A stretch of DNA of 64,000 nt from a bacterium (GTDB lineage: Bacteria > UBA10199 > 2-02-FULL-50-16 > JAJFLM01): assembly GCA_965216315.1 (NCBI GenBank), contig CBDCFN010000016.1, positions 2,048,001 through 2,112,000 on the forward strand. The letters are read 5' to 3'. The notes beneath the pieces were generated by a model. That model searched no databases, was not told the DNA's origin, and was given only the letters and a program-made list of their open reading frames with translations. Position 1 is the first letter of the stretch, and each line of letters starts with the position of its first letter. Positions 1 to 64,000 of the stretch are shown piece after piece. The translations under genes were made by a program, and so were the position numbers.

Positions 1-1
1 C

Positions 2-499
2 GCCCGTTTCCTGCAGGGTCATCTCTGGGTCACCTCACGATCACCCCAATTGGAGCCACCTCCCAGTACCCAACTTGCCGGTTATGACGCCAAAGGCAAT
101 GCCAGGATCATCGATATTCACGGCAACCTCCAACCCCGGCTACCCTTTGTCGAACTGGGTGAGGCCACCTATCTTTGGAACAACACTGGCTTGGGACTGC
201 CGTTCCCATTTTACCGATTTGTGGGTTCGGTCGTGGACCTTGAAGTGATTGATCCGCTCAACGACCCCGAAGCGGGCGACTTCTTCGCCAGTCACGAGGA
301 TTACCTCCGGGCCTTCCAAGAAGCGAGTGAGGACTACAAACAAGCCGGGGCCATGCTCGAGGAGGATGAGGAATTTTTCCTCGAGGCGGCCGCCGCCGAT
401 CCCCCTCTCACGATGACACAAGTCTACAAACTCAATTATGAGGGGGGATTTGCGGATCCCGACCGACCAAACTGTACCGCCTTGGATGATGATCGCTAG
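2..499 (+). CDS. C-terminal part of an alpha/beta-hydrolase-domain protein (5' truncated by window edge)
   Basis: Frame open from base 2 (ARFLQGHLWV...EPPPS). 'DAKGNA...RLP' and 'SHEDYLRAF...GAMLEED' resemble the C-terminus of the uncharacterised alpha/beta hydrolase domain family. Confidence 0.55.
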   Translation, partial: ARFLQGHLWVTSRSPQLEPPPSTQLAGYDAKGNARIIDIHGNLQPRLPFVELGEATYLWNNTGLGLPFPFYRFVGSVVDLEVIDPLNDPEAGDFFASHEDYLRAFQEASEDYKQAGAMLEEDEEFFLEAAAADPPLTMTQVYKLNYEGGFADPDRPNCTALDDDR

Positions 500-544
500 T
501 TGACATCCGGCCTCAAAACCCTAAGTCTCCCATCAGGGTGACAG

Positions 545-1306
545 ATGCTCCATACGCTTAATCTCATCGGCTCGACGTTCAGCTCCAGCGTGGAACTGCT
601 ACGCGGACTGTGGGCGCATCCCGCCGCCGTCAAACCGGAAAAAACGCTCATCCTCTACGACATGGAAGGCTGCCCTTATTGTCGGCTCGTCAGAGAAGCG
701 CTTACCGAACTGGACCTGGATGTCATGATTCGTCCCTGCCCCAAGGGCGGGACCCGCTTTCGCCCGGAAATGAAAAAGCTCGGCGGAAAAGAACAGTTCC
801 CCTTTCTCGTTGACCCTAATAACGGGCGCTGCCTCTATGAATCCGCGGATATCATCGCTTATCTGTTTGAAACTTATGGCCAGCGGAAACGACCATTAAA
901 GTGGCGCGCGCGTTTTATCAATCTGCCGTCCGCAATGGTAACGTCGATCAGCCGCTTCGGCGCCGGAAGCTGGGTGAAGCCCTCAACAGCTCCCTCACAA
1001 CCGCTGGAGCTCTATAGTTTTGAGGCCAGTCCCTACGCCCGTATGGTCCGCGAACTGATGTGCACTCTGGAACTACCCTATCTCCTGCACAACGTAGGTA
1101 AATCGGACTGGAATGACTTTCTCCTCCCGCCCATCCGGCAGAAGTTTTTCCCGGAGCTCCCGGTCAGCGGTGCCAACCGTCAGGCATTCAAGCAGCGCGC
1201 CGGCAAGATTTCGGTGCCTTATCTCGTCGACCCGAACACCAATGTGGCGATGTTTGAGTCGGCGGATATCAAAAAGTATCTTCTTAAAACTTACGCCGTT
1301 CAGTGA
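545..1306 (+). CDS. Tandem GST-N/glutaredoxin-like domain protein
   Basis: Two repeats of the thioredoxin-fold unit: LYDMEGCPYCRLVRE...PFLVDPN...YESADII and LYSFEASPYARMVRE...PYLVDPN...FESADI. Confidence 0.85.
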   Translation: MLHTLNLIGSTFSSSVELLRGLWAHPAAVKPEKTLILYDMEGCPYCRLVREALTELDLDVMIRPCPKGGTRFRPEMKKLGGKEQFPFLVDPNNGRCLYESADIIAYLFETYGQRKRPLKWRARFINLPSAMVTSISRFGAGSWVKPSTAPSQPLELYSFEASPYARMVRELMCTLELPYLLHNVGKSDWNDFLLPPIRQKFFPELPVSGANRQAFKQRAGKISVPYLVDPNTNVAMFESADIKKYLLKTYAVQ

Positions 1307-1986
1307 TTCATATCGATATGAAAATATTCAATCGCACCCCGACTCAGTGTTAAATCGACATAATAAGGACTATTGAACAACCTTAATGACTTGAGCACAG
1401 TGTCATAGAGAGAAAAGGCTGAGCGATCCAATTCCATTCGCACCTTAACGGGTTTACCTCCCAAGCGCACTTGCGTCGTCGCGGCGGCAATTCGGCACCG
1501 GCGAGGATCGACGCTCCGCTTCTGTAAAATCCCTGGAATATCTGCACGTCCGTAGCGGCGAATGGATCGTACACTTTTGAGCGTGAGTGGCGATTGAAAC
1601 GAAACATTCAAAAATGTTTTGTACTGAAGCCTGCCGGTATCGATTGAGCAGTCGCCTCGTTTCTGCCCTTGCACCAACTTTCGTAAAGTACGGCGCTGCT
1701 GTCTGGCTTGTTTCAGGGCACGGTTGATCAGTAAACGATATGCCTGGGCGTCCGCTTGGCTTGAACGAAACTGACACCAACCGGTATTATCCTCAACGTT
1801 GAAGGAACAACGAGTCTTAGAGCTGTTAGACCGCAAGACAACATCGCCGGCATCAAACTTCGCATTGCCGTTTCTATCCAAGATAATTAGATATTTTCCG
1901 GAAGCGCCGTCCGCACGACGCTTATCTTCAAGCACGACAGCCGTCTGCTTGCGAAAAGTTGCAACCTGAGTAATGGAATAGCGCAC
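1300..1986 (-). CDS. Hypothetical basic protein
   Basis: 228-aa ORF, GTG start preceded by GAGGTGAG; one DRNGNAKFDAGD Ca-loop-like motif; no family recognised. Confidence 0.55.
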   Translation of the reverse strand: MRYSITQVATFRKQTAVVLEDKRRADGASGKYLIILDRNGNAKFDAGDVVLRSNSSKTRCSFNVEDNTGWCQFRSSQADAQAYRLLINRALKQARQQRRTLRKLVQGQKRGDCSIDTGRLQYKTFLNVSFQSPLTLKSVRSIRRYGRADIPGILQKRSVDPRRCRIAAATTQVRLGGKPVKVRMELDRSAFSLYDTVLKSLRLFNSPYYVDLTLSRGAIEYFHIDMNH

Positions 1987-1996
1987 CTCACCTCTA

Positions 1997-2022
1997 TCAT
2001 CGCCGTTGCCGCTAAAGAGTTG
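1997..2022 (-). promoter_or_regulatory. Putative sigma28(FliA)-like promoter
   Basis: Minus strand CAAC-N14-GGCGATGA ending 10 nt before the GTG; same architecture as 29936-29961 and 57300-57325. Confidence 0.4.
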
Positions 2023-2095
2023 CTTTTCCTAGCCTTCCAATCCTTGCCAAGTATTGCTTTACTAACCCGTTCAAGCATTTTAAATCATGATTCCC

Positions 2096-3283
2096 ATGCG
2101 GATCTGCCACATCACCACCTTCTGGCCCAACCACCTGGGGCACACGCATTATACGGATGCCCTGATAAAAGGAATCCAAAAGACCCAACCCGACAAGCAC
2201 TATATTGCTGCGGAAATTCCGGCGGATCAGGTCGATACTCACGAGTATCAGTGCCTCCCCTGTTTCCGACGTGACGAAGATTATGTTCCCGGCATTGTTG
2301 AAGGCGTTAAGTCCATGCAAGCCGATATTGCACTGATCCAATATTCCAATGATCTGTTTGGTGACGACAATCGCTTGCCTATGCTCTTACAACGACTCAA
2401 AGCCGCAGGAATTCCCACCGTCGTACTGAATCATTCTGTTTATCCCGTGAAATGGAAAACAAAATATCAGCCGGGTCAGGATGCGGCGCATTTTGATCGA
2501 GCCGTCGCAGAGTTTGCCAGCTGCATGTTGGTGCACACCAATCGTATGAAGCAAGATCTGCTCGATCGGGGCGTTGACGCCAATAAGATTGTTGTCATCC
2601 CTCACGGTACGATTGCCATGCCGCAGCGAGATCCCGCAGCGAGCCGGCGGGCCCTGGACCTGCCGATTAATTCTAAGGTCGTCCTCTTTTTCGGATTTAT
2701 CTGGCTGGGCAAGGGACTTGATTTTCTGTTGAGCGCCTTCGCCAAGACGGCCAAAGAACTCCCCGATGCTCATCTCTATATTGGCGGCTACACCCGCCAT
2801 AAGTTATTTTATACAAAGATGTATATGAAATATCTTCGTGCGCGTATCAAAGCGCTCGGCATCGCCGAACGAACCCGCTTGTGGGGCGATTATGTTCCCG
2901 ATGAACTGGTCCCGACGATTTTTTCGGCCGCCGACCTCGTCGCCTTTCCCTACCGGCAAGATTACAGTTCGGTGAGTGGGGTCGCTCATCAAACCGCGGG
3001 CCTGGGCAAGCCGATGCTCTGTTCCCGCATCGCCAAGTTCGAGGAAATCGGCGAATCGATTTCCCCTCAGCTGTTGCTGGATCCTAAAGACAAACGCGCG
3101 TGGGCCGAGGCGATGACTCGTTTGTTGACTGATAAGGACTGGGCCGATGAAATCCGCACTAAAACCCGGCGATTTGCAGCCAACACCTCCTGGGAAGTGC
3201 TTGGCAAACAGCATTTAGCCCTCTATAAGGTCTTGATTGAAGGCAAACCGGCAGCGAACGTCTCGTTCGCCTCAGCGGCCTAG
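2096..3283 (+). CDS. Glycosyltransferase family 4 (GT-B)
   Basis: MRICHIT start (alternative ATG at 2087), IPHG, FFGFIWLGKGLD and ADLVAFPY...SGV motifs. Confidence 0.9.
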   Translation: MRICHITTFWPNHLGHTHYTDALIKGIQKTQPDKHYIAAEIPADQVDTHEYQCLPCFRRDEDYVPGIVEGVKSMQADIALIQYSNDLFGDDNRLPMLLQRLKAAGIPTVVLNHSVYPVKWKTKYQPGQDAAHFDRAVAEFASCMLVHTNRMKQDLLDRGVDANKIVVIPHGTIAMPQRDPAASRRALDLPINSKVVLFFGFIWLGKGLDFLLSAFAKTAKELPDAHLYIGGYTRHKLFYTKMYMKYLRARIKALGIAERTRLWGDYVPDELVPTIFSAADLVAFPYRQDYSSVSGVAHQTAGLGKPMLCSRIAKFEEIGESISPQLLLDPKDKRAWAEAMTRLLTDKDWADEIRTKTRRFAANTSWEVLGKQHLALYKVLIEGKPAANVSFASAA

Positions 3284-3292
3284 AGGAAAACC

Positions 3293-4342
3293 ATGTTGAT
3301 TCGCGGCAAAGCCCCCTTGCGTGTCAGTTTTGCGGGGGGCGGTTCAGATGTCTCCCCCTACTGTGATAAATACGGGGGCTGTGTCTTATCAACGACGATC
3401 GGGATGTACGCCTACGGCGCGCTAGAGGTACGTTCTGATCAGCAAGTTCATATTTGCTCTCTCGATTACAACCAAACCTTAAAATATGAATTAGGGAGTG
3501 AAATCAATCCCGGCGATAATCTCGCCTTTCTCCAGTCGGTCATTGAACGTTTGAAACCGCCCTCGGGACTCAACTTATACCTTCATTGTGACGCCCCGCC
3601 GGGAACCGGCTTGGGCTCTTCCGGTACTATTTCCGCCTTGATTATCGGCCTGCTCAACAATGCCTTTAATATGAAGATGACGAAAGGAGATATGGCGCAA
3701 GTTGCCTACGAAATCGAACATGATGATCTCGGCCGTGCCGTCGGTCGGCAAGACCATTACGCCGCCGTCTATGGAGGTATGAACTTCATCGAATTCGGAA
3801 AAGAGACTTCGGTTGTCTACCCAATCCGCGTCGAACCGTGGATCTTGGAGGAACTCGGTTATCAGCTCCAAATGTTCTACACTCAAAAAAAACGCGACTC
3901 ATCGGATATCGTCGCCAACCAAATCAAATTTTACGAACAGGAACGCAAAGAAACCCTCGAGGCGTTGGCTAAAATGAAGGGACTCGCCCAAGAGATGCAG
4001 GAATGCCTGATTCAAGGTCAATTGCATCGTTTTGGCGAATTACTCCATGAAGGCTGGCTCGCCAAAAAAAGAATGAACCCGGGAACAGTCAACCCCTTCC
4101 TTGAAGACCTTTACACGACCGCGTTAGCAAACGGGGCGATTGGCGGTAAAATAACCGGTGCCGGCGGTGGTGGTTTCTTTGTCTTCTTTACTCCGTTTAT
4201 CCAAAAAAAGGCCGTCGCCGATGCCTTGAATGCCAAGGGAGCGCAACCGGTTCCCTTCTTACTCGATTTTAAAGGACTCCAAACCTGGGAAGTGGCTGAT
4301 CAGAGTTTAGGTGACGTCGGCGAAGGGATATTTGATCATTGA
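3293..4342 (+). CDS. hddA: D-glycero-alpha-D-manno-heptose-7-phosphate kinase (GHMP family)
   Basis: APLRVSFAGGGSD, PPGTGLGSSG, GRQDHYAA, GGKITGAGGGG; operon context with gmhA/gmhB. Confidence 0.88.
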   Translation: MLIRGKAPLRVSFAGGGSDVSPYCDKYGGCVLSTTIGMYAYGALEVRSDQQVHICSLDYNQTLKYELGSEINPGDNLAFLQSVIERLKPPSGLNLYLHCDAPPGTGLGSSGTISALIIGLLNNAFNMKMTKGDMAQVAYEIEHDDLGRAVGRQDHYAAVYGGMNFIEFGKETSVVYPIRVEPWILEELGYQLQMFYTQKKRDSSDIVANQIKFYEQERKETLEALAKMKGLAQEMQECLIQGQLHRFGELLHEGWLAKKRMNPGTVNPFLEDLYTTALANGAIGGKITGAGGGGFFVFFTPFIQKKAVADALNAKGAQPVPFLLDFKGLQTWEVADQSLGDVGEGIFDH

Positions 4343-5073
4343 ATCCAACGCCGTTAACACAACGTATTTTCATACTAGCCGGCGGCAAGGGAACCCGACT
4401 TCAATCCGCCGTACCGGCAACAGCAAAAATACTGGCTCCGGTCCTTGAGCGCACTTTTTTAGATTACCTGCTCGACCACCTCTATTCACTCGGTTTTAGA
4501 AAATACGTCTTCTTGCTGGGATATCGATGTAAGGAAGTGCAAGCTCATCTTCAAAAAGTCCGGACTCGTTATGAAGATATTGAAATCGAAACCTCAGTGG
4601 AAGAAATCGCTGCCGGCACCGCGGGCGCCTTAAAAATTGCTGAAAAGTTCTGTAATGATACTTTCTTTCTCATCAATGGCGATACCTACTATGGCTTTGA
4701 TCCGCTTGACCTCCTCCGCGCACATAAACAATCTCAAGCCATGATAACCATGGCGAGTCTTCATATCGAAGATACGAGTCGGTATGGAACTCTCGATACG
4801 GCAAAAAATGGGCGTGTCATCGCTTTCCGAGAAAAAGAGGGTCAACCAAAACAAGGGATAATCAGTGCCGGGGTTTATGTCGTCGATTCACGACTCCTTG
4901 AGTTCATACCCTTCAATAAGGAGGTTTCCATCGAGCATGAGACCTTTCCGCAATTATTGGCCGCTGGAGAGAAGATTCAAGCTGTCCGCCAACAGGGCAC
5001 TTTTTTTGACATTGGAACACCCGCAAGCTATAGCCATTTCGAAGACTTTCTAAGCAAGTTGAGCCATGACTAA
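4339..5073 (+). CDS. hddC: Heptose-1-phosphate guanylyltransferase-like nucleotidyltransferase
   Basis: ILAGGKGTRL, GTAGAL, NGDTY, FFDIGTP; TTG start overlapping the hddA stop. Confidence 0.82.
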   Translation: MNPTPLTQRIFILAGGKGTRLQSAVPATAKILAPVLERTFLDYLLDHLYSLGFRKYVFLLGYRCKEVQAHLQKVRTRYEDIEIETSVEEIAAGTAGALKIAEKFCNDTFFLINGDTYYGFDPLDLLRAHKQSQAMITMASLHIEDTSRYGTLDTAKNGRVIAFREKEGQPKQGIISAGVYVVDSRLLEFIPFNKEVSIEHETFPQLLAAGEKIQAVRQQGTFFDIGTPASYSHFEDFLSKLSHD

Positions 5074-5671
5074 GACGAATCCGAATAACCTAGACGCCTT
5101 CATCCGCGAAACGATTCAGTCGAACCGCAATGTGACTGAATGCCTGACGTCACTGACCCCGGCCATAAGTGAAGCGGCGGAAATCATGGCACATGCTTAT
5201 CAGCAAGGGGGCAAGTGCATCTTTTTCGGCAATGGAGGAAGTGCTGCCGATGCCCAGCACCTCGCGGCCGAACTGGAATGTCGCTTTACGGTCGATCGCC
5301 GGCCCCTGCCGGCGCTGGCCTTACACACCAATACGTCTTCGGTCACCGCTATTTCGAACGATTATTCCTACGAAGAAATTTTTGTACGCTCGCTCCGCGC
5401 ACATGCTCAGCCCAACGATGTTGCCGTCGCCATTTCAACAAGTGGGAGTTCAAAAAATGTCCTGGCCGCCGCAAGGCTCAAAAAAGAATTGTCGTTTAAG
5501 CTCATTGCATTAACAGGTGAAAAAAGTACGTCATTAGAGGAGATGGCCGATGTTTTGATTGCCGTCCCGTCGCAAACCACGGCCCGCATCCAAGAGGCGC
5601 ACATTCTGATCGGCCATATTCTATGCGAATGGGTCGAACGCAAACTTTTTGTTCTCGATGAATCTAAATAA
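5066..5671 (+). CDS. gmhA: Phosphoheptose (sedoheptulose-7-P) isomerase
   Basis: GNGGSAADAQHLAAE, ISNDY, ISTSGSS, TARIQEAH. Confidence 0.95.
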   Translation: MTKTNPNNLDAFIRETIQSNRNVTECLTSLTPAISEAAEIMAHAYQQGGKCIFFGNGGSAADAQHLAAELECRFTVDRRPLPALALHTNTSSVTAISNDYSYEEIFVRSLRAHAQPNDVAVAISTSGSSKNVLAAARLKKELSFKLIALTGEKSTSLEEMADVLIAVPSQTTARIQEAHILIGHILCEWVERKLFVLDESK

Positions 5672-6290
5672 ACGGAGACCAGCCCTTTTTCTTGACCGTG
5701 ACGGCGTCATCAACGAGGACGTCAATTACCTGCATGATCCTGACAAACTGGTTCTCATCGAAGGTTCCGCTGATGTCATCGCCACGATGAATCAGCACGA
5801 TATCCCTGTTGTCATCATCAGCAATCAGGCAGGAATCGGTCGTGGCCTCTTTGCAGAGACCGATTTTCTAGCCGTACAAGCCAGACTTGAAAAGCTCCTG
5901 GCACAGAGTAATGCCCGCATTAATGCAAGCTATCATTGCCCTCATCACCCGACGGAAGGCCTGGGTGAGTTCAAAATCAGCTGTTCCTGTCGCAAGCCCC
6001 AACCTGGAATGTTATTGAGCGCCGCAGCCGAGTTAAAGCTCGATTTAAAAAATTCGGTCTTCGTTGGGGACAAGATGAGTGATTTGAAGGCAGGACGCGC
6101 TGCCGGTTGCCGAACGTTGCTTGTTCGCACAGGATATGGAACGGCGACTGAAAAAGATTTGGGCCAACAAGCTCTCTCCGAGCTCAGCGATGCAACCTTT
6201 GACTCACTCAAGCAAGCATTAACCGACCTGATAGAGTATTTTAAAACAGTGGGCGGTAGCGGACTGAATAGGCAAGGTACTGCATCCTGA
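5658..6290 (+). CDS. gmhB: D-glycero-D-manno-heptose-1,7-bisphosphate phosphatase (HAD)
   Basis: FLDRDGVIN, SNQAGI, CPHHP...CSCRKP, VGDKMSD. Confidence 0.93.
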   Translation: MNLNKRRPALFLDRDGVINEDVNYLHDPDKLVLIEGSADVIATMNQHDIPVVIISNQAGIGRGLFAETDFLAVQARLEKLLAQSNARINASYHCPHHPTEGLGEFKISCSCRKPQPGMLLSAAAELKLDLKNSVFVGDKMSDLKAGRAAGCRTLLVRTGYGTATEKDLGQQALSELSDATFDSLKQALTDLIEYFKTVGGSGLNRQGTAS

Positions 6291-7152
6291 ATTTAAGACG
6301 TTGTTTCAATTTCACTTTACTAAAATCACCCCAAAATAGATTGCATTCACCGCACGGTTCACACTGTGATCGTTGGCCCGACCGGTGGAGCCGCCGTACT
6401 CGCTCAGCCTTATGGTTATTAAACACCTCTAATACCGAGTGCTTCTTTACCGAGCCCCAACCATAATCACCGTTTTGATCCATACAGCAGAGCGTGGTCT
6501 CCCCGCTCACCAAAATATCCAAGCGAGTAATATGCTCGCAGGGATAGCCTGGTACGGGAAAGGTGCTGTGGATGTCTCCCTTATAATTAAACAGACCGAC
6601 TATCAGAGGCCGGACTCTGAGTTGCGCACACAACTTTAAAAACCGTAACTTTTCGCCCAACGTCGTTTCTTCTGTCGCCGTCAAACGCACAGTCAAATGC
6701 TTGGCGACCCTTCCCTTTGAATGACGCGAAGTTAAATAAAGGAGATTTTCCATGGTCCTCTCAAAGGGGAGCCCAATAGTTCGCTCATAGCGTTCTTGAT
6801 CCATCGTATTAAGCGAAATATATAAATGATCAACATCAAGCTCCCGCAATAAATCCGCCTTGCGTTGATTCAATGCCCCCCCATTTGAATAGAGTCTCAA
6901 CTTCGTTTTTGGCAATGAGCTGTTAATCAACTCCAATCTGTCAAACAGCTTTGGATCGATAAATGGCTCTCCTTGCAGAAAAGGCTCGATCGCTCCCAAA
7001 GGAAATTCGGTACAATCATGAACGATCTTTTTGAACAGATCGTCGTCCATTTGGGCCTTGTCACGGCTCAAGGCGTTGTTTGGGCAAAAATGGCAGGTCG
7101 CGTTACAGCGGTTAGTCGTCTCGATCGAAACGAGTCTCGGATACTCTTCCAT
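6241..7152 (-). CDS. Radical SAM protein with SPASM/twitch-type C-terminal domain
   Basis: ETTNRCNATCHFC (CxxxCxxC), GEP, then C-terminal PCEH...LCCMD...CEPCGEC. Confidence 0.9.
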   Translation of the reverse strand: MEEYPRLVSIETTNRCNATCHFCPNNALSRDKAQMDDDLFKKIVHDCTEFPLGAIEPFLQGEPFIDPKLFDRLELINSSLPKTKLRLYSNGGALNQRKADLLRELDVDHLYISLNTMDQERYERTIGLPFERTMENLLYLTSRHSKGRVAKHLTVRLTATEETTLGEKLRFLKLCAQLRVRPLIVGLFNYKGDIHSTFPVPGYPCEHITRLDILVSGETTLCCMDQNGDYGWGSVKKHSVLEVFNNHKAERVRRLHRSGQRSQCEPCGECNLFWGDFSKVKLKQRLKFRMQYLAYSVRYRPLF

Positions 7153-7258
7153 AACAGCGGCAAATCTAGGCTTTTCGCAGCAGCCTAGTCAAAGCAAAAG
7201 ATTGACGTATAAGACGAATCGGCATATGACTCAGCCTAAGCTCATCCAAGGAGGACAC

Positions 7259-7735
7259 ATGATCTCACGTCAATCTTTATTTCGTTTTTTGTTGCTCTTA
7301 AGCCTGCTTCCGCTTGCCGCCTGCGGCAATGGCGAAGGCGGGGGAAGCGGCAGTTGTGATTTTGATTCGCTTGAGGCGGTAACAGTTGACGCGGATGGTA
7401 CCTGGTGCATCACTGACACCAGCAGTTCATCTAATTTCGAGTGTGATGGCGAAGTTCAAGTCTTTGAAATTGAAGTCACGATTTCAGGTAACACGATTAC
7501 AGCCGTCACTCCAGGCGGGACCTTTACAGGCACCATCTCCGGCAACGAAGTTAAATGGAATGGTAGTTTTGGGGAAGACGGTGGCACGACAACGGTAAGC
7601 TGTGCCGACATTACAGTTTCCAGCGGTGGCGCCAGTCTGAGCGGCACATCGACCTGGAGTTTTAGTGACGGCACCGGCTTTAGCTGTTCCGGAACGAGTA
7701 CCGTATCGGGAACAAAAGGCCCTTGCCCTAACTAG
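7259..7735 (+). CDS. Small Ser/Thr/Gly-rich beta-strand lipoprotein
   Basis: GGAGG RBS, signal peptide with LAAC lipobox, paired Cys. Confidence 0.75.
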   Translation: MISRQSLFRFLLLLSLLPLAACGNGEGGGSGSCDFDSLEAVTVDADGTWCITDTSSSSNFECDGEVQVFEIEVTISGNTITAVTPGGTFTGTISGNEVKWNGSFGEDGGTTTVSCADITVSSGGASLSGTSTWSFSDGTGFSCSGTSTVSGTKGPCPN

Positions 7736-7757
7736 CCAGCTTATTTGCTCTCATATA

Positions 7758-7785
7758 CGGTAGGGGCGGCTTCTTGCCCCTACCG
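7758..7785. terminator. Stem-loop after lipoprotein gene (GTAG-REP-like)
   Basis: CGGTAGGGGC-N8-GCCCCTACCG, perfect 10-bp stem. Confidence 0.55.
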
Positions 7786-7868
7786 TTGCTCTTTGCAATA
7801 AATCGCTGGAATGACTCCGGTGCATTTGGGTTGCAATTAGGGGTTTTTCAACTCTAAATAGGCCGTTC

Positions 7869-10307
7869 ATGCGTTTTTCTGGCCTTCCCCAACTCTATTT
7901 ACTGGGCATCCGCTTTCCCCGGTCTGTCCTGATCGGCTCCCTCCTGCTGACAGCCATTGCTTTTTGGGGTGCCCAAAAATTGAAGATTGAAAATGACTTT
8001 ACCGCTTTCTTACCACCGGAAACGGAAAGTGTCCAAAATCTCCACCGGCTTAAAGAATACTTTGGAGGCAGTGGTTTTCTCATCGCCACGGTCGAATCCA
8101 ACAAACCAAAGCTCTCCCGCTCCTTTGCCGACGCCTATGCCGGCCTGATTCAGCAGCACCCATCCGTTATGTACGTGGATCACCCTCGTCCCGTTGATTT
8201 TTTCAAAAAACGTTTGTGGCTTTATATCGACGCCGAAGACCTCAACGAAATTGAGCGCAGAATCGATCGCAATCTCGAATTACAAGAGAAAGGCATCAGT
8301 CCCGTCTTTAACGACATTATGAGCTTCGTGGACAAAGAAGATCTTCCTGATTTCGAATTTAATGACATCCGGGAAAAGTACCAACGTGAAACCGGCTGGC
8401 AGGAAGATGTCGCTACGACCGCTGAAGACGGGAAAATGGTGATATTGCCGATCAAGATCAAACAGAGCCCTCAAAACCTCGACACCAATCGTGCTCTCAT
8501 CAGTGATCTCCGCAAAATGGAGCAGAAACTGAAACAAAAAGATGAATTTAGCGCGATCACCGTTGCCTACACTGGAAATTATCAGCAAACGATCGAACAA
8601 GCGGATCAGATTAGTTCTGAAATGACCATGGTCCTCATCGCAGTGGCTTTTCTACTCTTGCTCATCCTTTATTTTTACTTCAAAAGGATTAGTTCAGCCT
8701 TTCTAATCGGCATCCCCTTGGCTATCGGCATTGTCTGGACAGGCGGTCTCGTCTACCTGATCCTGGGACATCTCAACATTATTACGGCGTTTGCCGCGGC
8801 CATCCTAGCCGGACTCGGGAGCGATTATGGAATCTACCTGCTCACCCGCATCTTCTCGGAGCAACAGGCAGGCAATAGCTTTCGCAAGGCCTGTCACATT
8901 GCGTTTTCTCGCACCGGCTTGGCCACGCGCGCTTCCATGATTACAACACTCGGCGCTTTTTCGGCGCTTTTGTTCTCTCGGTTCGGCCTTTTCGTCGAGT
9001 TTGGCATTGTCGGCGCACTTGGTATCGTACTTAGCTATCTTGCGATCATACTCATCTTGCCCAGCCTCCTCGTTCTCTCGACCAAGATACTGGACCACCC
9101 GGCCAAGGCACATGCCCGCTTTACCCTGGGACCACGTCTCATGGCCTTCTTGGCCCCGCGTGCCGCTCTGCCCGTACTGGTCGGCGTTGCCTTGCTCGTT
9201 GCGTTCGCAACCCTCTCCTTATCAGAAGAAACGAAGGTCATCTACGAAGACGGGCTCCTCGAAAACAAGGAATTGCCCAGCTATCAGCTCAATGATCGCA
9301 TCAGTCAATCGCTTAAGATGCCGCTCAGTCCGACTCTACTAATGGTGCGTAGTCATGAGGAGGAAACCAAAGTTATATCAAAACTGGACGCACTTCTTGA
9401 GCAGGATACGGCGAATAAATTGGTATTTAATAAAGTTTACGGCCAATCGACTTTCTATCCTTCTGATCAGCAAGCCAAAAAAACAATCCTCAAGCGAATA
9501 CATGATAAGTACGGTAAACTGCGCATTGCCGCACAAAAAGAAAAAGATGAATTCCTCAATAGCCTCCAACAATCAATGACAGTGGCAGAATTCACGACCC
9601 ACGAACTACCGCAAGAAGTCAGACGCATGTTTGAATCTCAGAATGACAAAGATATTTTTGCCGTCTATTTGCGACCGGCATTCGCCCGCTCCACTTCAAG
9701 CTTATTGAAGCGCTATCATGAGGGCATTTTGTCATTGAAAACTCATGGACTTAAATTTATGGCCGTCGACGGCACCTTCGTATCGGATGATACGTTGAGA
9801 CTGATCGAACGGGAAGCGCCTCGCGGCATGTTCTTTATCCTCGCTTTCCTGTGCCTCTTCCTAGGCTTCGTTATTCAACCATTCAAACGAGCCGTCGTCA
9901 TTATGGTGCATCTTATTGCGAGTCTGATCATGCTCTCCGGAATTCTCTGGCTCTTGGAGATCCGCCTGAATGTGCTCAATATCGCCATGATCCCCATCAT
10001 CCTGGGAACGGGAATTGATAGTTTCATCCATATGAACCAACGATTTGACGAAAGTAATGACCTCACGGAGACACTTCGAAATAAAATTCTGCCGATTTTC
10101 ATCTCAAACCTGACTTCGATGGTCGGATTTGGTGGTCTGCTCCTAACATCAAGCGCCGGCCTCCGCTCCGCGGGCTGGGTCGCCGTCATCGGCATTCTCG
10201 TCATGATTTTTTTCTGTACATACGTCTTTCCTCGATACCTGAGCCTCGAGCAGGCGGAACGGTCACGGGTGTTGGCTAAATTCAAGACAAAACTAACTGA
10301 TTTTTAA
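7869..10307 (+). CDS. MMPL/RND family transporter
   Basis: 812 aa, two repeats of TM + periplasmic loop + TM bundle; GLGSDYGIY and GTGIDSFIH motifs. Confidence 0.9.
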   Translation: MRFSGLPQLYLLGIRFPRSVLIGSLLLTAIAFWGAQKLKIENDFTAFLPPETESVQNLHRLKEYFGGSGFLIATVESNKPKLSRSFADAYAGLIQQHPSVMYVDHPRPVDFFKKRLWLYIDAEDLNEIERRIDRNLELQEKGISPVFNDIMSFVDKEDLPDFEFNDIREKYQRETGWQEDVATTAEDGKMVILPIKIKQSPQNLDTNRALISDLRKMEQKLKQKDEFSAITVAYTGNYQQTIEQADQISSEMTMVLIAVAFLLLLILYFYFKRISSAFLIGIPLAIGIVWTGGLVYLILGHLNIITAFAAAILAGLGSDYGIYLLTRIFSEQQAGNSFRKACHIAFSRTGLATRASMITTLGAFSALLFSRFGLFVEFGIVGALGIVLSYLAIILILPSLLVLSTKILDHPAKAHARFTLGPRLMAFLAPRAALPVLVGVALLVAFATLSLSEETKVIYEDGLLENKELPSYQLNDRISQSLKMPLSPTLLMVRSHEEETKVISKLDALLEQDTANKLVFNKVYGQSTFYPSDQQAKKTILKRIHDKYGKLRIAAQKEKDEFLNSLQQSMTVAEFTTHELPQEVRRMFESQNDKDIFAVYLRPAFARSTSSLLKRYHEGILSLKTHGLKFMAVDGTFVSDDTLRLIEREAPRGMFFILAFLCLFLGFVIQPFKRAVVIMVHLIASLIMLSGILWLLEIRLNVLNIAMIPIILGTGIDSFIHMNQRFDESNDLTETLRNKILPIFISNLTSMVGFGGLLLTSSAGLRSAGWVAVIGILVMIFFCTYVFPRYLSLEQAERSRVLAKFKTKLTDF

Positions 10308-10389
10308 GGATATTTGAATTTCCGCCTCCACTCGCTTTTTTCCCTTCCGAATTGACTTCTCACCCGCCCCTGTATACTGAAAGGACACC

Positions 10390-11508
10390 GTGACCAAGCA
10401 AAACCGCTATGTGCTCATGAATCCGGGTTCGGTCAACACATCGGACCGAGTCAAAAAAGCACTCATCCAACATGATGTCTGCCACCGCGACTTGGCCTTT
10501 AGCCAAGCGATGGCGCGAGTCACGGAAAAACTCAAAATTGTCTTTGGCGCAACGCCTGACCACTCACTTCTCCTGATCACGGGTTCCGGGACAGCGGCTA
10601 CTGAGAGTGCCCTTTCATCCTGTGTCCCTACCGATAAAAAAGTCTTAATCATCGACAACGGAGCCTTCGGAGCGCGCATTACGGAAATCGCGAAGCTTCA
10701 TAAGATGCCCGCTGTCATAATTCGGTATGATTTCGGCAACACCGTCAAAGTGAAGGACGTACAAACCGCGCTTGAATCCGATCCCGAAATTGCGGTCGTC
10801 GCCATGGTACACCACGAGACTTCCGTCGGAATCCTCAATCCTGTTCACGAAATCGGCAAGCTCTGTCGCCAACACGAGTGTCTCTTCCTCGTTGATGCCA
10901 TCTCTTCACTCGGTGCCGAGGAACTCAACGTCGTTCGCGATAATATCGATGTCTGCTGGTCGACACCTAACAAGTGCCTCCATGGTGTCGCGGGTATCGC
11001 ATTCGTTTGTGTGTCCCCACGCGTCTGGCCAAAAATTGAATCTATTGATGCACGCGCCTACTACCTCAATTTAAAGGGGTACCATCAATACTCCGAAGAT
11101 CTTGAGCAAACCCCGTTTACCCCAGCCATCGCCAATATTTTCGCACTGGATGCGGCCTGTGAAGAATATCTTGAAGACGGTATTTCCGCCCGGCAGACTA
11201 TGTATGCGGAACGCAACTTAAAGTTGCGTGCAGGCTTGAATCGCATTGGCATCAGCTTATTTACTGACAACGGTTTGGAATCCCACAGCATTGTTACGGC
11301 GCGTCTCCCCGAAGGCGTCTCATTCGATGCCCTCTACAATGGCCTCAGAAAACATGGTTTTGTAGTTTACGACTGCAAGCCGCCCCTACAAGGTAAGTAT
11401 TTTCAAGTTTCCAACATGGGCAATCTGTTTGATGCCAACCTTGACATCCTCCTTGATGCAATCGAAGGCATCATCAGCACGACCAAGAAGCAAGCCGCTT
11501 CAATGTAA
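10390..11508 (+). CDS. Class V PLP aminotransferase, 2-aminoethylphosphonate transaminase-like
   Basis: NPG...DVCHRD, GSGT, NGAFG, VHHETSVGILNP, VDAISSLG, PLP lysine in STPNKCLHG, TPFTP. Confidence 0.8.
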   Translation: MTKQNRYVLMNPGSVNTSDRVKKALIQHDVCHRDLAFSQAMARVTEKLKIVFGATPDHSLLLITGSGTAATESALSSCVPTDKKVLIIDNGAFGARITEIAKLHKMPAVIIRYDFGNTVKVKDVQTALESDPEIAVVAMVHHETSVGILNPVHEIGKLCRQHECLFLVDAISSLGAEELNVVRDNIDVCWSTPNKCLHGVAGIAFVCVSPRVWPKIESIDARAYYLNLKGYHQYSEDLEQTPFTPAIANIFALDAACEEYLEDGISARQTMYAERNLKLRAGLNRIGISLFTDNGLESHSIVTARLPEGVSFDALYNGLRKHGFVVYDCKPPLQGKYFQVSNMGNLFDANLDILLDAIEGIISTTKKQAASM

Positions 11509-11528
11509 TTATTAGAGGAGAATTCACC

Positions 11529-12293
11529 ATGAGATGGAACATCGGTTATTTCGGTGCGAAGGACCTATTCACGATTATCAACCTGCTCGGCGGTGTCTTC
11601 GGGATCTATCTGGCGCTCAAAGGCAAGCTTGAATATGCAGGTTACGCTATTTTTGCCGGATACGTCTTTGGTGATGTCCTCGATGGCCCGATCGCTCGTC
11701 TTACCAAGACGGCGAATCGTTTTGGGGGCAAATTCGATGCCGCGGCCGACCATCTCTCCCAGGCCATCGCACCCGCTATCATCGTTTATGCCGCCTTTGC
11801 GGCGGGCCAACACGAAACACTCGGTGTCGTCCTGATGGCCATCCTGATGATCACGGCGTCGATCCGACAGGCCAAACAGGACACGGACGCATTTAATTAC
11901 CCGCTGACTTATTGTGGTCTGCCGCGGACGATCAGCGGCTTGGTAGCAATCTCCTTGCCCAATGCCAATTATTTCTTTAAATCGGGCCTTATTAGCTTTG
12001 GTGTTGCCGCGGGAATTCTCATCCTCGTCGCGGTCCTCAACCTCGTTCCTATTCCTTACATGACGCACAAAGGACATCGGAAGATGCAAACTTACGTCAA
12101 GGTGTTAGTCGCTTCATTCCTGGGAGTCCCTTTTGTGCTCGCGGTCCTGGCGCCCTACTATATCTATGATTTTCTCTTCTTTATCACCTTTGGATACGCG
12201 CTGTTTGGATGGATCTCTCTGTATCGAGCGGAGTGGTCGGAGTATTGGGCGGAGTACAAGCGCTGGTCGCATCAAGTGGCTGTCTTGAAGTAA
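11529..12293 (+). CDS. CDP-alcohol phosphatidyltransferase (PssA-like)
   Basis: Signature DVLDGPIAR...FGGKFDAAAD; multi-TM; GAGGAG RBS. Confidence 0.9.
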   Translation: MRWNIGYFGAKDLFTIINLLGGVFGIYLALKGKLEYAGYAIFAGYVFGDVLDGPIARLTKTANRFGGKFDAAADHLSQAIAPAIIVYAAFAAGQHETLGVVLMAILMITASIRQAKQDTDAFNYPLTYCGLPRTISGLVAISLPNANYFFKSGLISFGVAAGILILVAVLNLVPIPYMTHKGHRKMQTYVKVLVASFLGVPFVLAVLAPYYIYDFLFFITFGYALFGWISLYRAEWSEYWAEYKRWSHQVAVLK

Positions 12294-13254
12294 GCATGGT
12301 CGCCAGGGATGAGCTAGCGAGGCTCACCAGGCTGGCCATCAGTTTGATAATGCGTAGCAGCACCTGAAAAATGGCACCGAGTCCGCCATCCAACCCTAAA
12401 ATCGCGAACAGCAAATAAGACGATCCTTCGGCGGTTCCCACCCGCGTCGGAAATAACGGCAGGATATAACTGACCAACTGAACCCCCGCAAAGACCAATA
12501 AGCAAAGCGCCAAGCCATAGCCCGACCCGAGCAGTTTCAACGCCATGATGAGCACGACGACGTCCGTCAGTCGCGCGAGCCCTTGCAACAATAGAATCGC
12601 GCGATACTGACGGGGGTTCTGCTTCCTGAATTCACCGGCTTGTTTTTCAACCGCGGCGGCACGATCGATAAAAGACTGCACCCGTTCCCGCTTAAAGAGA
12701 TGCCACCGCGAGACAAAACTCAGAATACGCCCGACCCATTGGCGTCGAATGATCAAATCAAGTGCAACGTAGAGAAGGATGCCGATGCATCCAAGGCCCA
12801 TCATCAACATTGCATCGAAGCGATGTGTGGGCAAGGCAACAACGGCGATACCCGCGGCGATGATGATAATGACCGCTTTCGAGAGGCGAAAGGCTAGATT
12901 CCAGACAATCGTCCCGGGAAAACCATGTCCCGAAGCATCTTTGCTTAGCAAAGTCGCTTTAAGAACTTCGCCGGTATCTCCCGCCACCAGACTATTCAAG
13001 ATCGAGCCGACTTGATTCACATAAAGCACGCGCCAAAAACCAATCTTGCCTAAAGTCGCGACCCGAAGCGCCCACGCATCCATCACCGCTTCGAACAAGG
13101 CAATGGCGGTCAGCAAGCAAAAGCCGGGCAAACCAAGATAAGCCAGGTGCCAGAGGATCTTGTCCCAACCGATCTCACTCAACAGCCAAATGAGACCGCC
13201 AGTCGCCAACACGAGGATAACAAGGGAACCGAGCTTCTTGGGTGCCTTTGACAT
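12184..13254 (-). CDS. Lysylphosphatidylglycerol-synthase TM / flippase-like membrane protein
   Basis: Multi-TM; GDTGEVLKA and FPTRVGTAEG match the family's GE and PxxxGxxE motifs; the 3' end overlaps the convergent gene by 110 nt. Confidence 0.75.
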   Translation of the reverse strand: MSKAPKKLGSLVILVLATGGLIWLLSEIGWDKILWHLAYLGLPGFCLLTAIALFEAVMDAWALRVATLGKIGFWRVLYVNQVGSILNSLVAGDTGEVLKATLLSKDASGHGFPGTIVWNLAFRLSKAVIIIIAAGIAVVALPTHRFDAMLMMGLGCIGILLYVALDLIIRRQWVGRILSFVSRWHLFKRERVQSFIDRAAAVEKQAGEFRKQNPRQYRAILLLQGLARLTDVVVLIMALKLLGSGYGLALCLLVFAGVQLVSYILPLFPTRVGTAEGSSYLLFAILGLDGGLGAIFQVLLRIIKLMASLVSLASSSLATMLTSRQPLDATSACTPPNTPTTPLDTERSIQTARIQR

Positions 13255-13452
13255 GATGCGTCGTTAATAGGCCAGATGCGGTCCGTTTATCAAGAGACAA
13301 AGTCGCTTCTATTTAGTTCAATAATTTCAACCACGATAAAAAAATTTTCAATAATTTTGCTCAAGCGCTTTTTTTTTCGCTTCCAGACGGTTACAATTCT
13401 CTTATTGAATTTACGAATCTGGCGACGGCTGCTGTTAATCTGGAGGTGGGAG

Positions 13453-15324
13453 ATGAATCGGACGCACAGGGGAACGCACGGTTCCTTCTTTTATAATATC
13501 CTGTTAATCACGATTATTTTTCTAGGGGCCTTTGCCTGTAGTGGCGGCGGAGGTGTTCCCACCGACCCGCGCAACCTGCCCGAGTTGGTTATTGTTGACG
13601 GAAAGCCGGTCAACTGTACCTGCGATGCGGAGTGTCACGCCATTGACCCCAATAGTTTTTGTAATCCCGCAATAGGCGATGGCGAGACCGGATTCTGCAT
13701 GAAAAATCAGTGTACGCTTGATGGCGACTGTGACCAGGCCGGCGGCGAGACGTGCGTTCACAACGATTGTGTTAAATCGGAGTGTAAAAGCGATGCTGAA
13801 TGTCAGCTCGGCAATGGCAACAGCCCGCGTGTTTGCACGATCTTTGAAGTGTGCCGCCGTAGCCAGACCCTCATTGACCAGAGCAGTTGCGAAGGGTCCA
13901 CTTGTGGCGACGGCAATGTCGATGACAATGAAGAGTGTGATAATGGGCAAGCCAATAGTGATAACACCCCGGACGCCTGTCGCAGCGACTGCACCCTGCC
14001 CTCCTGCGGTGACAGTGTGGTCGATCCCAGCAATAGCGAAGACTGTGAGGCCTCGACCGATTGCCCGGCCGGATTTGAATGTGACGCCTGTCAATGCGTG
14101 GAAGATGACGATTTGGACGATGACGGGGTCTTGAACGGCGTCGACAATTGCCCGAACAATTTTAATCCCGGACAAGAGGACTTTGATGGCACCGGCGGCG
14201 GCGATGCCTGCGATACGGACGATGACAATGACGGCCTGTCGGACGATGCGGAACCGGGCTGTCCCGCGGGCTCCGATCCCTTCGATATCGACAGCGACGA
14301 TGACGGCTTGAACGACGTGGAAGAAGGGCCCGCCGGAACCGATCCCTGTAATCCCGACAGCGATGGCGACGGGCTCAATGATAAAGCGGATCCTTTTCCG
14401 ACGGATCCTGACCTGCCAGGCGAAGATGATATAGACGGCGATGGTCACGCCGATGCGGATGATAACTGCCCGACCGTCCCGAACCCCTTACAGGAGAACA
14501 GCGATACGGATGACCACGGTGACGTCTGCGACAATTGCGTGGACGTCGATAACAATACCCAGACGGATGTCGATGGCGACGGGGCGGGCGATGCCTGCGA
14601 CAATTGCCGCTTCGTAATGAATAACGAGGACATCGATACGACGGAACCACCGGACGGCATCATCGACATCGAGGCTCAAGCGGATGGTGACGGGGATGGC
14701 GTCGGCGACGCCTGCGACAATTGCCCGGAGGCTGCCAATCCCGATCAATTTGACCGCAACCAGGATGGCGAGGGCGATGCCTGCGACGATACCGACGGCG
14801 ACGGCTCTTTGGATGATGTCGACAACTGTCCCTTCCACGCCAATCCGGATCAAACCGATAGCGATGGGGACGGCACGGGCGATGCCTGCGACCCGGACTT
14901 CTTCGATAACGACGGGGACGGCATTCCCAATGGAGAAGACAACTGCCCCAACGTCTACAATCCGGAATTAAATCAGGGTGGCGAGCAGTTTGACGGTGAT
15001 CATGATGGCGTTGGCGATGCCTGTGACAATTGTCCGGGACATCCGAATGCAGATCAGGCGGACAGCGATGGCGACGGCATCGGTGATATCTGTGACACGG
15101 ATGCAGAACCGATCTGCGTCAACGAGACAGCTTGCACCTCGGATAACGACTGTCCCAGCTTTGACAAGGTTTGCTCTTTCACTCTGGGTGTCTGCGTCCT
15201 GAGAGCTCAGGCCGATTGTCGTCAGTTCGATCCGTTTTTTTGTATCGCCTACTGCTTATCCACGTGCCCCGGTGAAGCTTTCTGTGAGGCCCTGACGTGT
15301 AATCCGGATGGCATTTGTCGCTAG
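13453..15324 (+). CDS. Cys/Asp-rich lipoprotein with a myxobacterial Cys-rich repeat and many thrombospondin type 3 repeats
   Basis: GGAGG RBS; AFAC lipobox; CGDGNVDDNEECDNG...CRSDC; repeated DNCP..NPDQ.D.DGDG.GDACD. Confidence 0.9.
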   Translation: MNRTHRGTHGSFFYNILLITIIFLGAFACSGGGGVPTDPRNLPELVIVDGKPVNCTCDAECHAIDPNSFCNPAIGDGETGFCMKNQCTLDGDCDQAGGETCVHNDCVKSECKSDAECQLGNGNSPRVCTIFEVCRRSQTLIDQSSCEGSTCGDGNVDDNEECDNGQANSDNTPDACRSDCTLPSCGDSVVDPSNSEDCEASTDCPAGFECDACQCVEDDDLDDDGVLNGVDNCPNNFNPGQEDFDGTGGGDACDTDDDNDGLSDDAEPGCPAGSDPFDIDSDDDGLNDVEEGPAGTDPCNPDSDGDGLNDKADPFPTDPDLPGEDDIDGDGHADADDNCPTVPNPLQENSDTDDHGDVCDNCVDVDNNTQTDVDGDGAGDACDNCRFVMNNEDIDTTEPPDGIIDIEAQADGDGDGVGDACDNCPEAANPDQFDRNQDGEGDACDDTDGDGSLDDVDNCPFHANPDQTDSDGDGTGDACDPDFFDNDGDGIPNGEDNCPNVYNPELNQGGEQFDGDHDGVGDACDNCPGHPNADQADSDGDGIGDICDTDAEPICVNETACTSDNDCPSFDKVCSFTLGVCVLRAQADCRQFDPFFCIAYCLSTCPGEAFCEALTCNPDGICR

Positions 15325-15912
15325 GGAGTAGGCGACGCGCTGACGCCTACTCCTCATCGAAGGGATCAATGACGACGTCGATCTCCCAGGTAGATCTAAT
15401 GCGCTGTTTTTTTTCTCCGCCTTAAGCATGTTTAATATCCCATTAAGAAATTGGGTTAACCCCGCTATTTCTTCGTCATGCTGGCCCAGCTTCTCCCATA
15501 TCTGATTTAATAATTGCCGCAGCTCTTGGTCTTCATCCCGAAGCGCAATAAACGCTCGAATAATAAGGACACTCGTTTGGCTGGCCACAGAGCTACGAAG
15601 CACATTGGCCACCATCAACGCGCCATGCTCGGTAAAGGCGTATGTGGTCTTGCGGCGACCGCCTCTGCCATCTTTTGATATCACAGTTTGTGATATCAAA
15701 GCCCTAACTTCTGGTATTTCCAAGGAAAATACGAAATCTGGCGGAAATTTATCGCTGTTCCTTTTTACGGCCTGATTGAGAGTTCTGGTATCAACCCCGT
15801 AAAATCTGGCCAGGTCCTTATCTAGGATGACCTTCTGACCGCGTATCTCATGGATACGAGTCCGGATATCCTCCACCTTTGTGAGTGCCTGGTCTTTTCT
15901 CGCTATTTTCAT
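15256..15912 (-). CDS. ORF6N (KilA-N-like) DNA-binding domain protein
   Basis: IRGQKVILDKDLARFYGV...LNQAVKRN..FP.DFVF and GGRRK..YAFTEHGALM; GAGGAA RBS; true 3' end uncertain (see findings). Confidence 0.88.
   Translation of the reverse strand: MKIARKDQALTKVEDIRTRIHEIRGQKVILDKDLARFYGVDTRTLNQAVKRNSDKFPPDFVFSLEIPEVRALISQTVISKDGRGGRRKTTYAFTEHGALMVANVLRSSVASQTSVLIIRAFIALRDEDQELRQLLNQIWEKLGQHDEEIAGLTQFLNGILNMLKAEKKNSALDLPGRSTSSLIPSMRSRRQRVAYSLATNAIRITRQGLTESFTGARG
15325..15353. terminator. Stem-loop between convergent genes
   Basis: GGAGTAGGCG-N9-CGCCTACTCC, perfect 10-bp stem. Confidence 0.6.
15347..15379 (-). repeat. Displaced copy of the 3' end of the CAP-domain gene
   Basis: 28/33 nt identical to 16053-16085; encodes DVVIDPFDEE* versus DVVIDPFEAE*. 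Confidence 0.8.
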
Positions 15913-15947
15913 TAGTTCCTCATGGGTTTTGCTATTGCACTCTTCCA

Positions 15948-15963
15948 AGCAAATCCCATGCCA
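15948..15963 (-). promoter_or_regulatory. sigma54 -24/-12 promoter for the ORF6N gene
   Basis: TGGCATGGGATTTGCT (GG-N10-GC); exact IHF consensus AATCAAAGGGTTA at 15980-15992. Confidence 0.65.
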
Positions 15964-16052
15964 CAACACAGTCACGTCAAATCAAAGGGTTAACTCAACG
16001 CCACTGCAATGAAGGTTTCAATTTGGAACGCACACGTTCTATTTCGCCACCT

Positions 16053-16682
16053 TTACTCCGCTTCAAAAGGATCAATGACGACGTCCAACGAATCATCGCA
16101 AAAGATCAGACCCGAATACGTTCCGGAACGCCCTTCGAAATCACTGCCTTCAGGGCCGGTTCCCGCCAAGACAACCACACCGACATGAGTCGTTGGACCT
16201 AAATTAAAGATCCCCTCTTCGATGTAGGCTGCATGATGCGCCGGACTATTGAAGTAGGCATTGTAATGATCTTCAGCGGTACCGTTGCCCCACCAGGCCG
16301 TGATTTCCGAACAGCGGATGTCATCGCGATCCCCGTAATAACGGGCCCGATCTTCGGCATCGCGGCCGTTCACATCGATGTGACCGATATGGTGATCCAA
16401 TACCATGTCCGTGCCGTACCAAAGCATGACCAGGTCCAGACCCTCGTCGCGGACCAGTTCCGGCAGACCCAGATCGGCTCGCTCGTCGTTAATCAACGCG
16501 AGGAGCTCGTTCTCTACGGCCGTCATCGCCGCACTCTCAGCCTCATCCGGACTGCTGATCTCACCCGACGTAGAGCTCCCAGTACTGTTGCCATTACCAC
16601 TTTGTCCTCCCAGGCACCCACTCAATAAGGCCACCAAGGCCATCACGCCGATAACTTCCTTGATAGAATGTATTGTTTTCAT
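16053..16682 (-). CDS. CAP/SCP domain lipoprotein
   Basis: LSGC lipobox; LINDERADLGLPEL, NSPAHHA, THVGV; AGGAG RBS. Confidence 0.85.
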   Translation of the reverse strand: MKTIHSIKEVIGVMALVALLSGCLGGQSGNGNSTGSSTSGEISSPDEAESAAMTAVENELLALINDERADLGLPELVRDEGLDLVMLWYGTDMVLDHHIGHIDVNGRDAEDRARYYGDRDDIRCSEITAWWGNGTAEDHYNAYFNSPAHHAAYIEEGIFNLGPTTHVGVVVLAGTGPEGSDFEGRSGTYSGLIFCDDSLDVVIDPFEAE

Positions 16683-16711
16683 CTCGTTTCTCCTTCTTAA
16701 GGGGATCTCAT

Positions 16712-16727
16712 TGCAGGACACGTGCCA
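16712..16727 (-). promoter_or_regulatory. sigma54 -24/-12 promoter for the CAP gene
   Basis: TGGCACGTGTCCTGCA, near consensus, about 30 nt above the ATG. Confidence 0.75.
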
Positions 16728-16942
16728 ACACGGGGAAGTAACTATAACATACTGATATAACTAATATATTTTCTTATTCCCTGCAACAACATCTCATTTA
16801 TTCTATATTTTGAATAAAAATATCCTCGCTAGAGACTGCTCTTTAAGAAGAACAATAAATAAACCATCCATTTTTTAGAACAATATAAGCTAATTTTAAA
16901 TTTAATTAGTAATTTCAAATAGTTATTTATTTATCGTTCACT

Positions 16943-16958
16943 TGGCATGCATCCTGCA
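16943..16958 (+). promoter_or_regulatory. sigma54 -24/-12 promoter for the Ig-like lipoprotein operon
   Basis: TGGCATGCATCCTGCA; IHF-like TTTCAAATAGTTA at 16913-16925 within an AT-rich spacer. Confidence 0.7.
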
Positions 16959-16998
16959 ATATCTCCAAGCAGAACACAATACTGCAAAGGGGCATGAG

Positions 16999-18468
16999 AT
17001 GAACAAGAACTTAAAAAACCTTTTAGTCGTCGCAGGACTGGGACTCACACTTCTTAATGCCTGCAACAAGGCCACGAACCCGGCGGCCACCACGAACGGT
17101 TCAGCTAACAACGGCTCATCGAACAGCTCCGGCAACAACCCAGGAGGAAATTCCGGGACCAACCAGGGAGGTGGGCTCTCCGCTATTGCTCTCATCTCAA
17201 TAAGCACAGTATCCACCTCCCTGGTACCTGGAAAAAAACTTCAGCTTGTTGCTGTTGCCAAAGACGCCGCCGGCAATATCATCGCTTCGGCAACCATCAC
17301 CTTTAAAGGCAACAACACACACATCGCCGAGGTCTCATCCAACGGACTCGTCGAAGCGCGCTATCCCGGCCAAGTATCTATTACGGCCGAGGCCAACGGG
17401 GTCACGAGTGCACCCTTTGATCTGACGGTTAACAGCCACGCGAATAATCTCGACGTCATCCAGTTAACCGATAACAACGTCGAAGATCATTGGGGCGCCA
17501 ATAATGATTTCAAAACAATTTCCAGAGACCGCGTTCTCTGGCTGCAGCACGACAATAACGGCATGCCGGATGCGGTTCTCATCAGCGACACGGCCGGCAA
17601 CGTGGAATTGGACCATGATGTCGCCGGCCTCGATGACGTCGACTTCTTAGGCCTCGGCAGCGGCGCCGGCAGTGGTGATGTCATGGCGACCTGGCGCGAG
17701 CAATTGCAAGACACCTATGTCAGCAATGGCGCCGGCGGCACAACGAATAATCTGGGCGCCCAAAACGCCGAAGAAAACGGCATTGCCGACGGCTGCCTGG
17801 TCTATCGCGACTCCAGCATCGGTGGCACTGATGATAACGACATCGCTCAATACAGTTTTAATAATGGACTCGCGATCATCAGCCAAAAAGGCCCTGAAGA
17901 CAGTGATCCCATCACCAGTGAGTGCGAGACCGTGTGGGTCCGTGATGGTGCATTGGTCTATTTTGACGGCGCCAGTGAAACCGTCATCAGCAACGGTCCT
18001 TTCTTTGGGCACACCCAGTTTGATTTTCGTCATGGTCGCATCGTCTATGCCTTAAACGGAGACATTTTCTTAGTCGATACGACCACGATTCCATTTACGA
18101 ATACCCAGATCACTAACGATGGAGCCGGTAACGGCTTCCCACGTACGGATGGTCATTCAATCGTCTGGATCAAAGATAATATCCATATCAACCTTTATAA
18201 CATTACAGCTGCCAGCACGCGTCTCATCTCGACGACAACCGCCATCAAACTGGTTTCATCCCTGCATATCGATGGCAAACAAGTGATCTGGCAGGACGGC
18301 AATGGAGACCTTTTCTTCAACAACGGTAACGGCACACCTGCCGGTACCAGTGAAATCGACCCGTCACCCGCAACCAATGTCCAAGTACCTTATATCTCGG
18401 ACGGTGTGGTGACGTGGTTTGGTAACACGGGGGTTAACACGGACACGGAGATCTTTATTCTCCAATAG
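16999..18468 (+). CDS. Lipoprotein with Big_2-type Ig-like domain and probable beta-propeller
   Basis: LNAC lipobox, Asn/Gly linker, IAEVSSNGLVEA..PGQVSITA, repeated DG..(V/I)W blades. Confidence 0.75.
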   Translation: MNKNLKNLLVVAGLGLTLLNACNKATNPAATTNGSANNGSSNSSGNNPGGNSGTNQGGGLSAIALISISTVSTSLVPGKKLQLVAVAKDAAGNIIASATITFKGNNTHIAEVSSNGLVEARYPGQVSITAEANGVTSAPFDLTVNSHANNLDVIQLTDNNVEDHWGANNDFKTISRDRVLWLQHDNNGMPDAVLISDTAGNVELDHDVAGLDDVDFLGLGSGAGSGDVMATWREQLQDTYVSNGAGGTTNNLGAQNAEENGIADGCLVYRDSSIGGTDDNDIAQYSFNNGLAIISQKGPEDSDPITSECETVWVRDGALVYFDGASETVISNGPFFGHTQFDFRHGRIVYALNGDIFLVDTTTIPFTNTQITNDGAGNGFPRTDGHSIVWIKDNIHINLYNITAASTRLISTTTAIKLVSSLHIDGKQVIWQDGNGDLFFNNGNGTPAGTSEIDPSPATNVQVPYISDGVVTWFGNTGVNTDTEIFILQ

Positions 18469-18485
18469 AGCGAGAGGTAATCAAA

Positions 18486-20012
18486 ATGAAACACACTCTA
18501 AAACTATTATTGGTATTCAGCTTAATTACGCATGCGGCATGCAATGCAACGTCTGCATCGAACACCGCATCGGAAGAAAATAAAGTCAACAGCGACTCCA
18601 CCAGCGCGACAATCTCAGCCACGGACGGCGGATCGATTACGAGTTCTGACGGAAAGATGACTCTAACGATTCCGGCCGGTGCGCTGGATGAAGACACGGA
18701 GATCACGATCACTCCGGTGGAAACAGACGAAGGAACGGTCTACGATTTTCAACCGGACGGTCTGGTCTTTAATGAACCCGCCACGGCGGACTTTGAGATG
18801 GATGTCGAGGAGATGGACGACGTGACCGACGAGAATGGCGATCCCCTCGATACCGGCAACATCATCCCGTCACTCATCCTCTTCCTCGTCAGCGACGATG
18901 GCAGTGCTGAAGTCCTGGAAGACGTTAATGTCTCCAGTGAGGAAGATAGCAGTATCATCCACGTCTCGGCGTCTGTTCCGCACTTCACCGGCCTGATCGG
19001 AACCGCCAGCAATGGCTCTTATGCCTACATGGCTAGCCTTGGGACTCATTATGTTGGTTCGGACTTCAAGCGTGATGCGACCGTCCGTTATCTCGGCTAC
19101 AGCAACACGCGTAGCTACCGCAACATGAGCCTTGCTTATAAATTGTTGAGCTCAACAGTAACCAAACTCGAATTTACGGTATCCGGCAAGGCCATCAAGC
19201 ACGTCAGCCCGAATCCGATCACGCGCAACGACTTCTTGAGCAAGCGCGGCCAGGAATCCGCCACGCGTCCCAAATTCAACTGTTACAATGTCGGCACCAG
19301 CACCGTCGAATTCAAGGCACACCTGACATCCATCGTCGAAGTCGTTTTTCAACCGGAAAACAAGACCCGTGTCTACACGATCAATCATACTGAATCGACG
19401 ACGCGCAGTGGTAAGTGCATCGCCAGAATCTCTTCGAATGACTACGGTAATTCGGGTGATGGCGAAGCGGTCAGCGTGGCCGTTTTATCAGACTCAACAG
19501 GTGACGTCCTGATCGATTACAACAACGAAGGCAACTTGGTTCCCGCTATTGAAGTCGGCGCCGAGTTCCCCGCCAGTGTCGATACAGAGCTCGTCAGCCT
19601 CTCACTGGTCGGTGATACGGACCTGGCCATCGAGATCAATATGAATGGTGACGTTCCTACGGCCAATCCCGATGGCGTTGTATTCGCGAGCTTTGATCTG
19701 CTCATTCTCGATCCCTCGGTCGGTGACACGGGTTTTGCGCCCTTTCAAGATGCCTTATGGGATCTTTCCATGGACGCTTCGGGCGCCGGTTCGGAACTCA
19801 CGCCAGGAGTGTACCATTGGAACGGTGACGCCCTGGTCGACAGCCCGGATGTCGCCCTTGAAGGCAGCGTCGACGGGCAGACGGTCACGCTCAACATTCC
19901 CCTCAGTGAACTGGACATGACAGCCGAACAGATCCAAGAGGCGGAGTTTCGCGCAGTCACGCAGCTGCACATGGACAATGGCGACTTCTTTGTCGATGTC
20001 GCGGAAATCTAA
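18486..20012 (+). CDS. Acidic lipoprotein with ZU5-like N-terminal domain
   Basis: HAAC lipobox; GGSITSSDG..LTIPAGAL...ITIT...F.PDGL.F..PA...HFT. Confidence 0.7.
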   Translation: MKHTLKLLLVFSLITHAACNATSASNTASEENKVNSDSTSATISATDGGSITSSDGKMTLTIPAGALDEDTEITITPVETDEGTVYDFQPDGLVFNEPATADFEMDVEEMDDVTDENGDPLDTGNIIPSLILFLVSDDGSAEVLEDVNVSSEEDSSIIHVSASVPHFTGLIGTASNGSYAYMASLGTHYVGSDFKRDATVRYLGYSNTRSYRNMSLAYKLLSSTVTKLEFTVSGKAIKHVSPNPITRNDFLSKRGQESATRPKFNCYNVGTSTVEFKAHLTSIVEVVFQPENKTRVYTINHTESTTRSGKCIARISSNDYGNSGDGEAVSVAVLSDSTGDVLIDYNNEGNLVPAIEVGAEFPASVDTELVSLSLVGDTDLAIEINMNGDVPTANPDGVVFASFDLLILDPSVGDTGFAPFQDALWDLSMDASGAGSELTPGVYHWNGDALVDSPDVALEGSVDGQTVTLNIPLSELDMTAEQIQEAEFRAVTQLHMDNGDFFVDVAEI

Positions 20013-20040
20013 TCGCCTCGCTCAACTCCCAAGGCAAACC

Positions 20041-20066
20041 GGGGTGGGAGAAACTCCTCCCACCCC
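20041..20066 (+). terminator. Intrinsic terminator-like hairpin
   Basis: GGGGTGGGAG-N6-CTCCCACCCC followed by a pyrimidine run. Confidence 0.65.
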
Positions 20067-20119
20067 CCTCTCTTCTCATTCGTTGCATTTCTCGAGTTTT
20101 TCCGGCAGTAACCACCACT

Positions 20120-21460
20120 ATGACAGTAAAACTCGATCAAGCCCGCAGTCTCGATGAAATCCTAACGCTCTTTCGCGATGAAGACGAGCTCGCCATCCCG
20201 CTCGCGACCGGACAACCGGTCACACTCCTGAACGCCCTGGATAACAAGAAAGACTGGAAGCGACTTCATATCTTTACCGGACTCCTGACGGGCCCGTTTC
20301 CGATCATGATGAACCCGAATGTCTATGTAACCAGCGGCTACTACGGACCGATCGAGCGCCTCCTCAATGACAATGGGGCGCACATGGATTATCTCCCGGC
20401 CAATTTTCGCGGCATCGAACTCTATGCGCAACGGCGAAAGTTCCGCGTCTGTGCGACAGTGCTCTCGCCCCCAGATGATCAAGGTTACTTAACCTTCGGC
20501 AGCCACGGGGCCGCCATTTATAATCCTTTTGTCGAAGCAAGTCGCGATCCTGACCGGCTCGCCATCGCGGAGATCAATACGCATATGCCTGTCGTTTATG
20601 GATCTCCTGAACTCGGCGATAACAAAATTCATATCAGTGAATTAGATGCCTACTATGTCTCAGAGCAGGCACCCTTGACGATGCCGGAGATCGAGGCCAC
20701 TGAGGTCGAAAAAAAGATCTCTGCTAATGTCCTTGAACTCATTGACTCCGGATCAACCTTGCAATTCGGCATTGGGGGTGTTCCCGATCAGGTCGCACGT
20801 GGCCTTGCGGCAAGTTCGCTCTCGGATTTTGGCGTTCACTCCGAGCTGATTTCCGATGGCTTTCTTTCCTTACAAGAAGCTGACAAGATCTCAAATCGCA
20901 ATAAAGGACTTTACGACGGCCAAACGGTGTTCACTTTTGCCTTCGGCAGCCAGAAGCTCTACGACTTTCTGGATGAACGCAAGGGGCGGAACCAACGACA
21001 GGTCATCTGCCTGCCCGTCAGCGTCGTCAACGACCCGGCGGTCATCGCCAAGAACAGGCAGATGATCAGTATCAATTCCGGCTTGATGGTGGATTTCGCA
21101 GGACAGATTTGTTCGGAATCCATCGGAGTAAGACAATACAGCGGCGTCGGTGGACAACTCTCTTTTGTCCAGGGAGCGTATGACTCGGAAGGAGGTAAGA
21201 GTATCATCTGCATCAAATCAACGGTTGAAGTCGATGGTAAAACAATTTCGAATATCCGCCCCGTTCTGCCGGAAGCCAGTGTCGTCTCCACGCCTCGCCA
21301 TTTTTCGCAATATGTAGTGACGGAACACGGCATTGCGAATCTCTATGGAGTTTCTGATGAACAACGCCCATTAAAGCTCATCGCCATCGCCGATCCGCAG
21401 TTCCGGGACGAACTGACAGCTGAATACGAAGAACTCAAACGAAAGTATTATAAGAATTGA
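20120..21460 (+). CDS. Acetyl-CoA hydrolase / 4-hydroxybutyrate CoA-transferase family
   Basis: TLQFGIGGVP, GVHSELISDG, SGVGGQ, GGKSII, VVTEHGIA. Confidence 0.9.
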   Translation: MTVKLDQARSLDEILTLFRDEDELAIPLATGQPVTLLNALDNKKDWKRLHIFTGLLTGPFPIMMNPNVYVTSGYYGPIERLLNDNGAHMDYLPANFRGIELYAQRRKFRVCATVLSPPDDQGYLTFGSHGAAIYNPFVEASRDPDRLAIAEINTHMPVVYGSPELGDNKIHISELDAYYVSEQAPLTMPEIEATEVEKKISANVLELIDSGSTLQFGIGGVPDQVARGLAASSLSDFGVHSELISDGFLSLQEADKISNRNKGLYDGQTVFTFAFGSQKLYDFLDERKGRNQRQVICLPVSVVNDPAVIAKNRQMISINSGLMVDFAGQICSESIGVRQYSGVGGQLSFVQGAYDSEGGKSIICIKSTVEVDGKTISNIRPVLPEASVVSTPRHFSQYVVTEHGIANLYGVSDEQRPLKLIAIADPQFRDELTAEYEELKRKYYKN

Positions 21461-22200
21461 CGAAGCGCTCCGAGTTGAAAATTCTTCTCTTACAGATCCG
21501 TGACGAGGCCCGCGTACGCGAAGAAGAGCATCAAAGTTTTATCATGCACTGTGAGCTTGATCGCTCCCAGATTGATGTTCTTAACGTCTTTGACAAGCCT
21601 CATTTCCCTCCCGAAGTCATTGACTCCTATGATGCCCTCCTCGTCGGGGGCGCCAGCGAAGCCTCGGTCCTGGAACCGGAGACCTACCCTTTCATTGAAA
21701 GCGGTGAACAGATTTTGATGTACTGCCTCGAGAAGGACATCCCCGTCTTTGCCTCATGTTTTGGGTTTCAGCTGGCCGTCGTGGCCCTTGGCGGTCAAGT
21801 CGTTCGAGACACGAATAACTTTGAGATGGGCGTCCTGCCTATCCAACTGACTGAGGCAGCAGCTAATGATCCTATTTTTATGGATGTACCCAATAATTTC
21901 ATGGCCGTTGCGGTTCACCAGGAAAAAACAACCAAACTACCCGCCGGGTGTGAACTTCTCGCATTTACCGAGCAATGCATCCATTCCTTCCGGGTCAAAG
22001 GAAAACCATTCTGGACCTTCCAATTTCATCCCGAAGTCGACCGTCCAACGCTTGTTGAACGCCTGACTATCTTTAAGAAAAAATATACCGAAAATGATGA
22101 TCACTTAGAAAAAGTACTCTCTTCCGCAGTCGATACACCGGAATCCAATGCACTGATGAAAAACTTCGTTGATCGCGTTTTGATCGGCGCAAATGATTGA
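21457..22200 (+). CDS. Type 1 glutamine amidotransferase-like protein
   Basis: SCFGFQ nucleophile Cys and QFHPE. Confidence 0.88.
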   Translation: MTKRSELKILLLQIRDEARVREEEHQSFIMHCELDRSQIDVLNVFDKPHFPPEVIDSYDALLVGGASEASVLEPETYPFIESGEQILMYCLEKDIPVFASCFGFQLAVVALGGQVVRDTNNFEMGVLPIQLTEAAANDPIFMDVPNNFMAVAVHQEKTTKLPAGCELLAFTEQCIHSFRVKGKPFWTFQFHPEVDRPTLVERLTIFKKKYTENDDHLEKVLSSAVDTPESNALMKNFVDRVLIGAND

Positions 22201-22294
22201 CAATTGAACGAGTCTTAACTTACAAGGTTGTTTACTTATCCCTCCGAAAGAGCGATAATAATGCATCTCCTGCAGAAAGGATCTCGCGCAGCAC

Positions 22295-23194
22295 ATGGCA
22301 GCAGCGAAACGTTACCGCTCTATTTTCTCACCGAGCACCGCGCAAGAAAGACGCGATAATTTCGAAAATTATTGGGCTTTTTCCCAAGATCATTCCGGTG
22401 AGTTATCCGAAGCCGATAAAGACCTCAGTAAAAAACGGGCGAAGTTGAAATATTTTCAGGATAATCCGGTCCGTTCACGCCAGCCGCTAAACAACCCAGA
22501 CCTATTTTATCGTAATTACGTGACGATGCAGGATGATCCCATGAGCCTGGATCGCAAGACCCGCCTCTTGACCTGCATTTACAAGTTTGCGCGCCACGAA
22601 TGGGTCGGCATTTCCGGAGCCTGGGATAGTACCCGGACGATGGAACAATCAAAGTCAATCACGGACAAGATCAGTCGTGTTCACCTCGCCGAGGAGTTCA
22701 GCCACGTCCGGCTGTTTCATGAAATGTTTCGCACGTTTCACCTGGACAAGGTCGAGTGGGTACCACTCGGGCCCGTCATGCAAAAGGTATACCGGTTTTT
22801 CCCTTATGTCCCCGAGCCGATCATGGCCGCGCCCGCTTTTGTCACGGAACTCATGGGCATGACCTTTTACATCCATTTAAATGTTCTTTTGGATGATGTC
22901 TTTGCCGATGAGCCGGAGGCCCGCGATCGCATTCGTGAGCTGCTCCAGGAAATCATGGTCGATGAGTTAGCGCATATTGGGCAGCGCCGTAACTACATGG
23001 GCGCATTGGGAATAAAAATGGCAAAGGCCATTGCTTCACCATTGTACCGACTTTTTTACCGCGACCTACCCGAAAGCAAATACCTCTTTGATATTCCGCA
23101 AATGATCAAAGACGGACTCGCCTTTGATTACAATAATCTGGACCCTGCCTTGATTGAGCGCAGTTGGGTCCCGAGTTATTGCCAAGCCGTATAA
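22295..23194 (+). CDS. Ferritin-like (diiron carboxylate) protein
   Basis: Ordered E (RHEW) ... EFSH ... E (TELM) ... ELAH ligand pattern. Confidence 0.65.
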   Translation: MAAAKRYRSIFSPSTAQERRDNFENYWAFSQDHSGELSEADKDLSKKRAKLKYFQDNPVRSRQPLNNPDLFYRNYVTMQDDPMSLDRKTRLLTCIYKFARHEWVGISGAWDSTRTMEQSKSITDKISRVHLAEEFSHVRLFHEMFRTFHLDKVEWVPLGPVMQKVYRFFPYVPEPIMAAPAFVTELMGMTFYIHLNVLLDDVFADEPEARDRIRELLQEIMVDELAHIGQRRNYMGALGIKMAKAIASPLYRLFYRDLPESKYLFDIPQMIKDGLAFDYNNLDPALIERSWVPSYCQAV

Positions 23195-23240
23195 TTTCTC
23201 AAGATTGGCAGCGCTATGATTCTGTGTTATAGAATCCGCC

Positions 23241-23504
23241 ATGGAGTATTTTCAGGAACTCGGCAAACTGGACCGTCAATTAATGGAACGCGGCCTGGAT
23301 AAGCGCGGCATCTCGACCCACAAGGGACTCTATGACCTCAACGAGATCAAACAGCGCATCCGCAATCATGACCGCGGAACAACGCACACGCCGGAAATCA
23401 CACCCAAACGCGCTCGCTTGGCGATGATAATGACTGCGGTTATGGGCCTCGCTATCGCTCTCCTTGGCGCCATTGTTGCCTTCTTCTTATCAAATCCGAG
23501 GTGA
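23241..23504 (+). CDS. Small hypothetical protein with C-terminal TM helix
   Basis: 87-aa ORF, hydrophobic C-terminus, abuts the next gene. Confidence 0.6.
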   Translation: MEYFQELGKLDRQLMERGLDKRGISTHKGLYDLNEIKQRIRNHDRGTTHTPEITPKRARLAMIMTAVMGLAIALLGAIVAFFLSNPR

Positions 23505-23506
23505 GC

Positions 23507-23830
23507 ATGAAATTGTTAGTCCTTATCGCTGGGGTCATCGCTTTATTATACAGCCCTAGCAGTTACGCCGGCAGCAAGCTGGATAAAAGCTGTTCATTTA
23601 AAGGAAAAAAACTTTATGGCAAAATCAAAGTCGTCGAAAGCTTTCCTGATCTTAAAATTAAAAAGGTCACCAGCTTTCCTGATTTGAAGGTTAAAGTCGT
23701 CACTTCATTTCCTGATAAGTGCGGCAAATGGCAATACGTCAAGAGTTTCCCCGACCTTAAAATTAAATTTGTTGAGAGTTTTCCGGACCTGAAGGTCCAA
23801 TTCGTCGAAAGCTTTCCCGGCCTCCCCTAA
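23507..23830 (+). CDS. Secreted protein with six VxSFPD repeats
   Basis: Signal peptide; roughly 10-aa periodic KVVESFPDLK units; two Cys. Confidence 0.8.
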   Translation: MKLLVLIAGVIALLYSPSSYAGSKLDKSCSFKGKKLYGKIKVVESFPDLKIKKVTSFPDLKVKVVTSFPDKCGKWQYVKSFPDLKIKFVESFPDLKVQFVESFPGLP

Positions 23831-23833
23831 GAG

Positions 23834-24232
23834 TCAGGCATACGGCAGGCGCTCTTCTTCAAAACTGCTCCCGATGAATGGGATTTGACGCCGCCGTATA
23901 ATCGTGATGATGAGCGCACAGACAAATACCGTGCTCCAAAGAATCATATGAGGGACGTCAAAGCCCAGTATGCTGATATGGGCAATCATCGCTCCGATCA
24001 TTGTCCCCAACGCCAACAAGGCGCCCCCGGCAGCCAAGCGTTTACTCAATAGTGCTACCGCGGCCGTAAATTCAATCACGCCAATGATAAAACGCCCCTC
24101 CGGCTCCATCCCGAGTTGAGTAAATATATGGATGCTATTCGGCTGCGAGCTGAGCTTGGACCACGCAGTCCAAAAAAGGATCGTAGCCACTAACATTTGC
24201 AGCACCCATAGCATGATTGTTTTAACTTTCAT
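23834..24232 (-). CDS. DoxX family membrane protein
   Basis: KL...IFTQLGMEP.GRF.IGVIE...GAMIAH. Confidence 0.85.
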   Translation of the reverse strand: MKVKTIMLWVLQMLVATILFWTAWSKLSSQPNSIHIFTQLGMEPEGRFIIGVIEFTAAVALLSKRLAAGGALLALGTMIGAMIAHISILGFDVPHMILWSTVFVCALIITIIRRRQIPFIGSSFEEERLPYA

Positions 24233-24241
24233 AAGGTCTCC

Positions 24242-25753
24242 TTACCTGGAGATTGGAAATAATACGTTAGCTTCATCAAGCTCGCGAAAACTCTTTTTGC
24301 CGAGTGACGCAAGTATTTCATAGTAATCATGATTCAATGATAAGACGTAATTGCGAACCCGTTGGGATTTGACTTCAATGTCCAAGCCGGCCTGTAAGTG
24401 CTTATCGTGTGTTGTAATGCCTACCGGACAGGTATTTTGATTGCACTGCATGGCCTGAATGCAGCCCAACGCCATCATAAAACCACGTGCCGTATAACAC
24501 GCCTGGGCCCCTAATGAGAGCGCAACAAACTGCCTGCCCGGGCTGACCAACTTTCCGGCAGATAAGAGTTTGAGACGGTCGCGAACACCTTCTTTAGTTA
24601 AGATCCGGTGAACCAAGGGTAGCGCCTGAAACAGTGGCATGCCAATATTATCCATAAAAGCCTTGGGAGCCGCACCCGTCCCGCCTTCGGCTCCGTCGAT
24701 TGAGATGTAATCCGGAAACATATCGAGTTCTTTCATTGCCTGTATCAAGTTACGGAATTCGTCTTCATGCCCTATACAAAGCTTAATCCCTACAGGAAGC
24801 TCTGAAATATCTTGAACACGCCGAATGAATTGCACCGTCGCTGCCGAGTCCGTACATTCCACATGATAGGGAGGTGAAATAACATCATGGTCCATGGGAA
24901 CACCACGAAGTTCTGATATTTCTTTGGTTATTTTCTCCTTAGGCAACAAGCCTCCTTTGCCTGGCTTGGCCCCTTGCGAAAATTTTATTTCGATCATCTT
25001 TACTTCTTGATGTTGCGCCAATTTGCGTAGCTTAGCCTCATTAAGCGAATTGTCCTCATTGCGCACACCAAACTTCGCTGTCCCCATCTGAAAAATGAGA
25101 TCACAGCCTTCCATTAGATGATTCTTAGGGTACCCCCCCTCTCCCGTGTTCATTGGAATTCCTGCCTTTTTTGCACCACGCGCCAAGGCGCGAATAGCTC
25201 GATCGCCCAAGGCGCCATAACTCATCGCACTGATGATGACCGGCTTGGATAGCGTGTACGTGTTCTTGATGTCACGTTCCTCACCAAAGGTCAGGGAATA
25301 GGGTTCCAATGCCTTGTTCTCCACCGGATACAATGAATGTCGCAAACGATAATCCGAACCGTCAAAGGGCAACTGCGAGCCAAAAGCGGATGAGGAATCG
25401 ACCCCCTTGGCCTTACGATAGATTTCCGCCCGGTCTACCCGCGAAAAGGGCCGCTCTTCCCAGTCATTCGCAAAAAAGTATTGTCGCATCTCCGGGCCAA
25501 CACTTTCCAAGAGATAGCGCAACTGGGCCATCCAACCGAAGTTTGCCAGCAAAGCGTGATTTTTTTGAAGGTGCCGATAGTAGAAATTAATCACGGCCAT
25601 AAAAAAGAAAGTAACCGTCAAAAAGTGATAGTAGAACGAATAAAAATAGCCGGCGGCCAAAAAAGCGAGACAAAGACAGGGAAGACCTATGTTAACGATC
25701 TTTGAAATTCGCTCCAGGTTGACCGTCAATCGATATTCCACTGCCATTCTCAT
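24242..25753 (-). CDS. FMN-binding glutamate synthase family protein
   Basis: SAMSYGAL, NTGEGG, EIKFSQGAKPGKGG, DGAEGGTGAAP, CIQAMQC...CPVG. Confidence 0.93.
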   Translation of the reverse strand: MRMAVEYRLTVNLERISKIVNIGLPCLCLAFLAAGYFYSFYYHFLTVTFFFMAVINFYYRHLQKNHALLANFGWMAQLRYLLESVGPEMRQYFFANDWEERPFSRVDRAEIYRKAKGVDSSSAFGSQLPFDGSDYRLRHSLYPVENKALEPYSLTFGEERDIKNTYTLSKPVIISAMSYGALGDRAIRALARGAKKAGIPMNTGEGGYPKNHLMEGCDLIFQMGTAKFGVRNEDNSLNEAKLRKLAQHQEVKMIEIKFSQGAKPGKGGLLPKEKITKEISELRGVPMDHDVISPPYHVECTDSAATVQFIRRVQDISELPVGIKLCIGHEDEFRNLIQAMKELDMFPDYISIDGAEGGTGAAPKAFMDNIGMPLFQALPLVHRILTKEGVRDRLKLLSAGKLVSPGRQFVALSLGAQACYTARGFMMALGCIQAMQCNQNTCPVGITTHDKHLQAGLDIEVKSQRVRNYVLSLNHDYYEILASLGKKSFRELDEANVLFPISR

Positions 25754-25840
25754 GCCATATTTCGGGGAAAGAATCTATTTCAATATGGCTGCAGCTTATG
25801 ATACCGTCACTAATTATCACTTGTGCGTGAGGAGGAACCT

Positions 25841-26191
25841 ATGCGTTTTATTGCCGTTTTATTATTTGTTCTAACCCAAACAGCTACTGCGTTTGCCGGG
25901 AATTGGTACGTCAAGCTCTATGATGATGCGGGCTTTACGGATCGAAGCCTGACGGTCGGTTATAAGCAAGACATCCAAAATATGCATAATATTCATTCCG
26001 ACGACGGTAAACTGGGTTTTAATGACAAGGCCTCTTCGGTCAAATATTGCATTCCCCAGAGTTGGCAGGTATCACTGTACGAAGATAAGTATTATGCGAA
26101 TCGCGCCTACGTGCTCAAGGGCTGTGGTGAAGAAAAGGATATGACCTATTTCGGCGACAAGACCTCGTCATTGAGATGGGAACGTAAGTAG
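25841..26191 (+). CDS. Secreted beta/gamma-crystallin domain protein
   Basis: GGAGG RBS, signal peptide, FNDKASSV and FGDKTSSL Greek-key motifs, LYED. Confidence 0.8.
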   Translation: MRFIAVLLFVLTQTATAFAGNWYVKLYDDAGFTDRSLTVGYKQDIQNMHNIHSDDGKLGFNDKASSVKYCIPQSWQVSLYEDKYYANRAYVLKGCGEEKDMTYFGDKTSSLRWERK

Positions 26192-26207
26192 CTGCTTCTA
26201 ATCAAGC

Positions 26208-26660
26208 TTACTTCATATCCTCCGGGATCTGGCTCGGATCAAATTCCGCGGTATTTTGGGCGAAGGTCCACGAATAACCATCGAGGTCTAAAACGCGGAA
26301 CATCGTATCGCCCCAGAACATCGTCTCGAGCTCCGACTTGATTTCCGCTCCGGCGGCCTTGGCCTTTTCATATTGGGCCTGGACATCTTCACAATAGACG
26401 TAGAGGCCTATTCCTTGTTCGCGTCCGGCATGTTTCGGCGTCTGGGCCAGGCTGCCCCACTTGCCTTCCTGCCCCAACATGATCTTCGTATCCAGAAAGG
26501 TCATTTCCGCGTGCACGATCTTGCCGTCCTGCAATAGAGGTTTGCCGTCCGGTTCAAAGCCGAAAGCGTCATGATAAAATTCAATCGATGCCTTCGGGTC
26601 AGTAACAAAGATATATGGCATCAATCCGGGCAGGCCTACGGGCTTATATGGCTGACTCAT
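26208..26660 (-). CDS. VOC/glyoxalase (PhnB-like) family protein
   Basis: PYIFV...IEFY..AFG, HAEM, MFWGD...DLDGY.W; GGAGG RBS. Confidence 0.9.
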   Translation of the reverse strand: MSQPYKPVGLPGLMPYIFVTDPKASIEFYHDAFGFEPDGKPLLQDGKIVHAEMTFLDTKIMLGQEGKWGSLAQTPKHAGREQGIGLYVYCEDVQAQYEKAKAAGAEIKSELETMFWGDTMFRVLDLDGYSWTFAQNTAEFDPSQIPEDMK

Positions 26661-26688
26661 CGATTCCTCCTTAGCATTTTTTCTTGTG

Positions 26689-27480
26689 TCAATCCATCGA
26701 CTCCCGTTCGAGATCGCGGACACGACTGCGGATCAAGGTCCGTAGCAAGGCATTGCGCTGAATTTTACCGAACAGGCGCCGAATATCATTATAGAGGCTC
26801 GGATCGGTCACAAGGGCTCCGGCGGTCCCCTCGCCCGCATTCACCTTGGCCAGAATTTGTTTCAATTCGCGAGAGGCACGACGCAACTCCTTGGCCGTCC
26901 CCGCCACGTTCCGGCTCAGCTGCCGCTCTTCGCTTTCGTAGATCATATCGTGAATCAGACCTTCTCCGGATTCGATCTCCTTGAGAATCGTTGTCATCGC
27001 TTCAGCAACCCGGTTGATGTTGCGCAAGGCGGCACCACCCTCTTCCGCCAAAGAAAACAGGCTAAGCTGTTTGGCTGAACGAATGGTATCTCCATGTTGC
27101 AAGATTTTCTGGTCCTTGCCGCCTAAAGTAATCGAGATCATCTTGTCACCCAACAATCCCTTGGTAACGATGCTGGCCGCCGAATCGGCGCGAATGCGTT
27201 CCTGATATTTCTTATCAATGGACAAACGCACATGGACCTTTGCATTGGCGACATCCGGATCAAACGAAATCCCATCAACCGTTCCTACATTGACACCGGC
27301 CAACAATATCGTCGCGCCCTCGATCAGACCGCTCACATCCTCGAAAGAGGTTGTGAGTTCATAGTCCTCGGTGAAATAACGTTGTTCATCCGCCAACAAA
27401 AATATCGTCAGCATGATAAGGGCGAGTCCGACCACGACAAAAACACCGACACGAACCTGCATCCATTTTTCTATTGCCAT
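26689..27480 (-). CDS. mlaD: MCE/MlaD family protein
   Basis: VGVFV TM, GL..GA.I..AGVNVGTV, GLLGDK; follows mlaE and mlaF. Confidence 0.9.
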   Translation of the reverse strand: MAIEKWMQVRVGVFVVVGLALIMLTIFLLADEQRYFTEDYELTTSFEDVSGLIEGATILLAGVNVGTVDGISFDPDVANAKVHVRLSIDKKYQERIRADSAASIVTKGLLGDKMISITLGGKDQKILQHGDTIRSAKQLSLFSLAEEGGAALRNINRVAEAMTTILKEIESGEGLIHDMIYESEERQLSRNVAGTAKELRRASRELKQILAKVNAGEGTAGALVTDPSLYNDIRRLFGKIQRNALLRTLIRSRVRDLERESMD

Positions 27481-27483
27481 AAA

Positions 27484-28287
27484 CTATCTCCTGCCTCTTG
27501 ATTTGCGAGGACGAGGCATTTCATCCTCCTCAAATTGATCCTGGGATCCGGAAATAAAGCTCTGCACCAACGAATCCTCTGTTTCGCGCGCCTCATCCAC
27601 CGTCCCGATAAAATGAATCTTCCCTTTATAGAGAAACGCCAAGCGGTCACTGACATAAAAAGCCGAAGCCATATCATGCGTTACCACGATAGACGTCACT
27701 TTGATCTTTTCCTGAATGTCTCGTATCAGGCGATTGATGCGGTGACAGTTGATCGGATCCAGACCGGTCGTCGGCTCGTCATAAAGAACCACTTCGGGAT
27801 TGGTCGCAATCGCGCGGGCGAGCGATACGCGTTTTTTCATGCCGCCGGAGAGATCGTTGGGCAACATCTCTTCAATACCCGGCAAGCCGACGAGTTCTAA
27901 TTTTTCCGCCACAATGCGATCAATCTCTGCTTCGGGCGTATCCGGCATGTGTTCGCGGATCGGATAAGCGACGTTTTCTTTGACCGTCAGCGAATCAAAG
28001 AGGGCTCCGCCCTGAAATAACATTCCCACCCGTCGACGCATCATCCGCAATTCTTTTTCGTCCATCAAATGCAATTCTTCTCCTTCGAAAAAAACCTTGC
28101 CGGAATCCGCATGGATCAGGCCCAACAGGATTTTGAGCAATACGGTCTTACCGGTACCGCTTCCTCCCAAAATCGTCAGCGTCTCACCCTGGTAAATGTC
28201 CAGACACAACGACTTAAAAACTTGATTAGAGCCGAAGGCCTTGGAGATATCAACAAATTCGATTAAGGTCTTCTTGTTTAAGCTCAT
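27484..28287 (-). CDS. mlaF: MlaF-type ABC ATPase
   Basis: GGSGTGKT, FQGGALFDSL, LSGGMKKRV, YDEPTTGLDP. Confidence 0.92.
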   Translation of the reverse strand: MSLNKKTLIEFVDISKAFGSNQVFKSLCLDIYQGETLTILGGSGTGKTVLLKILLGLIHADSGKVFFEGEELHLMDEKELRMMRRRVGMLFQGGALFDSLTVKENVAYPIREHMPDTPEAEIDRIVAEKLELVGLPGIEEMLPNDLSGGMKKRVSLARAIATNPEVVLYDEPTTGLDPINCHRINRLIRDIQEKIKVTSIVVTHDMASAFYVSDRLAFLYKGKIHFIGTVDEARETEDSLVQSFISGSQDQFEEDEMPRPRKSRGRR

Positions 28288-28291
28288 CTAG

Positions 28292-29122
28292 TTAATACCC
28301 GTAAATGACGATAAAAAATTTCGTTAAAAAGAAATCCGAGATAAATATCGTCAGTGACGATATCACGACTGCGTATGTTGTCGATCGCCCCACCCCAACG
28401 GTTCCACCTCGCGTACTCAACCCCTCATAGCATGCAATAAGACCGACAAAAAAACCGAAAAAAACTGTCTTGACGAGGCCCGAAACGATGTCACTCATCT
28501 CCACCGTACGTTGAATTTGATCATAATAGAAACGCGTAGTCACACCAGCCTCCATGACGGTGATGACCATGCCGCCGAGTATGCCAACAATATTGCCGAC
28601 CGTTGTCAACAACGGCGTCATCAACGTCGTCGCCAAAATCCGCGGCAAGACAAGTTTCTGCACGGGATTGCCTCCAAGGGCCTCGATCGCCAATACCTGT
28701 TCGGTCGCGACCATCGAGCCCAGTTCGGCAGCAATCCCCGAACCGACGCGCGCCGCGATCATCAAAGACGTCAAGACGGGTCCGAGTTCCCGGATAATGG
28801 AAATACCGATGATCTGCCCGACATACAGTTCCAGTCCGAAACGACTCAAACCAACCGTAAACTGCAGGGCCAAGACCATTCCGGTGAATACCATGATGAC
28901 CAGCACCAAGCTTAACGAGCGCACGCCGACAAACTCACAGGCATGGATCAGCGCCCTCAGCGGAAAGCGATAGTGCGGGATGACCCGCACGCTTTGATAT
29001 GCCAGGTAGGCGATACCCCCTGCATAATCCAGCACCAACAAGGTCCGCGCTCCGAACTCGCGCAACCAGTCAAGCCCAAACGAGCTCTTGTCTTCAGTAT
29101 TATCAGGGGACTCGGAGGTCAT
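28292..29122 (-). CDS. mlaE: MlaE-type ABC permease
   Basis: RELGPVLT, GSGIAAELGSM..TEQ, GVGRSTT.AVV. Confidence 0.93.
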   Translation of the reverse strand: MTSESPDNTEDKSSFGLDWLREFGARTLLVLDYAGGIAYLAYQSVRVIPHYRFPLRALIHACEFVGVRSLSLVLVIMVFTGMVLALQFTVGLSRFGLELYVGQIIGISIIRELGPVLTSLMIAARVGSGIAAELGSMVATEQVLAIEALGGNPVQKLVLPRILATTLMTPLLTTVGNIVGILGGMVITVMEAGVTTRFYYDQIQRTVEMSDIVSGLVKTVFFGFFVGLIACYEGLSTRGGTVGVGRSTTYAVVISSLTIFISDFFLTKFFIVIYGY

Positions 29123-29603
29123 AAACGTATCTCATAAAATCAGCCAGACCCGCATCGAAATAACGTGGCGGGGCCAGGTACATTAGATCATACAGACAAA
29201 AATCCTTTTTCATGACGACGACCCGCATCCTCAACGGTACGCCGTCGATGGAACCGCGCCCGTCCAATTGGAGCGCGGCGCGCCCGTCCAATAGAAAGTG
29301 TTTAGCCTTCCCATGCTCAGCGTGATCCAGGCCTCTAAACAGATTGCGTGCCAAGATCGGTAACGGGGCGTCATCAAACTTACGCCCACATAAGGCATCG
29401 ACCACCAGCGTCGCTTCGAGTGACGGGTTTTTGTATAAGAGATGATTGAGAGAACGCTCGGGCCCCTTCCAGGTCACCGGTAAGCGGCCGACGTGAAAAC
29501 TCCCGTTCGTCGTCCGGACGCGCCCCTGATGGTAGCCGGTAATGCCGCCCTTACGATTCACCGCACAAGAGGACGCAAGCAGACTACAAAGCACTACAAT
29601 CAA
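29103..29603 (-). CDS. Hypothetical lipoprotein upstream of mlaE
   Basis: ASSC lipobox-like; LDGRAAL and KKDFCLYDL motifs; overlaps the mlaE start; start codon uncertain. Confidence 0.7.
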   Translation of the reverse strand: MIVVLCSLLASSCAVNRKGGITGYHQGRVRTTNGSFHVGRLPVTWKGPERSLNHLLYKNPSLEATLVVDALCGRKFDDAPLPILARNLFRGLDHAEHGKAKHFLLDGRAALQLDGRGSIDGVPLRMRVVVMKKDFCLYDLMYLAPPRYFDAGLADFMRYVYDLRVP

Positions 29604-29724
29604 GAATACGCTGGGCTTGTGGATGACAGACCCCCTTCCGTCTTCATCCTTATAGCGAATCCTGCAGTTTTAGCAATCAGGCAATGATGCGGACATCAGG
29701 CAAACAATTGATATGACAAGTTTG

Positions 29725-29796
29725 CGCTCCCAACGGGATTTGAACCCGTGTTACCGCCTTGAGAGGGCGGCGTCCTAACCGCTAGACGATGGGAGC
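29725..29796 (-). tRNA. tRNA-Glu (anticodon CTC)
   Basis: GCTCCCATCGTCTAGCGGTTAGGACGCCGCCCTCTCAAGGCGGTAACACGGGTTCAAATCCCGTTGGGAGCG folds as a cloverleaf; CCA not encoded. Confidence 0.96.
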
Positions 29797-29935
29797 ATTG
29801 TAATGGGGGTGTGTGCGGAGCCCATCACCTCCAAACCCCCGTACTGGTTCGCTCGCGCGAAGTGAATCCGACGCTCGCTCACAAGCATGGTGTGAAGTGA
29901 AGCGTGCCACTAAGACCAGCTTAGGTCAAGCAAAG

Positions 29936-29961
29936 CAACTTTCTCTCCGCCCGGTCGATAG
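29936..29961 (+). promoter_or_regulatory. Putative sigma28(FliA)-like promoter
   Basis: CAAC-N14-GTCGATAG, ending 10 nt before the ATG at 29972. Confidence 0.45.
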
Positions 29962-29971
29962 GCCACTCATC

Positions 29972-30655
29972 ATGTCAGCGCCGCATATCATCCCCCTCAT
30001 GACGATCCCGAGCGCCCTAAGTCAGGCGATGGCGACGTCGGTCCTCTACCGCGAAGCGGCCAACACGCTACTGGAGAACACCTATGCGCTCGATGGACTG
30101 CTCGGCACGGCTATCATTGTCGAGCCCGGTGACGATTGCGATGCCTATTTACTCGACCGATCACAGTACAATTACACGCGCGCCCACGCCCTCTTCGTCA
30201 AAATAAGGGAACAACGCGAGGCGATGCAGGCTCAACTCCCGCTGCTCAACCATGTCGAAAATCTCGTCGACTACATCGCCCATGTCACGACCAACGTCGT
30301 CTACATGACGGATCGTCAGCCGCGCTTGATTGCCGAGGTCTCTAAGGATAGGCGCAGCGTTGCGTATCACAATATTGATAGCCCAACTTATGAACGCTCC
30401 CTGGCCCTTTACATGGGGCTGTCTCCCCTGCCGATCTTCGGGACCAACATCCCGCATGACGATGACAGCGTGACCAGGCAGCTCGCGGTCTTCGGATTCG
30501 GTGCCTTCACCTACCTCTATCTCATCTGCCATCCGGATGCCCTGCAAAACGATCATTTACCGCCCGAACTCCTCTACCAAAACTTTCTCCGTCCTATCGC
30601 CGCGCCTCCCCTCTACTGGCAAGCGGATGGATCACTGAGCCTCAGCAGTCCTTAG
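29972..30655 (+). CDS. Hypothetical protein
   Basis: Long ORF filling the gap between tRNA and trhP; start chosen from the promoter-like motif; no family recognised. Confidence 0.6.
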   Translation: MSAPHIIPLMTIPSALSQAMATSVLYREAANTLLENTYALDGLLGTAIIVEPGDDCDAYLLDRSQYNYTRAHALFVKIREQREAMQAQLPLLNHVENLVDYIAHVTTNVVYMTDRQPRLIAEVSKDRRSVAYHNIDSPTYERSLALYMGLSPLPIFGTNIPHDDDSVTRQLAVFGFGAFTYLYLICHPDALQNDHLPPELLYQNFLRPIAAPPLYWQADGSLSLSSP

Positions 30656-30698
30656 ATTATTCTGGCAAAAGATTCGCCTTTCATGTCACAGTCCATTG

Positions 30699-32012
30699 AT
30701 GACCATATTGAAACCCGAACTCCTCGCTCCCGCCGGCAGCCTTGAAAAAATGCGCTACGCCTACGCCTTCGGTGCCGATGCCGTCTATGCCGGCGCCCCG
30801 CAATTTTCGCTGCGTGCGCGGGAAAATGAGTTTAAACTCGCTTCGCTCATGACCGCCGCCGAGGAATCACGACAACTCGGCAAGAAATTCTATCTGACAA
30901 CCAATATTTTAGCGCATAACCGCAAACTCAAACCCTTTGCGCGCCAACTCGATGAACTGATGGCCTGCCGCCCGGACGCCCTGATCATGGCGGATCCGGG
31001 CTTGATCATGCTGGTCAAGGAACGCTATCCGGAAGCGGTGATTCATCTCTCCGTCCAGGCTAATACAATGAACTGGGCGACCGTGCGCTTTTGGCTCCAG
31101 GCCGGGGTGTCACGCATTATTCTGTCACGTGAATTAGGCATTAATGAAATCAAAGAAATTAAAGATCATGTCCCGGAGATGGAGCTGGAATCCTTCGTCC
31201 ACGGCGCGATCTGCATTGCGCATTCCGGACGCTGTCTGCTCTCCAACTACTTCAATCATCGCGACGCCAACCAAGGCGCCTGCACAAATGCTTGTCGTTG
31301 GTCGTATAAACTCTATGCCAAAGAGAACTTTAATGATGATGACGTCAATGCGCGCATGGAAATCTTTGGGGACTTCTATCTGGAGGAAAAAGATCGGCCG
31401 GGACAGTTGATGCGCATCGATGAGGATGAGTACGGCACGTATATTATGAATGCGAAGGACTTGATGGCCATTGAATATCTCGATCAAATGAGAGATGCCG
31501 GGATTAGCAGCTTCAAGATCGAGGGACGTACCAAATCGATCTATTACCTTTCACTCACTGTCCGTGCCTATCGTCAGGCCATCGATGACCTTGCCGCCGG
31601 CAAAGAACTCAATCCGCAACTCATCGAAGATCTCAACAAACTTCATAATCGCGGCTACACGCCGGGCTTTCTCGTCAATCAGCCCAAGAATAGCCTACAA
31701 CGTTATGACGAAGGGCGCACCAATCTGTACACCCAAGAGTTTGGCGGCGTTATTGAAAAGACCGAGCCTAACCGCGTGCTGGTATTAGCTCGCAATCAAC
31801 TCGCTTTAGGGAACCAGATAGAAATCATCACCCCCAATGAATGTCATCAGACGGTTATCGAGTCGATGACACTCGAGGATGGCGAGAATATCGACATTGT
31901 CCATGGGGGAACAAACACCAAAGTCTGGATTCCGTCACCTCAACACCACATCCCCCCCTACTCACTTGTCTCCAAGCTGCTGGATCACCCTACGGCAACT
32001 TCATCCGTCTAA
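30699..32012 (+). CDS. trhP: U32-family tRNA 5-hydroxyuridine synthase-like protein
   Basis: [31 protein letters not shown]...[18 protein letters not shown]. Confidence 0.88.
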
Positions 32013-34170
32013 GCCGCAAGGCATTACTGATCACGGACACCGAACTGAAGCTCATCGCCGCCGCCGCGATCATCGGGTTCAGGAGAATTGCAAAAAATGG
32101 ATACAGGATTCCCGCCGCAATCGGCACGCCGAGGGCATTATAGATAAAGGCAAAAAATAAATTTTGTTTAATGTTGCGCATCGTCATGCGACTCAATTGG
32201 CGGGCTCGTACAATCCCCCGTAAATCCCCCTTGATAAGCGTTACACCGGCGCTCTCCATCGCCACATCCGTCCCGGTCCCCATCGCGATGCCGACTTGAG
32301 CCTGAGCCAAGGCCGGGGCATCATTGATGCCATCACCCGCCATCGCCACGTGCCTGCCTTCTGCCTGCAGGTCCCTGACCTTATCCGCCTTTTGCGCGGG
32401 CAATAAACCGGCAATCACTTCATCAATACCCAACTGATCCGCCACCGCCTGCGCCGTCGTCTCATTGTCACCCGTCAGCATAACAAGGTGCAGTCCTTCG
32501 CGCTTCAGGTCTTTAAGGGCCTCCGCTGCCGACTCTTTGATGGGATCCGCAACACCGATCAAACCGATCAGTTGTTGATCCAGCGCGACGTACATCACCG
32601 TCTGTCCGTCCCGCCGAAACTCTTCCGCTGTTCCGTCTAATGCAGCAGAGGCCACCCCAAGTTCCGCCATCAAGCTCTGATTTCCCAAGGCCACAGCATG
32701 TCCATAGACCTTCCCCGTCACCCCTTGTCCCGTGATCGCCTGAAAATCAGTCACATTCATTAGGGAAACCTCCCTCTCTTGTGCGCCTGAAACGATTGCC
32801 TCCGCCAAGGGATGCTCACTCCCGCGCTCAATACTCGCCGCAAACATGAGGAGATCTTTTTCTTCGGTTCCTGCGACGGGATAAACCGTCATCAATGTCG
32901 GTCGACCGCGTGTTAACGTTCCCGTCTTATCGACGACTAAGGTGTCCACTTGGTGCAGGGTCTCAATCGCTTCGGCATTCTTAAAGAGCACTCCCATGCC
33001 CGCTCCTTTCCCGGAAGCCACCATGATCGACATGGGTGTCGCCAGTCCCAACGCGCACGGGCATGCGATAATAAGGACAGCGATCGAATTAATGAGCGCA
33101 AACGCCATGGCCGGTTCGGGGCCGTAGGACGCCCAAACGACAAAAGTTATGATCGCAATAAGAACTACGGCCGGCACAAAGTAACTCGCGACAATATCCG
33201 CCATTTTTTGAATCGGTGCCCGACTCCGTTGCGCCTGAGCGACGAGCCCGATGATTTGCGAGAGTAATGTATCGGCTCCAATCCTTTCCGCCGCGAGCAC
33301 GAAAGAGCCGATTCCATTGAGAGTTGCCCCGACAACTTGATCGCCCCCCTGCTTGGCAACAGGCATGGCTTCTCCCGTAATCATCGACTCATCGATGACG
33401 CTCGTTCCCTCGACGATGGTCCCATCAACGGGAACCTTCTCGCCGGGGCGCACCCGCAGCCGATCGCCAACCTGAATATCTTCGAGCAACACATCGATCT
33501 CAACGCCATCATCTTTGACGAGGCGTGCCGTCAACGGGGCCAGCTCCAACAAAGAGGTAATCGCCGCATTCGTCGCGCTCCGGGCCTTGAGCTCCAGCAC
33601 CTGTCCCAACAGAATCAATGTGACGATTATGGCCGCCGCTTCATAATAAACCGCCACCTGTCCACCCGCTCCTCGGAATGAGGCGGGAAAGTGTTCCGGA
33701 AAATAGGTCGCGACAAAGCTATACCCATAGGCGACGCCGACACCGAGACCGATTAGCGTAAACATATTGAGATGACGGTTCAGCAGTGATTGCCAGAATT
33801 TGACAAAAAAGGGCCAGGCACCCCACAACACGACGGGAGTGGCTAAAACAAATTGCCACAAGATCGCGGCACGCCGTGATAGCAAGCGTCCAATGCCTAA
33901 ACCCGGAATCATCTCGCCCATGGCCATGAGGAAAATCGGAAGCGTGAGAACCGCGCATACCCAAAAGCGCCGCTTCATATCCCGTAGCTCGGGACTTTCT
34001 TCCGTTTCTTTAACGAGACCCATCGGTTCGAGGGCCATCCCACACTTGGGACAATCACCCGGTTCGTCGCGGATGATCTCCGGATGCATGGGACAGGTAT
34101 AGGGTCCGCTATGAAAATGGGGGGCTGGTTTTGACTCTGATTGATGGTGGCAACAGGTCGATTCAGACAT
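31990..34170 (-). CDS. copA: Copper-translocating P1B-type ATPase
   Basis: YTCPMHP...CPKCGM domain, CPCALG, DKTGTLT, SEHP, YNALG, MSFSS. Confidence 0.93.
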
Positions 34171-34178
34171 CGCGCTGA

Positions 34179-35393
34179 CTAAGGTAACGCGTCTGCACTG
34201 AGAATGCCAAGCCTAGATATCATTTCTTTGACGGCAATCAAAGCATGATCGAGTTTGCTTGCCGTCAGTGCAATCGCCTTGGGATCGATCACCTCGACGG
34301 TCGCTGCCGTCTCCACCTCCTGAAACGCTGGCACGACGTAGACGCGATCCGTGCTGTGCATCTTAGCAAGGTAACCCTTCACCATCTTCAACCCATCTTC
34401 CGAAAGGATCAAGGCCACATCCGGCTTGTCTCCCCCGGTATACGCAAAAGGCTGCGGCGAGAGGATGACTTCCGAAACACTATGTCCCTTCTTAATGGTA
34501 ATCGGAAAATCATCCTGCTGGGAAGCAAACAGCCCTGACTGCAAAGCTGCGTGACAGATATGCCGTGAAGCGGAGCGGACCTTGCCGCCGGCTGATCCGG
34601 CAATGACGAGATGCATGCGTTTCTTCAGGTTGGGTGAATAGCGGGCCTCAAAAATTTTCGGTGGCTCCACTTTTTCCTCCTTCGTACCTTCAACTTTGAT
34701 GGGAAAGTCCTCCCGTTCGCGTTCGTAGAGAAGTCCACTCTCCATATTCAACCGTTCCATCGTCCCCTCTAGGTCTTTCGCCTTGATCTCATTCATCGGC
34801 TGATAATACGCGGTACACATATCCCAAATGTCGAACAACGCGAAACCGGGTCTCCTCATTGCCGTGGCGAGATGCCGGTCGAGTTCCCGGTCAAAGTTAG
34901 TTGTTCGACGCACGTAGGCTGCCCCGTTGACACCGACAGTCTGACAAATATCCATCGGCCATTCGACATGACCCTCACGTGTCGTCGCCGTAACGGCTCC
35001 CATCGGGGTACTTACGGAATGCTGTCCGCCTGTCATCCCGAAATTAAGATTATTCATGACAATGACGGTCATGCCGACGTTACGTCGCGCCGCACTGATT
35101 AAGTGATGCCCGCCGATGCCGCACCCGCCGTCACCCATAATTACGACAACATTCAATTCCGGGCGTGCTATTTTAATCCCGGAAGCATAGGTCACACTGC
35201 GGCCATGAAGCCCGTGAAAGGCGTTGGTCGTAAAGTATTGATCCGACAGCCCGGAACAACCGATATCACTCACGATGACAACCTGGTTCGCATCGATACC
35301 AAGTTGGACAAACGCCTTATTGAGACTCTCCAGGATAGGTTGATGCCCACAGCCCGGGCAAAACGGATACGGCCGTTCGTTTCGAAAGCTCAT
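34179..35393 (-). CDS. 2-oxoacid:ferredoxin oxidoreductase beta (TPP) subunit fused to a gamma-like domain
   Basis: FCPGCGH, DIGCS, GDG...[12 protein letters not shown]-terminal IAGSAGG...GHSVSEV. Confidence 0.88.
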
Positions 35394-36466
35394 ACGATTA
35401 ACTCCATGAATTGCTGGGGTGCAATGAGTTGTCCGTCAACCCGGTTCAGCCCGACAATGTCTCGATCCGAAGCCAGACGTTCTATCTCGCGTCGGTACTG
35501 GCCATTATTGAGCTCGGCAATCACAACTCGTTTAATTCCTTGTAAAGACTTCATGATCGCCTGTTCAGGAATGGGCCAAAGGCTCTGGATGCTCAGCGCC
35601 GAAACGTGACGTCCCTGTTCACGGATTAACTGGACCGCTTCACGCATCGCCCCGGCTGTAACACCGAAACTTATTAAGAGTGTCTGCGCCCCGGGCTGCA
35701 CATCGGCCTTAACCATCTCAAGGTCCTGACGATGATCTTCAATCTTACTGCGCAGCCGCGCATTCAGGGCCTCAACTTTCTGCGGATCTTTCGTAATAAA
35801 TCCGTCTTCATCGTGAGTGGACCCCGTCAGGCGAACAATGGCCTCACTCCCAAATGTTCTCAATGGAGGGACGGACACGTTCTCGATGAGCGACGGTGCC
35901 GGTTCTTGCCAGGCGTCGGCCGCCACAGTCGTCATCGTCATATTGAGTTCTTTGTCGGATACCAGAAAAACCGGCGTCCTAAATTTAAAGGCCAATTCAA
36001 AGGCTTTGATCGTCAGGCTATAGCACTCGGGAACCGATGAAGGCGCCAAGGCGATAATCGGATACCCTCCTGAGGTCGCCCAACGAACCATCTGGATGTC
36101 TCCCTGCCCCACCGTGGTCGCGCCTCCCGTAGCCGGGCCCAGCCGCTGCACATTCACGATCACGAGCGGCAGCTCCATCATAATCGCCAGGCCGATACTT
36201 TCCGTGTAGAGACTCACACCGGGCCCACTGCTCGCCGTCATTGCCCGGCACCCAGCGGCGGCAGCGCCCAAACACAAGCCCATCGAAGCGATTTCATCCT
36301 CCGCTTGAATGGCGACACCGCCCCGCAGAGGCATCGCTTTCATCATCTTCATCAGAATCGCCGAGGCAGGCGTTATGGGATAGCCGGCAAAAAAGTTGCA
36401 GTGGGCCTTTGCGGCACCTCTTACGATCGCCGTGGAACCATCAACAAATTCATAGCCATGGGGCAC
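35390..36466 (-). CDS. 2-oxoacid:ferredoxin oxidoreductase alpha subunit
   Basis: FFAGYPITPAS, QAEDEIAS, TASSGPG, QRLGPATG, ELNNGQ. Confidence 0.92.
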   Translation of the reverse strand: MPHGYEFVDGSTAIVRGAAKAHCNFFAGYPITPASAILMKMMKAMPLRGGVAIQAEDEIASMGLCLGAAAAGCRAMTASSGPGVSLYTESIGLAIMMELPLVIVNVQRLGPATGGATTVGQGDIQMVRWATSGGYPIIALAPSSVPECYSLTIKAFELAFKFRTPVFLVSDKELNMTMTTVAADAWQEPAPSLIENVSVPPLRTFGSEAIVRLTGSTHDEDGFITKDPQKVEALNARLRSKIEDHRQDLEMVKADVQPGAQTLLISFGVTAGAMREAVQLIREQGRHVSALSIQSLWPIPEQAIMKSLQGIKRVVIAELNNGQYRREIERLASDRDIVGLNRVDGQLIAPQQFMELIV

Positions 36467-36603
36467 CCCCTTAAAATATCATAAAGAGAGCCCCCCTCAT
36501 ACTTTCTTATTCGGCCCTTGACTGGGCCCAGAGGACGTGAGACGCTATATCCTGATTCGATAGTTTTTGTTAGGAGCTCTATAGCATTTAGGTAACCACT
36601 TTG

Positions 36604-36639
36604 ACCGTAAAAGCCCTATTAAGCTTTTGCGGTTTTTTT
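36604..36639 (+). terminator. Terminator-like hairpin in the leader of the RRM gene
   Basis: ACCGTAAAAGC-N8-GCTTTTGCGGT followed by a T run, about 20 nt before the ATG. Confidence 0.55.
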
Positions 36640-36658
36640 ATTTTCGGAAGGACTCATT

Positions 36659-36979
36659 ATGGGAAACAAGCTTTACATAGGAAATCTGTCATTTGACCTC
36701 TCAGAACAAGACTTACAAAACGCCTTTGCCGAATCCGGCGAAGTCGTCTCGGCACGCATCATTACCGATAAGTTTACGGGCAAATCCCGTGGCTTTGGTT
36801 TTGTCGAAATGTCAAATGATGATGAAGCCCAGCAGGCCATTGAAAAATTCAATGGTGTTGAGCTGGCTGGCCGCGCCATAGTCGTTAACGAAGCTCGCCC
36901 CCAAGAAAAACGTAGCGGCGGAGGTGGCGGTGGCCGACCCTCTCGTCACGGTGGCGGTCAACGGCGCGAGCGCTATTAA
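36659..36979 (+). CDS. RRM-type RNA-binding protein with Gly-rich tail
   Basis: KLYIGNL (RNP2), RGFGFVEM (RNP1), VNEARP. Confidence 0.95.
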   Translation: MGNKLYIGNLSFDLSEQDLQNAFAESGEVVSARIITDKFTGKSRGFGFVEMSNDDEAQQAIEKFNGVELAGRAIVVNEARPQEKRSGGGGGGRPSRHGGGQRRERY

Positions 36980-36990
36980 GGAGTCCATTA

Positions 36991-37407
36991 ATGATCCAAG
37001 CAGGTTCAAAAGTTAGTATCCACTATAAATTAACTGTCGACGGTGAACTCGTCGACACCTCTGAAGGACAAGATCCGCTCGCTTACGTGCAAGGTTCAGG
37101 TGAAATTATCCCTGGCCTTGAAGAAGAGCTCACCGGCCTCAAGGTTGGCGACAAGAAAAGCGTAAGCATTCCTCCAGAAAAGGGCTATGGCCCTTATGAG
37201 TCTGAAGCCGTCCAGCAGGTACCCATATCTGCATTCAACGAGGCGGACAAACTCAAAGCGGGTGATATCGTCAGCGGAGAAATGCAGGGACAGACGTTTA
37301 GGGCTACCGTTGTAACCATCGACAAAGAGAGTGTACGACTAGATCTGAATCATCCCTTAGCCGGAAAGACCTTGGAGTTTCATGTCGAGGTCATCGGCAT
37401 CGAATAG
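36991..37407 (+). CDS. slyD: SlyD-type FKBP peptidyl-prolyl isomerase
   Basis: IIPGLEEEL, PEKGYG, DLNHPLAGKTL.F.V; no His-rich tail. Confidence 0.88.
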   Translation: MIQAGSKVSIHYKLTVDGELVDTSEGQDPLAYVQGSGEIIPGLEEELTGLKVGDKKSVSIPPEKGYGPYESEAVQQVPISAFNEADKLKAGDIVSGEMQGQTFRATVVTIDKESVRLDLNHPLAGKTLEFHVEVIGIE

Positions 37408-37420
37408 ATTTGGTTTCTGT

Positions 37421-37448
37421 GGGTAGCTCCATAGGCATGGAGCTACCC
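37421..37448. terminator. Bidirectional terminator-like hairpin
   Basis: GGGTAGCTCCAT-AGGC-ATGGAGCTACCC, 12-bp stem between convergent genes. Confidence 0.7.
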
Positions 37449-37466
37449 CAGGCTTCCCCTGAAAAT

Positions 37467-38132
37467 TTAAGGTTTCTTCTTTTTTTCATCGGCCCACTTG
37501 GCCTTAAGATACCCTTCGCGGCCTGACCCAACTTTATAAAGCTGATAATGAGTGGGATTCTTCTGATAGTATTTTTGATGGTAATCTTCGGCACTGTAAA
37601 ACTTGGTTGCAGGCACAATTTCAGTCACAATCGACTTCTTAAAGCGACCTGACGCTGCAAGCTTCTCTTTAGACTGCTTTGCTGTCTGTTGTTGTTTGGC
37701 ATCGTGATAGAAAATGGCGGTTCGATATTGGGAACCGCGATCGGCAAACTGGCCATCGACCTGCGTCGGATCAATATTGCGCCAATAGATATCCAGCAGT
37801 TTATCGTATGAAACTTGTTTCGGGTCATAAACAATCTGGATCGCCTCCGCATGACCGGTGCCCCCTTTGACTACTTGCTCATAACTCGGACTATCGATAT
37901 TTCCACCCGCATAGCCCACCGTCGTTTTCACGACGCCTTCGAGTTGATCAAAAGCGGGTTGCATACACCAAAAACATCCGCCGGCAAAAGTCGCTTTGGC
38001 ATGTTGTTCTGACTGAGACATTGTTGATTGCTCAGCTCCTTTCGACGTAAGGCTGCAAGAAAGCACTAATAGGCCGAAGAGACAAGCAATTATGACATGG
38101 AATGGCTTCACGACTCGATCCTTCCACTTCAT
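37467..38132 (-). CDS. msrA: Peptide-methionine (S)-S-oxide reductase, exported/lipoprotein form
   Basis: FAGGCFWC, GHAEAI, GQFADRG.QY, AEDYHQKYY; N-terminal VLSC lipobox-like. Confidence 0.95.
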   Translation of the reverse strand: MKWKDRVVKPFHVIIACLFGLLVLSCSLTSKGAEQSTMSQSEQHAKATFAGGCFWCMQPAFDQLEGVVKTTVGYAGGNIDSPSYEQVVKGGTGHAEAIQIVYDPKQVSYDKLLDIYWRNIDPTQVDGQFADRGSQYRTAIFYHDAKQQQTAKQSKEKLAASGRFKKSIVTEIVPATKFYSAEDYHQKYYQKNPTHYQLYKVGSGREGYLKAKWADEKKKKP

Positions 38133-38143
38133 CTTAGCGCGTT

Positions 38144-40894
38144 TCAGCCGTGTTTAACAGAGGCGTTTGAAGACCGGACCCTTAGCGCCCACCACAACTT
38201 GTGCAATTCCATCACTATGACCAATGACAAAGCCAAGGCGAGCCCACTCAACCAGTTTTGCATCGAGACCGGTTGGACCGAGAGCACTTTCTGCATAACA
38301 GGGACATGAAGAGCTAGAATATGGATTCCCTGCGCGGCCAACGTACCCCACAACAAGATCGGATTTCGCAAAGGCGATAACGCGAAAATTGATCGCGTCT
38401 CCGAACGGCAATTACCGACATGAACGTTTTCAAAAAGAACCATCAATAACAGAATCAGATTGCGTGCTTCATTCACCTCGTATCCGTTAAGCAAGAGCCA
38501 ACGAAATACGGTAAAGGAAACCAGGCCCATGACTAATGCCGCTACAACAGTCTGGTTAATCATCAGGCGATTGAATATATTTTCCCGGGGTGCCCGCGGA
38601 GCTTGCTTAAGAATTTGGCCCTCATTGGGCTCAAAGGCCAGAGCCACATCCTGTATTCCATTGGTCACTAGGTTGAGCCAAAGAAGTTGAGCCGGCAATA
38701 ACGGTAATGGCGTATTAAACAGCACCGAAAGTGTCACCAATACAATTTCCGCCACACCCGTAGAAATCAACAGGTTAATCACCTTCCGAATGTTACTATA
38801 AGCCACGCGTCCTTCTTCAACCCCATTGATGATGGACGCAAAATTGTCGTCGGTAATAACCAGGTCGGAGGCCTCCCGGGCGACATCCGTCCCGGCCTGC
38901 CCCATGGCGACTCCGATATGCGCCTTCTTTAATGCCGGGGCATCATTGGCCCCATCCCCGGTAACAGCAACGAAATGCCCTTCTTTCTGCAGCGCTTCTA
39001 CGATAGCTAATTTTTGGTGCGGTTCCACCCGTGCAAAAACTGTTTTTCCCTGAATCGCTTGAGCAAGTTGACCCAAATCCTTTATCCGAGCCAACTCCTG
39101 TCCTGTAACCACATCCCCTTCTTTCTCGGCTAGGCCGAGTTCTCTGCCAATGGCTAAGGCCGTCAAGGGATGGTCTCCTGTAATCATGACGACTTGAATG
39201 CCAGCTTCATGGCAGTGCTGCACAGCTTCGATCACTCCTGGACGAAGTGGATCGCGCATGCCGACTAAGCCAAGAAACACCATCTCGTTGAGGTGATCCG
39301 GGTTGAGATGGTTTCCCAGTGACGCGTCGTAGGTTTGTTGAGCAACGGCAATCACCCGGTAACCTGCCTGCGCGAGCTCTAAGACCTGTTGCTCAATTTC
39401 GGCCTTATCGAAGGGCTGTTCTCCCTGCAGTGTCATCATTTGTTTACAACGCGGGAGCAAGCTCTCTACGGCACCCTTGATGAATGCTAGATTTTCTCCA
39501 TCATGATGAACCAAAGCGGCCTCATAACGTCGTTCCGATTCAAAGGGAATCGTATCAATTATTTGGTACCGTGACTCCAGATTCGGAGTCGTCAAACCCA
39601 ACTTATGACTCAGAGTAAGTAGCGCCACATCAGTTGGGTCACCATTATACTGCCAGCTGCCGTCACGGTGAAACAGCTGCGCTTCATTCGCTAATGAAAT
39701 AGCTACCCCAAGCTGACCTAAGGCGCCATCCTGTTCCGCCGTCACCTCGCGATTCGCTGTATCCGTCACTATTCCTTCGGGTATATACCCCTGTCCACTG
39801 ACCTGAAAGAAATCGGTGCCCGGAATCGCAATGCGCTGCACTGTCATCTCATTACAGGTCAGTGTTCCCGTTTTATCAGTTCCGATCAGCGTGCAACTGC
39901 CCAGGCCTTCAACCGCAATCAAACGGCGTACGATAACGTGGCGCCGCGACATTCGAAAGCTGGCGATGGAAAGGGCGATCGTCATGGCGACCGGAAGACC
40001 TTCGGGGATCGCCGATACCAACAAGGCAACAACGAGAAAAAAGATCTCGTTCCACGTCGTTCCTTGAAAGATGCCGATCAGAGAAAGCAACACGGCCGCC
40101 ACGCCCATAAAACCGGCGATCAACCGCGTAAAGCGGGTCATGCGCTGAATCAGCGGCGGTGGCAGCGATACTTCACCGGCGATGTCTCGCGCGATCTGAC
40201 CAATTTCCATCGCTGAGCCGGTCGCTACGACGACGGCCTTGCCGCGGCCCCGCGTCACTATGGTTCCCGCAAAGACCATATTGAAGCGTTCCGCCAATGG
40301 CAGCTCCATTTCTTCGAACACGTCCATTCGCTTGCTGACCGCCACCGATTCACCGGTCAACAACGATTCATCGACCCCCAGATCTTTAACGGACAACAGA
40401 CGGCAATCGGCGGGGACACGATTGCCGGATTGCAAATAGATGAGATCTCCGGGGACAAGTTGACGGGCATCAATCTCAAAGATTTCGCCCTCCCGTTCCA
40501 CAAAAGCTTTAACGGTAAGTAAGCTCTTTAAAGCTGCTGCACTGCGCTCGGCCTTATATTCCTGGATACTCCCGATCGCCGCATTCAGCAGCAATACACT
40601 CGCAATGAAGATGGCATCCGTGAATTCACCAATCAGCAAGGAAACTACAGCAGCAATCAAAAGAACATAGATGAATGGACTGACGAATTGGCGAAGGATC
40701 ACCTGCAACAGCGGCGTGGCCCTCTTTTCCGGCAGTTGATTGGGCCCGTATTGCTCTAGCCGCCGATCGACTTCCTGCCGGCTTAACCCAGCCGACGCGG
40801 ACTTCAATTTTGCCAGCACCTGCTCAACGGTCAAATGAAACCACTTTGGCTTCGCGGACCCCACGGTATCATGATATCGATCATGTCGCTGCAT
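38144..40894 (-). CDS. P2-type (Ca2+-like) cation-transporting ATPase
   Basis: TGES, PEGL, DKTGTLT, TGDGANDAPAL, QLLWLNLVT. Confidence 0.93.
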   Translation of the reverse strand: MQRHDRYHDTVGSAKPKWFHLTVEQVLAKLKSASAGLSRQEVDRRLEQYGPNQLPEKRATPLLQVILRQFVSPFIYVLLIAAVVSLLIGEFTDAIFIASVLLLNAAIGSIQEYKAERSAAALKSLLTVKAFVEREGEIFEIDARQLVPGDLIYLQSGNRVPADCRLLSVKDLGVDESLLTGESVAVSKRMDVFEEMELPLAERFNMVFAGTIVTRGRGKAVVVATGSAMEIGQIARDIAGEVSLPPPLIQRMTRFTRLIAGFMGVAAVLLSLIGIFQGTTWNEIFFLVVALLVSAIPEGLPVAMTIALSIASFRMSRRHVIVRRLIAVEGLGSCTLIGTDKTGTLTCNEMTVQRIAIPGTDFFQVSGQGYIPEGIVTDTANREVTAEQDGALGQLGVAISLANEAQLFHRDGSWQYNGDPTDVALLTLSHKLGLTTPNLESRYQIIDTIPFESERRYEAALVHHDGENLAFIKGAVESLLPRCKQMMTLQGEQPFDKAEIEQQVLELAQAGYRVIAVAQQTYDASLGNHLNPDHLNEMVFLGLVGMRDPLRPGVIEAVQHCHEAGIQVVMITGDHPLTALAIGRELGLAEKEGDVVTGQELARIKDLGQLAQAIQGKTVFARVEPHQKLAIVEALQKEGHFVAVTGDGANDAPALKKAHIGVAMGQAGTDVAREASDLVITDDNFASIINGVEEGRVAYSNIRKVINLLISTGVAEIVLVTLSVLFNTPLPLLPAQLLWLNLVTNGIQDVALAFEPNEGQILKQAPRAPRENIFNRLMINQTVVAALVMGLVSFTVFRWLLLNGYEVNEARNLILLLMVLFENVHVGNCRSETRSIFALSPLRNPILLWGTLAAQGIHILALHVPVMQKVLSVQPVSMQNWLSGLALALSLVIVMELHKLWWALRVRSSNASVKHG

Positions 40895-40903
40895 AGGTTC
40901 TAC

Positions 40904-42712
40904 TTAATGCGGACAGCATTTATTTTCTTCGGCACGTGTCTCTTCGCCTTTTGCCCGCAGGATTGATCCCGTCGTGGGATTAGCACGAAATACCGTACAC
41001 CCCTTGAGCCCCAGCTCATAGGCTTTTTGATATAATGACTGAAAGGCATCAAAACTATATTGCTCAGGGATGTTAATCGTCTTTGAAATCGCATGATCGA
41101 CATACGGCTGCATGGCCGCTTCCAGACGTAGCTGTTCTTCTGGTTTCACCTCCAAGGCTTCGACACAATAAGGTGCCGGCGTCTCATTAGGATGTTTCTG
41201 CCGCCACAACTGCCACGCGTAATCAACGAGATGAAGAGTCTTTTCTCCGCCTCCCGGCTCGCGCATGCGGCGATCATGCTCAAAACTATAAATCGGTTCG
41301 ATGCCGCTGGAAATATTACCGGCCAATAAACTGATAGTTCCGGCCGGTGCGATTGCCGTCAGATGACTGTTACGAATCCCGTCTGCGGCAATGGAATTGC
41401 GCAATTCTGCTGGTAATTTCTCAACAAATTCTCCCGTCAGATATTTGCCCTTATCAAAACCAGGAAAGGGTCTTTTTTCGCGCGCCAGGGCGATAGAACT
41501 TTGATAGGCCTGATAACAGATCGTCTTCATAACATCTGCAGCCAATTGAATAGAGGCATCCGTTCCATATCTGATTCCCAACATCAACAAAGCATCTGCC
41601 AAACCGGTGATACCGAGGCCAATGCGCCGTGAATACTGCGCAGCTGTACGTTGCTGAGCCAAGGGGTAATGCGTCGTATCGATAACATTATCTAAAAACC
41701 GCGTCGCCGTTGCCGCCACTGCTGCCAAGGCATCGAAATCAATCGATGCTTCCCGCGAAAACGGCTTGCGAATAAATTGAGTCAAATTCAACGAACCAAG
41801 ATCACAGGCCCCGTATGGGGGAAGTGGAATTTCACCACAGGGATTGGTCGCAGTAATGGCTTCCTGATACCAAAGATTATTGCGCCGGTTGATCCGGTCT
41901 ATGAACAAAACACCGGGTTCTGCCACATCGTAGGCGGCGTGAAGCATTTTGTGCCAGAGTTGTTTGGCATTAACCGTCTTGACGATGCGGCAAAGAACTG
42001 TCTCGTTATGTCCATAGCCTGGCCACGGCCGCATGACGCTATCTGCCGAGTTAGATTCCGCAAAGGCCGTCGCGGGAAAAACCAGTGGCCACGGCTCTCC
42101 CAACTCGGCAGCCCGCAGAAAATCATCGCTGACCAGGACGGAAAGATTAAAATGACGTAGTTCGGCGGGGTTCCGCTTGGCTTCGATAAAGGCCTCAATA
42201 TCCGGATGGTCACAACGCAGCGTGGCCATCATGGCACCACGGCGATTCCCCGTCGCCAGCAAGGTCGCACACATGCGGTCCCAAACCTTCATGAATGAAA
42301 CCGGACCCGACGCGATCGTCCCCACCCGATGAGCGCTGAGCCCCCGGGGCCGCAGGCTGGAAAAATCATAACCGACACCCCCGCCCTGCTGCATCGTAAG
42401 GGCTCCTTCTTTGAGAGCCTCAAAGATCCCCTCAATGGAATCCTCTATCGTTCCCATCACAAAGCAGTTCATCAGCGTGACATCGTGTGCGGTCCCGGCC
42501 CCTGCGAGGATGCGCCCTCCCGGCAGAAACTTGAAATCCTCAAGAATGGCGTAAAAACGCTGTTCCCATGCCTCCTGATCCTGCTCTTCCGCTTGCGCCG
42601 CAGCCTTCGCGACGCGACGCCAGGTATCCTGGATGGAGAAATCATAGTTCGTCTCACCATGACGGTAACGATATTTCGCATTCCAGACGTATTTACTAAT
42701 CCCATCAATCAT
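40904..42712 (-). CDS. nrdJ: Adenosylcobalamin-dependent (class II) ribonucleotide reductase
   Basis: GGRILAGAG, LMNCFV, TNPCGEIPL, CDLGSLNL, IAPAGTIS, C-terminal CC. Confidence 0.9.
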   Translation of the reverse strand: MIDGISKYVWNAKYRYRHGETNYDFSIQDTWRRVAKAAAQAEEQDQEAWEQRFYAILEDFKFLPGGRILAGAGTAHDVTLMNCFVMGTIEDSIEGIFEALKEGALTMQQGGGVGYDFSSLRPRGLSAHRVGTIASGPVSFMKVWDRMCATLLATGNRRGAMMATLRCDHPDIEAFIEAKRNPAELRHFNLSVLVSDDFLRAAELGEPWPLVFPATAFAESNSADSVMRPWPGYGHNETVLCRIVKTVNAKQLWHKMLHAAYDVAEPGVLFIDRINRRNNLWYQEAITATNPCGEIPLPPYGACDLGSLNLTQFIRKPFSREASIDFDALAAVAATATRFLDNVIDTTHYPLAQQRTAAQYSRRIGLGITGLADALLMLGIRYGTDASIQLAADVMKTICYQAYQSSIALAREKRPFPGFDKGKYLTGEFVEKLPAELRNSIAADGIRNSHLTAIAPAGTISLLAGNISSGIEPIYSFEHDRRMREPGGGEKTLHLVDYAWQLWRQKHPNETPAPYCVEALEVKPEEQLRLEAAMQPYVDHAISKTINIPEQYSFDAFQSLYQKAYELGLKGCTVFRANPTTGSILRAKGEETRAEENKCCPH

Positions 42713-42830
42713 AGCGCTTCCAGCCGCATAGAAGATAATATCAAGCTTCATGGAGGGAAAGGAGCAAATTATTATACATATTCTCATGTAGCTATAGGCT
42801 CATTACTCAAAATATGCTCTACTAACCTTC

Positions 42831-44276
42831 ATGCCGTTACGAGTGGATCATCGTAATGCAATTGATTCATTTTATCATCTAGCCGACAAGTGCACAGGCG
42901 GCTGTAGGGGACTCGCCTGTTTCGTGGCGAGACAGCTTAATCCCACGCGTTATGCCGAGGCCGAACAACAGAAAGACGCCGTTTACTGCCTTGGCAAATG
43001 CTATCGGGCCCCAGCCTGTCAGCGAGACGATGAACTCCCCTCGATAACAGTTCAATCCCCGCAGACCATCATTCTCGCCAATCTCACCCGCGGCGGCGCA
43101 CCGGCTCTGCAGACATATGTGCAGCACGGCGGCTATAAAGCGCTCCGACATGCCGTCACCCTGCCACCCGAACAGATTATCACCATGGTCGAGGCCTCCC
43201 AACTACGCGGTCGCGGCGGCGCCGGCTATCCGACGGGACAGAAGTGGCGGCTGGTTTCCGCCCAGCAGGCCCCGGCCAAGTATATCGTCGCCAATGCCGA
43301 CGAGGGAGACCCCGGCGCCTATATTGATCGAATGATCCTAGAAGGCGATCCCCATGCCCTACTCGAAGCTATGTGTATCGCGGCTTATACGGTTGGAGCC
43401 CAACACGGCGTTATCTATCTCCGCAAAGAATATCCGGAAGCGGAACGCGTCCTACAGCAGGCCCTTAATGACGCCCGCCAGAACCATTTTCTCGGCGAGG
43501 GCATACTCGACACAAAATTCAGTTTCGATATTGAGATCGTCATCGGCCAGGGCAGCTATGTCTGCGGCGAAGAAACCGCTATGCTCAATTCCATTGAAGG
43601 CAAACGACCTGAAGTCCGTACACGTCCCCCTTACCCAACCCAAGCCGGACTGTGGAACCAACCAACCTTGGTGAACAACGTCGAAACTCTGGCCAACATC
43701 CCGTGGATCATCCGAAACGGTGCAGAAGCCTATAGTGAACTTGGCTTCTCCAAAAGTCGCGGCACCAAGGTCGTGTCACTGAACTCCCTCTTTGCAAAGC
43801 CGGGGCTGTATGAAGTCGAGTTCGGCCTGTCGGTACGGCAGATCGTCATGGAGCTCGGTGGAGGACTGAGTTCCGGTAAACTCAAGGGCGTACTTATCGG
43901 AGGCCCGCTCGCGGGCGTCATCCCTCCCGAGCGCTTGGACACCCCATTCGGTTTTGAAGAGCTGGAGGCCATCGGCGCCAGCGTCGGGCACGGCGGCTTT
44001 GTCGCCTTCGATGAACACACGTCGATCCCCCAACTGATTCACCACATCTTTTCGTTCGGAGCCTTCGAATCCTGTGGCAAATGTACGCCCTGTCGTCTCG
44101 GGGCCCGCCGCATCGAACAAAGGTTGGAGGGAGCGGCTCTGGGAGCGGAGGAATGGCGTGATATTGTCGGCGCGCTCAAACAAACGAGTTTATGCGGCCA
44201 TGGCACCGGCCTCGCCGCCTTTGCAGAAAGCATTGATCGCTATTATCAAGAGGAACTCGCGGCATGCTTCAAGTAA
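42831..44276 (+). CDS. NAD-dependent formate dehydrogenase flavoprotein subunit (NuoF/FdsB-like)
   Basis: LRGRGGAGYP, NADEGDPG, YVCGEETA, NNVETL, ESCGKCTPCR...SLCGHG. Confidence 0.9.
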   Translation: MPLRVDHRNAIDSFYHLADKCTGGCRGLACFVARQLNPTRYAEAEQQKDAVYCLGKCYRAPACQRDDELPSITVQSPQTIILANLTRGGAPALQTYVQHGGYKALRHAVTLPPEQIITMVEASQLRGRGGAGYPTGQKWRLVSAQQAPAKYIVANADEGDPGAYIDRMILEGDPHALLEAMCIAAYTVGAQHGVIYLRKEYPEAERVLQQALNDARQNHFLGEGILDTKFSFDIEIVIGQGSYVCGEETAMLNSIEGKRPEVRTRPPYPTQAGLWNQPTLVNNVETLANIPWIIRNGAEAYSELGFSKSRGTKVVSLNSLFAKPGLYEVEFGLSVRQIVMELGGGLSSGKLKGVLIGGPLAGVIPPERLDTPFGFEELEAIGASVGHGGFVAFDEHTSIPQLIHHIFSFGAFESCGKCTPCRLGARRIEQRLEGAALGAEEWRDIVGALKQTSLCGHGTGLAAFAESIDRYYQEELAACFK

Positions 44277-46930
44277 GAATCAACGATGACGATTACACGT
44301 TTGAAGAGGGACTGACTATCCTTCAGGCCCTCCGCTCCATCGGCATAGAGCTTCCGACCTTGTGCCACGACGAGCGGCTGACGCCTTACGGAGGCTGCCG
44401 TCTGTGCATTGTAGCCGTCAGTGGCCACGAACGCCCGCTCACCGCCTGCAATACCTCCCTTGAGAACGGTATGATCATTACGACCCATAGTGATGATATC
44501 GAGCACCACCGCCGCACCTTGCTGCGATTCATCGCGCAACACTATCCCAAACAGGCGCTGCAGAAGTCACCGGACAATGAATTGCATCGTTATCTTCGGG
44601 ACTATGAAGTCATAGACGCACTTCGTGACGAGTCGGACTCCAAACTCATTGATGACTCCCATCCGTACCTTCACGTTGACATGTCCCAGTGCATCTATTG
44701 CTTTCGCTGCGTCCGCATCTGCGATGACCTCCAGGGACAAAATGTCTGGCAGGTCTGGAATCGCGGTGACGCGACGAAGATCCAAGCAGATTCCGGCTCC
44801 AATCTGCTCGAGAGCTCTTGTGTCAGCTGCGGCGCCTGCGTCGATACCTGTCCGAGCGGCGCGCTGGCGGATAAAACCGTCCTGGAATGGGGCGAACCAA
44901 CCCAATGGACTCAAACGACCTGCCCTTACTGCGGCACCGGTTGTAAAATTAATGTCGGCGTGCGTGAGCAACGCATTGTCACGGTTCGGCCTGTACTTGA
45001 AGACCCGGTCAGCAAAGGTCATCTCTGCGTCAAAGGTCGATACGCCTTTGACTTCACTCAGGCCCAAGACCGCATCACGGAGCCTCTGTTGCGTGAAAAC
45101 GGCCAATGGCAAAGCATATCCTGGAAAGATGCGATTGAATTTATTCGCGCTAAAATGAGCGCACTCATCGACCAGTATGGACCCGATTGTATAGGCGTCC
45201 TCGGGTCCTCTCGAGCCACCAACGAAGAGAACTATTTGACTCAAAAATTTGCACGCACCGTGCTGAGTACAAACAACGTCGATTGTTGTGCGCGCGTGTG
45301 CCACACACCGACGGCAGCGGCAATGAAAATGATGTTGGGAACCGGCGCCGCAACCAATTGTTATGACGATATCGAACGGGCCCAGACATTACTCATCTGT
45401 GGTTGCAATCCCACTGAAAATCATCCCGTCATCGGGGCGCGCATCAAACAGCAAGTATTAAGAGGGGCCAACTTAATCGTTATCGACCCACGCAGAACTG
45501 AAATTGCCGCACATGCCACCGTGCATCTTGCCCTCCGTCCCGGTACCAATATTCCCCTGCTGAATGCCCTGGCGCACGTCATTGTCGAAGAAGAACTTTA
45601 CGACCCGGATTTTCTTAATGACCGCATCAACGAATGGGGTGAATTCCGTCAATTCATTACGGCTTATGCGCCCGAAAAAGTCAGTGAGATCTGCCGCGTT
45701 GATGCGGACCTCATCCGCCGGGCCGCGCGCCTCTATGCCACGGCAAAACCTGCAATGGCTTTTCACGGTTTGGGCCTGACCGAACACCTCCAGGGAACCG
45801 AGGGCGTGATGTGTCTCGTCAATCTCGCGCTGCTCACCGGAAACATCGGCAAACCGGGTTGTGGCGTGAACCCGCTACGTGGGCAAAACAACGTCCAAGG
45901 CGCCGCCCACATGGGTTGCGATCGGGGCATCCTGACCGGTGCTGTCGGCATCAAAGAATATCGCACCCATTTCGAAGAGTTGTGGCAGGCTGATATTCCA
46001 GCGCGCAAAGGGCTCCATCTAATGGAGATGATGGACGCCGCCGCCGCACAGCAACTCAAAGCACTCTGGGCGATCGGCTACGATGTATTCTTGTCATTAG
46101 CAAATGCCAATGTCATGCGGCAGGCTTTCGAAAACCTCGAGCTCGTGATCATTCAGGATATGTTTATGACGGAAACAGCGAAAGAATTCGGCACGGTCTT
46201 TTTACCGGTCGCTTCCAGCTTTGAAAAAGACGGGACCTTTATGAATGCCGAACGCCGCATCCAGCGGGTCCGCCAAGTACTCCCGGCTCCCGGTGCAGCC
46301 AAGAGTGATTGGGAGATTATTTGCGAACTGGCGCGGGCCCTAGGCAAAGGCGAACTCTTTGCCTATGAGAACGCCGAGGCGATTTGGGACGAGATTCGCA
46401 CGGTATGGCCGGCAGCCGCGGGTATCAGCTATGCTCGTATTGAGCACGGCGGACTGCAATGGCCCTGCCCGACGACAGATCATCCGGGCACTTCCATGCT
46501 TCACGGTGAGCGCTTTTCCCACGATAAAGAGACAGCACTCCGTCGCATCGGCTACCAGGCCACCACCGAAGTTACTGATGCCAACTTTCCTTATCTGTTG
46601 ACCACCGGAAGAGACCTCTACCAGTTCAATGCCAATACAATGACAGGACGCACAGCCAATACGTTACTCCACCCCACCGATTATCTCGATATATCCCCGG
46701 CCGATGGAAGCGCTCTAAAGATCCGCAATGGTGATCAAGTAACGATTCGCAGCCGTTACGGACAGGCGACGCTACCGGTTCGGGTCAATCCTGATATCAA
46801 ACCCGGCGAGCTCTTTGCCACCTTTCATACCGCCGAAGTTTTTCTCAATCATGTCACAAGTCCGATCCGTGATAATTATGTACAAGCCCCCGAATATAAA
46901 GTCACTGCCGTGCAGATTACGGGTGCATAA
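44264..46930 (+). CDS. fdhF: Formate dehydrogenase alpha subunit (Mo/W-bisPGD, Cys ligand)
   Basis: N-terminal Fe-S motifs, CPYCGTGC, CARVCH, PLRGQNNVQG, PEYK. Confidence 0.93.
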   Translation: MLQVRINDDDYTFEEGLTILQALRSIGIELPTLCHDERLTPYGGCRLCIVAVSGHERPLTACNTSLENGMIITTHSDDIEHHRRTLLRFIAQHYPKQALQKSPDNELHRYLRDYEVIDALRDESDSKLIDDSHPYLHVDMSQCIYCFRCVRICDDLQGQNVWQVWNRGDATKIQADSGSNLLESSCVSCGACVDTCPSGALADKTVLEWGEPTQWTQTTCPYCGTGCKINVGVREQRIVTVRPVLEDPVSKGHLCVKGRYAFDFTQAQDRITEPLLRENGQWQSISWKDAIEFIRAKMSALIDQYGPDCIGVLGSSRATNEENYLTQKFARTVLSTNNVDCCARVCHTPTAAAMKMMLGTGAATNCYDDIERAQTLLICGCNPTENHPVIGARIKQQVLRGANLIVIDPRRTEIAAHATVHLALRPGTNIPLLNALAHVIVEEELYDPDFLNDRINEWGEFRQFITAYAPEKVSEICRVDADLIRRAARLYATAKPAMAFHGLGLTEHLQGTEGVMCLVNLALLTGNIGKPGCGVNPLRGQNNVQGAAHMGCDRGILTGAVGIKEYRTHFEELWQADIPARKGLHLMEMMDAAAAQQLKALWAIGYDVFLSLANANVMRQAFENLELVIIQDMFMTETAKEFGTVFLPVASSFEKDGTFMNAERRIQRVRQVLPAPGAAKSDWEIICELARALGKGELFAYENAEAIWDEIRTVWPAAAGISYARIEHGGLQWPCPTTDHPGTSMLHGERFSHDKETALRRIGYQATTEVTDANFPYLLTTGRDLYQFNANTMTGRTANTLLHPTDYLDISPADGSALKIRNGDQVTIRSRYGQATLPVRVNPDIKPGELFATFHTAEVFLNHVTSPIRDNYVQAPEYKVTAVQITGA

Positions 46931-46959
46931 TCATCATTTTATAGTATGCTGTTCGACTA

Positions 46960-47682
46960 ATGAAAAAATCCGCCGACAAAGAACCTGTTTTTGTCGCCCA
47001 GGATCTCACTAAGACCTACCAGATGGGAGAAGTCGAAGTCCACGCCTTGCGTGGGGCTCAGTTGGAACTCTATCCGGGTGAGTTCGTTGTTTTGTTGGGA
47101 CCGTCGGGCAGTGGCAAATCGACGCTCCTCAACATCCTCGGCGGCCTTGACATCCCTACTGAAGGTGAAGTTCATTATCGCGATCACAATCTAAGTACCG
47201 CCGATGAAAGTGAACTCACACGTTACCGCCGCGAGCATATCGGTTTTGTCTTTCAGTTTTATAATCTGATCCCCAGCTTGACGGCCTTAGAAAATGTCAC
47301 GCTCGTCACTGAAATTTCAGACGATCCGATGGAGGCCTCGCATGCGTTAGAATTGGTCGGGCTCAAAGAACGCCTCCATCATTTTCCTTCGCAGTTATCC
47401 GGCGGAGAACAACAGCGCGTCGCTATTGCCCGCGCCATTGCGAAACAGCCGGATGTTCTCCTCTGTGACGAACCGACCGGCGCGCTCGATATCAGCACCG
47501 GCGTCCTCGTCCTTGAGGCGATACGCCGGATCAACGAAGAGCTCGGCACGATGGCCGTGGTCGTCACGCACAACGTTGTGATCTCACAGATGGCCGATCG
47601 CGTGATTCACCTTGCGGACGGCCGCATCACTTCCGTCAAAACAAATCCTGACAAAAAACTCCCTCAGGAGATCACGTGGTAG
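46960..47682 (+). CDS. LolD/MacB-type ABC ATPase
   Basis: [26 protein letters not shown]. Confidence 0.93.
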
Positions 47683-50036
47683 GTCTCGACCGCAAGGTCT
47701 GGCGGGATCTCCGGCGCATGAAGGCACAGGTCCTGACCATCGCCCTGGTCGTATCCAGCGGCGTTGCCGCCTTAGTCGCTTCGTATAGCACGCACAACTC
47801 ACTCCAGCGGGCTCAGGCCGCTGTCTATAACAAATACCGCTTTGCGGACGTGTTTGTAGACCTCAAACGCGCACCGAATGCCCTGGAAGAGAAATTAGCC
47901 CACATCCCCGGGGTCGCGGCGCTAGAAACGCGCATTGTGCACGATGCCCTACTTCATATCCCCGGCCGCGCCGAGACGTCGGTCGGCCGTTTCATTTCCG
48001 TCCCACAAGACGTTCCTTTGCAATTAAACCGCCTCCACCTCCGTGCCGGCCGCATGATCAATCCGGAGCGCAGCGATGAGGTGATGATCAGCGAGGGTTT
48101 TGCAAAGGCTAACGGCTTTGAGCCCGGGGATGAAATCATCGCGATCATGGAAGGCAAATATCAAAAGTTTCACATCACGGGTATCGTCCTGTCGCCCGAG
48201 TACATCTACGCCATCTATCCGGCCAATCCCCTTCCCGACGAACGGCTCTTCGGCATAATCTGGACCTCTGAAAAAACGCTGGAATCCGCCTTCGATATGT
48301 CAGGCGCCTTTAACAGCGTGGCCCTGACTCTCAGCTCCCGGGACACGGCTGACCGCGTAATCGCCGATCTGGACGACGCACTCACCAATTATGGTGGTTT
48401 CGGGGCCTACGACCGCGACGATCAAGTCTCACACAGCTTTGTGCGCGACGAGATCGCGCAGCAGCGCACCATGGCTGTTACCCTGCCCTTTGTCTTTTTA
48501 TTGGTCGCGGCTTATCTACTCAATGTCGTTATCAGTCGGCTGATCAATCTGCAGCGAAGCCAAATTGCAACGCTCAAAGCACTCGGTTACAGCCATTGGA
48601 CCGTCGCGCTCCATTTTTTAAAGCTTATGGCCGTCATCGTCATGCTCGGTGTCGTTATCGGCATCGGCTTGGGCATCTGGCTCGGCCGTGGTTTGACGAC
48701 TCTCTACACGGATTTCTTTCATTTTCCGATCCGTATTTATTACCTCAATCCGTGGCTCCTGCTGAGTGCTACGACGATCAGTCTCGGTGCCGGCGTACTG
48801 GGAACCTTGGGGAGCCTCCAACGCGTCTTCGGGTTGGCTCCGGCTGAAGGAATGCGCCCTCCAGCACCCCCCATTTTTCACGGCACGCTAAGCGAACGCT
48901 TGGGACTCAATCGCTTTTTTTCACCTCACGGGCGCATCGTACTCCGCAATCTCTTGCTCAAGCCATGGCGCACGCTCTTAGGCGTCATCGGTATCGGCTT
49001 TGCAATCATGATCGTGATGCTAGGCCTGTTCTGGCAGGACGTCGTCACCCATATGCTTTACACCCAGTATTCACTGATCGAACGCGGGGATGTATCGGTC
49101 GTGTTTTCAGAGCACATCTCCAGTGACGCGCTCCGCTCTCTTCAGCAAGATCCCGCTGTACTCAGTGCGGAGGGCTCCCGCACCGTGCCCGTCCGCCTCG
49201 GCTTCCAACAACGAAAAAAACAGGCTGTACTGCTGGGATATCCGCGCGACGCACGCCTCAAGCAATTAATCGACCGTAAGTTACGCCCGATTTCAATGGC
49301 ACCATCGGGCGTGATACTAAGCCGTATCTTGGCAGACCGCCTTCAAATTAAAGCGGGGCAAATACTCAATATCGACGTCCTCGAAGAAGAGAGACAGAAG
49401 TTTACCATCCCGGTCGCTGCGGTAATCGATGACTGGCTTGGTTCCGCCGCCTATATCGATCTGGAACTCCTCCATAAGCTATTAGGGGGTTCGCGCATTT
49501 CCTCAGCAGAACTCCTGGTTGACGCTCAACTCGAAAACCAATTCTATTCTCGCCTCAAAGAAACACCGACTGTCGCGGCGATCAACGTCAAAGCAACCGC
49601 TCTGGCCATACTGCGCAAGCTCATGGATCAATTTATCCTCATCTACGCCGCGATTCTAACCGCCTTTGCCATCGTCATTGCCGTTGGCGTGGTTTACAAC
49701 AGTGCACGCGTCACGCTCTCGGAACGAAGCCGGGAACTTGCCAGCCTGCGCGTATTGGGCTTTACATGGGGCGAAGTTTTCAGAATAGTAATTAGTCAGG
49801 TCGCCGTCCAATTGTTAGGGGCCCTGCCCTTAGGGTGGTTTCTAGGTTATGGCTTGGCGGTATTAATGGTCCAATTGATGACAACGGAGACGCAGCAATT
49901 CCCCATGTACATGGAAACATCGACATTTTTTTATGCAGCGCTTATTATCATGGCGGCTGCCTCAATGAGTCTGTTGATCATCAGTCGACGTTTGCGTGAA
50001 CTTGATCTCATCGCTGCACTGAAGGTTCCGGAGTAA
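47676..50036 (+). CDS. Double FtsX/MacB-type ABC permease
   Basis: Two repeats containing [10 protein letters not shown] and [14 protein letters not shown]. Confidence 0.92.
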
Positions 50037-50040
50037 GCCG

Positions 50041-50928
50041 ATGAAAAAATTTCCCTTTAAACGTACTAAGCTCACAATTGCACTCGGACTCGGCCTCATC
50101 TGCCTGATCGCCGTTATCTGGGTCTTATGGCCCAAGTCCACACGCGTTGAAACGGCAACAGTGATGCGTAGCCCTTATGAGCAATTCATAGAAGAAGACG
50201 GCGTTACCCGGGCACGTGAGATCTATACGCTCTCGTCTATCGTCGCGGGAAATTTAAAACGCGTGACTCTCCGGGCCGGAGATAGGGTACAAAAGGGCGA
50301 TGTTCTCTTTGAAATTGACTGGGATCGCCCCGTGAAGGTCCGTTCGCCTGCCAGTGGCTGGGTCCTGCGCGTTATTCAGGAAAGTGCCGCCGCGGTCGAA
50401 CGAGGTGCGCCGATCATGGAAGTTGCCGACGCCACCTCGCTGGAGATTGTTGTCGACGTTCTGACCACCGAGGCCGTCAAGATCAAGGCCGGCGTCCCTG
50501 TGCGCATCAAAGGCTGGGGGGGCACCGTCCCCTTGCAAGGCCGGGTTCGCCGCGTCGAACCGTCAGCTTTCAAGAAGGTATCCGCCCTCGGCGTTGAGGA
50601 ACAGCGAGTCAATGTCATCATTGACATCAAGGAACCTTATGCCAAATGGGAGGGTCTCGGTAATAATTATAAGGTCGACTGCGAAATCATCATCTATCGA
50701 ACAGATGATGCCTTGACGATCCCCACAGGTGCCTTATTTCGCGATGGTGACAATTGGGCCGTCTATCGCGTTGATGGTGAAACAGCGCGTAAACAGGTAC
50801 TCGACATTGTGCGCCGCAATCCAAAGCAAGCGATGGTCGCCGATGGACTGAAGACCGGCGACCGGGTTATTCTATATCCAAGCGATGAAATCCAAGATGG
50901 TTCGCGCATAAAAGCCATGTCCCAATAG
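50041..50928 (+). CDS. Efflux periplasmic adaptor subunit
   Basis: N-terminal TM, VRSPASG, KVSALGVEEQRV; the alpha-hairpin appears absent. Confidence 0.88.
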   Translation: MKKFPFKRTKLTIALGLGLICLIAVIWVLWPKSTRVETATVMRSPYEQFIEEDGVTRAREIYTLSSIVAGNLKRVTLRAGDRVQKGDVLFEIDWDRPVKVRSPASGWVLRVIQESAAAVERGAPIMEVADATSLEIVVDVLTTEAVKIKAGVPVRIKGWGGTVPLQGRVRRVEPSAFKKVSALGVEEQRVNVIIDIKEPYAKWEGLGNNYKVDCEIIIYRTDDALTIPTGALFRDGDNWAVYRVDGETARKQVLDIVRRNPKQAMVADGLKTGDRVILYPSDEIQDGSRIKAMSQ

Positions 50929-50938
50929 CAAAAAGACA

Positions 50939-51877
50939 ATGTACTTTCATAGTCCCATTGAATTTCGCCTCATCAAGTACCGGGCGAAGGAGCTTGGATC
51001 CTTGATCCCCGATATCATGCGCAAGGGTCCCCCTCCTCAAACCCATAAAGTTCTCCCCGAAATGAAAAATCCGTCAGGGTCGAAACCCTTAGCGGAGAAG
51101 CGCCACCTTGATACCGATCAAGTTCGTGAACAGTACCGGGTTGAACATGAACAACTGGAACATCTTGAATTTCATCATCCCTATCAAGAAATACGCAATC
51201 AGTGGAGTCTCAGCCAGCTGACCCAAGGGATACGGCCTCTACACATCGGAGTTATCCAAGATGGCAGCAGCACCGATACAACAGGCCGCAAAAGCACCCA
51301 ATTTTTATTAGATCACTACCACGGCCAGGTGAACCTGATTGATATAAGCGGCGCTGCGAATCCTCTTTCATTGATTCTGGATCAGGCCAATAATAACCTG
51401 CTGACCTTGTTAGTCGGAACACGTTCGCAGCTAGTAAAGATGGCACCCTTACTCCAGCAAAGTCCCTGCCCACTCCTGATCGTCCCTGATACTCAGCCCT
51501 TAACCCAACTGAAAAATGTGCTCGTCCCGTGTGACGCGACGCCTTTTTCTTACGCGTCCCTAGCCCAGGGCTTGGTCTGCTGTGAAGATTTTGGGAGCGA
51601 CCTCCATGTGCTCCATGTAAGCTCAACTCCGCAGGAACAACGCATTGAACATCAAGAGATGACAGACCTCATGGAACAGATGCGCTGGCATGATGTCAGT
51701 CATGATTATCTGACTGTCAGCGGCGATGTCGTTGCAAGACTTGAAAGCTATTGCCGGCTAGCAAAGATCGATCTGGTGATTATGGGCACTCACCGGCTAA
51801 AAGCCGCGTCCGACAGCCTTACTTCCGAATTGATCGCCAAGGGCTCAAGCTCAATCTGGGTTTTGCATCCCAACTAA
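50939..51877 (+). CDS. Universal stress protein (tandem USP-like)
   Basis: SPCPLLIVP, VLVPCD, LHV, IDLVIMGTH; start uncertain. Confidence 0.75.
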   Translation: MYFHSPIEFRLIKYRAKELGSLIPDIMRKGPPPQTHKVLPEMKNPSGSKPLAEKRHLDTDQVREQYRVEHEQLEHLEFHHPYQEIRNQWSLSQLTQGIRPLHIGVIQDGSSTDTTGRKSTQFLLDHYHGQVNLIDISGAANPLSLILDQANNNLLTLLVGTRSQLVKMAPLLQQSPCPLLIVPDTQPLTQLKNVLVPCDATPFSYASLAQGLVCCEDFGSDLHVLHVSSTPQEQRIEHQEMTDLMEQMRWHDVSHDYLTVSGDVVARLESYCRLAKIDLVIMGTHRLKAASDSLTSELIAKGSSSIWVLHPN

Positions 51878-51902
51878 ATATGGCACAATAGGAATCAAAC
51901 TG

Positions 51903-52652
51903 ATGAGCAAAATCCTCGTTTGCCAACATGTTGCCTACGAAATACTGGGAACCCTCAATCCCCTGATCAAGTCGCACGGCTTTAGAATTCGCTACGTCAA
52001 TTTCGATCGTCACCCCGATGCGACACCCGAACTAGAGGGCTATCGTGGACTCATCATTTTAGGCGGCCCGATGAATGTCGATCAAAGTGAAGCTTATCCT
52101 CACCTCATCCATGAAATGCGTCTCATCGAGGCCGCCCTTGAAAAAGACATTCCCGTCCTCGGTATTTGCCTCGGGGCCCAGCTCATCGCCAAAGCCTTGG
52201 GCTCCCGTGTCGGTCCCGGACCGGAAAAAGAAATTGGTTGGTACCGACTCCGCCCGACAAAAGAGGGCCAAAAAGATCCCCTGATTTCTCACTTCAACGA
52301 ATCGGAACAAATCTTCCAGTGGCACGGTGATACCTTCGATATTCCCAAGCAAGCCGTTCACCTCGCCTCTGGCGAAGGTTGTTGCCCTAATCAAGCCTTT
52401 CGTTATGGAGACAAAGTGTATGGATTTCAGTTCCATCTCGAAGTCGATGAAGCCATGATTATGCGTTGGCTGCAGGTACCTTTTCACCTGAATGAACTGG
52501 CCAAGCTCCAAGGCAAAATTGATCCTGAAGTCATTCGAGAAGAAACACCTCATTACATAGAAGATTCAATGCGCCTGAGCAAAAAAGTTTTTGGTGGATT
52601 TGTCGACCTCGTTGGCAAAAAAAAGAAGTTGCTCAGCCTTCCGTCCCGTTAA
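51903..52652 (+). CDS. Type 1 glutamine amidotransferase (GMP-synthase-like)
   Basis: LGGPM, GICLGAQ, WHGDTF, QFHLE. Confidence 0.9.
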   Translation: MSKILVCQHVAYEILGTLNPLIKSHGFRIRYVNFDRHPDATPELEGYRGLIILGGPMNVDQSEAYPHLIHEMRLIEAALEKDIPVLGICLGAQLIAKALGSRVGPGPEKEIGWYRLRPTKEGQKDPLISHFNESEQIFQWHGDTFDIPKQAVHLASGEGCCPNQAFRYGDKVYGFQFHLEVDEAMIMRWLQVPFHLNELAKLQGKIDPEVIREETPHYIEDSMRLSKKVFGGFVDLVGKKKKLLSLPSR

Positions 52653-52654
52653 TA

Positions 52655-53782
52655 TTAAATCCAGTAACGAATCAACATGACAAGACGCTCGGCTATTCGC
52701 TGCATACGCGGCCTTTGCGTCCAGGCTTGCAGAGAAACCCCTTGCGCGTGCTCAACATCTTGACTGAATTGTCGCGACAACGACAGCAACGATGACTCAT
52801 GCGTCATCACAATCGCCACTTCAAAATTGTGCCTAAAACTTCGCGTATCTAAGTTACTAGTACCCACTGTTGCCCAATCATCGATGATCATTGTCTTCGC
52901 ATGCAAAACACTCGTATGATATTCAAAAATACGGACGCCTGAATGCAAAAGCGTCCCGTAAAATGCGGATGCCGCCCATTTGACGAGGCGCACATCAGGC
53001 GCCTGCGGGAGGATGAGGCGCACATCAACGCCCCGCTCCGCCGCTCTTTTTAAGGCGCGCAGCAAGGCACGCGGGGGAACAAAATAGGCATTCGTAATCC
53101 AAAGACGCTCTTTAGCTTTATCAATCCGCGTTATCAGATTGCGAAGATGTCGGTGCCGCATCCATGTCTGATGATTCAAAAAAACCAGAGAGCTCACTGA
53201 CTTGCGTTTTTGCATACGACCCTTAAAAGGAGCCAGATACCAGGCGCGCGACCATGCTAAGTTGAAAACACCGGCCAGCTTACGCAATTCCTTGCCGCGA
53301 ATGCGCACGCCCGTATCCCGCCATGATCGCTTCTCATTAAACTCGCTGAGATGAACCGCCCAGACATTCATGCTACCGACCCAGGCCTCTTTTCTATCGA
53401 TTAAACATACTTTGCGATGATTGCGCTTATTCACCCGCGCAAAGAGGCGACCGATGCGTCGAATTCCAAACGGAAATGAAAAAAAGGCCCAGGGATAAGG
53501 ATGGTAAATGCGGGCGGAAATGCCTACCGCCTTTAACCGCTTGGCAAAATGAAAACGCCAGAATGGCGAACCGAGTCCGTCGATGAGAAGACGAACCCTT
53601 ACTCCTCGTTGTGCCGCCCGGATAAAAGCCTCAATGATACGCTGCCCGAGTGCATCATTCTCAAAGATATACATCTCGAAATCGATCGTCTCTTGGGCTT
53701 TATCAATCGCACTGACGAGATCGGCAAAAAATCCGTCACTATCGTGATAGACTGTTTCGCTGAGCCATCGAGGCTGCTTCAT
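52655..53782 (-). CDS. clsB: Cardiolipin synthase B-like phospholipase D
   Basis: Two HxKxxxxD motifs (HRKVCLID, HAKTMIID), WRDT, NAYFVP; no N-terminal TM. Confidence 0.85.
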   Translation of the reverse strand: MKQPRWLSETVYHDSDGFFADLVSAIDKAQETIDFEMYIFENDALGQRIIEAFIRAAQRGVRVRLLIDGLGSPFWRFHFAKRLKAVGISARIYHPYPWAFFSFPFGIRRIGRLFARVNKRNHRKVCLIDRKEAWVGSMNVWAVHLSEFNEKRSWRDTGVRIRGKELRKLAGVFNLAWSRAWYLAPFKGRMQKRKSVSSLVFLNHQTWMRHRHLRNLITRIDKAKERLWITNAYFVPPRALLRALKRAAERGVDVRLILPQAPDVRLVKWAASAFYGTLLHSGVRIFEYHTSVLHAKTMIIDDWATVGTSNLDTRSFRHNFEVAIVMTHESSLLSLSRQFSQDVEHAQGVSLQAWTQRPRMQRIAERLVMLIRYWI

Positions 53783-53788
53783 AATAGG

Positions 53789-54937
53789 CTAATCAGCGAC
53801 CTTGCGAAGGCGCCTGAGACGCTCCAATTCCTTGGGAGGTATCGTCGTCCCCGCACTTCCGGTATAACCGAAAAATATCTCATTGCTCAGCGTTCGATAG
53901 CACTCATTGGACAGCTCACTATGCGGTAATGTCTTAATACAGGCCTCATAATAGTACTGATCCAGGTTCCAGAGCAGAGCATCCCGCAAGGTCCCGTAGG
54001 CGCGGCCTAACTGATAAAAGGCCTCCGCCTGCTCTTCAAAGCTGGCATTCTTTTGGAGCGCCTGATTCAGATAATTGGTCGCACGCAGATAGAGCACATC
54101 CGCGACATGATCGGTTGGAAAATCTTGCTTCTCTTGAGCTTGCTTAATCAAGCCTTTAGCCGTCGCGATGAGTTGCTTGGCCGTCGCCCCCGGAGAGGTT
54201 TTTTCTTGCTGCCAGGCCTGCAGGTCCAACTGCCAGGCCTTAAAGTCCTTAATAACAAACTCCGGTACACCGGGCTTTACTAAGGCCTTTTGAATGATCT
54301 TAATACCGGCCACCGCATCCTGCTTGACACGAACCGCGACACTCAGCCCCGTCTTAACCGCCTGCGTAAACTCACGGAGCTCACCAAAGGGCAACGACGT
54401 TTTATTCAGAATCGCATCCAGGCTCTTTAATGTCTGATCAAACTGTCGCGTCGCCGCATAGAAATGAACTTTTTGGTACGGCGTTAAAGAAATCGTTTCT
54501 ACTTCATTTCCCGCGTCACGGAATTGCTTAGCCGCCGTTTGTCCGGTATGACAGGACAAACAAAGTTGCGAAACCGTCGCGACCCGATTGCGCACGTAAT
54601 TAATACGGCCGCTGTCAAAACGATCCGCCATATCTTTGACGTAATCGGCATAGATCTCGCCGATCGCCTTGAGGCCGGTCTTGCCCTGTTGCTTCAGTCC
54701 ACCCACGACATGGCCGGACCCAGCATCCAATTCCTTCAATGCAGACGCAATGACCTCTTTATTTTTAGGGTCTTTAAATTGTTTTGAATCCGATGCGAGC
54801 TTTTGCAGCTGAATAAGTGAAACGAAGTTCTTACGCATCGTTACATTTAAGTTTTTTTCCGTAGATTCCGCAGCCCCGACTGACGTCGTAATCAGCAATG
54901 CGATTGAAATGAACCCAAATAAGACCTTTTGTGGCAT
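53789..54937 (-). CDS. Exported helical protein with a single CxxCH heme motif
   Basis: Signal peptide, CLSCH, TPR-like C-terminal helices ending in GYTGSAGT. Confidence 0.75.
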   Translation of the reverse strand: MPQKVLFGFISIALLITTSVGAAESTEKNLNVTMRKNFVSLIQLQKLASDSKQFKDPKNKEVIASALKELDAGSGHVVGGLKQQGKTGLKAIGEIYADYVKDMADRFDSGRINYVRNRVATVSQLCLSCHTGQTAAKQFRDAGNEVETISLTPYQKVHFYAATRQFDQTLKSLDAILNKTSLPFGELREFTQAVKTGLSVAVRVKQDAVAGIKIIQKALVKPGVPEFVIKDFKAWQLDLQAWQQEKTSPGATAKQLIATAKGLIKQAQEKQDFPTDHVADVLYLRATNYLNQALQKNASFEEQAEAFYQLGRAYGTLRDALLWNLDQYYYEACIKTLPHSELSNECYRTLSNEIFFGYTGSAGTTIPPKELERLRRLRKVAD

Positions 54938-54999
54938 TGGAACCCCCTTGATATGAATGACAATTCACTCTGACACAGTCGCAGCTCAGCAACTATGAT

Positions 55000-56592
55000 T
55001 CAGCTCATATATAGCCTGTCGCGCATTTTATCCAGGATTTTCGGTATTTGCAGCGTCAATTCCTGATCGGCATCAATGCTCAAGACATCGGCTATTTCGC
55101 AACCTTCAATAGCCGCGTACGCTGCAAGTTGTTGCGCCAATATCCTCTCGTCGGCCTCAGAGGCATCCACCCCTCCTTGAGCTCGCCGTTCAACGCGCGC
55201 ACGCAAAGTTGCTGGTGACGCCCGTATATCCAAAATGAGGAACGGGACGGAGCACTTGAGTGCCACGGCACGACAGAGCGCCCTTTGCTCGGCCTTCAAA
55301 AAGGTCCCATCAATGATCACGGGGTAACCATTCTCGAGACAAGCCGCTGCCCGTGTCGCAAGATATTCATAAAGCCATTCACTGGTCTCGGCACTATACA
55401 TTTTATCTTTGAGCGGGCCCTCGCTTGATTCATCCACCGCAAGCTTAAAACGCCGTTTTCGCTCAACATCGGTGCGCAGGCCAATCGCGCTAAGCTCATC
55501 ACGCGCGGCACGCGCCAGCAGTGACTTTCCGGAACCCGAGAGACCGCGAGTAATACATAGAAAGAGCGGCGGTTGTGCGCAGGTTTGTAGCGCCAATTGC
55601 AGATACGATGATAACTCTTCAATAAGTGAATCATGCTCCGAACCGTTCTCGCCTGCCTGCTGGAGCCGAATCGCAGCAATCTTGGCCCGCACCAGTGCCC
55701 GATAGACCCGGTAGAAGCGAAGCACACTCAAGCCTTCATAGTCCCCGGTCCATTCGAGATAATGATTGAGCAGCCGACTCGCATAGGTGGGTGCCTGCCT
55801 GCCGGCCAGGCAGGCCTGTCTATCTTCCAAGTCCATAATGGCAAAGGCCAGCTCATTCATCACATCGATCCAGCGGAGGCGCTCACTGAATTCAATGGCA
55901 TCGAAGAGCACGGGAGTCTCATCGAGCAGAATCATATTGGCTAGATGCGCATCTCCATGGCATTCACGCACAAAGCCGCTCTGCTTGCGCCGCTGAAACA
56001 CCGCTTTTTTGCGGTTAAATTCGTCACGGCACCATTGCTCGATCTGGCTGAGCTGTTCGATCTGTGTTTGATCAAACAGGAGAGGTCTCAACTGCAAAAA
56101 ACATTCTTCGACCGGTTTGATAAGCACCTCCGGGTCCCCAAACTCTTTATCTTCAGTGGCCACGGCACACTTCGAATGAAAATCGGCCAGCCGCCGCGCC
56201 AACTGATCAATGTGTTCCGGAGATAGCTCCCCTCGCTCCAGCACGTGATCGAGCCGCGTCGCCTGGTCAAAGCGCTTCATTTTGACCGCATACTCAATCG
56301 CCGGGCCAGGGCCATCGATTACAGGGTCTGCTTCGGTACCTGTGATTTTAACGACCGCTAAATAAAGTTGCGGGGCTAAGCGACGATTGAGTCGTAGTTC
56401 TTCCTGACAATAGAAGTGACGATCTTCTAATTTTCTGAAATCAAGAAAACCCAGATCGAGCGGCTTCTTGATCTTATAGACGTAATCTCCAGCCAAGAGC
56501 ACCCACGAGATGTGGGTCTCCATCAATTCCACCCGCTCGACCGGGTGGTCATAACGGCTCGGATCCTGAAGTGCCTGAATCAGTAGATCCAT
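55000..56592 (-). CDS. Bifunctional aminoglycoside-phosphotransferase-like / AAA_33 P-loop kinase
   Basis: ETHISWV, ELRLNRRLAP, ECHGDAHL.N, D.IEF; GLSGSGKS, DGTFL, DASEAD. Confidence 0.92.
   Translation of the reverse strand: MDLLIQALQDPSRYDHPVERVELMETHISWVLLAGDYVYKIKKPLDLGFLDFRKLEDRHFYCQEELRLNRRLAPQLYLAVVKITGTEADPVIDGPGPAIEYAVKMKRFDQATRLDHVLERGELSPEHIDQLARRLADFHSKCAVATEDKEFGDPEVLIKPVEECFLQLRPLLFDQTQIEQLSQIEQWCRDEFNRKKAVFQRRKQSGFVRECHGDAHLANMILLDETPVLFDAIEFSERLRWIDVMNELAFAIMDLEDRQACLAGRQAPTYASRLLNHYLEWTGDYEGLSVLRFYRVYRALVRAKIAAIRLQQAGENGSEHDSLIEELSSYLQLALQTCAQPPLFLCITRGLSGSGKSLLARAARDELSAIGLRTDVERKRRFKLAVDESSEGPLKDKMYSAETSEWLYEYLATRAAACLENGYPVIIDGTFLKAEQRALCRAVALKCSVPFLILDIRASPATLRARVERRAQGGVDASEADERILAQQLAAYAAIEGCEIADVLSIDADQELTLQIPKILDKMRDRLYMS
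55793..55815. repeat. Short palindromic element inside a coding sequence
   Basis: GCCTGCCTGCCGGCCAGGCAGGC; adds about 7 aa in frame. Confidence 0.7.
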
Positions 56593-56659
56593 ATTTTATG
56601 GCATAACAAATGTATTAAATTGTGTACACGGCTATACGAAAAATGCTTCGCTAAGCATT

Positions 56660-56706
56660 GGGGGCGCAGCGCCTGCCTAACGGCGAGACAGGCTACGCCC
56701 CCCTAC
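56660..56706. repeat. GTAG-REP-like hairpin with a nested GCCTGCCT...CAGGC palindrome
   Basis: GGGGGCGCAGC-[GCCTGCCTAACGGCGAGACAGGC]-TACGCCCCCC-TAC. Confidence 0.6.
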
Positions 56707-56712
56707 GCTCGT

Positions 56713-56835
56713 CTACTGACAGCACTTCTCAAGCGCATCGGCCAGAGATCGCAGGGCCGAGGCAAATGAGTCGGCGCATTGGCAATCCTTGCAGCAATCA
56801 CAACAACTGCAACAGGATTTCTTTTCTTCACTCAT
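56713..56835 (-). CDS. Small Cys-rich (metallothionein-like) protein, 40 aa
   Basis: MSEEKKSCCSCCDCCKDCQCADSFASALRSLADALEKCCQ*; AGGAGG RBS; ATG overlaps the arsR stop; absent from the ORF track because of its size. Confidence 0.8.
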   Translation of the reverse strand: MSEEKKSCCSCCDCCKDCQCADSFASALRSLADALEKCCQ

Positions 56836-57187
56836 CGTTTGATCCTCCTATTTCTTTTGAGTCTTCCAGACAGGACTCCAGACAATCCGCAATCGAACGC
56901 AAGGTCTGCGCGACCTTCGAGGCGTTCACCGTGTAACGAACTTCTTTCCCCTGCTTCTTCGCCGCGAGGATGCCCGCCGCTTTGAGCTTGGCGAGATGGC
57001 GCGACACAACCGAAAGATCGACGTTGCAACAACCGGCCATCGCTTGGACCGTCTGACCCTCCTTTTGCTGACTTAAGCCCGTGAGCAGGGCAATCCGATT
57101 GGGGTCACAGAGGGCCTTGAAGAACTCTGGCTCCATCAATTCCCCCAGATCCGGGCAGCAGGCATCTTTTGGCTCTTTTTTGCTCAT
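56828..57187 (-). CDS. ArsR/SmtB family metalloregulator
   Basis: FKALCDPNRIALL, SVVSRHL..LK.AG, KQGKEVRY; Cys pairs DACC and GCC plus C-terminal DCLESC. Confidence 0.92.
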   Translation of the reverse strand: MSKKEPKDACCPDLGELMEPEFFKALCDPNRIALLTGLSQQKEGQTVQAMAGCCNVDLSVVSRHLAKLKAAGILAAKKQGKEVRYTVNASKVAQTLRSIADCLESCLEDSKEIGGSNDE

Positions 57188-57223
57188 TTGCACAAATATG
57201 CAATTATAAACTCGGTTTGTCAA
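57188..57223 (-). promoter_or_regulatory. Putative leaderless sigma70 promoter and ArsR operator
   Basis: TTGACA-N17-CATATT-N7-ATG, with a TTGCA-N6-TGCAA inverted repeat over the -10. Confidence 0.55.
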
Positions 57224-57299
57224 GTCCGTTCACGGCAAACGGAGCGCTGCGTCATGGCAATTTCCTGAAATGATTGAGAAATCGGGCCCAAATAGCCCA

Positions 57300-57325
57300 C
57301 AACCTTTGTTCATTTTTGCCGACGA
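57300..57325 (+). promoter_or_regulatory. Putative sigma28(FliA)-like promoter
   Basis: CAAC-N14-GCCGACGA, 21 nt before the ATG. Confidence 0.45.
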
Positions 57326-57346
57326 CTAGACGGATCCGGTGCTGCT

Positions 57347-59557
57347 ATGAACGTAGGACTCACTTCAACATTGTCACTGAATAACGCCCTGCTCGCCTCG
57401 GCGAGTACGGCCGTCAATACCGGTACGCAAACGGCTTTTTATACGAGCTCCCCCCAATTGAGCCTGGGGGAAGAAAGCACCACCCTCTACGCCGCGGATC
57501 CCCAGTTTGAGCATTTAGGAAAAAGATCGATGTGGGATAATGCCGGCCTGGACCGTCGTATCCACTCGGCCCACCGCAACCTCGTCACGATGGCCACCGC
57601 CCCGCTCTACTTGGATACTCAGCTCAAACACGCCACGCGCGATCATCAAGGCAAACGCATCGGTCTGCAGATCCAGGGAGACGTATCGGACACACCGAGT
57701 GATTATGAATCCGAATCCCTGGAGACGGTCTTGGATAACCACCCCAAACTCCCGGTCGAAGGATTTGATCGCGGCAATCACAGTAGCGGAAACTTCTTCG
57801 GCGTCTTCAACCTGAGAAGTCGCCTTAATAAATGGGTGCGCAAATGGATCTTTGGCGATCGTGTAGACACCTTTGAAGAACAATTGAATGAAGCCGCAGG
57901 CGGTGCCAAACATGTCCTGACCCCCAAGAAGACCTTTGAGACGATGCATCGGATTCTTCATCGCCATCGCGATGATCGCGGCCAAGTTGTAGAGCGGATC
58001 AATACCGCGGTCCAAAAGGCGGATTACAATGGTTATCGACTCAACAATGGTGAACAGGGACAATTTACCGCAACATCGCTGAATGAAAATTTTCATACCT
58101 TTTGGCACAGTTCTAAAGGCACTAAACTGGCAACACCAAGTGAATCACCTTACTGGGACTGCCTGGTTAACTATCAAGTGGCTGATCTCGATGCGGGCGA
58201 ACGGGGGACTAAGGTCACTCCCTTTTACATCCAAGCGTCTCAAGATGCGCGCTTCAAATTAGAAGACGGACGGGAAGTTCCCGTCTATTCGATCAGTATC
58301 GATACCAGTGACACGGACAACCCCTTTGTGGTTTTTCCCGGCATGTCGGCACTGCAGGTTCGGCTGATCGAGACCTTTATCGATTACGTCCGCCAACACC
58401 AACCGGAGGCCCGCTTTAAGCTCAGCGCCCATTTTCCCGCCGCGCGTATCATCCAACAACCGAAAGGAATTCTGGGTAGAGTATGGAGTTGGATTAATCC
58501 CTTCGTCGATCGTAAAGTCCGGCGCGCCTTCAAGCGCCTGCTCAGCCGCGAAGAGATCATTTTCTTCAATAGCGCCCACACCCACGACCGCGAAGTGAAT
58601 GACCTTACCAAAAGACTCGGGCTTAAACGCAAGACCCCACTGCCTGAAGTAGTGGTTCCTTCGCTGACCGATTATGAACCCGTCCAACCCAAAGGTCAGG
58701 AGCGTCCCCAGGATGGCCGCGCCCTCGCGATTGAGCGTATCTGGACCGAAAAAAATCCGGACGGCACACATGAACTCAAAGTCGATGTAGACTTTAAGGG
58801 TGTCGATCCCGAAGACCTGAGAGACAGGGGACTGACTTCGGAGGTTGAGGCGGCCTTAGCTCCTTATCGCCAGGACGGCAAACATAGTTATCAGCGTACC
58901 CTCGATACGATGTCGGAAAAATTCGGCCGTCCGCGCTGGCTGGGCTTTGGGGGTCAGTTTGGACGCCAGCTCTGGAAAAATTTCTTTAAAAAACGCGCTA
59001 AAAGTGTGTTTCGTTTTATTCATACCGCCGTACTCCCACTCCCCCTCCTTTGGGTTCCTTTCTTTTGGAAACGCCTAAAAAATTATTGGTGGGAACACCC
59101 GTCCATCATCCAAGACATCAAGGATTCCTTAACGACGGTGGCCACGGAACAAATGTTCAATGAGGCGGAGCACCTCCTTCCCTTTCTCCACTCACTGACA
59201 CGCTTTGTCGAAAAAGATGTAGAGGCGGGTCACATCGCCTCTGAAGCGATACTCTTAGGCTTGAGAGAAATTTCACGAGATCTGAATGCTCAATTAGAAG
59301 CAAGGCGTTACACCTTTAACGCCGCCGTTGCAGCAGGCGAGGATGCGGCACGCCTGGCCACGTTTAACGATTTACTTGAAACCTCCAGAGTCTTTCGCCT
59401 GCCTTCATTGCTCGTCGGCCTCAAAGAGGATAGTGAAGCCCGCGCCTTTGCAGTGATGGTCGGCCTCGAGGCATCCGAGGTTGAATACAAATTTCAAGGG
59501 TTGAAACCTACGACTGTACCGAACGATGCACTGAATTTTACTGTACCTCTAGGATAA
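57347..59557 (+). CDS. Divergent calcineurin-like metallophosphoesterase, paralogue 1
   Basis: ADPQ, GDVSD, GNHS, AHFP, AHTH in canonical order. Confidence 0.7.
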   Translation: MNVGLTSTLSLNNALLASASTAVNTGTQTAFYTSSPQLSLGEESTTLYAADPQFEHLGKRSMWDNAGLDRRIHSAHRNLVTMATAPLYLDTQLKHATRDHQGKRIGLQIQGDVSDTPSDYESESLETVLDNHPKLPVEGFDRGNHSSGNFFGVFNLRSRLNKWVRKWIFGDRVDTFEEQLNEAAGGAKHVLTPKKTFETMHRILHRHRDDRGQVVERINTAVQKADYNGYRLNNGEQGQFTATSLNENFHTFWHSSKGTKLATPSESPYWDCLVNYQVADLDAGERGTKVTPFYIQASQDARFKLEDGREVPVYSISIDTSDTDNPFVVFPGMSALQVRLIETFIDYVRQHQPEARFKLSAHFPAARIIQQPKGILGRVWSWINPFVDRKVRRAFKRLLSREEIIFFNSAHTHDREVNDLTKRLGLKRKTPLPEVVVPSLTDYEPVQPKGQERPQDGRALAIERIWTEKNPDGTHELKVDVDFKGVDPEDLRDRGLTSEVEAALAPYRQDGKHSYQRTLDTMSEKFGRPRWLGFGGQFGRQLWKNFFKKRAKSVFRFIHTAVLPLPLLWVPFFWKRLKNYWWEHPSIIQDIKDSLTTVATEQMFNEAEHLLPFLHSLTRFVEKDVEAGHIASEAILLGLREISRDLNAQLEARRYTFNAAVAAGEDAARLATFNDLLETSRVFRLPSLLVGLKEDSEARAFAVMVGLEASEVEYKFQGLKPTTVPNDALNFTVPLG

Positions 59558-59570
59558 GGCGCTTACTGAT

Positions 59571-61799
59571 ATGATCGGCGGACTCGCACAATCACTGCAC
59601 GCATCGAGCACTGCCAGCCTGATGCTCGCAAGCTGCATCATTCAACCGGGAGAGGTCTGCAGAACGATATACGTTTCCGATACCCAGTTGCAGCATCTCG
59701 GGCGCCGACCGTTTACGGATAACCCGCTCATCAAACGACTTTCTCCCCCCGCCGACCGCAATGTCATCGCCACTCAAACAGCAGACGTCTTTATTGACGA
59801 GCTACTCCGCCAAACCTGTGCAAAATTGCAACAAGAGGAACAAGCGACAGCCGAACGGGCACCGACTCACCTCCCTTCAGCAGAACCTCATGATGAATCA
59901 CACAAAATTAAGTCCTCACGAATCAATACGATTGTGCTCGGTGACATGGCGGACACGCCGATTAAAAGTGAATACCTCCGCTTTGAACAACTGATGAATG
60001 GACACCCCCTAGATGTCCGAGTCGTCGTACGCGGCAATCACAGCAGTGCCAACGCCTTTGGCGTCGTCAATCTCCAAAGTCGTAAATACCGGAAATTGCG
60101 CGGTACGCGTGGACTCCGCCAATACTCACTGCGTGCCGAGGTCGAAGAGGTTGCCGGCAAACCGAAGTATTTACTCTCAGGCCATGGAACATTTAATGGG
60201 ATGCGCCGCTTGATCCATGACAACGAACAAAGCGCGCCGAGCCTAAATGATATCAACGTCAGTATCGCCGCAGCGGACTATGACGGCTATGCTCTCCCCG
60301 GAAGTGCAGATAAAATTCCCTTTGATGAGGCCCATCGCGCTCAGAACTTCACCACCTTCTGGAAACCCGTTATCAGACAAGACCCGGCTAAAAATGAACA
60401 GCCCAGCTGGGAGTGCCTCGTTAACTGTCAGGAAATCGACCGCGAAGAGGCTGATCGAGAAACACCTGTAACCCCTTTCTATATTCAGGCTACGGAACAA
60501 TCGCGCTTTCATTTAAAGGACGGTTCCGAGATCCCGGTCTATACGATCAGTATGGATGGTCTCGACAACAATAATTTGCTGCCTGCTATCAACGCGGAGA
60601 TGTCGGAATTGCAAATTCGCGCCATTGAAACCTTTATGGACCAGATGCTGCAGCAAAATCCGCAAGCCCGTTTCAAATTAGCCTGCCACTATTCGAGTCA
60701 GGAAATGCTCAAATCACCCTGGATCCGACGTTGGCGCGGCCGGCGCATGCGCAAGGCCTTGCGCCGCCTGCTCAGCCGCGAAGAAGTCATTCTCTATACC
60801 TATGGTCATACCCATGAGCGCGAGGTCGTCGACCTCAACAAAGAACTCAAACTCAAGCGTAAAACTCCGTTGATGCAGGTGAATGTCCCGTCCTTAATCG
60901 ACTATCACCCGGTGAAAGATGAACAAGCAAAAGTCGAGGCCTACCCCTACCGGGATGCGCGCGCGCTAATGATCGAAAGAACGTACGTCGAACAAAATGA
61001 TGACGGTGACGCTGAGTTAAAAATCGACCTTCAATTCAATGGCATTAATTGGGATGACATGAAAGACGAGGGACTCACGGACAAAGTTAAAGAAGCCCTC
61101 AAAGAGTATCGCGAAAACTACGGCTATGCGCGCTCCGTCGAAACCATGCACCTCTTACGCAAGCAACACTTCTGGGGTTGGATTCATAGTCATTGGAAGC
61201 GCGGGGGTGAGGCTATCTGGGGTTCATTAAGCGACTTGATCAAGCTTCCCGTAAACGCCTTTAACAAATACTTACGCGGTACTTACGACGGCCCCCTGTT
61301 CGCCTACTGGAATGACGTTTCATTCTTCAAATATATCATCGACAACTTCACTGTCGTCTCAACGGTCAAGATGTTCAGTGAGGCCCTTTATCTGAGACAC
61401 TTCATCAAATCGTTGGAAACCCTCATCGAGGATGATAACGATCCCGAAGAACTCGCGATCGCAGCGCAACTCAAAAGCATGCGTATCGCCCTAACCGATG
61501 AGTACGCCGACCGCCGCCATGATTTTGAAGCCGCCCTCAACAGCGGCGAGCGCCCCTCGGAGCTGCGCCAATACAATGATCTCTTTGAACGCACCCGCAC
61601 CTACGAGCTCTGTAAGCTGCTCCTCCAACTCAAACCGGGCGGCCAGGCCCGCGCCTTCGCCGTGATTGCCGGCATCCAGGCCTCCCGAGAAGAATTTGAA
61701 TATCATAAGAAGAAACCGACCGAGATACCCAACAAGATCCCGACGATCTCCATCCCGATCGGACGGACCCAGGCGAGCCAACAGGCCGTCGGTGGCTAG
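59571..61799 (+). CDS. Divergent calcineurin-like metallophosphoesterase, paralogue 2
   Basis: SDTQ, GDMAD, GNHS, CHYS, GHTH; colinear similarity with the upstream gene. Confidence 0.7.
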   Translation: MIGGLAQSLHASSTASLMLASCIIQPGEVCRTIYVSDTQLQHLGRRPFTDNPLIKRLSPPADRNVIATQTADVFIDELLRQTCAKLQQEEQATAERAPTHLPSAEPHDESHKIKSSRINTIVLGDMADTPIKSEYLRFEQLMNGHPLDVRVVVRGNHSSANAFGVVNLQSRKYRKLRGTRGLRQYSLRAEVEEVAGKPKYLLSGHGTFNGMRRLIHDNEQSAPSLNDINVSIAAADYDGYALPGSADKIPFDEAHRAQNFTTFWKPVIRQDPAKNEQPSWECLVNCQEIDREEADRETPVTPFYIQATEQSRFHLKDGSEIPVYTISMDGLDNNNLLPAINAEMSELQIRAIETFMDQMLQQNPQARFKLACHYSSQEMLKSPWIRRWRGRRMRKALRRLLSREEVILYTYGHTHEREVVDLNKELKLKRKTPLMQVNVPSLIDYHPVKDEQAKVEAYPYRDARALMIERTYVEQNDDGDAELKIDLQFNGINWDDMKDEGLTDKVKEALKEYRENYGYARSVETMHLLRKQHFWGWIHSHWKRGGEAIWGSLSDLIKLPVNAFNKYLRGTYDGPLFAYWNDVSFFKYIIDNFTVVSTVKMFSEALYLRHFIKSLETLIEDDNDPEELAIAAQLKSMRIALTDEYADRRHDFEAALNSGERPSELRQYNDLFERTRTYELCKLLLQLKPGGQARAFAVIAGIQASREEFEYHKKKPTEIPNKIPTISIPIGRTQASQQAVGG

Positions 61800-61921
61800 A
61801 AGCTAACAACCCCGACCAAAAGACTCAGCATTCTACGTGACAGGTCCTTCCATTCCGTGCTAAAAAAGCCCGATTTTGCGCACAATATCCGCAACTTTTA
61901 TGATTATTTGCATCTAATCTG

Positions 61922-62497
61922 ATGAAAGAAGACGAAAAAAAACTGAAGGCCTTGCGGGCCAAGGATGCTCAAGCCTATCAGGAGTTGATTAGCGAGGTTG
62001 GCGATTCGCTCTACAATGTGGCATTTCGTATCGTTAAGAACGCCGAAAAGGCTCGCGAGGTCGTTCAGGAGGCCTTGCTGAAGATGGTTAAAAATATTGA
62101 TCGTTTTGAAGGTCGGTCGAGTCTCAAGACCTGGTTGTATCGCATCGCGGTCAATGAAGCGCTCATGTCGATACGCAAGGAACTTCCACGGCTTGATGAT
62201 CCTATTGAAGAACTCATGCCCCAGTACGATGCGAAGATTACCAAGGAAAATCTCCCCAATTGGGCCCAAGACCCCGAAAAGCTGGCGAGCGATGCGCAGT
62301 TTCAAAATTTTTATGCGGACGCCGTCGAACAGTTGCCCGAAACTTTACGCACGGCTTACATTCTGAAGGACGTCGATGGGCTCTCCGAGAATGAAATCTG
62401 CGAGATCCTGGGCATTACCAAATCCGCCGTCAAAAACCGGGCTCACCGTGCGCGCTTACTCTTAAGAACTGTAATAGGAGAGCGCTATGGGAACTAA
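61922..62497 (+). CDS. ECF sigma-70 factor
   Basis: VVQEALL...FEGRSSLKTWLYRIAVN; region 4 EICEILG...VKNRAHRAR. Confidence 0.93.
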   Translation: MKEDEKKLKALRAKDAQAYQELISEVGDSLYNVAFRIVKNAEKAREVVQEALLKMVKNIDRFEGRSSLKTWLYRIAVNEALMSIRKELPRLDDPIEELMPQYDAKITKENLPNWAQDPEKLASDAQFQNFYADAVEQLPETLRTAYILKDVDGLSENEICEILGITKSAVKNRAHRARLLLRTVIGERYGN

Positions 62498-62753
62498 ACT
62501 CATCCATTCCTTCATGAAGTTGATGGGATTTGGTTCCTGCGTGCAAGTCGTAGAGGAATGTTACGACTATTCAGAAGGCACCCTCAAGAGTGGTAAAAAA
62601 CGCCGGATCAAACGCCATCTCAAAATCTGTCCGCCTTGTGTGCGTTTTGTCGCGACCTACCGTGCCGTCCAACTTCTGGGCAAAACCATCAAGCCGGAAA
62701 AACTCTCCGAAGAACAGAAACAGCAATTACTTGAAGGATTGAATTTGAAATGA
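62487..62753 (+). CDS. zf-HC2 zinc-finger anti-sigma factor (soluble)
   Basis: C...HLKICPPC (HxxxCxxC); overlaps the sigma stop. Confidence 0.85.
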   Translation: MGTKLIHSFMKLMGFGSCVQVVEECYDYSEGTLKSGKKRRIKRHLKICPPCVRFVATYRAVQLLGKTIKPEKLSEEQKQQLLEGLNLK

Positions 62754-62762
62754 TCCCCGCCT

Positions 62763-63422
62763 TCAACCGTACATCTGCGCATTATGCGTCTCTTCAAACG
62801 CTTTAATCTCGGCCTCATGCGCTAACGTCAGTCCGATATCATCAAGCCCCTGGGTCAATCTTTTCTTGGCACCTGCATCAATCTCGAAATGAATCGTCTC
62901 GCGCGCCTCTTCTTCCGGCTCCTCATCGGCCGTATGCAACAAGATCTTTTGCTCCGGCAGATCGACCGTTAGCTCGAGGCGTTCGTTGTGTTTGAGGGCC
63001 TCTTTGATTTGATTAACTTGTTCCACTTCCAATTCGATACATAAGAGCCCGTTCTTCACGCTGTTGTTCCGAAAGATGTCCGCAAAACCGGGAATCGAAT
63101 CCCCCGCCACTGTCACCCGCGGGGCAATCACGACATCAAAGCCATATTGTTTGACCGCCCACACCGCGTGCTCGCGACTCGAACCGCAACCAAAATTGTT
63201 GCCGGCCACTAAGATGCTCGCACCTTCAAAACGGGCTTGATTGAGTTCGAAGTCGGGATTGTCCTTGCCATTCGCCAAGTAACGCCAATCAAAGAAAAGG
63301 CTCTCGCCGTAGCCGGTTTTCTTAATCGACTTGAGAAATTGTTTGGGAATGATCTGATCCGTGTCGATATTACCCCGGTCTAAAAGGGCAACGATTCCGC
63401 GATGTGTCGTGAAGGCTTCCAT
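62763..63422 (-). CDS. leuD: 3-isopropylmalate dehydratase small subunit
   Basis: NIDTDQIIPKQFLK, NFGCGSSREHA, FADIF..N..KNG, GLDDIG. Confidence 0.96.
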   Translation of the reverse strand: MEAFTTHRGIVALLDRGNIDTDQIIPKQFLKSIKKTGYGESLFFDWRYLANGKDNPDFELNQARFEGASILVAGNNFGCGSSREHAVWAVKQYGFDVVIAPRVTVAGDSIPGFADIFRNNSVKNGLLCIELEVEQVNQIKEALKHNERLELTVDLPEQKILLHTADEEPEEEARETIHFEIDAGAKKRLTQGLDDIGLTLAHEAEIKAFEETHNAQMYG

Positions 63423-63425
63423 CGT

Positions 63426-64000
63426 TTAACTCCACTTCCTTATATCCACAAAATGCCCTTCTATCGCCGCTGCCGCCGCCATTTGCGGGGAGACGAGGTG
63501 CGTGCGGCCGCCCTTGCCTTGGCGTCCTTCGAAGTTGCGATTGGACGTTGAGGCACACCGCTGACCCGGCTGCAAGACATCCGCATTCATCGCCAAACAC
63601 ATACTACATCCGGGTTCGCGCCAATCCGCTCCCGCCTCCTTAAAGATTGCATCAAGACCTTCGGCTTCCGCCTGTTTTTTGACGGCAAACGAGCCGGGCA
63701 CGATCATGGCATTAACACCCTTATTGACTTTGCGCCCCTGGAATATTTCCGCTGCAGCCCGCAAGTCCTCGATGCGGGCATTCGTACAACTCCCGATAAA
63801 AACAACATCGACCTGGATGTCACTGACAGGCTGATTCGCTGTCAGTCCCATATATTCGAGGGCACGTTGTGCGTCTTCTTTGGAAACTGTCTTGAGCGAT
63901 CCTGGTTCGGGAACATGATCCGCAACACCCATCGTCATACCGGGGCTCGTTCCCCAAGTCACCTGGGGCGATAAGGCGGCGGTATCAATGCTCAACTCGC
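63426..64000 (-). CDS. leuC: 3-isopropylmalate dehydratase large subunit (5' truncated by window edge)
   Basis: [45 protein letters not shown]. Confidence 0.96.

Follow-up and report, generated by a model that had tools for sequence, protein, structure and literature searches.

A 40-residue, 10-cysteine micropeptide gene overlapping arsR, with a helix resembling the C-terminal helix of ArsR

Repressors of the ArsR/SmtB family control bacterial metallothioneins, as in the cyanobacterial pairs SmtB-SmtA and BxmR-MtnA. SmtA is a member of the BmtA family that binds Zn or Cd with Cys and His residues in a zinc-finger-like fold, and its gene and smtB are divergently transcribed. ArsD, a protein of about 120 residues encoded in ars operons, has a thioredoxin-like fold with conserved Cys12, Cys13 and Cys18 and delivers As(III) to the ArsA ATPase. 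In eukaryotes, microProteins such as Id and LITTLE ZIPPER are homologues of dimerisation elements that lack the DNA-binding part, and their heterodimerisation is proven. According to an excerpt of PMC11868830, the antiparallel C-terminal helices of AfArsR form its dimerisation domain and carry a type-2 As(III) site (Cys95/Cys96/Cys102) at their ends. MymT, as an excerpt of PMC11672702 describes it, is a mycobacterial Cu(I) metallothionein under a Cu-sensing repressor. A literature search covering titles and abstract openings found no description of a Cys-rich micropeptide coupled to arsR. Here, we describe such a peptide gene in a stretch of 64,000 nucleotides of bacterial DNA, hereafter the window, and weigh what it may do.

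The arsR-peptide locus

On the minus strand of the window, arsR runs into a short Cys-rich ORF, and the following features surround and compose the two genes.

57195..57223, minus strand: sigma-70-like promoter (TTGACA, 17 nt, CATATT; 10/12 matches), with its -10 inside the operator
57188..57203, minus strand: operator-like inverted repeat TTGCA-N6-TGCAA with a conserved core, abutting the arsR ATG
56828..57187, minus strand: arsR, 119 aa from ATG, ArsR/SmtB metalloregulator (NF033788, HTH_20, AF2 model)
56855..56923, minus strand: terminal helix α5 of ArsR, residues 89-111, putative template of the second half of the peptide (AF2 model, SmtB alignment)
56844-56849, minus strand: Shine-Dalgarno sequence AGGAGG of the peptide gene, within the arsR 3' end, 8 nt 5' of the peptide ATG
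56713..56835, minus strand: gene of the 40-aa, 10-Cys micropeptide, stop included (ORF list, conserved relatives)
56776..56814, minus strand: Cys-cluster half of the peptide, residues 8-20, CCSCCDCCKDCQC (sequence; AF2 pLDDT 49-51)
56716..56778, minus strand: ArsR-α5-like helix and CC pair, peptide residues 20-40 (AF2, α5 profile, hhalign)
56638..56710, minus strand: GC-rich hairpin with a U-run after the peptide stop, a likely terminator (MFE -50.9 kcal/mol)

The ATG-initiated ORF encodes the peptide MSEEKKSCCSCCDCCKDCQCADSFASALRSLADALEKCCQ, with 10 Cys among 40 residues (25%). Its start codon (56833-56835) lies inside ATGAGTGA, resulting in an 8-nt overlap with the arsR TGA at 56828-56830. 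This is the ORF that the sequence-only reading had pointed out, and the overlap and the AGGAGG site that it described were found as well. The genome has 64 ATG-ORFs of 20-110 aa that contain five or more Cys at a content of 12% or higher, about 0.002 per 210-nt interval, and the peptide is the sole ATG-ORF of this length in the 2.96-Mb genome to have 8 or more Cys at a content of 20% or higher. Its exact sequence was not found in a collection of 15 billion proteins, suggesting that the ORF goes uncalled by gene callers. The window peptide has no Pfam family at E up to 1 and no NCBIfam match; a word search with the window peptide alone gave no candidate relative, and the ESM Atlas gave no usable match. 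Ten related peptides, compared with Pfam at E up to 10, yielded a single chance-level match, to a choline transporter. In the AF2 model, residues 19-39 form a predicted helix (pLDDT 78-86), and the Cys-cluster half lacks structure in the model (pLDDT about 50), as would be expected of a metal-free peptide.

The window ArsR matches NCBIfam NF033788 HTH_metalloreg (59 bits, cut-off 55) and Pfam HTH_20 (37.3 bits, cut-off 27; 2.7e-9), and its AF2 model (pLDDT 80) shows a winged helix with a two-strand wing and a long terminal helix, residues 89-111. Its profile matches in the PDB include SmtB (1e-13), CzrA, AfArsR structures and others. In the profile search, the 89-111 segment aligns with the end of the SmtB chain (up to 121/122), which we take to be helix α5, and with the C-terminal part of AfArsR. 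The cysteines of the window ArsR are two CC pairs, at 10-11 and 53-54, the latter within the invariant motif CC.VD.SV.SRHL, and the single residues C102 and C106. At the end of α5, the window ArsR has SCL at the position of GCC in its relatives; since C102 and C106 replace the GCC pair of relatives, its effector is uncertain.

A TTGAC-type -35 element and a TGCA-N-TGCA inverted repeat precede all seven cognate arsR genes examined, with the repeat lying over the -10 and abutting the ATG, which suggests a leaderless or near-leaderless, self-repressed transcript. As in other ArsR/SmtB systems, the arsR promoter of the window thus carries a putative autoregulatory operator of its own. The 16-bp operator occurs as one exact copy in the 2.96-Mb genome, and no second site was found at up to 1 mismatch; ArsM-like (280 kb away), SBF and LMWPc genes are present elsewhere in the genome, all without the arsR operator. 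The uniqueness of the operator makes the peptide the only evident cargo of the window ArsR. Behind the peptide stop, the hairpin (z -4.34) was as stable in 0 of 200 shuffles; a scan for consensus terminators left it unflagged (0 found). The next gene downstream is APH/AAA_33 kinase-like, so that, as had been claimed from the sequence, no arsenic or efflux gene follows. The further claim that the peptide is the sole co-transcribed target of ArsR is consistent with the terminal hairpin and the genome-unique operator.

Two other readings of the ORF were rejected on the basis of its surroundings. It lies after arsR and precedes no regulated gene, the hairpin being next in the window, which argues against a leader peptide or attenuator. 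The neighbours scanned for a RiPP-modifying enzyme, the APH/AAA_33 kinase-like gene and a 736-aa protein of no family, included none, which argues against a RiPP precursor.

Relatives of the regulator and of the peptide

Inspection downstream of close ArsR homologues, which the sequence-only reading had proposed as a check, revealed further coupled Cys-rich ORFs. The outcome named as a refutation of that reading, the lack of a conserved ORF after related arsR genes, was not observed. An ArsR match at E up to 1e-5 is present in 7 of 61 related genomes. Behind each of the three closest ArsRs of the phylum (G051, G045 and G010; 48-51% identity) lies a Cys-rich ORF, with lengths of 44, 40 and 52 aa and arsR overlaps of 11, 4 and 4 nt, respectively. 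Among the six weaker ArsR loci of related genomes (L010-L015), L010, L012 and L013 were recovered by tblastn and examined, and none has the peptide, L011, L014 and L015 lying outside that check. Among 93 genomes of the phylum, which form one single class, a profile of the four phylum peptides matches only four, namely the window genome and three of the six genomes of another family. Elsewhere, the peptide profile gave two matches among 1.84 billion protein representatives and three in a word search. The relatives that profiles retrieve from protein databases are P0001-P0004 only, with P0006 added by exact look-up; where named, they are called 'hypothetical protein'.

An all-species genome scan anchored on the ArsR alignment covered the best 80 of at least 491 relatives, 77 of which have a complete arsR 3' end. 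Helix-type peptides were found in L029 and L034, from groundwater delta-proteobacterial MAGs, which show the 8-nt arsR overlap in the ATGnnTGA form of the window, and in L084 (Bdellovibrionaceae), where the overlap with arsR is ATGA; L049 and L061 proved identical in peptide and ArsR sequence to the G051 and G045 loci. Helix-type members total ten among the matches listed, including L029, L034, L084, P0003, P0004 and P0006. In all seven helix-type loci with DNA, the arsR stop and the peptide start overlap by 4-11 nt, and all nine of the peptide genes examined, these seven included, have a GGAG-type Shine-Dalgarno sequence 6-10 nt upstream of the ATG. Between L029 and L034, the peptide genes have 32 identical, 9 synonymous and 7 non-synonymous codons, and the arsR genes have 68, 29 and 14. 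A second type of peptide is helix-less, CxC-rich and 29-34 aa long, and begins 13 nt after arsR in L069 and L073 (Emcibacteraceae/Kordiimonadaceae MAGs); L067 is a third locus with a similar helix-less ORF, whose start is not fixed.

The peptides of the family share a layout of a short K/E-rich N-terminus, a CC pair, a variable Cys stretch, an amphipathic helix that ends in CC in most members, and usually a K-rich tail. The first CC pair is invariant in all nine aligned peptides and further Cys mostly occur as CC pairs, while the other positions of the N-terminal half vary. This conservation of Cys pairs amid a variable N-terminal half resembles the pattern seen in metallothioneins. As judged from these comparisons, the peptide ORF is a real, conserved and rare gene that is specifically tied to one ArsR subfamily. 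Counting against a role as metal sink are the rarity of the family (4/93 phylum genomes), the operator-free ArsM-like, SBF and LMWPc genes elsewhere in the genome, and the lack of a credible case among 71 more distant metagenomic ArsR loci.

Several other ORFs behind arsR were discarded. Searching metagenomes with the window ArsR gave 80 loci, mostly distant ones (30-47% identity). In 71 of these the sequence extends at least 150 nt downstream, and no credible coupled Cys ORF is present in any of the 71; the 4-Cys ORFs of L127, L173 and L174 are unrelated to the peptide. The apparent Cys ORFs after arsR in L046, L059, L065 and L078 are rich in R, G and W, and the motif common to them coincides with the start of an LMWPc or methyltransferase gene; these ORFs were therefore judged to be out-of-frame readings. 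In a quick tree of 67 ArsRs, with weak support, the window ArsR groups with those of L029 and L034 (SH-aLRT 88), and the other peptide-bearing ArsRs form a second group (SH-aLRT 86) that includes two peptide-less members.

The genes guarded by the ArsR subfamily were counted as the first downstream same-strand ORF at 56 peptide-less loci among the best 80 of at least 491 relatives. They encode ArsM-type methyltransferases at 29 loci, one of them fused to LMWPc, LMWPc (ArsC-like) proteins at six, CdhD-like (HgcA-like) proteins at five, and SBF/Acr3-like, DUF2703 and ferredoxin-like proteins at one each; the ORF has no family at 13. A representative ArsM was confirmed as arsenite methyltransferase (NF008823, 292 bits, cut-off 263), and representative HgcA proteins were confirmed with NF040863 (438 and 429 bits, cut-off 275). 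An hgcAB-associated ArsR is the subject of a preprint, as an excerpt of it indicates (10.1101/2022.10.17.512643). Among the peptide-bearing loci, L061 has genes for a MIP channel and an ArsC-like LMWPc protein behind the peptide, L029 and L034 have a generic class-I methyltransferase gene in this position, and in L067, L069 and L073, which have CxC peptides, a CDF transporter (Cation_efflux) gene lies upstream of arsR. In many peptide-less ArsRs the chain itself ends in a Cys-rich tail, for example ..CCAEGCCA, and so the same chemistry occurs fused to the sensor too. Since the subfamily mostly guards arsM, arsC and hgcA, its context points to arsenic or a soft metalloid, and since hgcA is among these genes, Hg or another soft metal is possible as ligand.

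Relation of the peptide helix to ArsR α5

The second half of the peptide had been noted, from the sequence, to match the ArsR C-terminus at 9 of 16 positions. This match is real in the register claimed and also in the best one (peptide 21-36, ArsR 89-104), and nine identities were reached by only 2 of 5000 shuffled whole peptides and 1 of 5000 shuffles of the second half. The accompanying claim that most of the matched residues use different codons was borne out, since the codons differ at 6 of the 9 residues common to peptide and ArsR and the nucleotide identity is 26/48. The common positions are polar (R, S, D, E) as well as hydrophobic.

Profile comparisons support the proposal, made from the sequence, of a copied ArsR C-terminal helix in the peptide. 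In hhalign, nine peptides compared with seven cognate ArsRs place peptide residues 22-39 on ArsR 90-107 (P 5.2e-6, probability 86%, score 31.4), and none of 300 column shuffles reaches this score (mean 8.6, max 16.9). For a more independent comparison, a profile of α5 plus CC was built from 25 peptide-less ArsRs of the subfamily (consensus ..LLRALADALEACC..). With this profile, residues 20-40 of the window peptide reach 28.5 bits and the L029 and L034 peptides reach 19.4 and 19.5 bits, scores attained by 0/300 shuffles in each case. Residues 29-39 of the window peptide, LRSLADALEKCC, agree with LRaLADALEaCC, the consensus of the subfamily, at 10 of 12 positions. The α5-profile scores of the other six of the nine helix-type peptides are not above those of their own shuffles. 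At the level of sequence comparison, the α5 homology of the peptide helix is thus firm for one branch of the family (window, L029 and L034) and only suggestive for the remaining six peptides.

The peptide helices are no closer to their own ArsRs than to others: the cognate sum is 131 and the permutation mean 154, with 96% of permutations at 131 or more. Pair-specific co-variation of the helix with the cognate α5 was looked for and not found. The lack of extra similarity to the cognate ArsR suggests either an ancient common origin or a constraint that both share, and gives no sign of recent duplication or pairwise co-evolution.

Possible functions and comparison with known systems

We favour, with moderate confidence, the interpretation that the arsR-peptide operon is an autoregulated module with a thiol-rich buffer for As(III) or another metal(loid), whose binding, ligand and buffering role we infer. 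In such a module, arsR and the 40-codon gene would form a two-gene, self-repressed operon, and ArsR would occupy TTGCA-N6-TGCAA and thereby cover the -10 of its promoter. ArsR would leave the operator in response to a thiophilic metal or metalloid, of which As(III) is the likeliest, and coupled translation would then yield ArsR and the peptide together, the peptide being the sole output of the operon. The vicinal Cys pairs of the peptide may take up the metal(loid) as thiolates and so buffer the cytoplasm, the capacity of ten Cys being up to about three As(III) per peptide. The C-terminal half of the peptide would be an evolutionary copy of ArsR α5, with its CC pair corresponding in position to the type-2 As(III) site, so that buffer and sensor family would have one kind of site in common. 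The analyses above show the conserved gene, its translational coupling, its α5 homology, the arsenic context of the subfamily and the genome-unique operator. A sink is supported by the conservation, the translation signals, the recurring CC pairs, the genes around the subfamily, the CxC peptides and Cys-rich tails of related ArsRs, and the unique operator with the hairpin after the peptide. On the other hand, coupling to a repressor is an odd route to a bulk sink, and the capacity of 40 residues is small.

The α5 homology also allows a tentative alternative, which we consider rather unlikely, that the peptide is a regulator-derived microprotein whose helix docks on ArsR and adjusts repression, whether as decoy, anti-repressor, co-sensor or chaperone handing over As(III). 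Docking might take place at or on the α5/α5' dimer interface, or through As(III) bridging the CC of the peptide and cysteines of ArsR, and the Cys cluster would render the action metal-dependent. The profile scores (28.5 bits for the window, 19.4/19.5 for L029/L034) and the hhalign result (P 5.2e-6) agree with such a partner, as do the polar and hydrophobic positions common to the helix and α5, and coupled translation implies a roughly fixed co-production with ArsR. In AfArsR, according to the excerpt of PMC11868830, the C-terminal helices combine the dimerisation domain with the type-2 As(III) site. However, six of the nine helix-type peptides do not rise above shuffles with the α5 profile, the helices are no more like their own ArsRs (131 versus the permutation mean of 154), and the Emcibacteraceae peptides occupy the same slot without any helix. 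A sink and an ArsR partner are not mutually exclusive. A free copy of the α5 dimerisation helix and As(III) site, bearing a polycysteine arm, could dock on ArsR or share As(III) with it and set the threshold of induction or hand over the metalloid, although we doubt this more than we believe it.

The thiol-rich peptide could instead serve a ligand other than arsenic, as a Cu(I), Cd, Zn or Hg metallothionein, as a thiol or persulfide redox buffer, or as a carrier feeding an ArsM or HgcA encoded elsewhere, which we regard as improbable. Related ArsRs guard hgcA (438 and 429 bits with NF040863), the CxC peptides adjoin a Cation_efflux (CDF) gene, the Cys pattern of the window ArsR is unusual, and the ArsM-like gene 280 kb away might be the recipient of a carrier. 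Against this stand the mostly arsenic context of the subfamily (29 ArsM-type and 6 LMWPc among the 56 loci) and the MIP channel and ArsC-like gene straight after one peptide (L061). Vicinal CC pairs are, moreover, As(III) ligands in ArsD. The excerpt of PMC11868830 gives vicinal CC as As(III) ligands in AfArsR as well. That partial duplication of arsR left the ORF behind as a non-functional relic, or that it arose by chance, seems very improbable to us. The resemblance of its second half to arsR and its lack of annotation would fit such an origin, but the start, Shine-Dalgarno sequence, overlap and CC pairs are intact across at least three phylum-level lineages, synonymous differences between L029 and L034 exceed non-synonymous ones (9 versus 7), and no other ORF of the genome combines 8 or more Cys with a content of 20% or higher.

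If the peptide is indeed an arsenic or metal buffer, the locus would be a minimal defence module that consists of a sensor plus a sponge and lacks a pump. The principle known from SmtB-SmtA would thereby reach the arsenic branch of the ArsR family, and biosensors or bioremediation would gain a small natural tag that binds As(III). If the peptide docks on ArsR, it would be a sensor-embedded feedback element, undescribed for any ArsR/SmtB protein, and a clear bacterial example of a microprotein that derives from a regulator and acts on it, opening the testable question of how ArsR thresholds are set. Either way, the peptide family is mostly missed by gene callers and matches no known metallothionein, and coupled micro-ORFs behind metalloregulators merit systematic six-frame searching.

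Among the described systems, ArsD shares with the peptide a sole common feature, the vicinal Cys pairs. The peptide has 40 residues and no family match, and its AF2 model consists of one helix and a disordered half, which places it outside ArsD. MymT, too, is very small and rich in Cys, and it acts as a metal sink in the cytoplasm under a repressor that senses metal, a role that is proposed for the peptide; the regulator family and the metal are different, and no sequence relation between the two was found in the word and profile searches with the peptide. The amphipathic terminal helix of the peptide ends in vicinal CC, as does the AfArsR helix with its type-2 site in the excerpt of PMC11868830. 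Unlike AfArsR, the peptide has no DNA-binding domain, and its As(III) site is putative.

The peptide resembles Id and LITTLE ZIPPER in being homologous to the dimerisation element of a factor whose DNA-binding part is absent. The window peptide has such homology and no HTH match in Pfam, and the homology is clear for three of nine peptides (window, L029 and L034) and not for the other six. In contrast to these eukaryotic microProteins, the peptide is bacterial and has an extra Cys cluster, and its pairing with ArsR is putative. The closest likeness in arrangement is to SmtB-SmtA, in which a sensor of the ArsR/SmtB family likewise has a small Cys-rich protein as its main output, the metal binding of the peptide being predicted. 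Although its size of 40 aa and 25% Cys fit metallothioneins, the peptide matches no BmtA/SmtA family in Pfam or NCBIfam. It differs from SmtA in its vicinal CC pairs, its co-transcription with arsR and translational coupling downstream of it, its arsenic-type context and a helix apparently copied from the regulator.

Upstream region and neighbours of the arsR-peptide operon

The arsR ATG is directly abutted by the operator, which in the window is the inverted repeat TTGCA-N6-TGCAA, and a -10 element in 7 of 7 loci (window 57188-57226; the same-phylum loci L007, L008 and L009; and L029, L034 and L084). Since both elements abut the start codon, the mRNA encoding ArsR and the 10-Cys micropeptide may be leaderless. 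In the upstream region of L084, the repeat TTGCATA..TATGCAA is present in two or three copies. The operon is flanked by the following genes in the window.

55000-56592, minus strand: 530-aa protein with an APH phosphotransferase-like N-terminal part and an AAA_33 kinase-like C-terminal part
57347-59557, plus strand: 736-aa ORF, divergent from arsR
59571-61799, plus strand: 742-aa ORF in tandem with the 736-aa ORF, divergent from arsR

The 530-aa gene is located immediately past the hairpin that closes the operon. The two divergent ORFs share the stretches RGNHSS..F/GV.NL.SR and TPFYIQA when compared by eye and, on this visual judgement, look like paralogues; no Pfam family was found for the 736-aa ORF.

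Cys-rich sequences in and behind related ArsRs

Many ArsRs of the subfamily that lack a separate peptide carry an extra Cys-rich C-terminal tail past the CC pair of the terminal helix, alpha5 (Cys-rich C-termini in L046, L052, L056, L057, L059, L064, L065, L070, L072, L078 and L083), with endings such as ..CCAEGCCA, ..GACHGKCC and ..CGSCSTSCGC. The tails may be a version of the free-standing peptide fused to the sensor.

Emcibacteraceae/Kordiimonadaceae MAGs contain another type of micropeptide coupled to arsR, which is 29-34 aa long, CxC-rich and without the helix.

L069, 3304-3393: CxC-rich micropeptide ORF, beginning 13 nt past arsR
L073, 2318-2422: CxC-rich micropeptide ORF, beginning 13 nt past arsR
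L067, about 3300-3391 (start approximate): CxC-rich micropeptide ORF

All three loci have a same-strand CDF (Cation_efflux) gene upstream of arsR, and a Pfam search with the L069 and L073 peptides gave no match.

An apparent Cys ORF with the pattern ..CCSCA.GTRA..RW.. also recurs right behind arsR in the GC-rich Planctomycetota loci L046, L059, L065 and L078. It overlies the start of an LMWPc or methyltransferase gene and was judged to be an out-of-frame reading, a pitfall for ORF screens based on Cys content.

hgcA downstream of ArsRs of the same subfamily

A CdhD-like gene is located downstream of arsR in at least five loci of the same subfamily (L027, L028, L040, L045 and L060). Both of the two such genes checked were identified as HgcA, the mercury-methylation corrinoid protein, with scores of 438 and 429 bits (cut-off 275). 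Hence a single ArsR subfamily guards hgcA as well as arsM.
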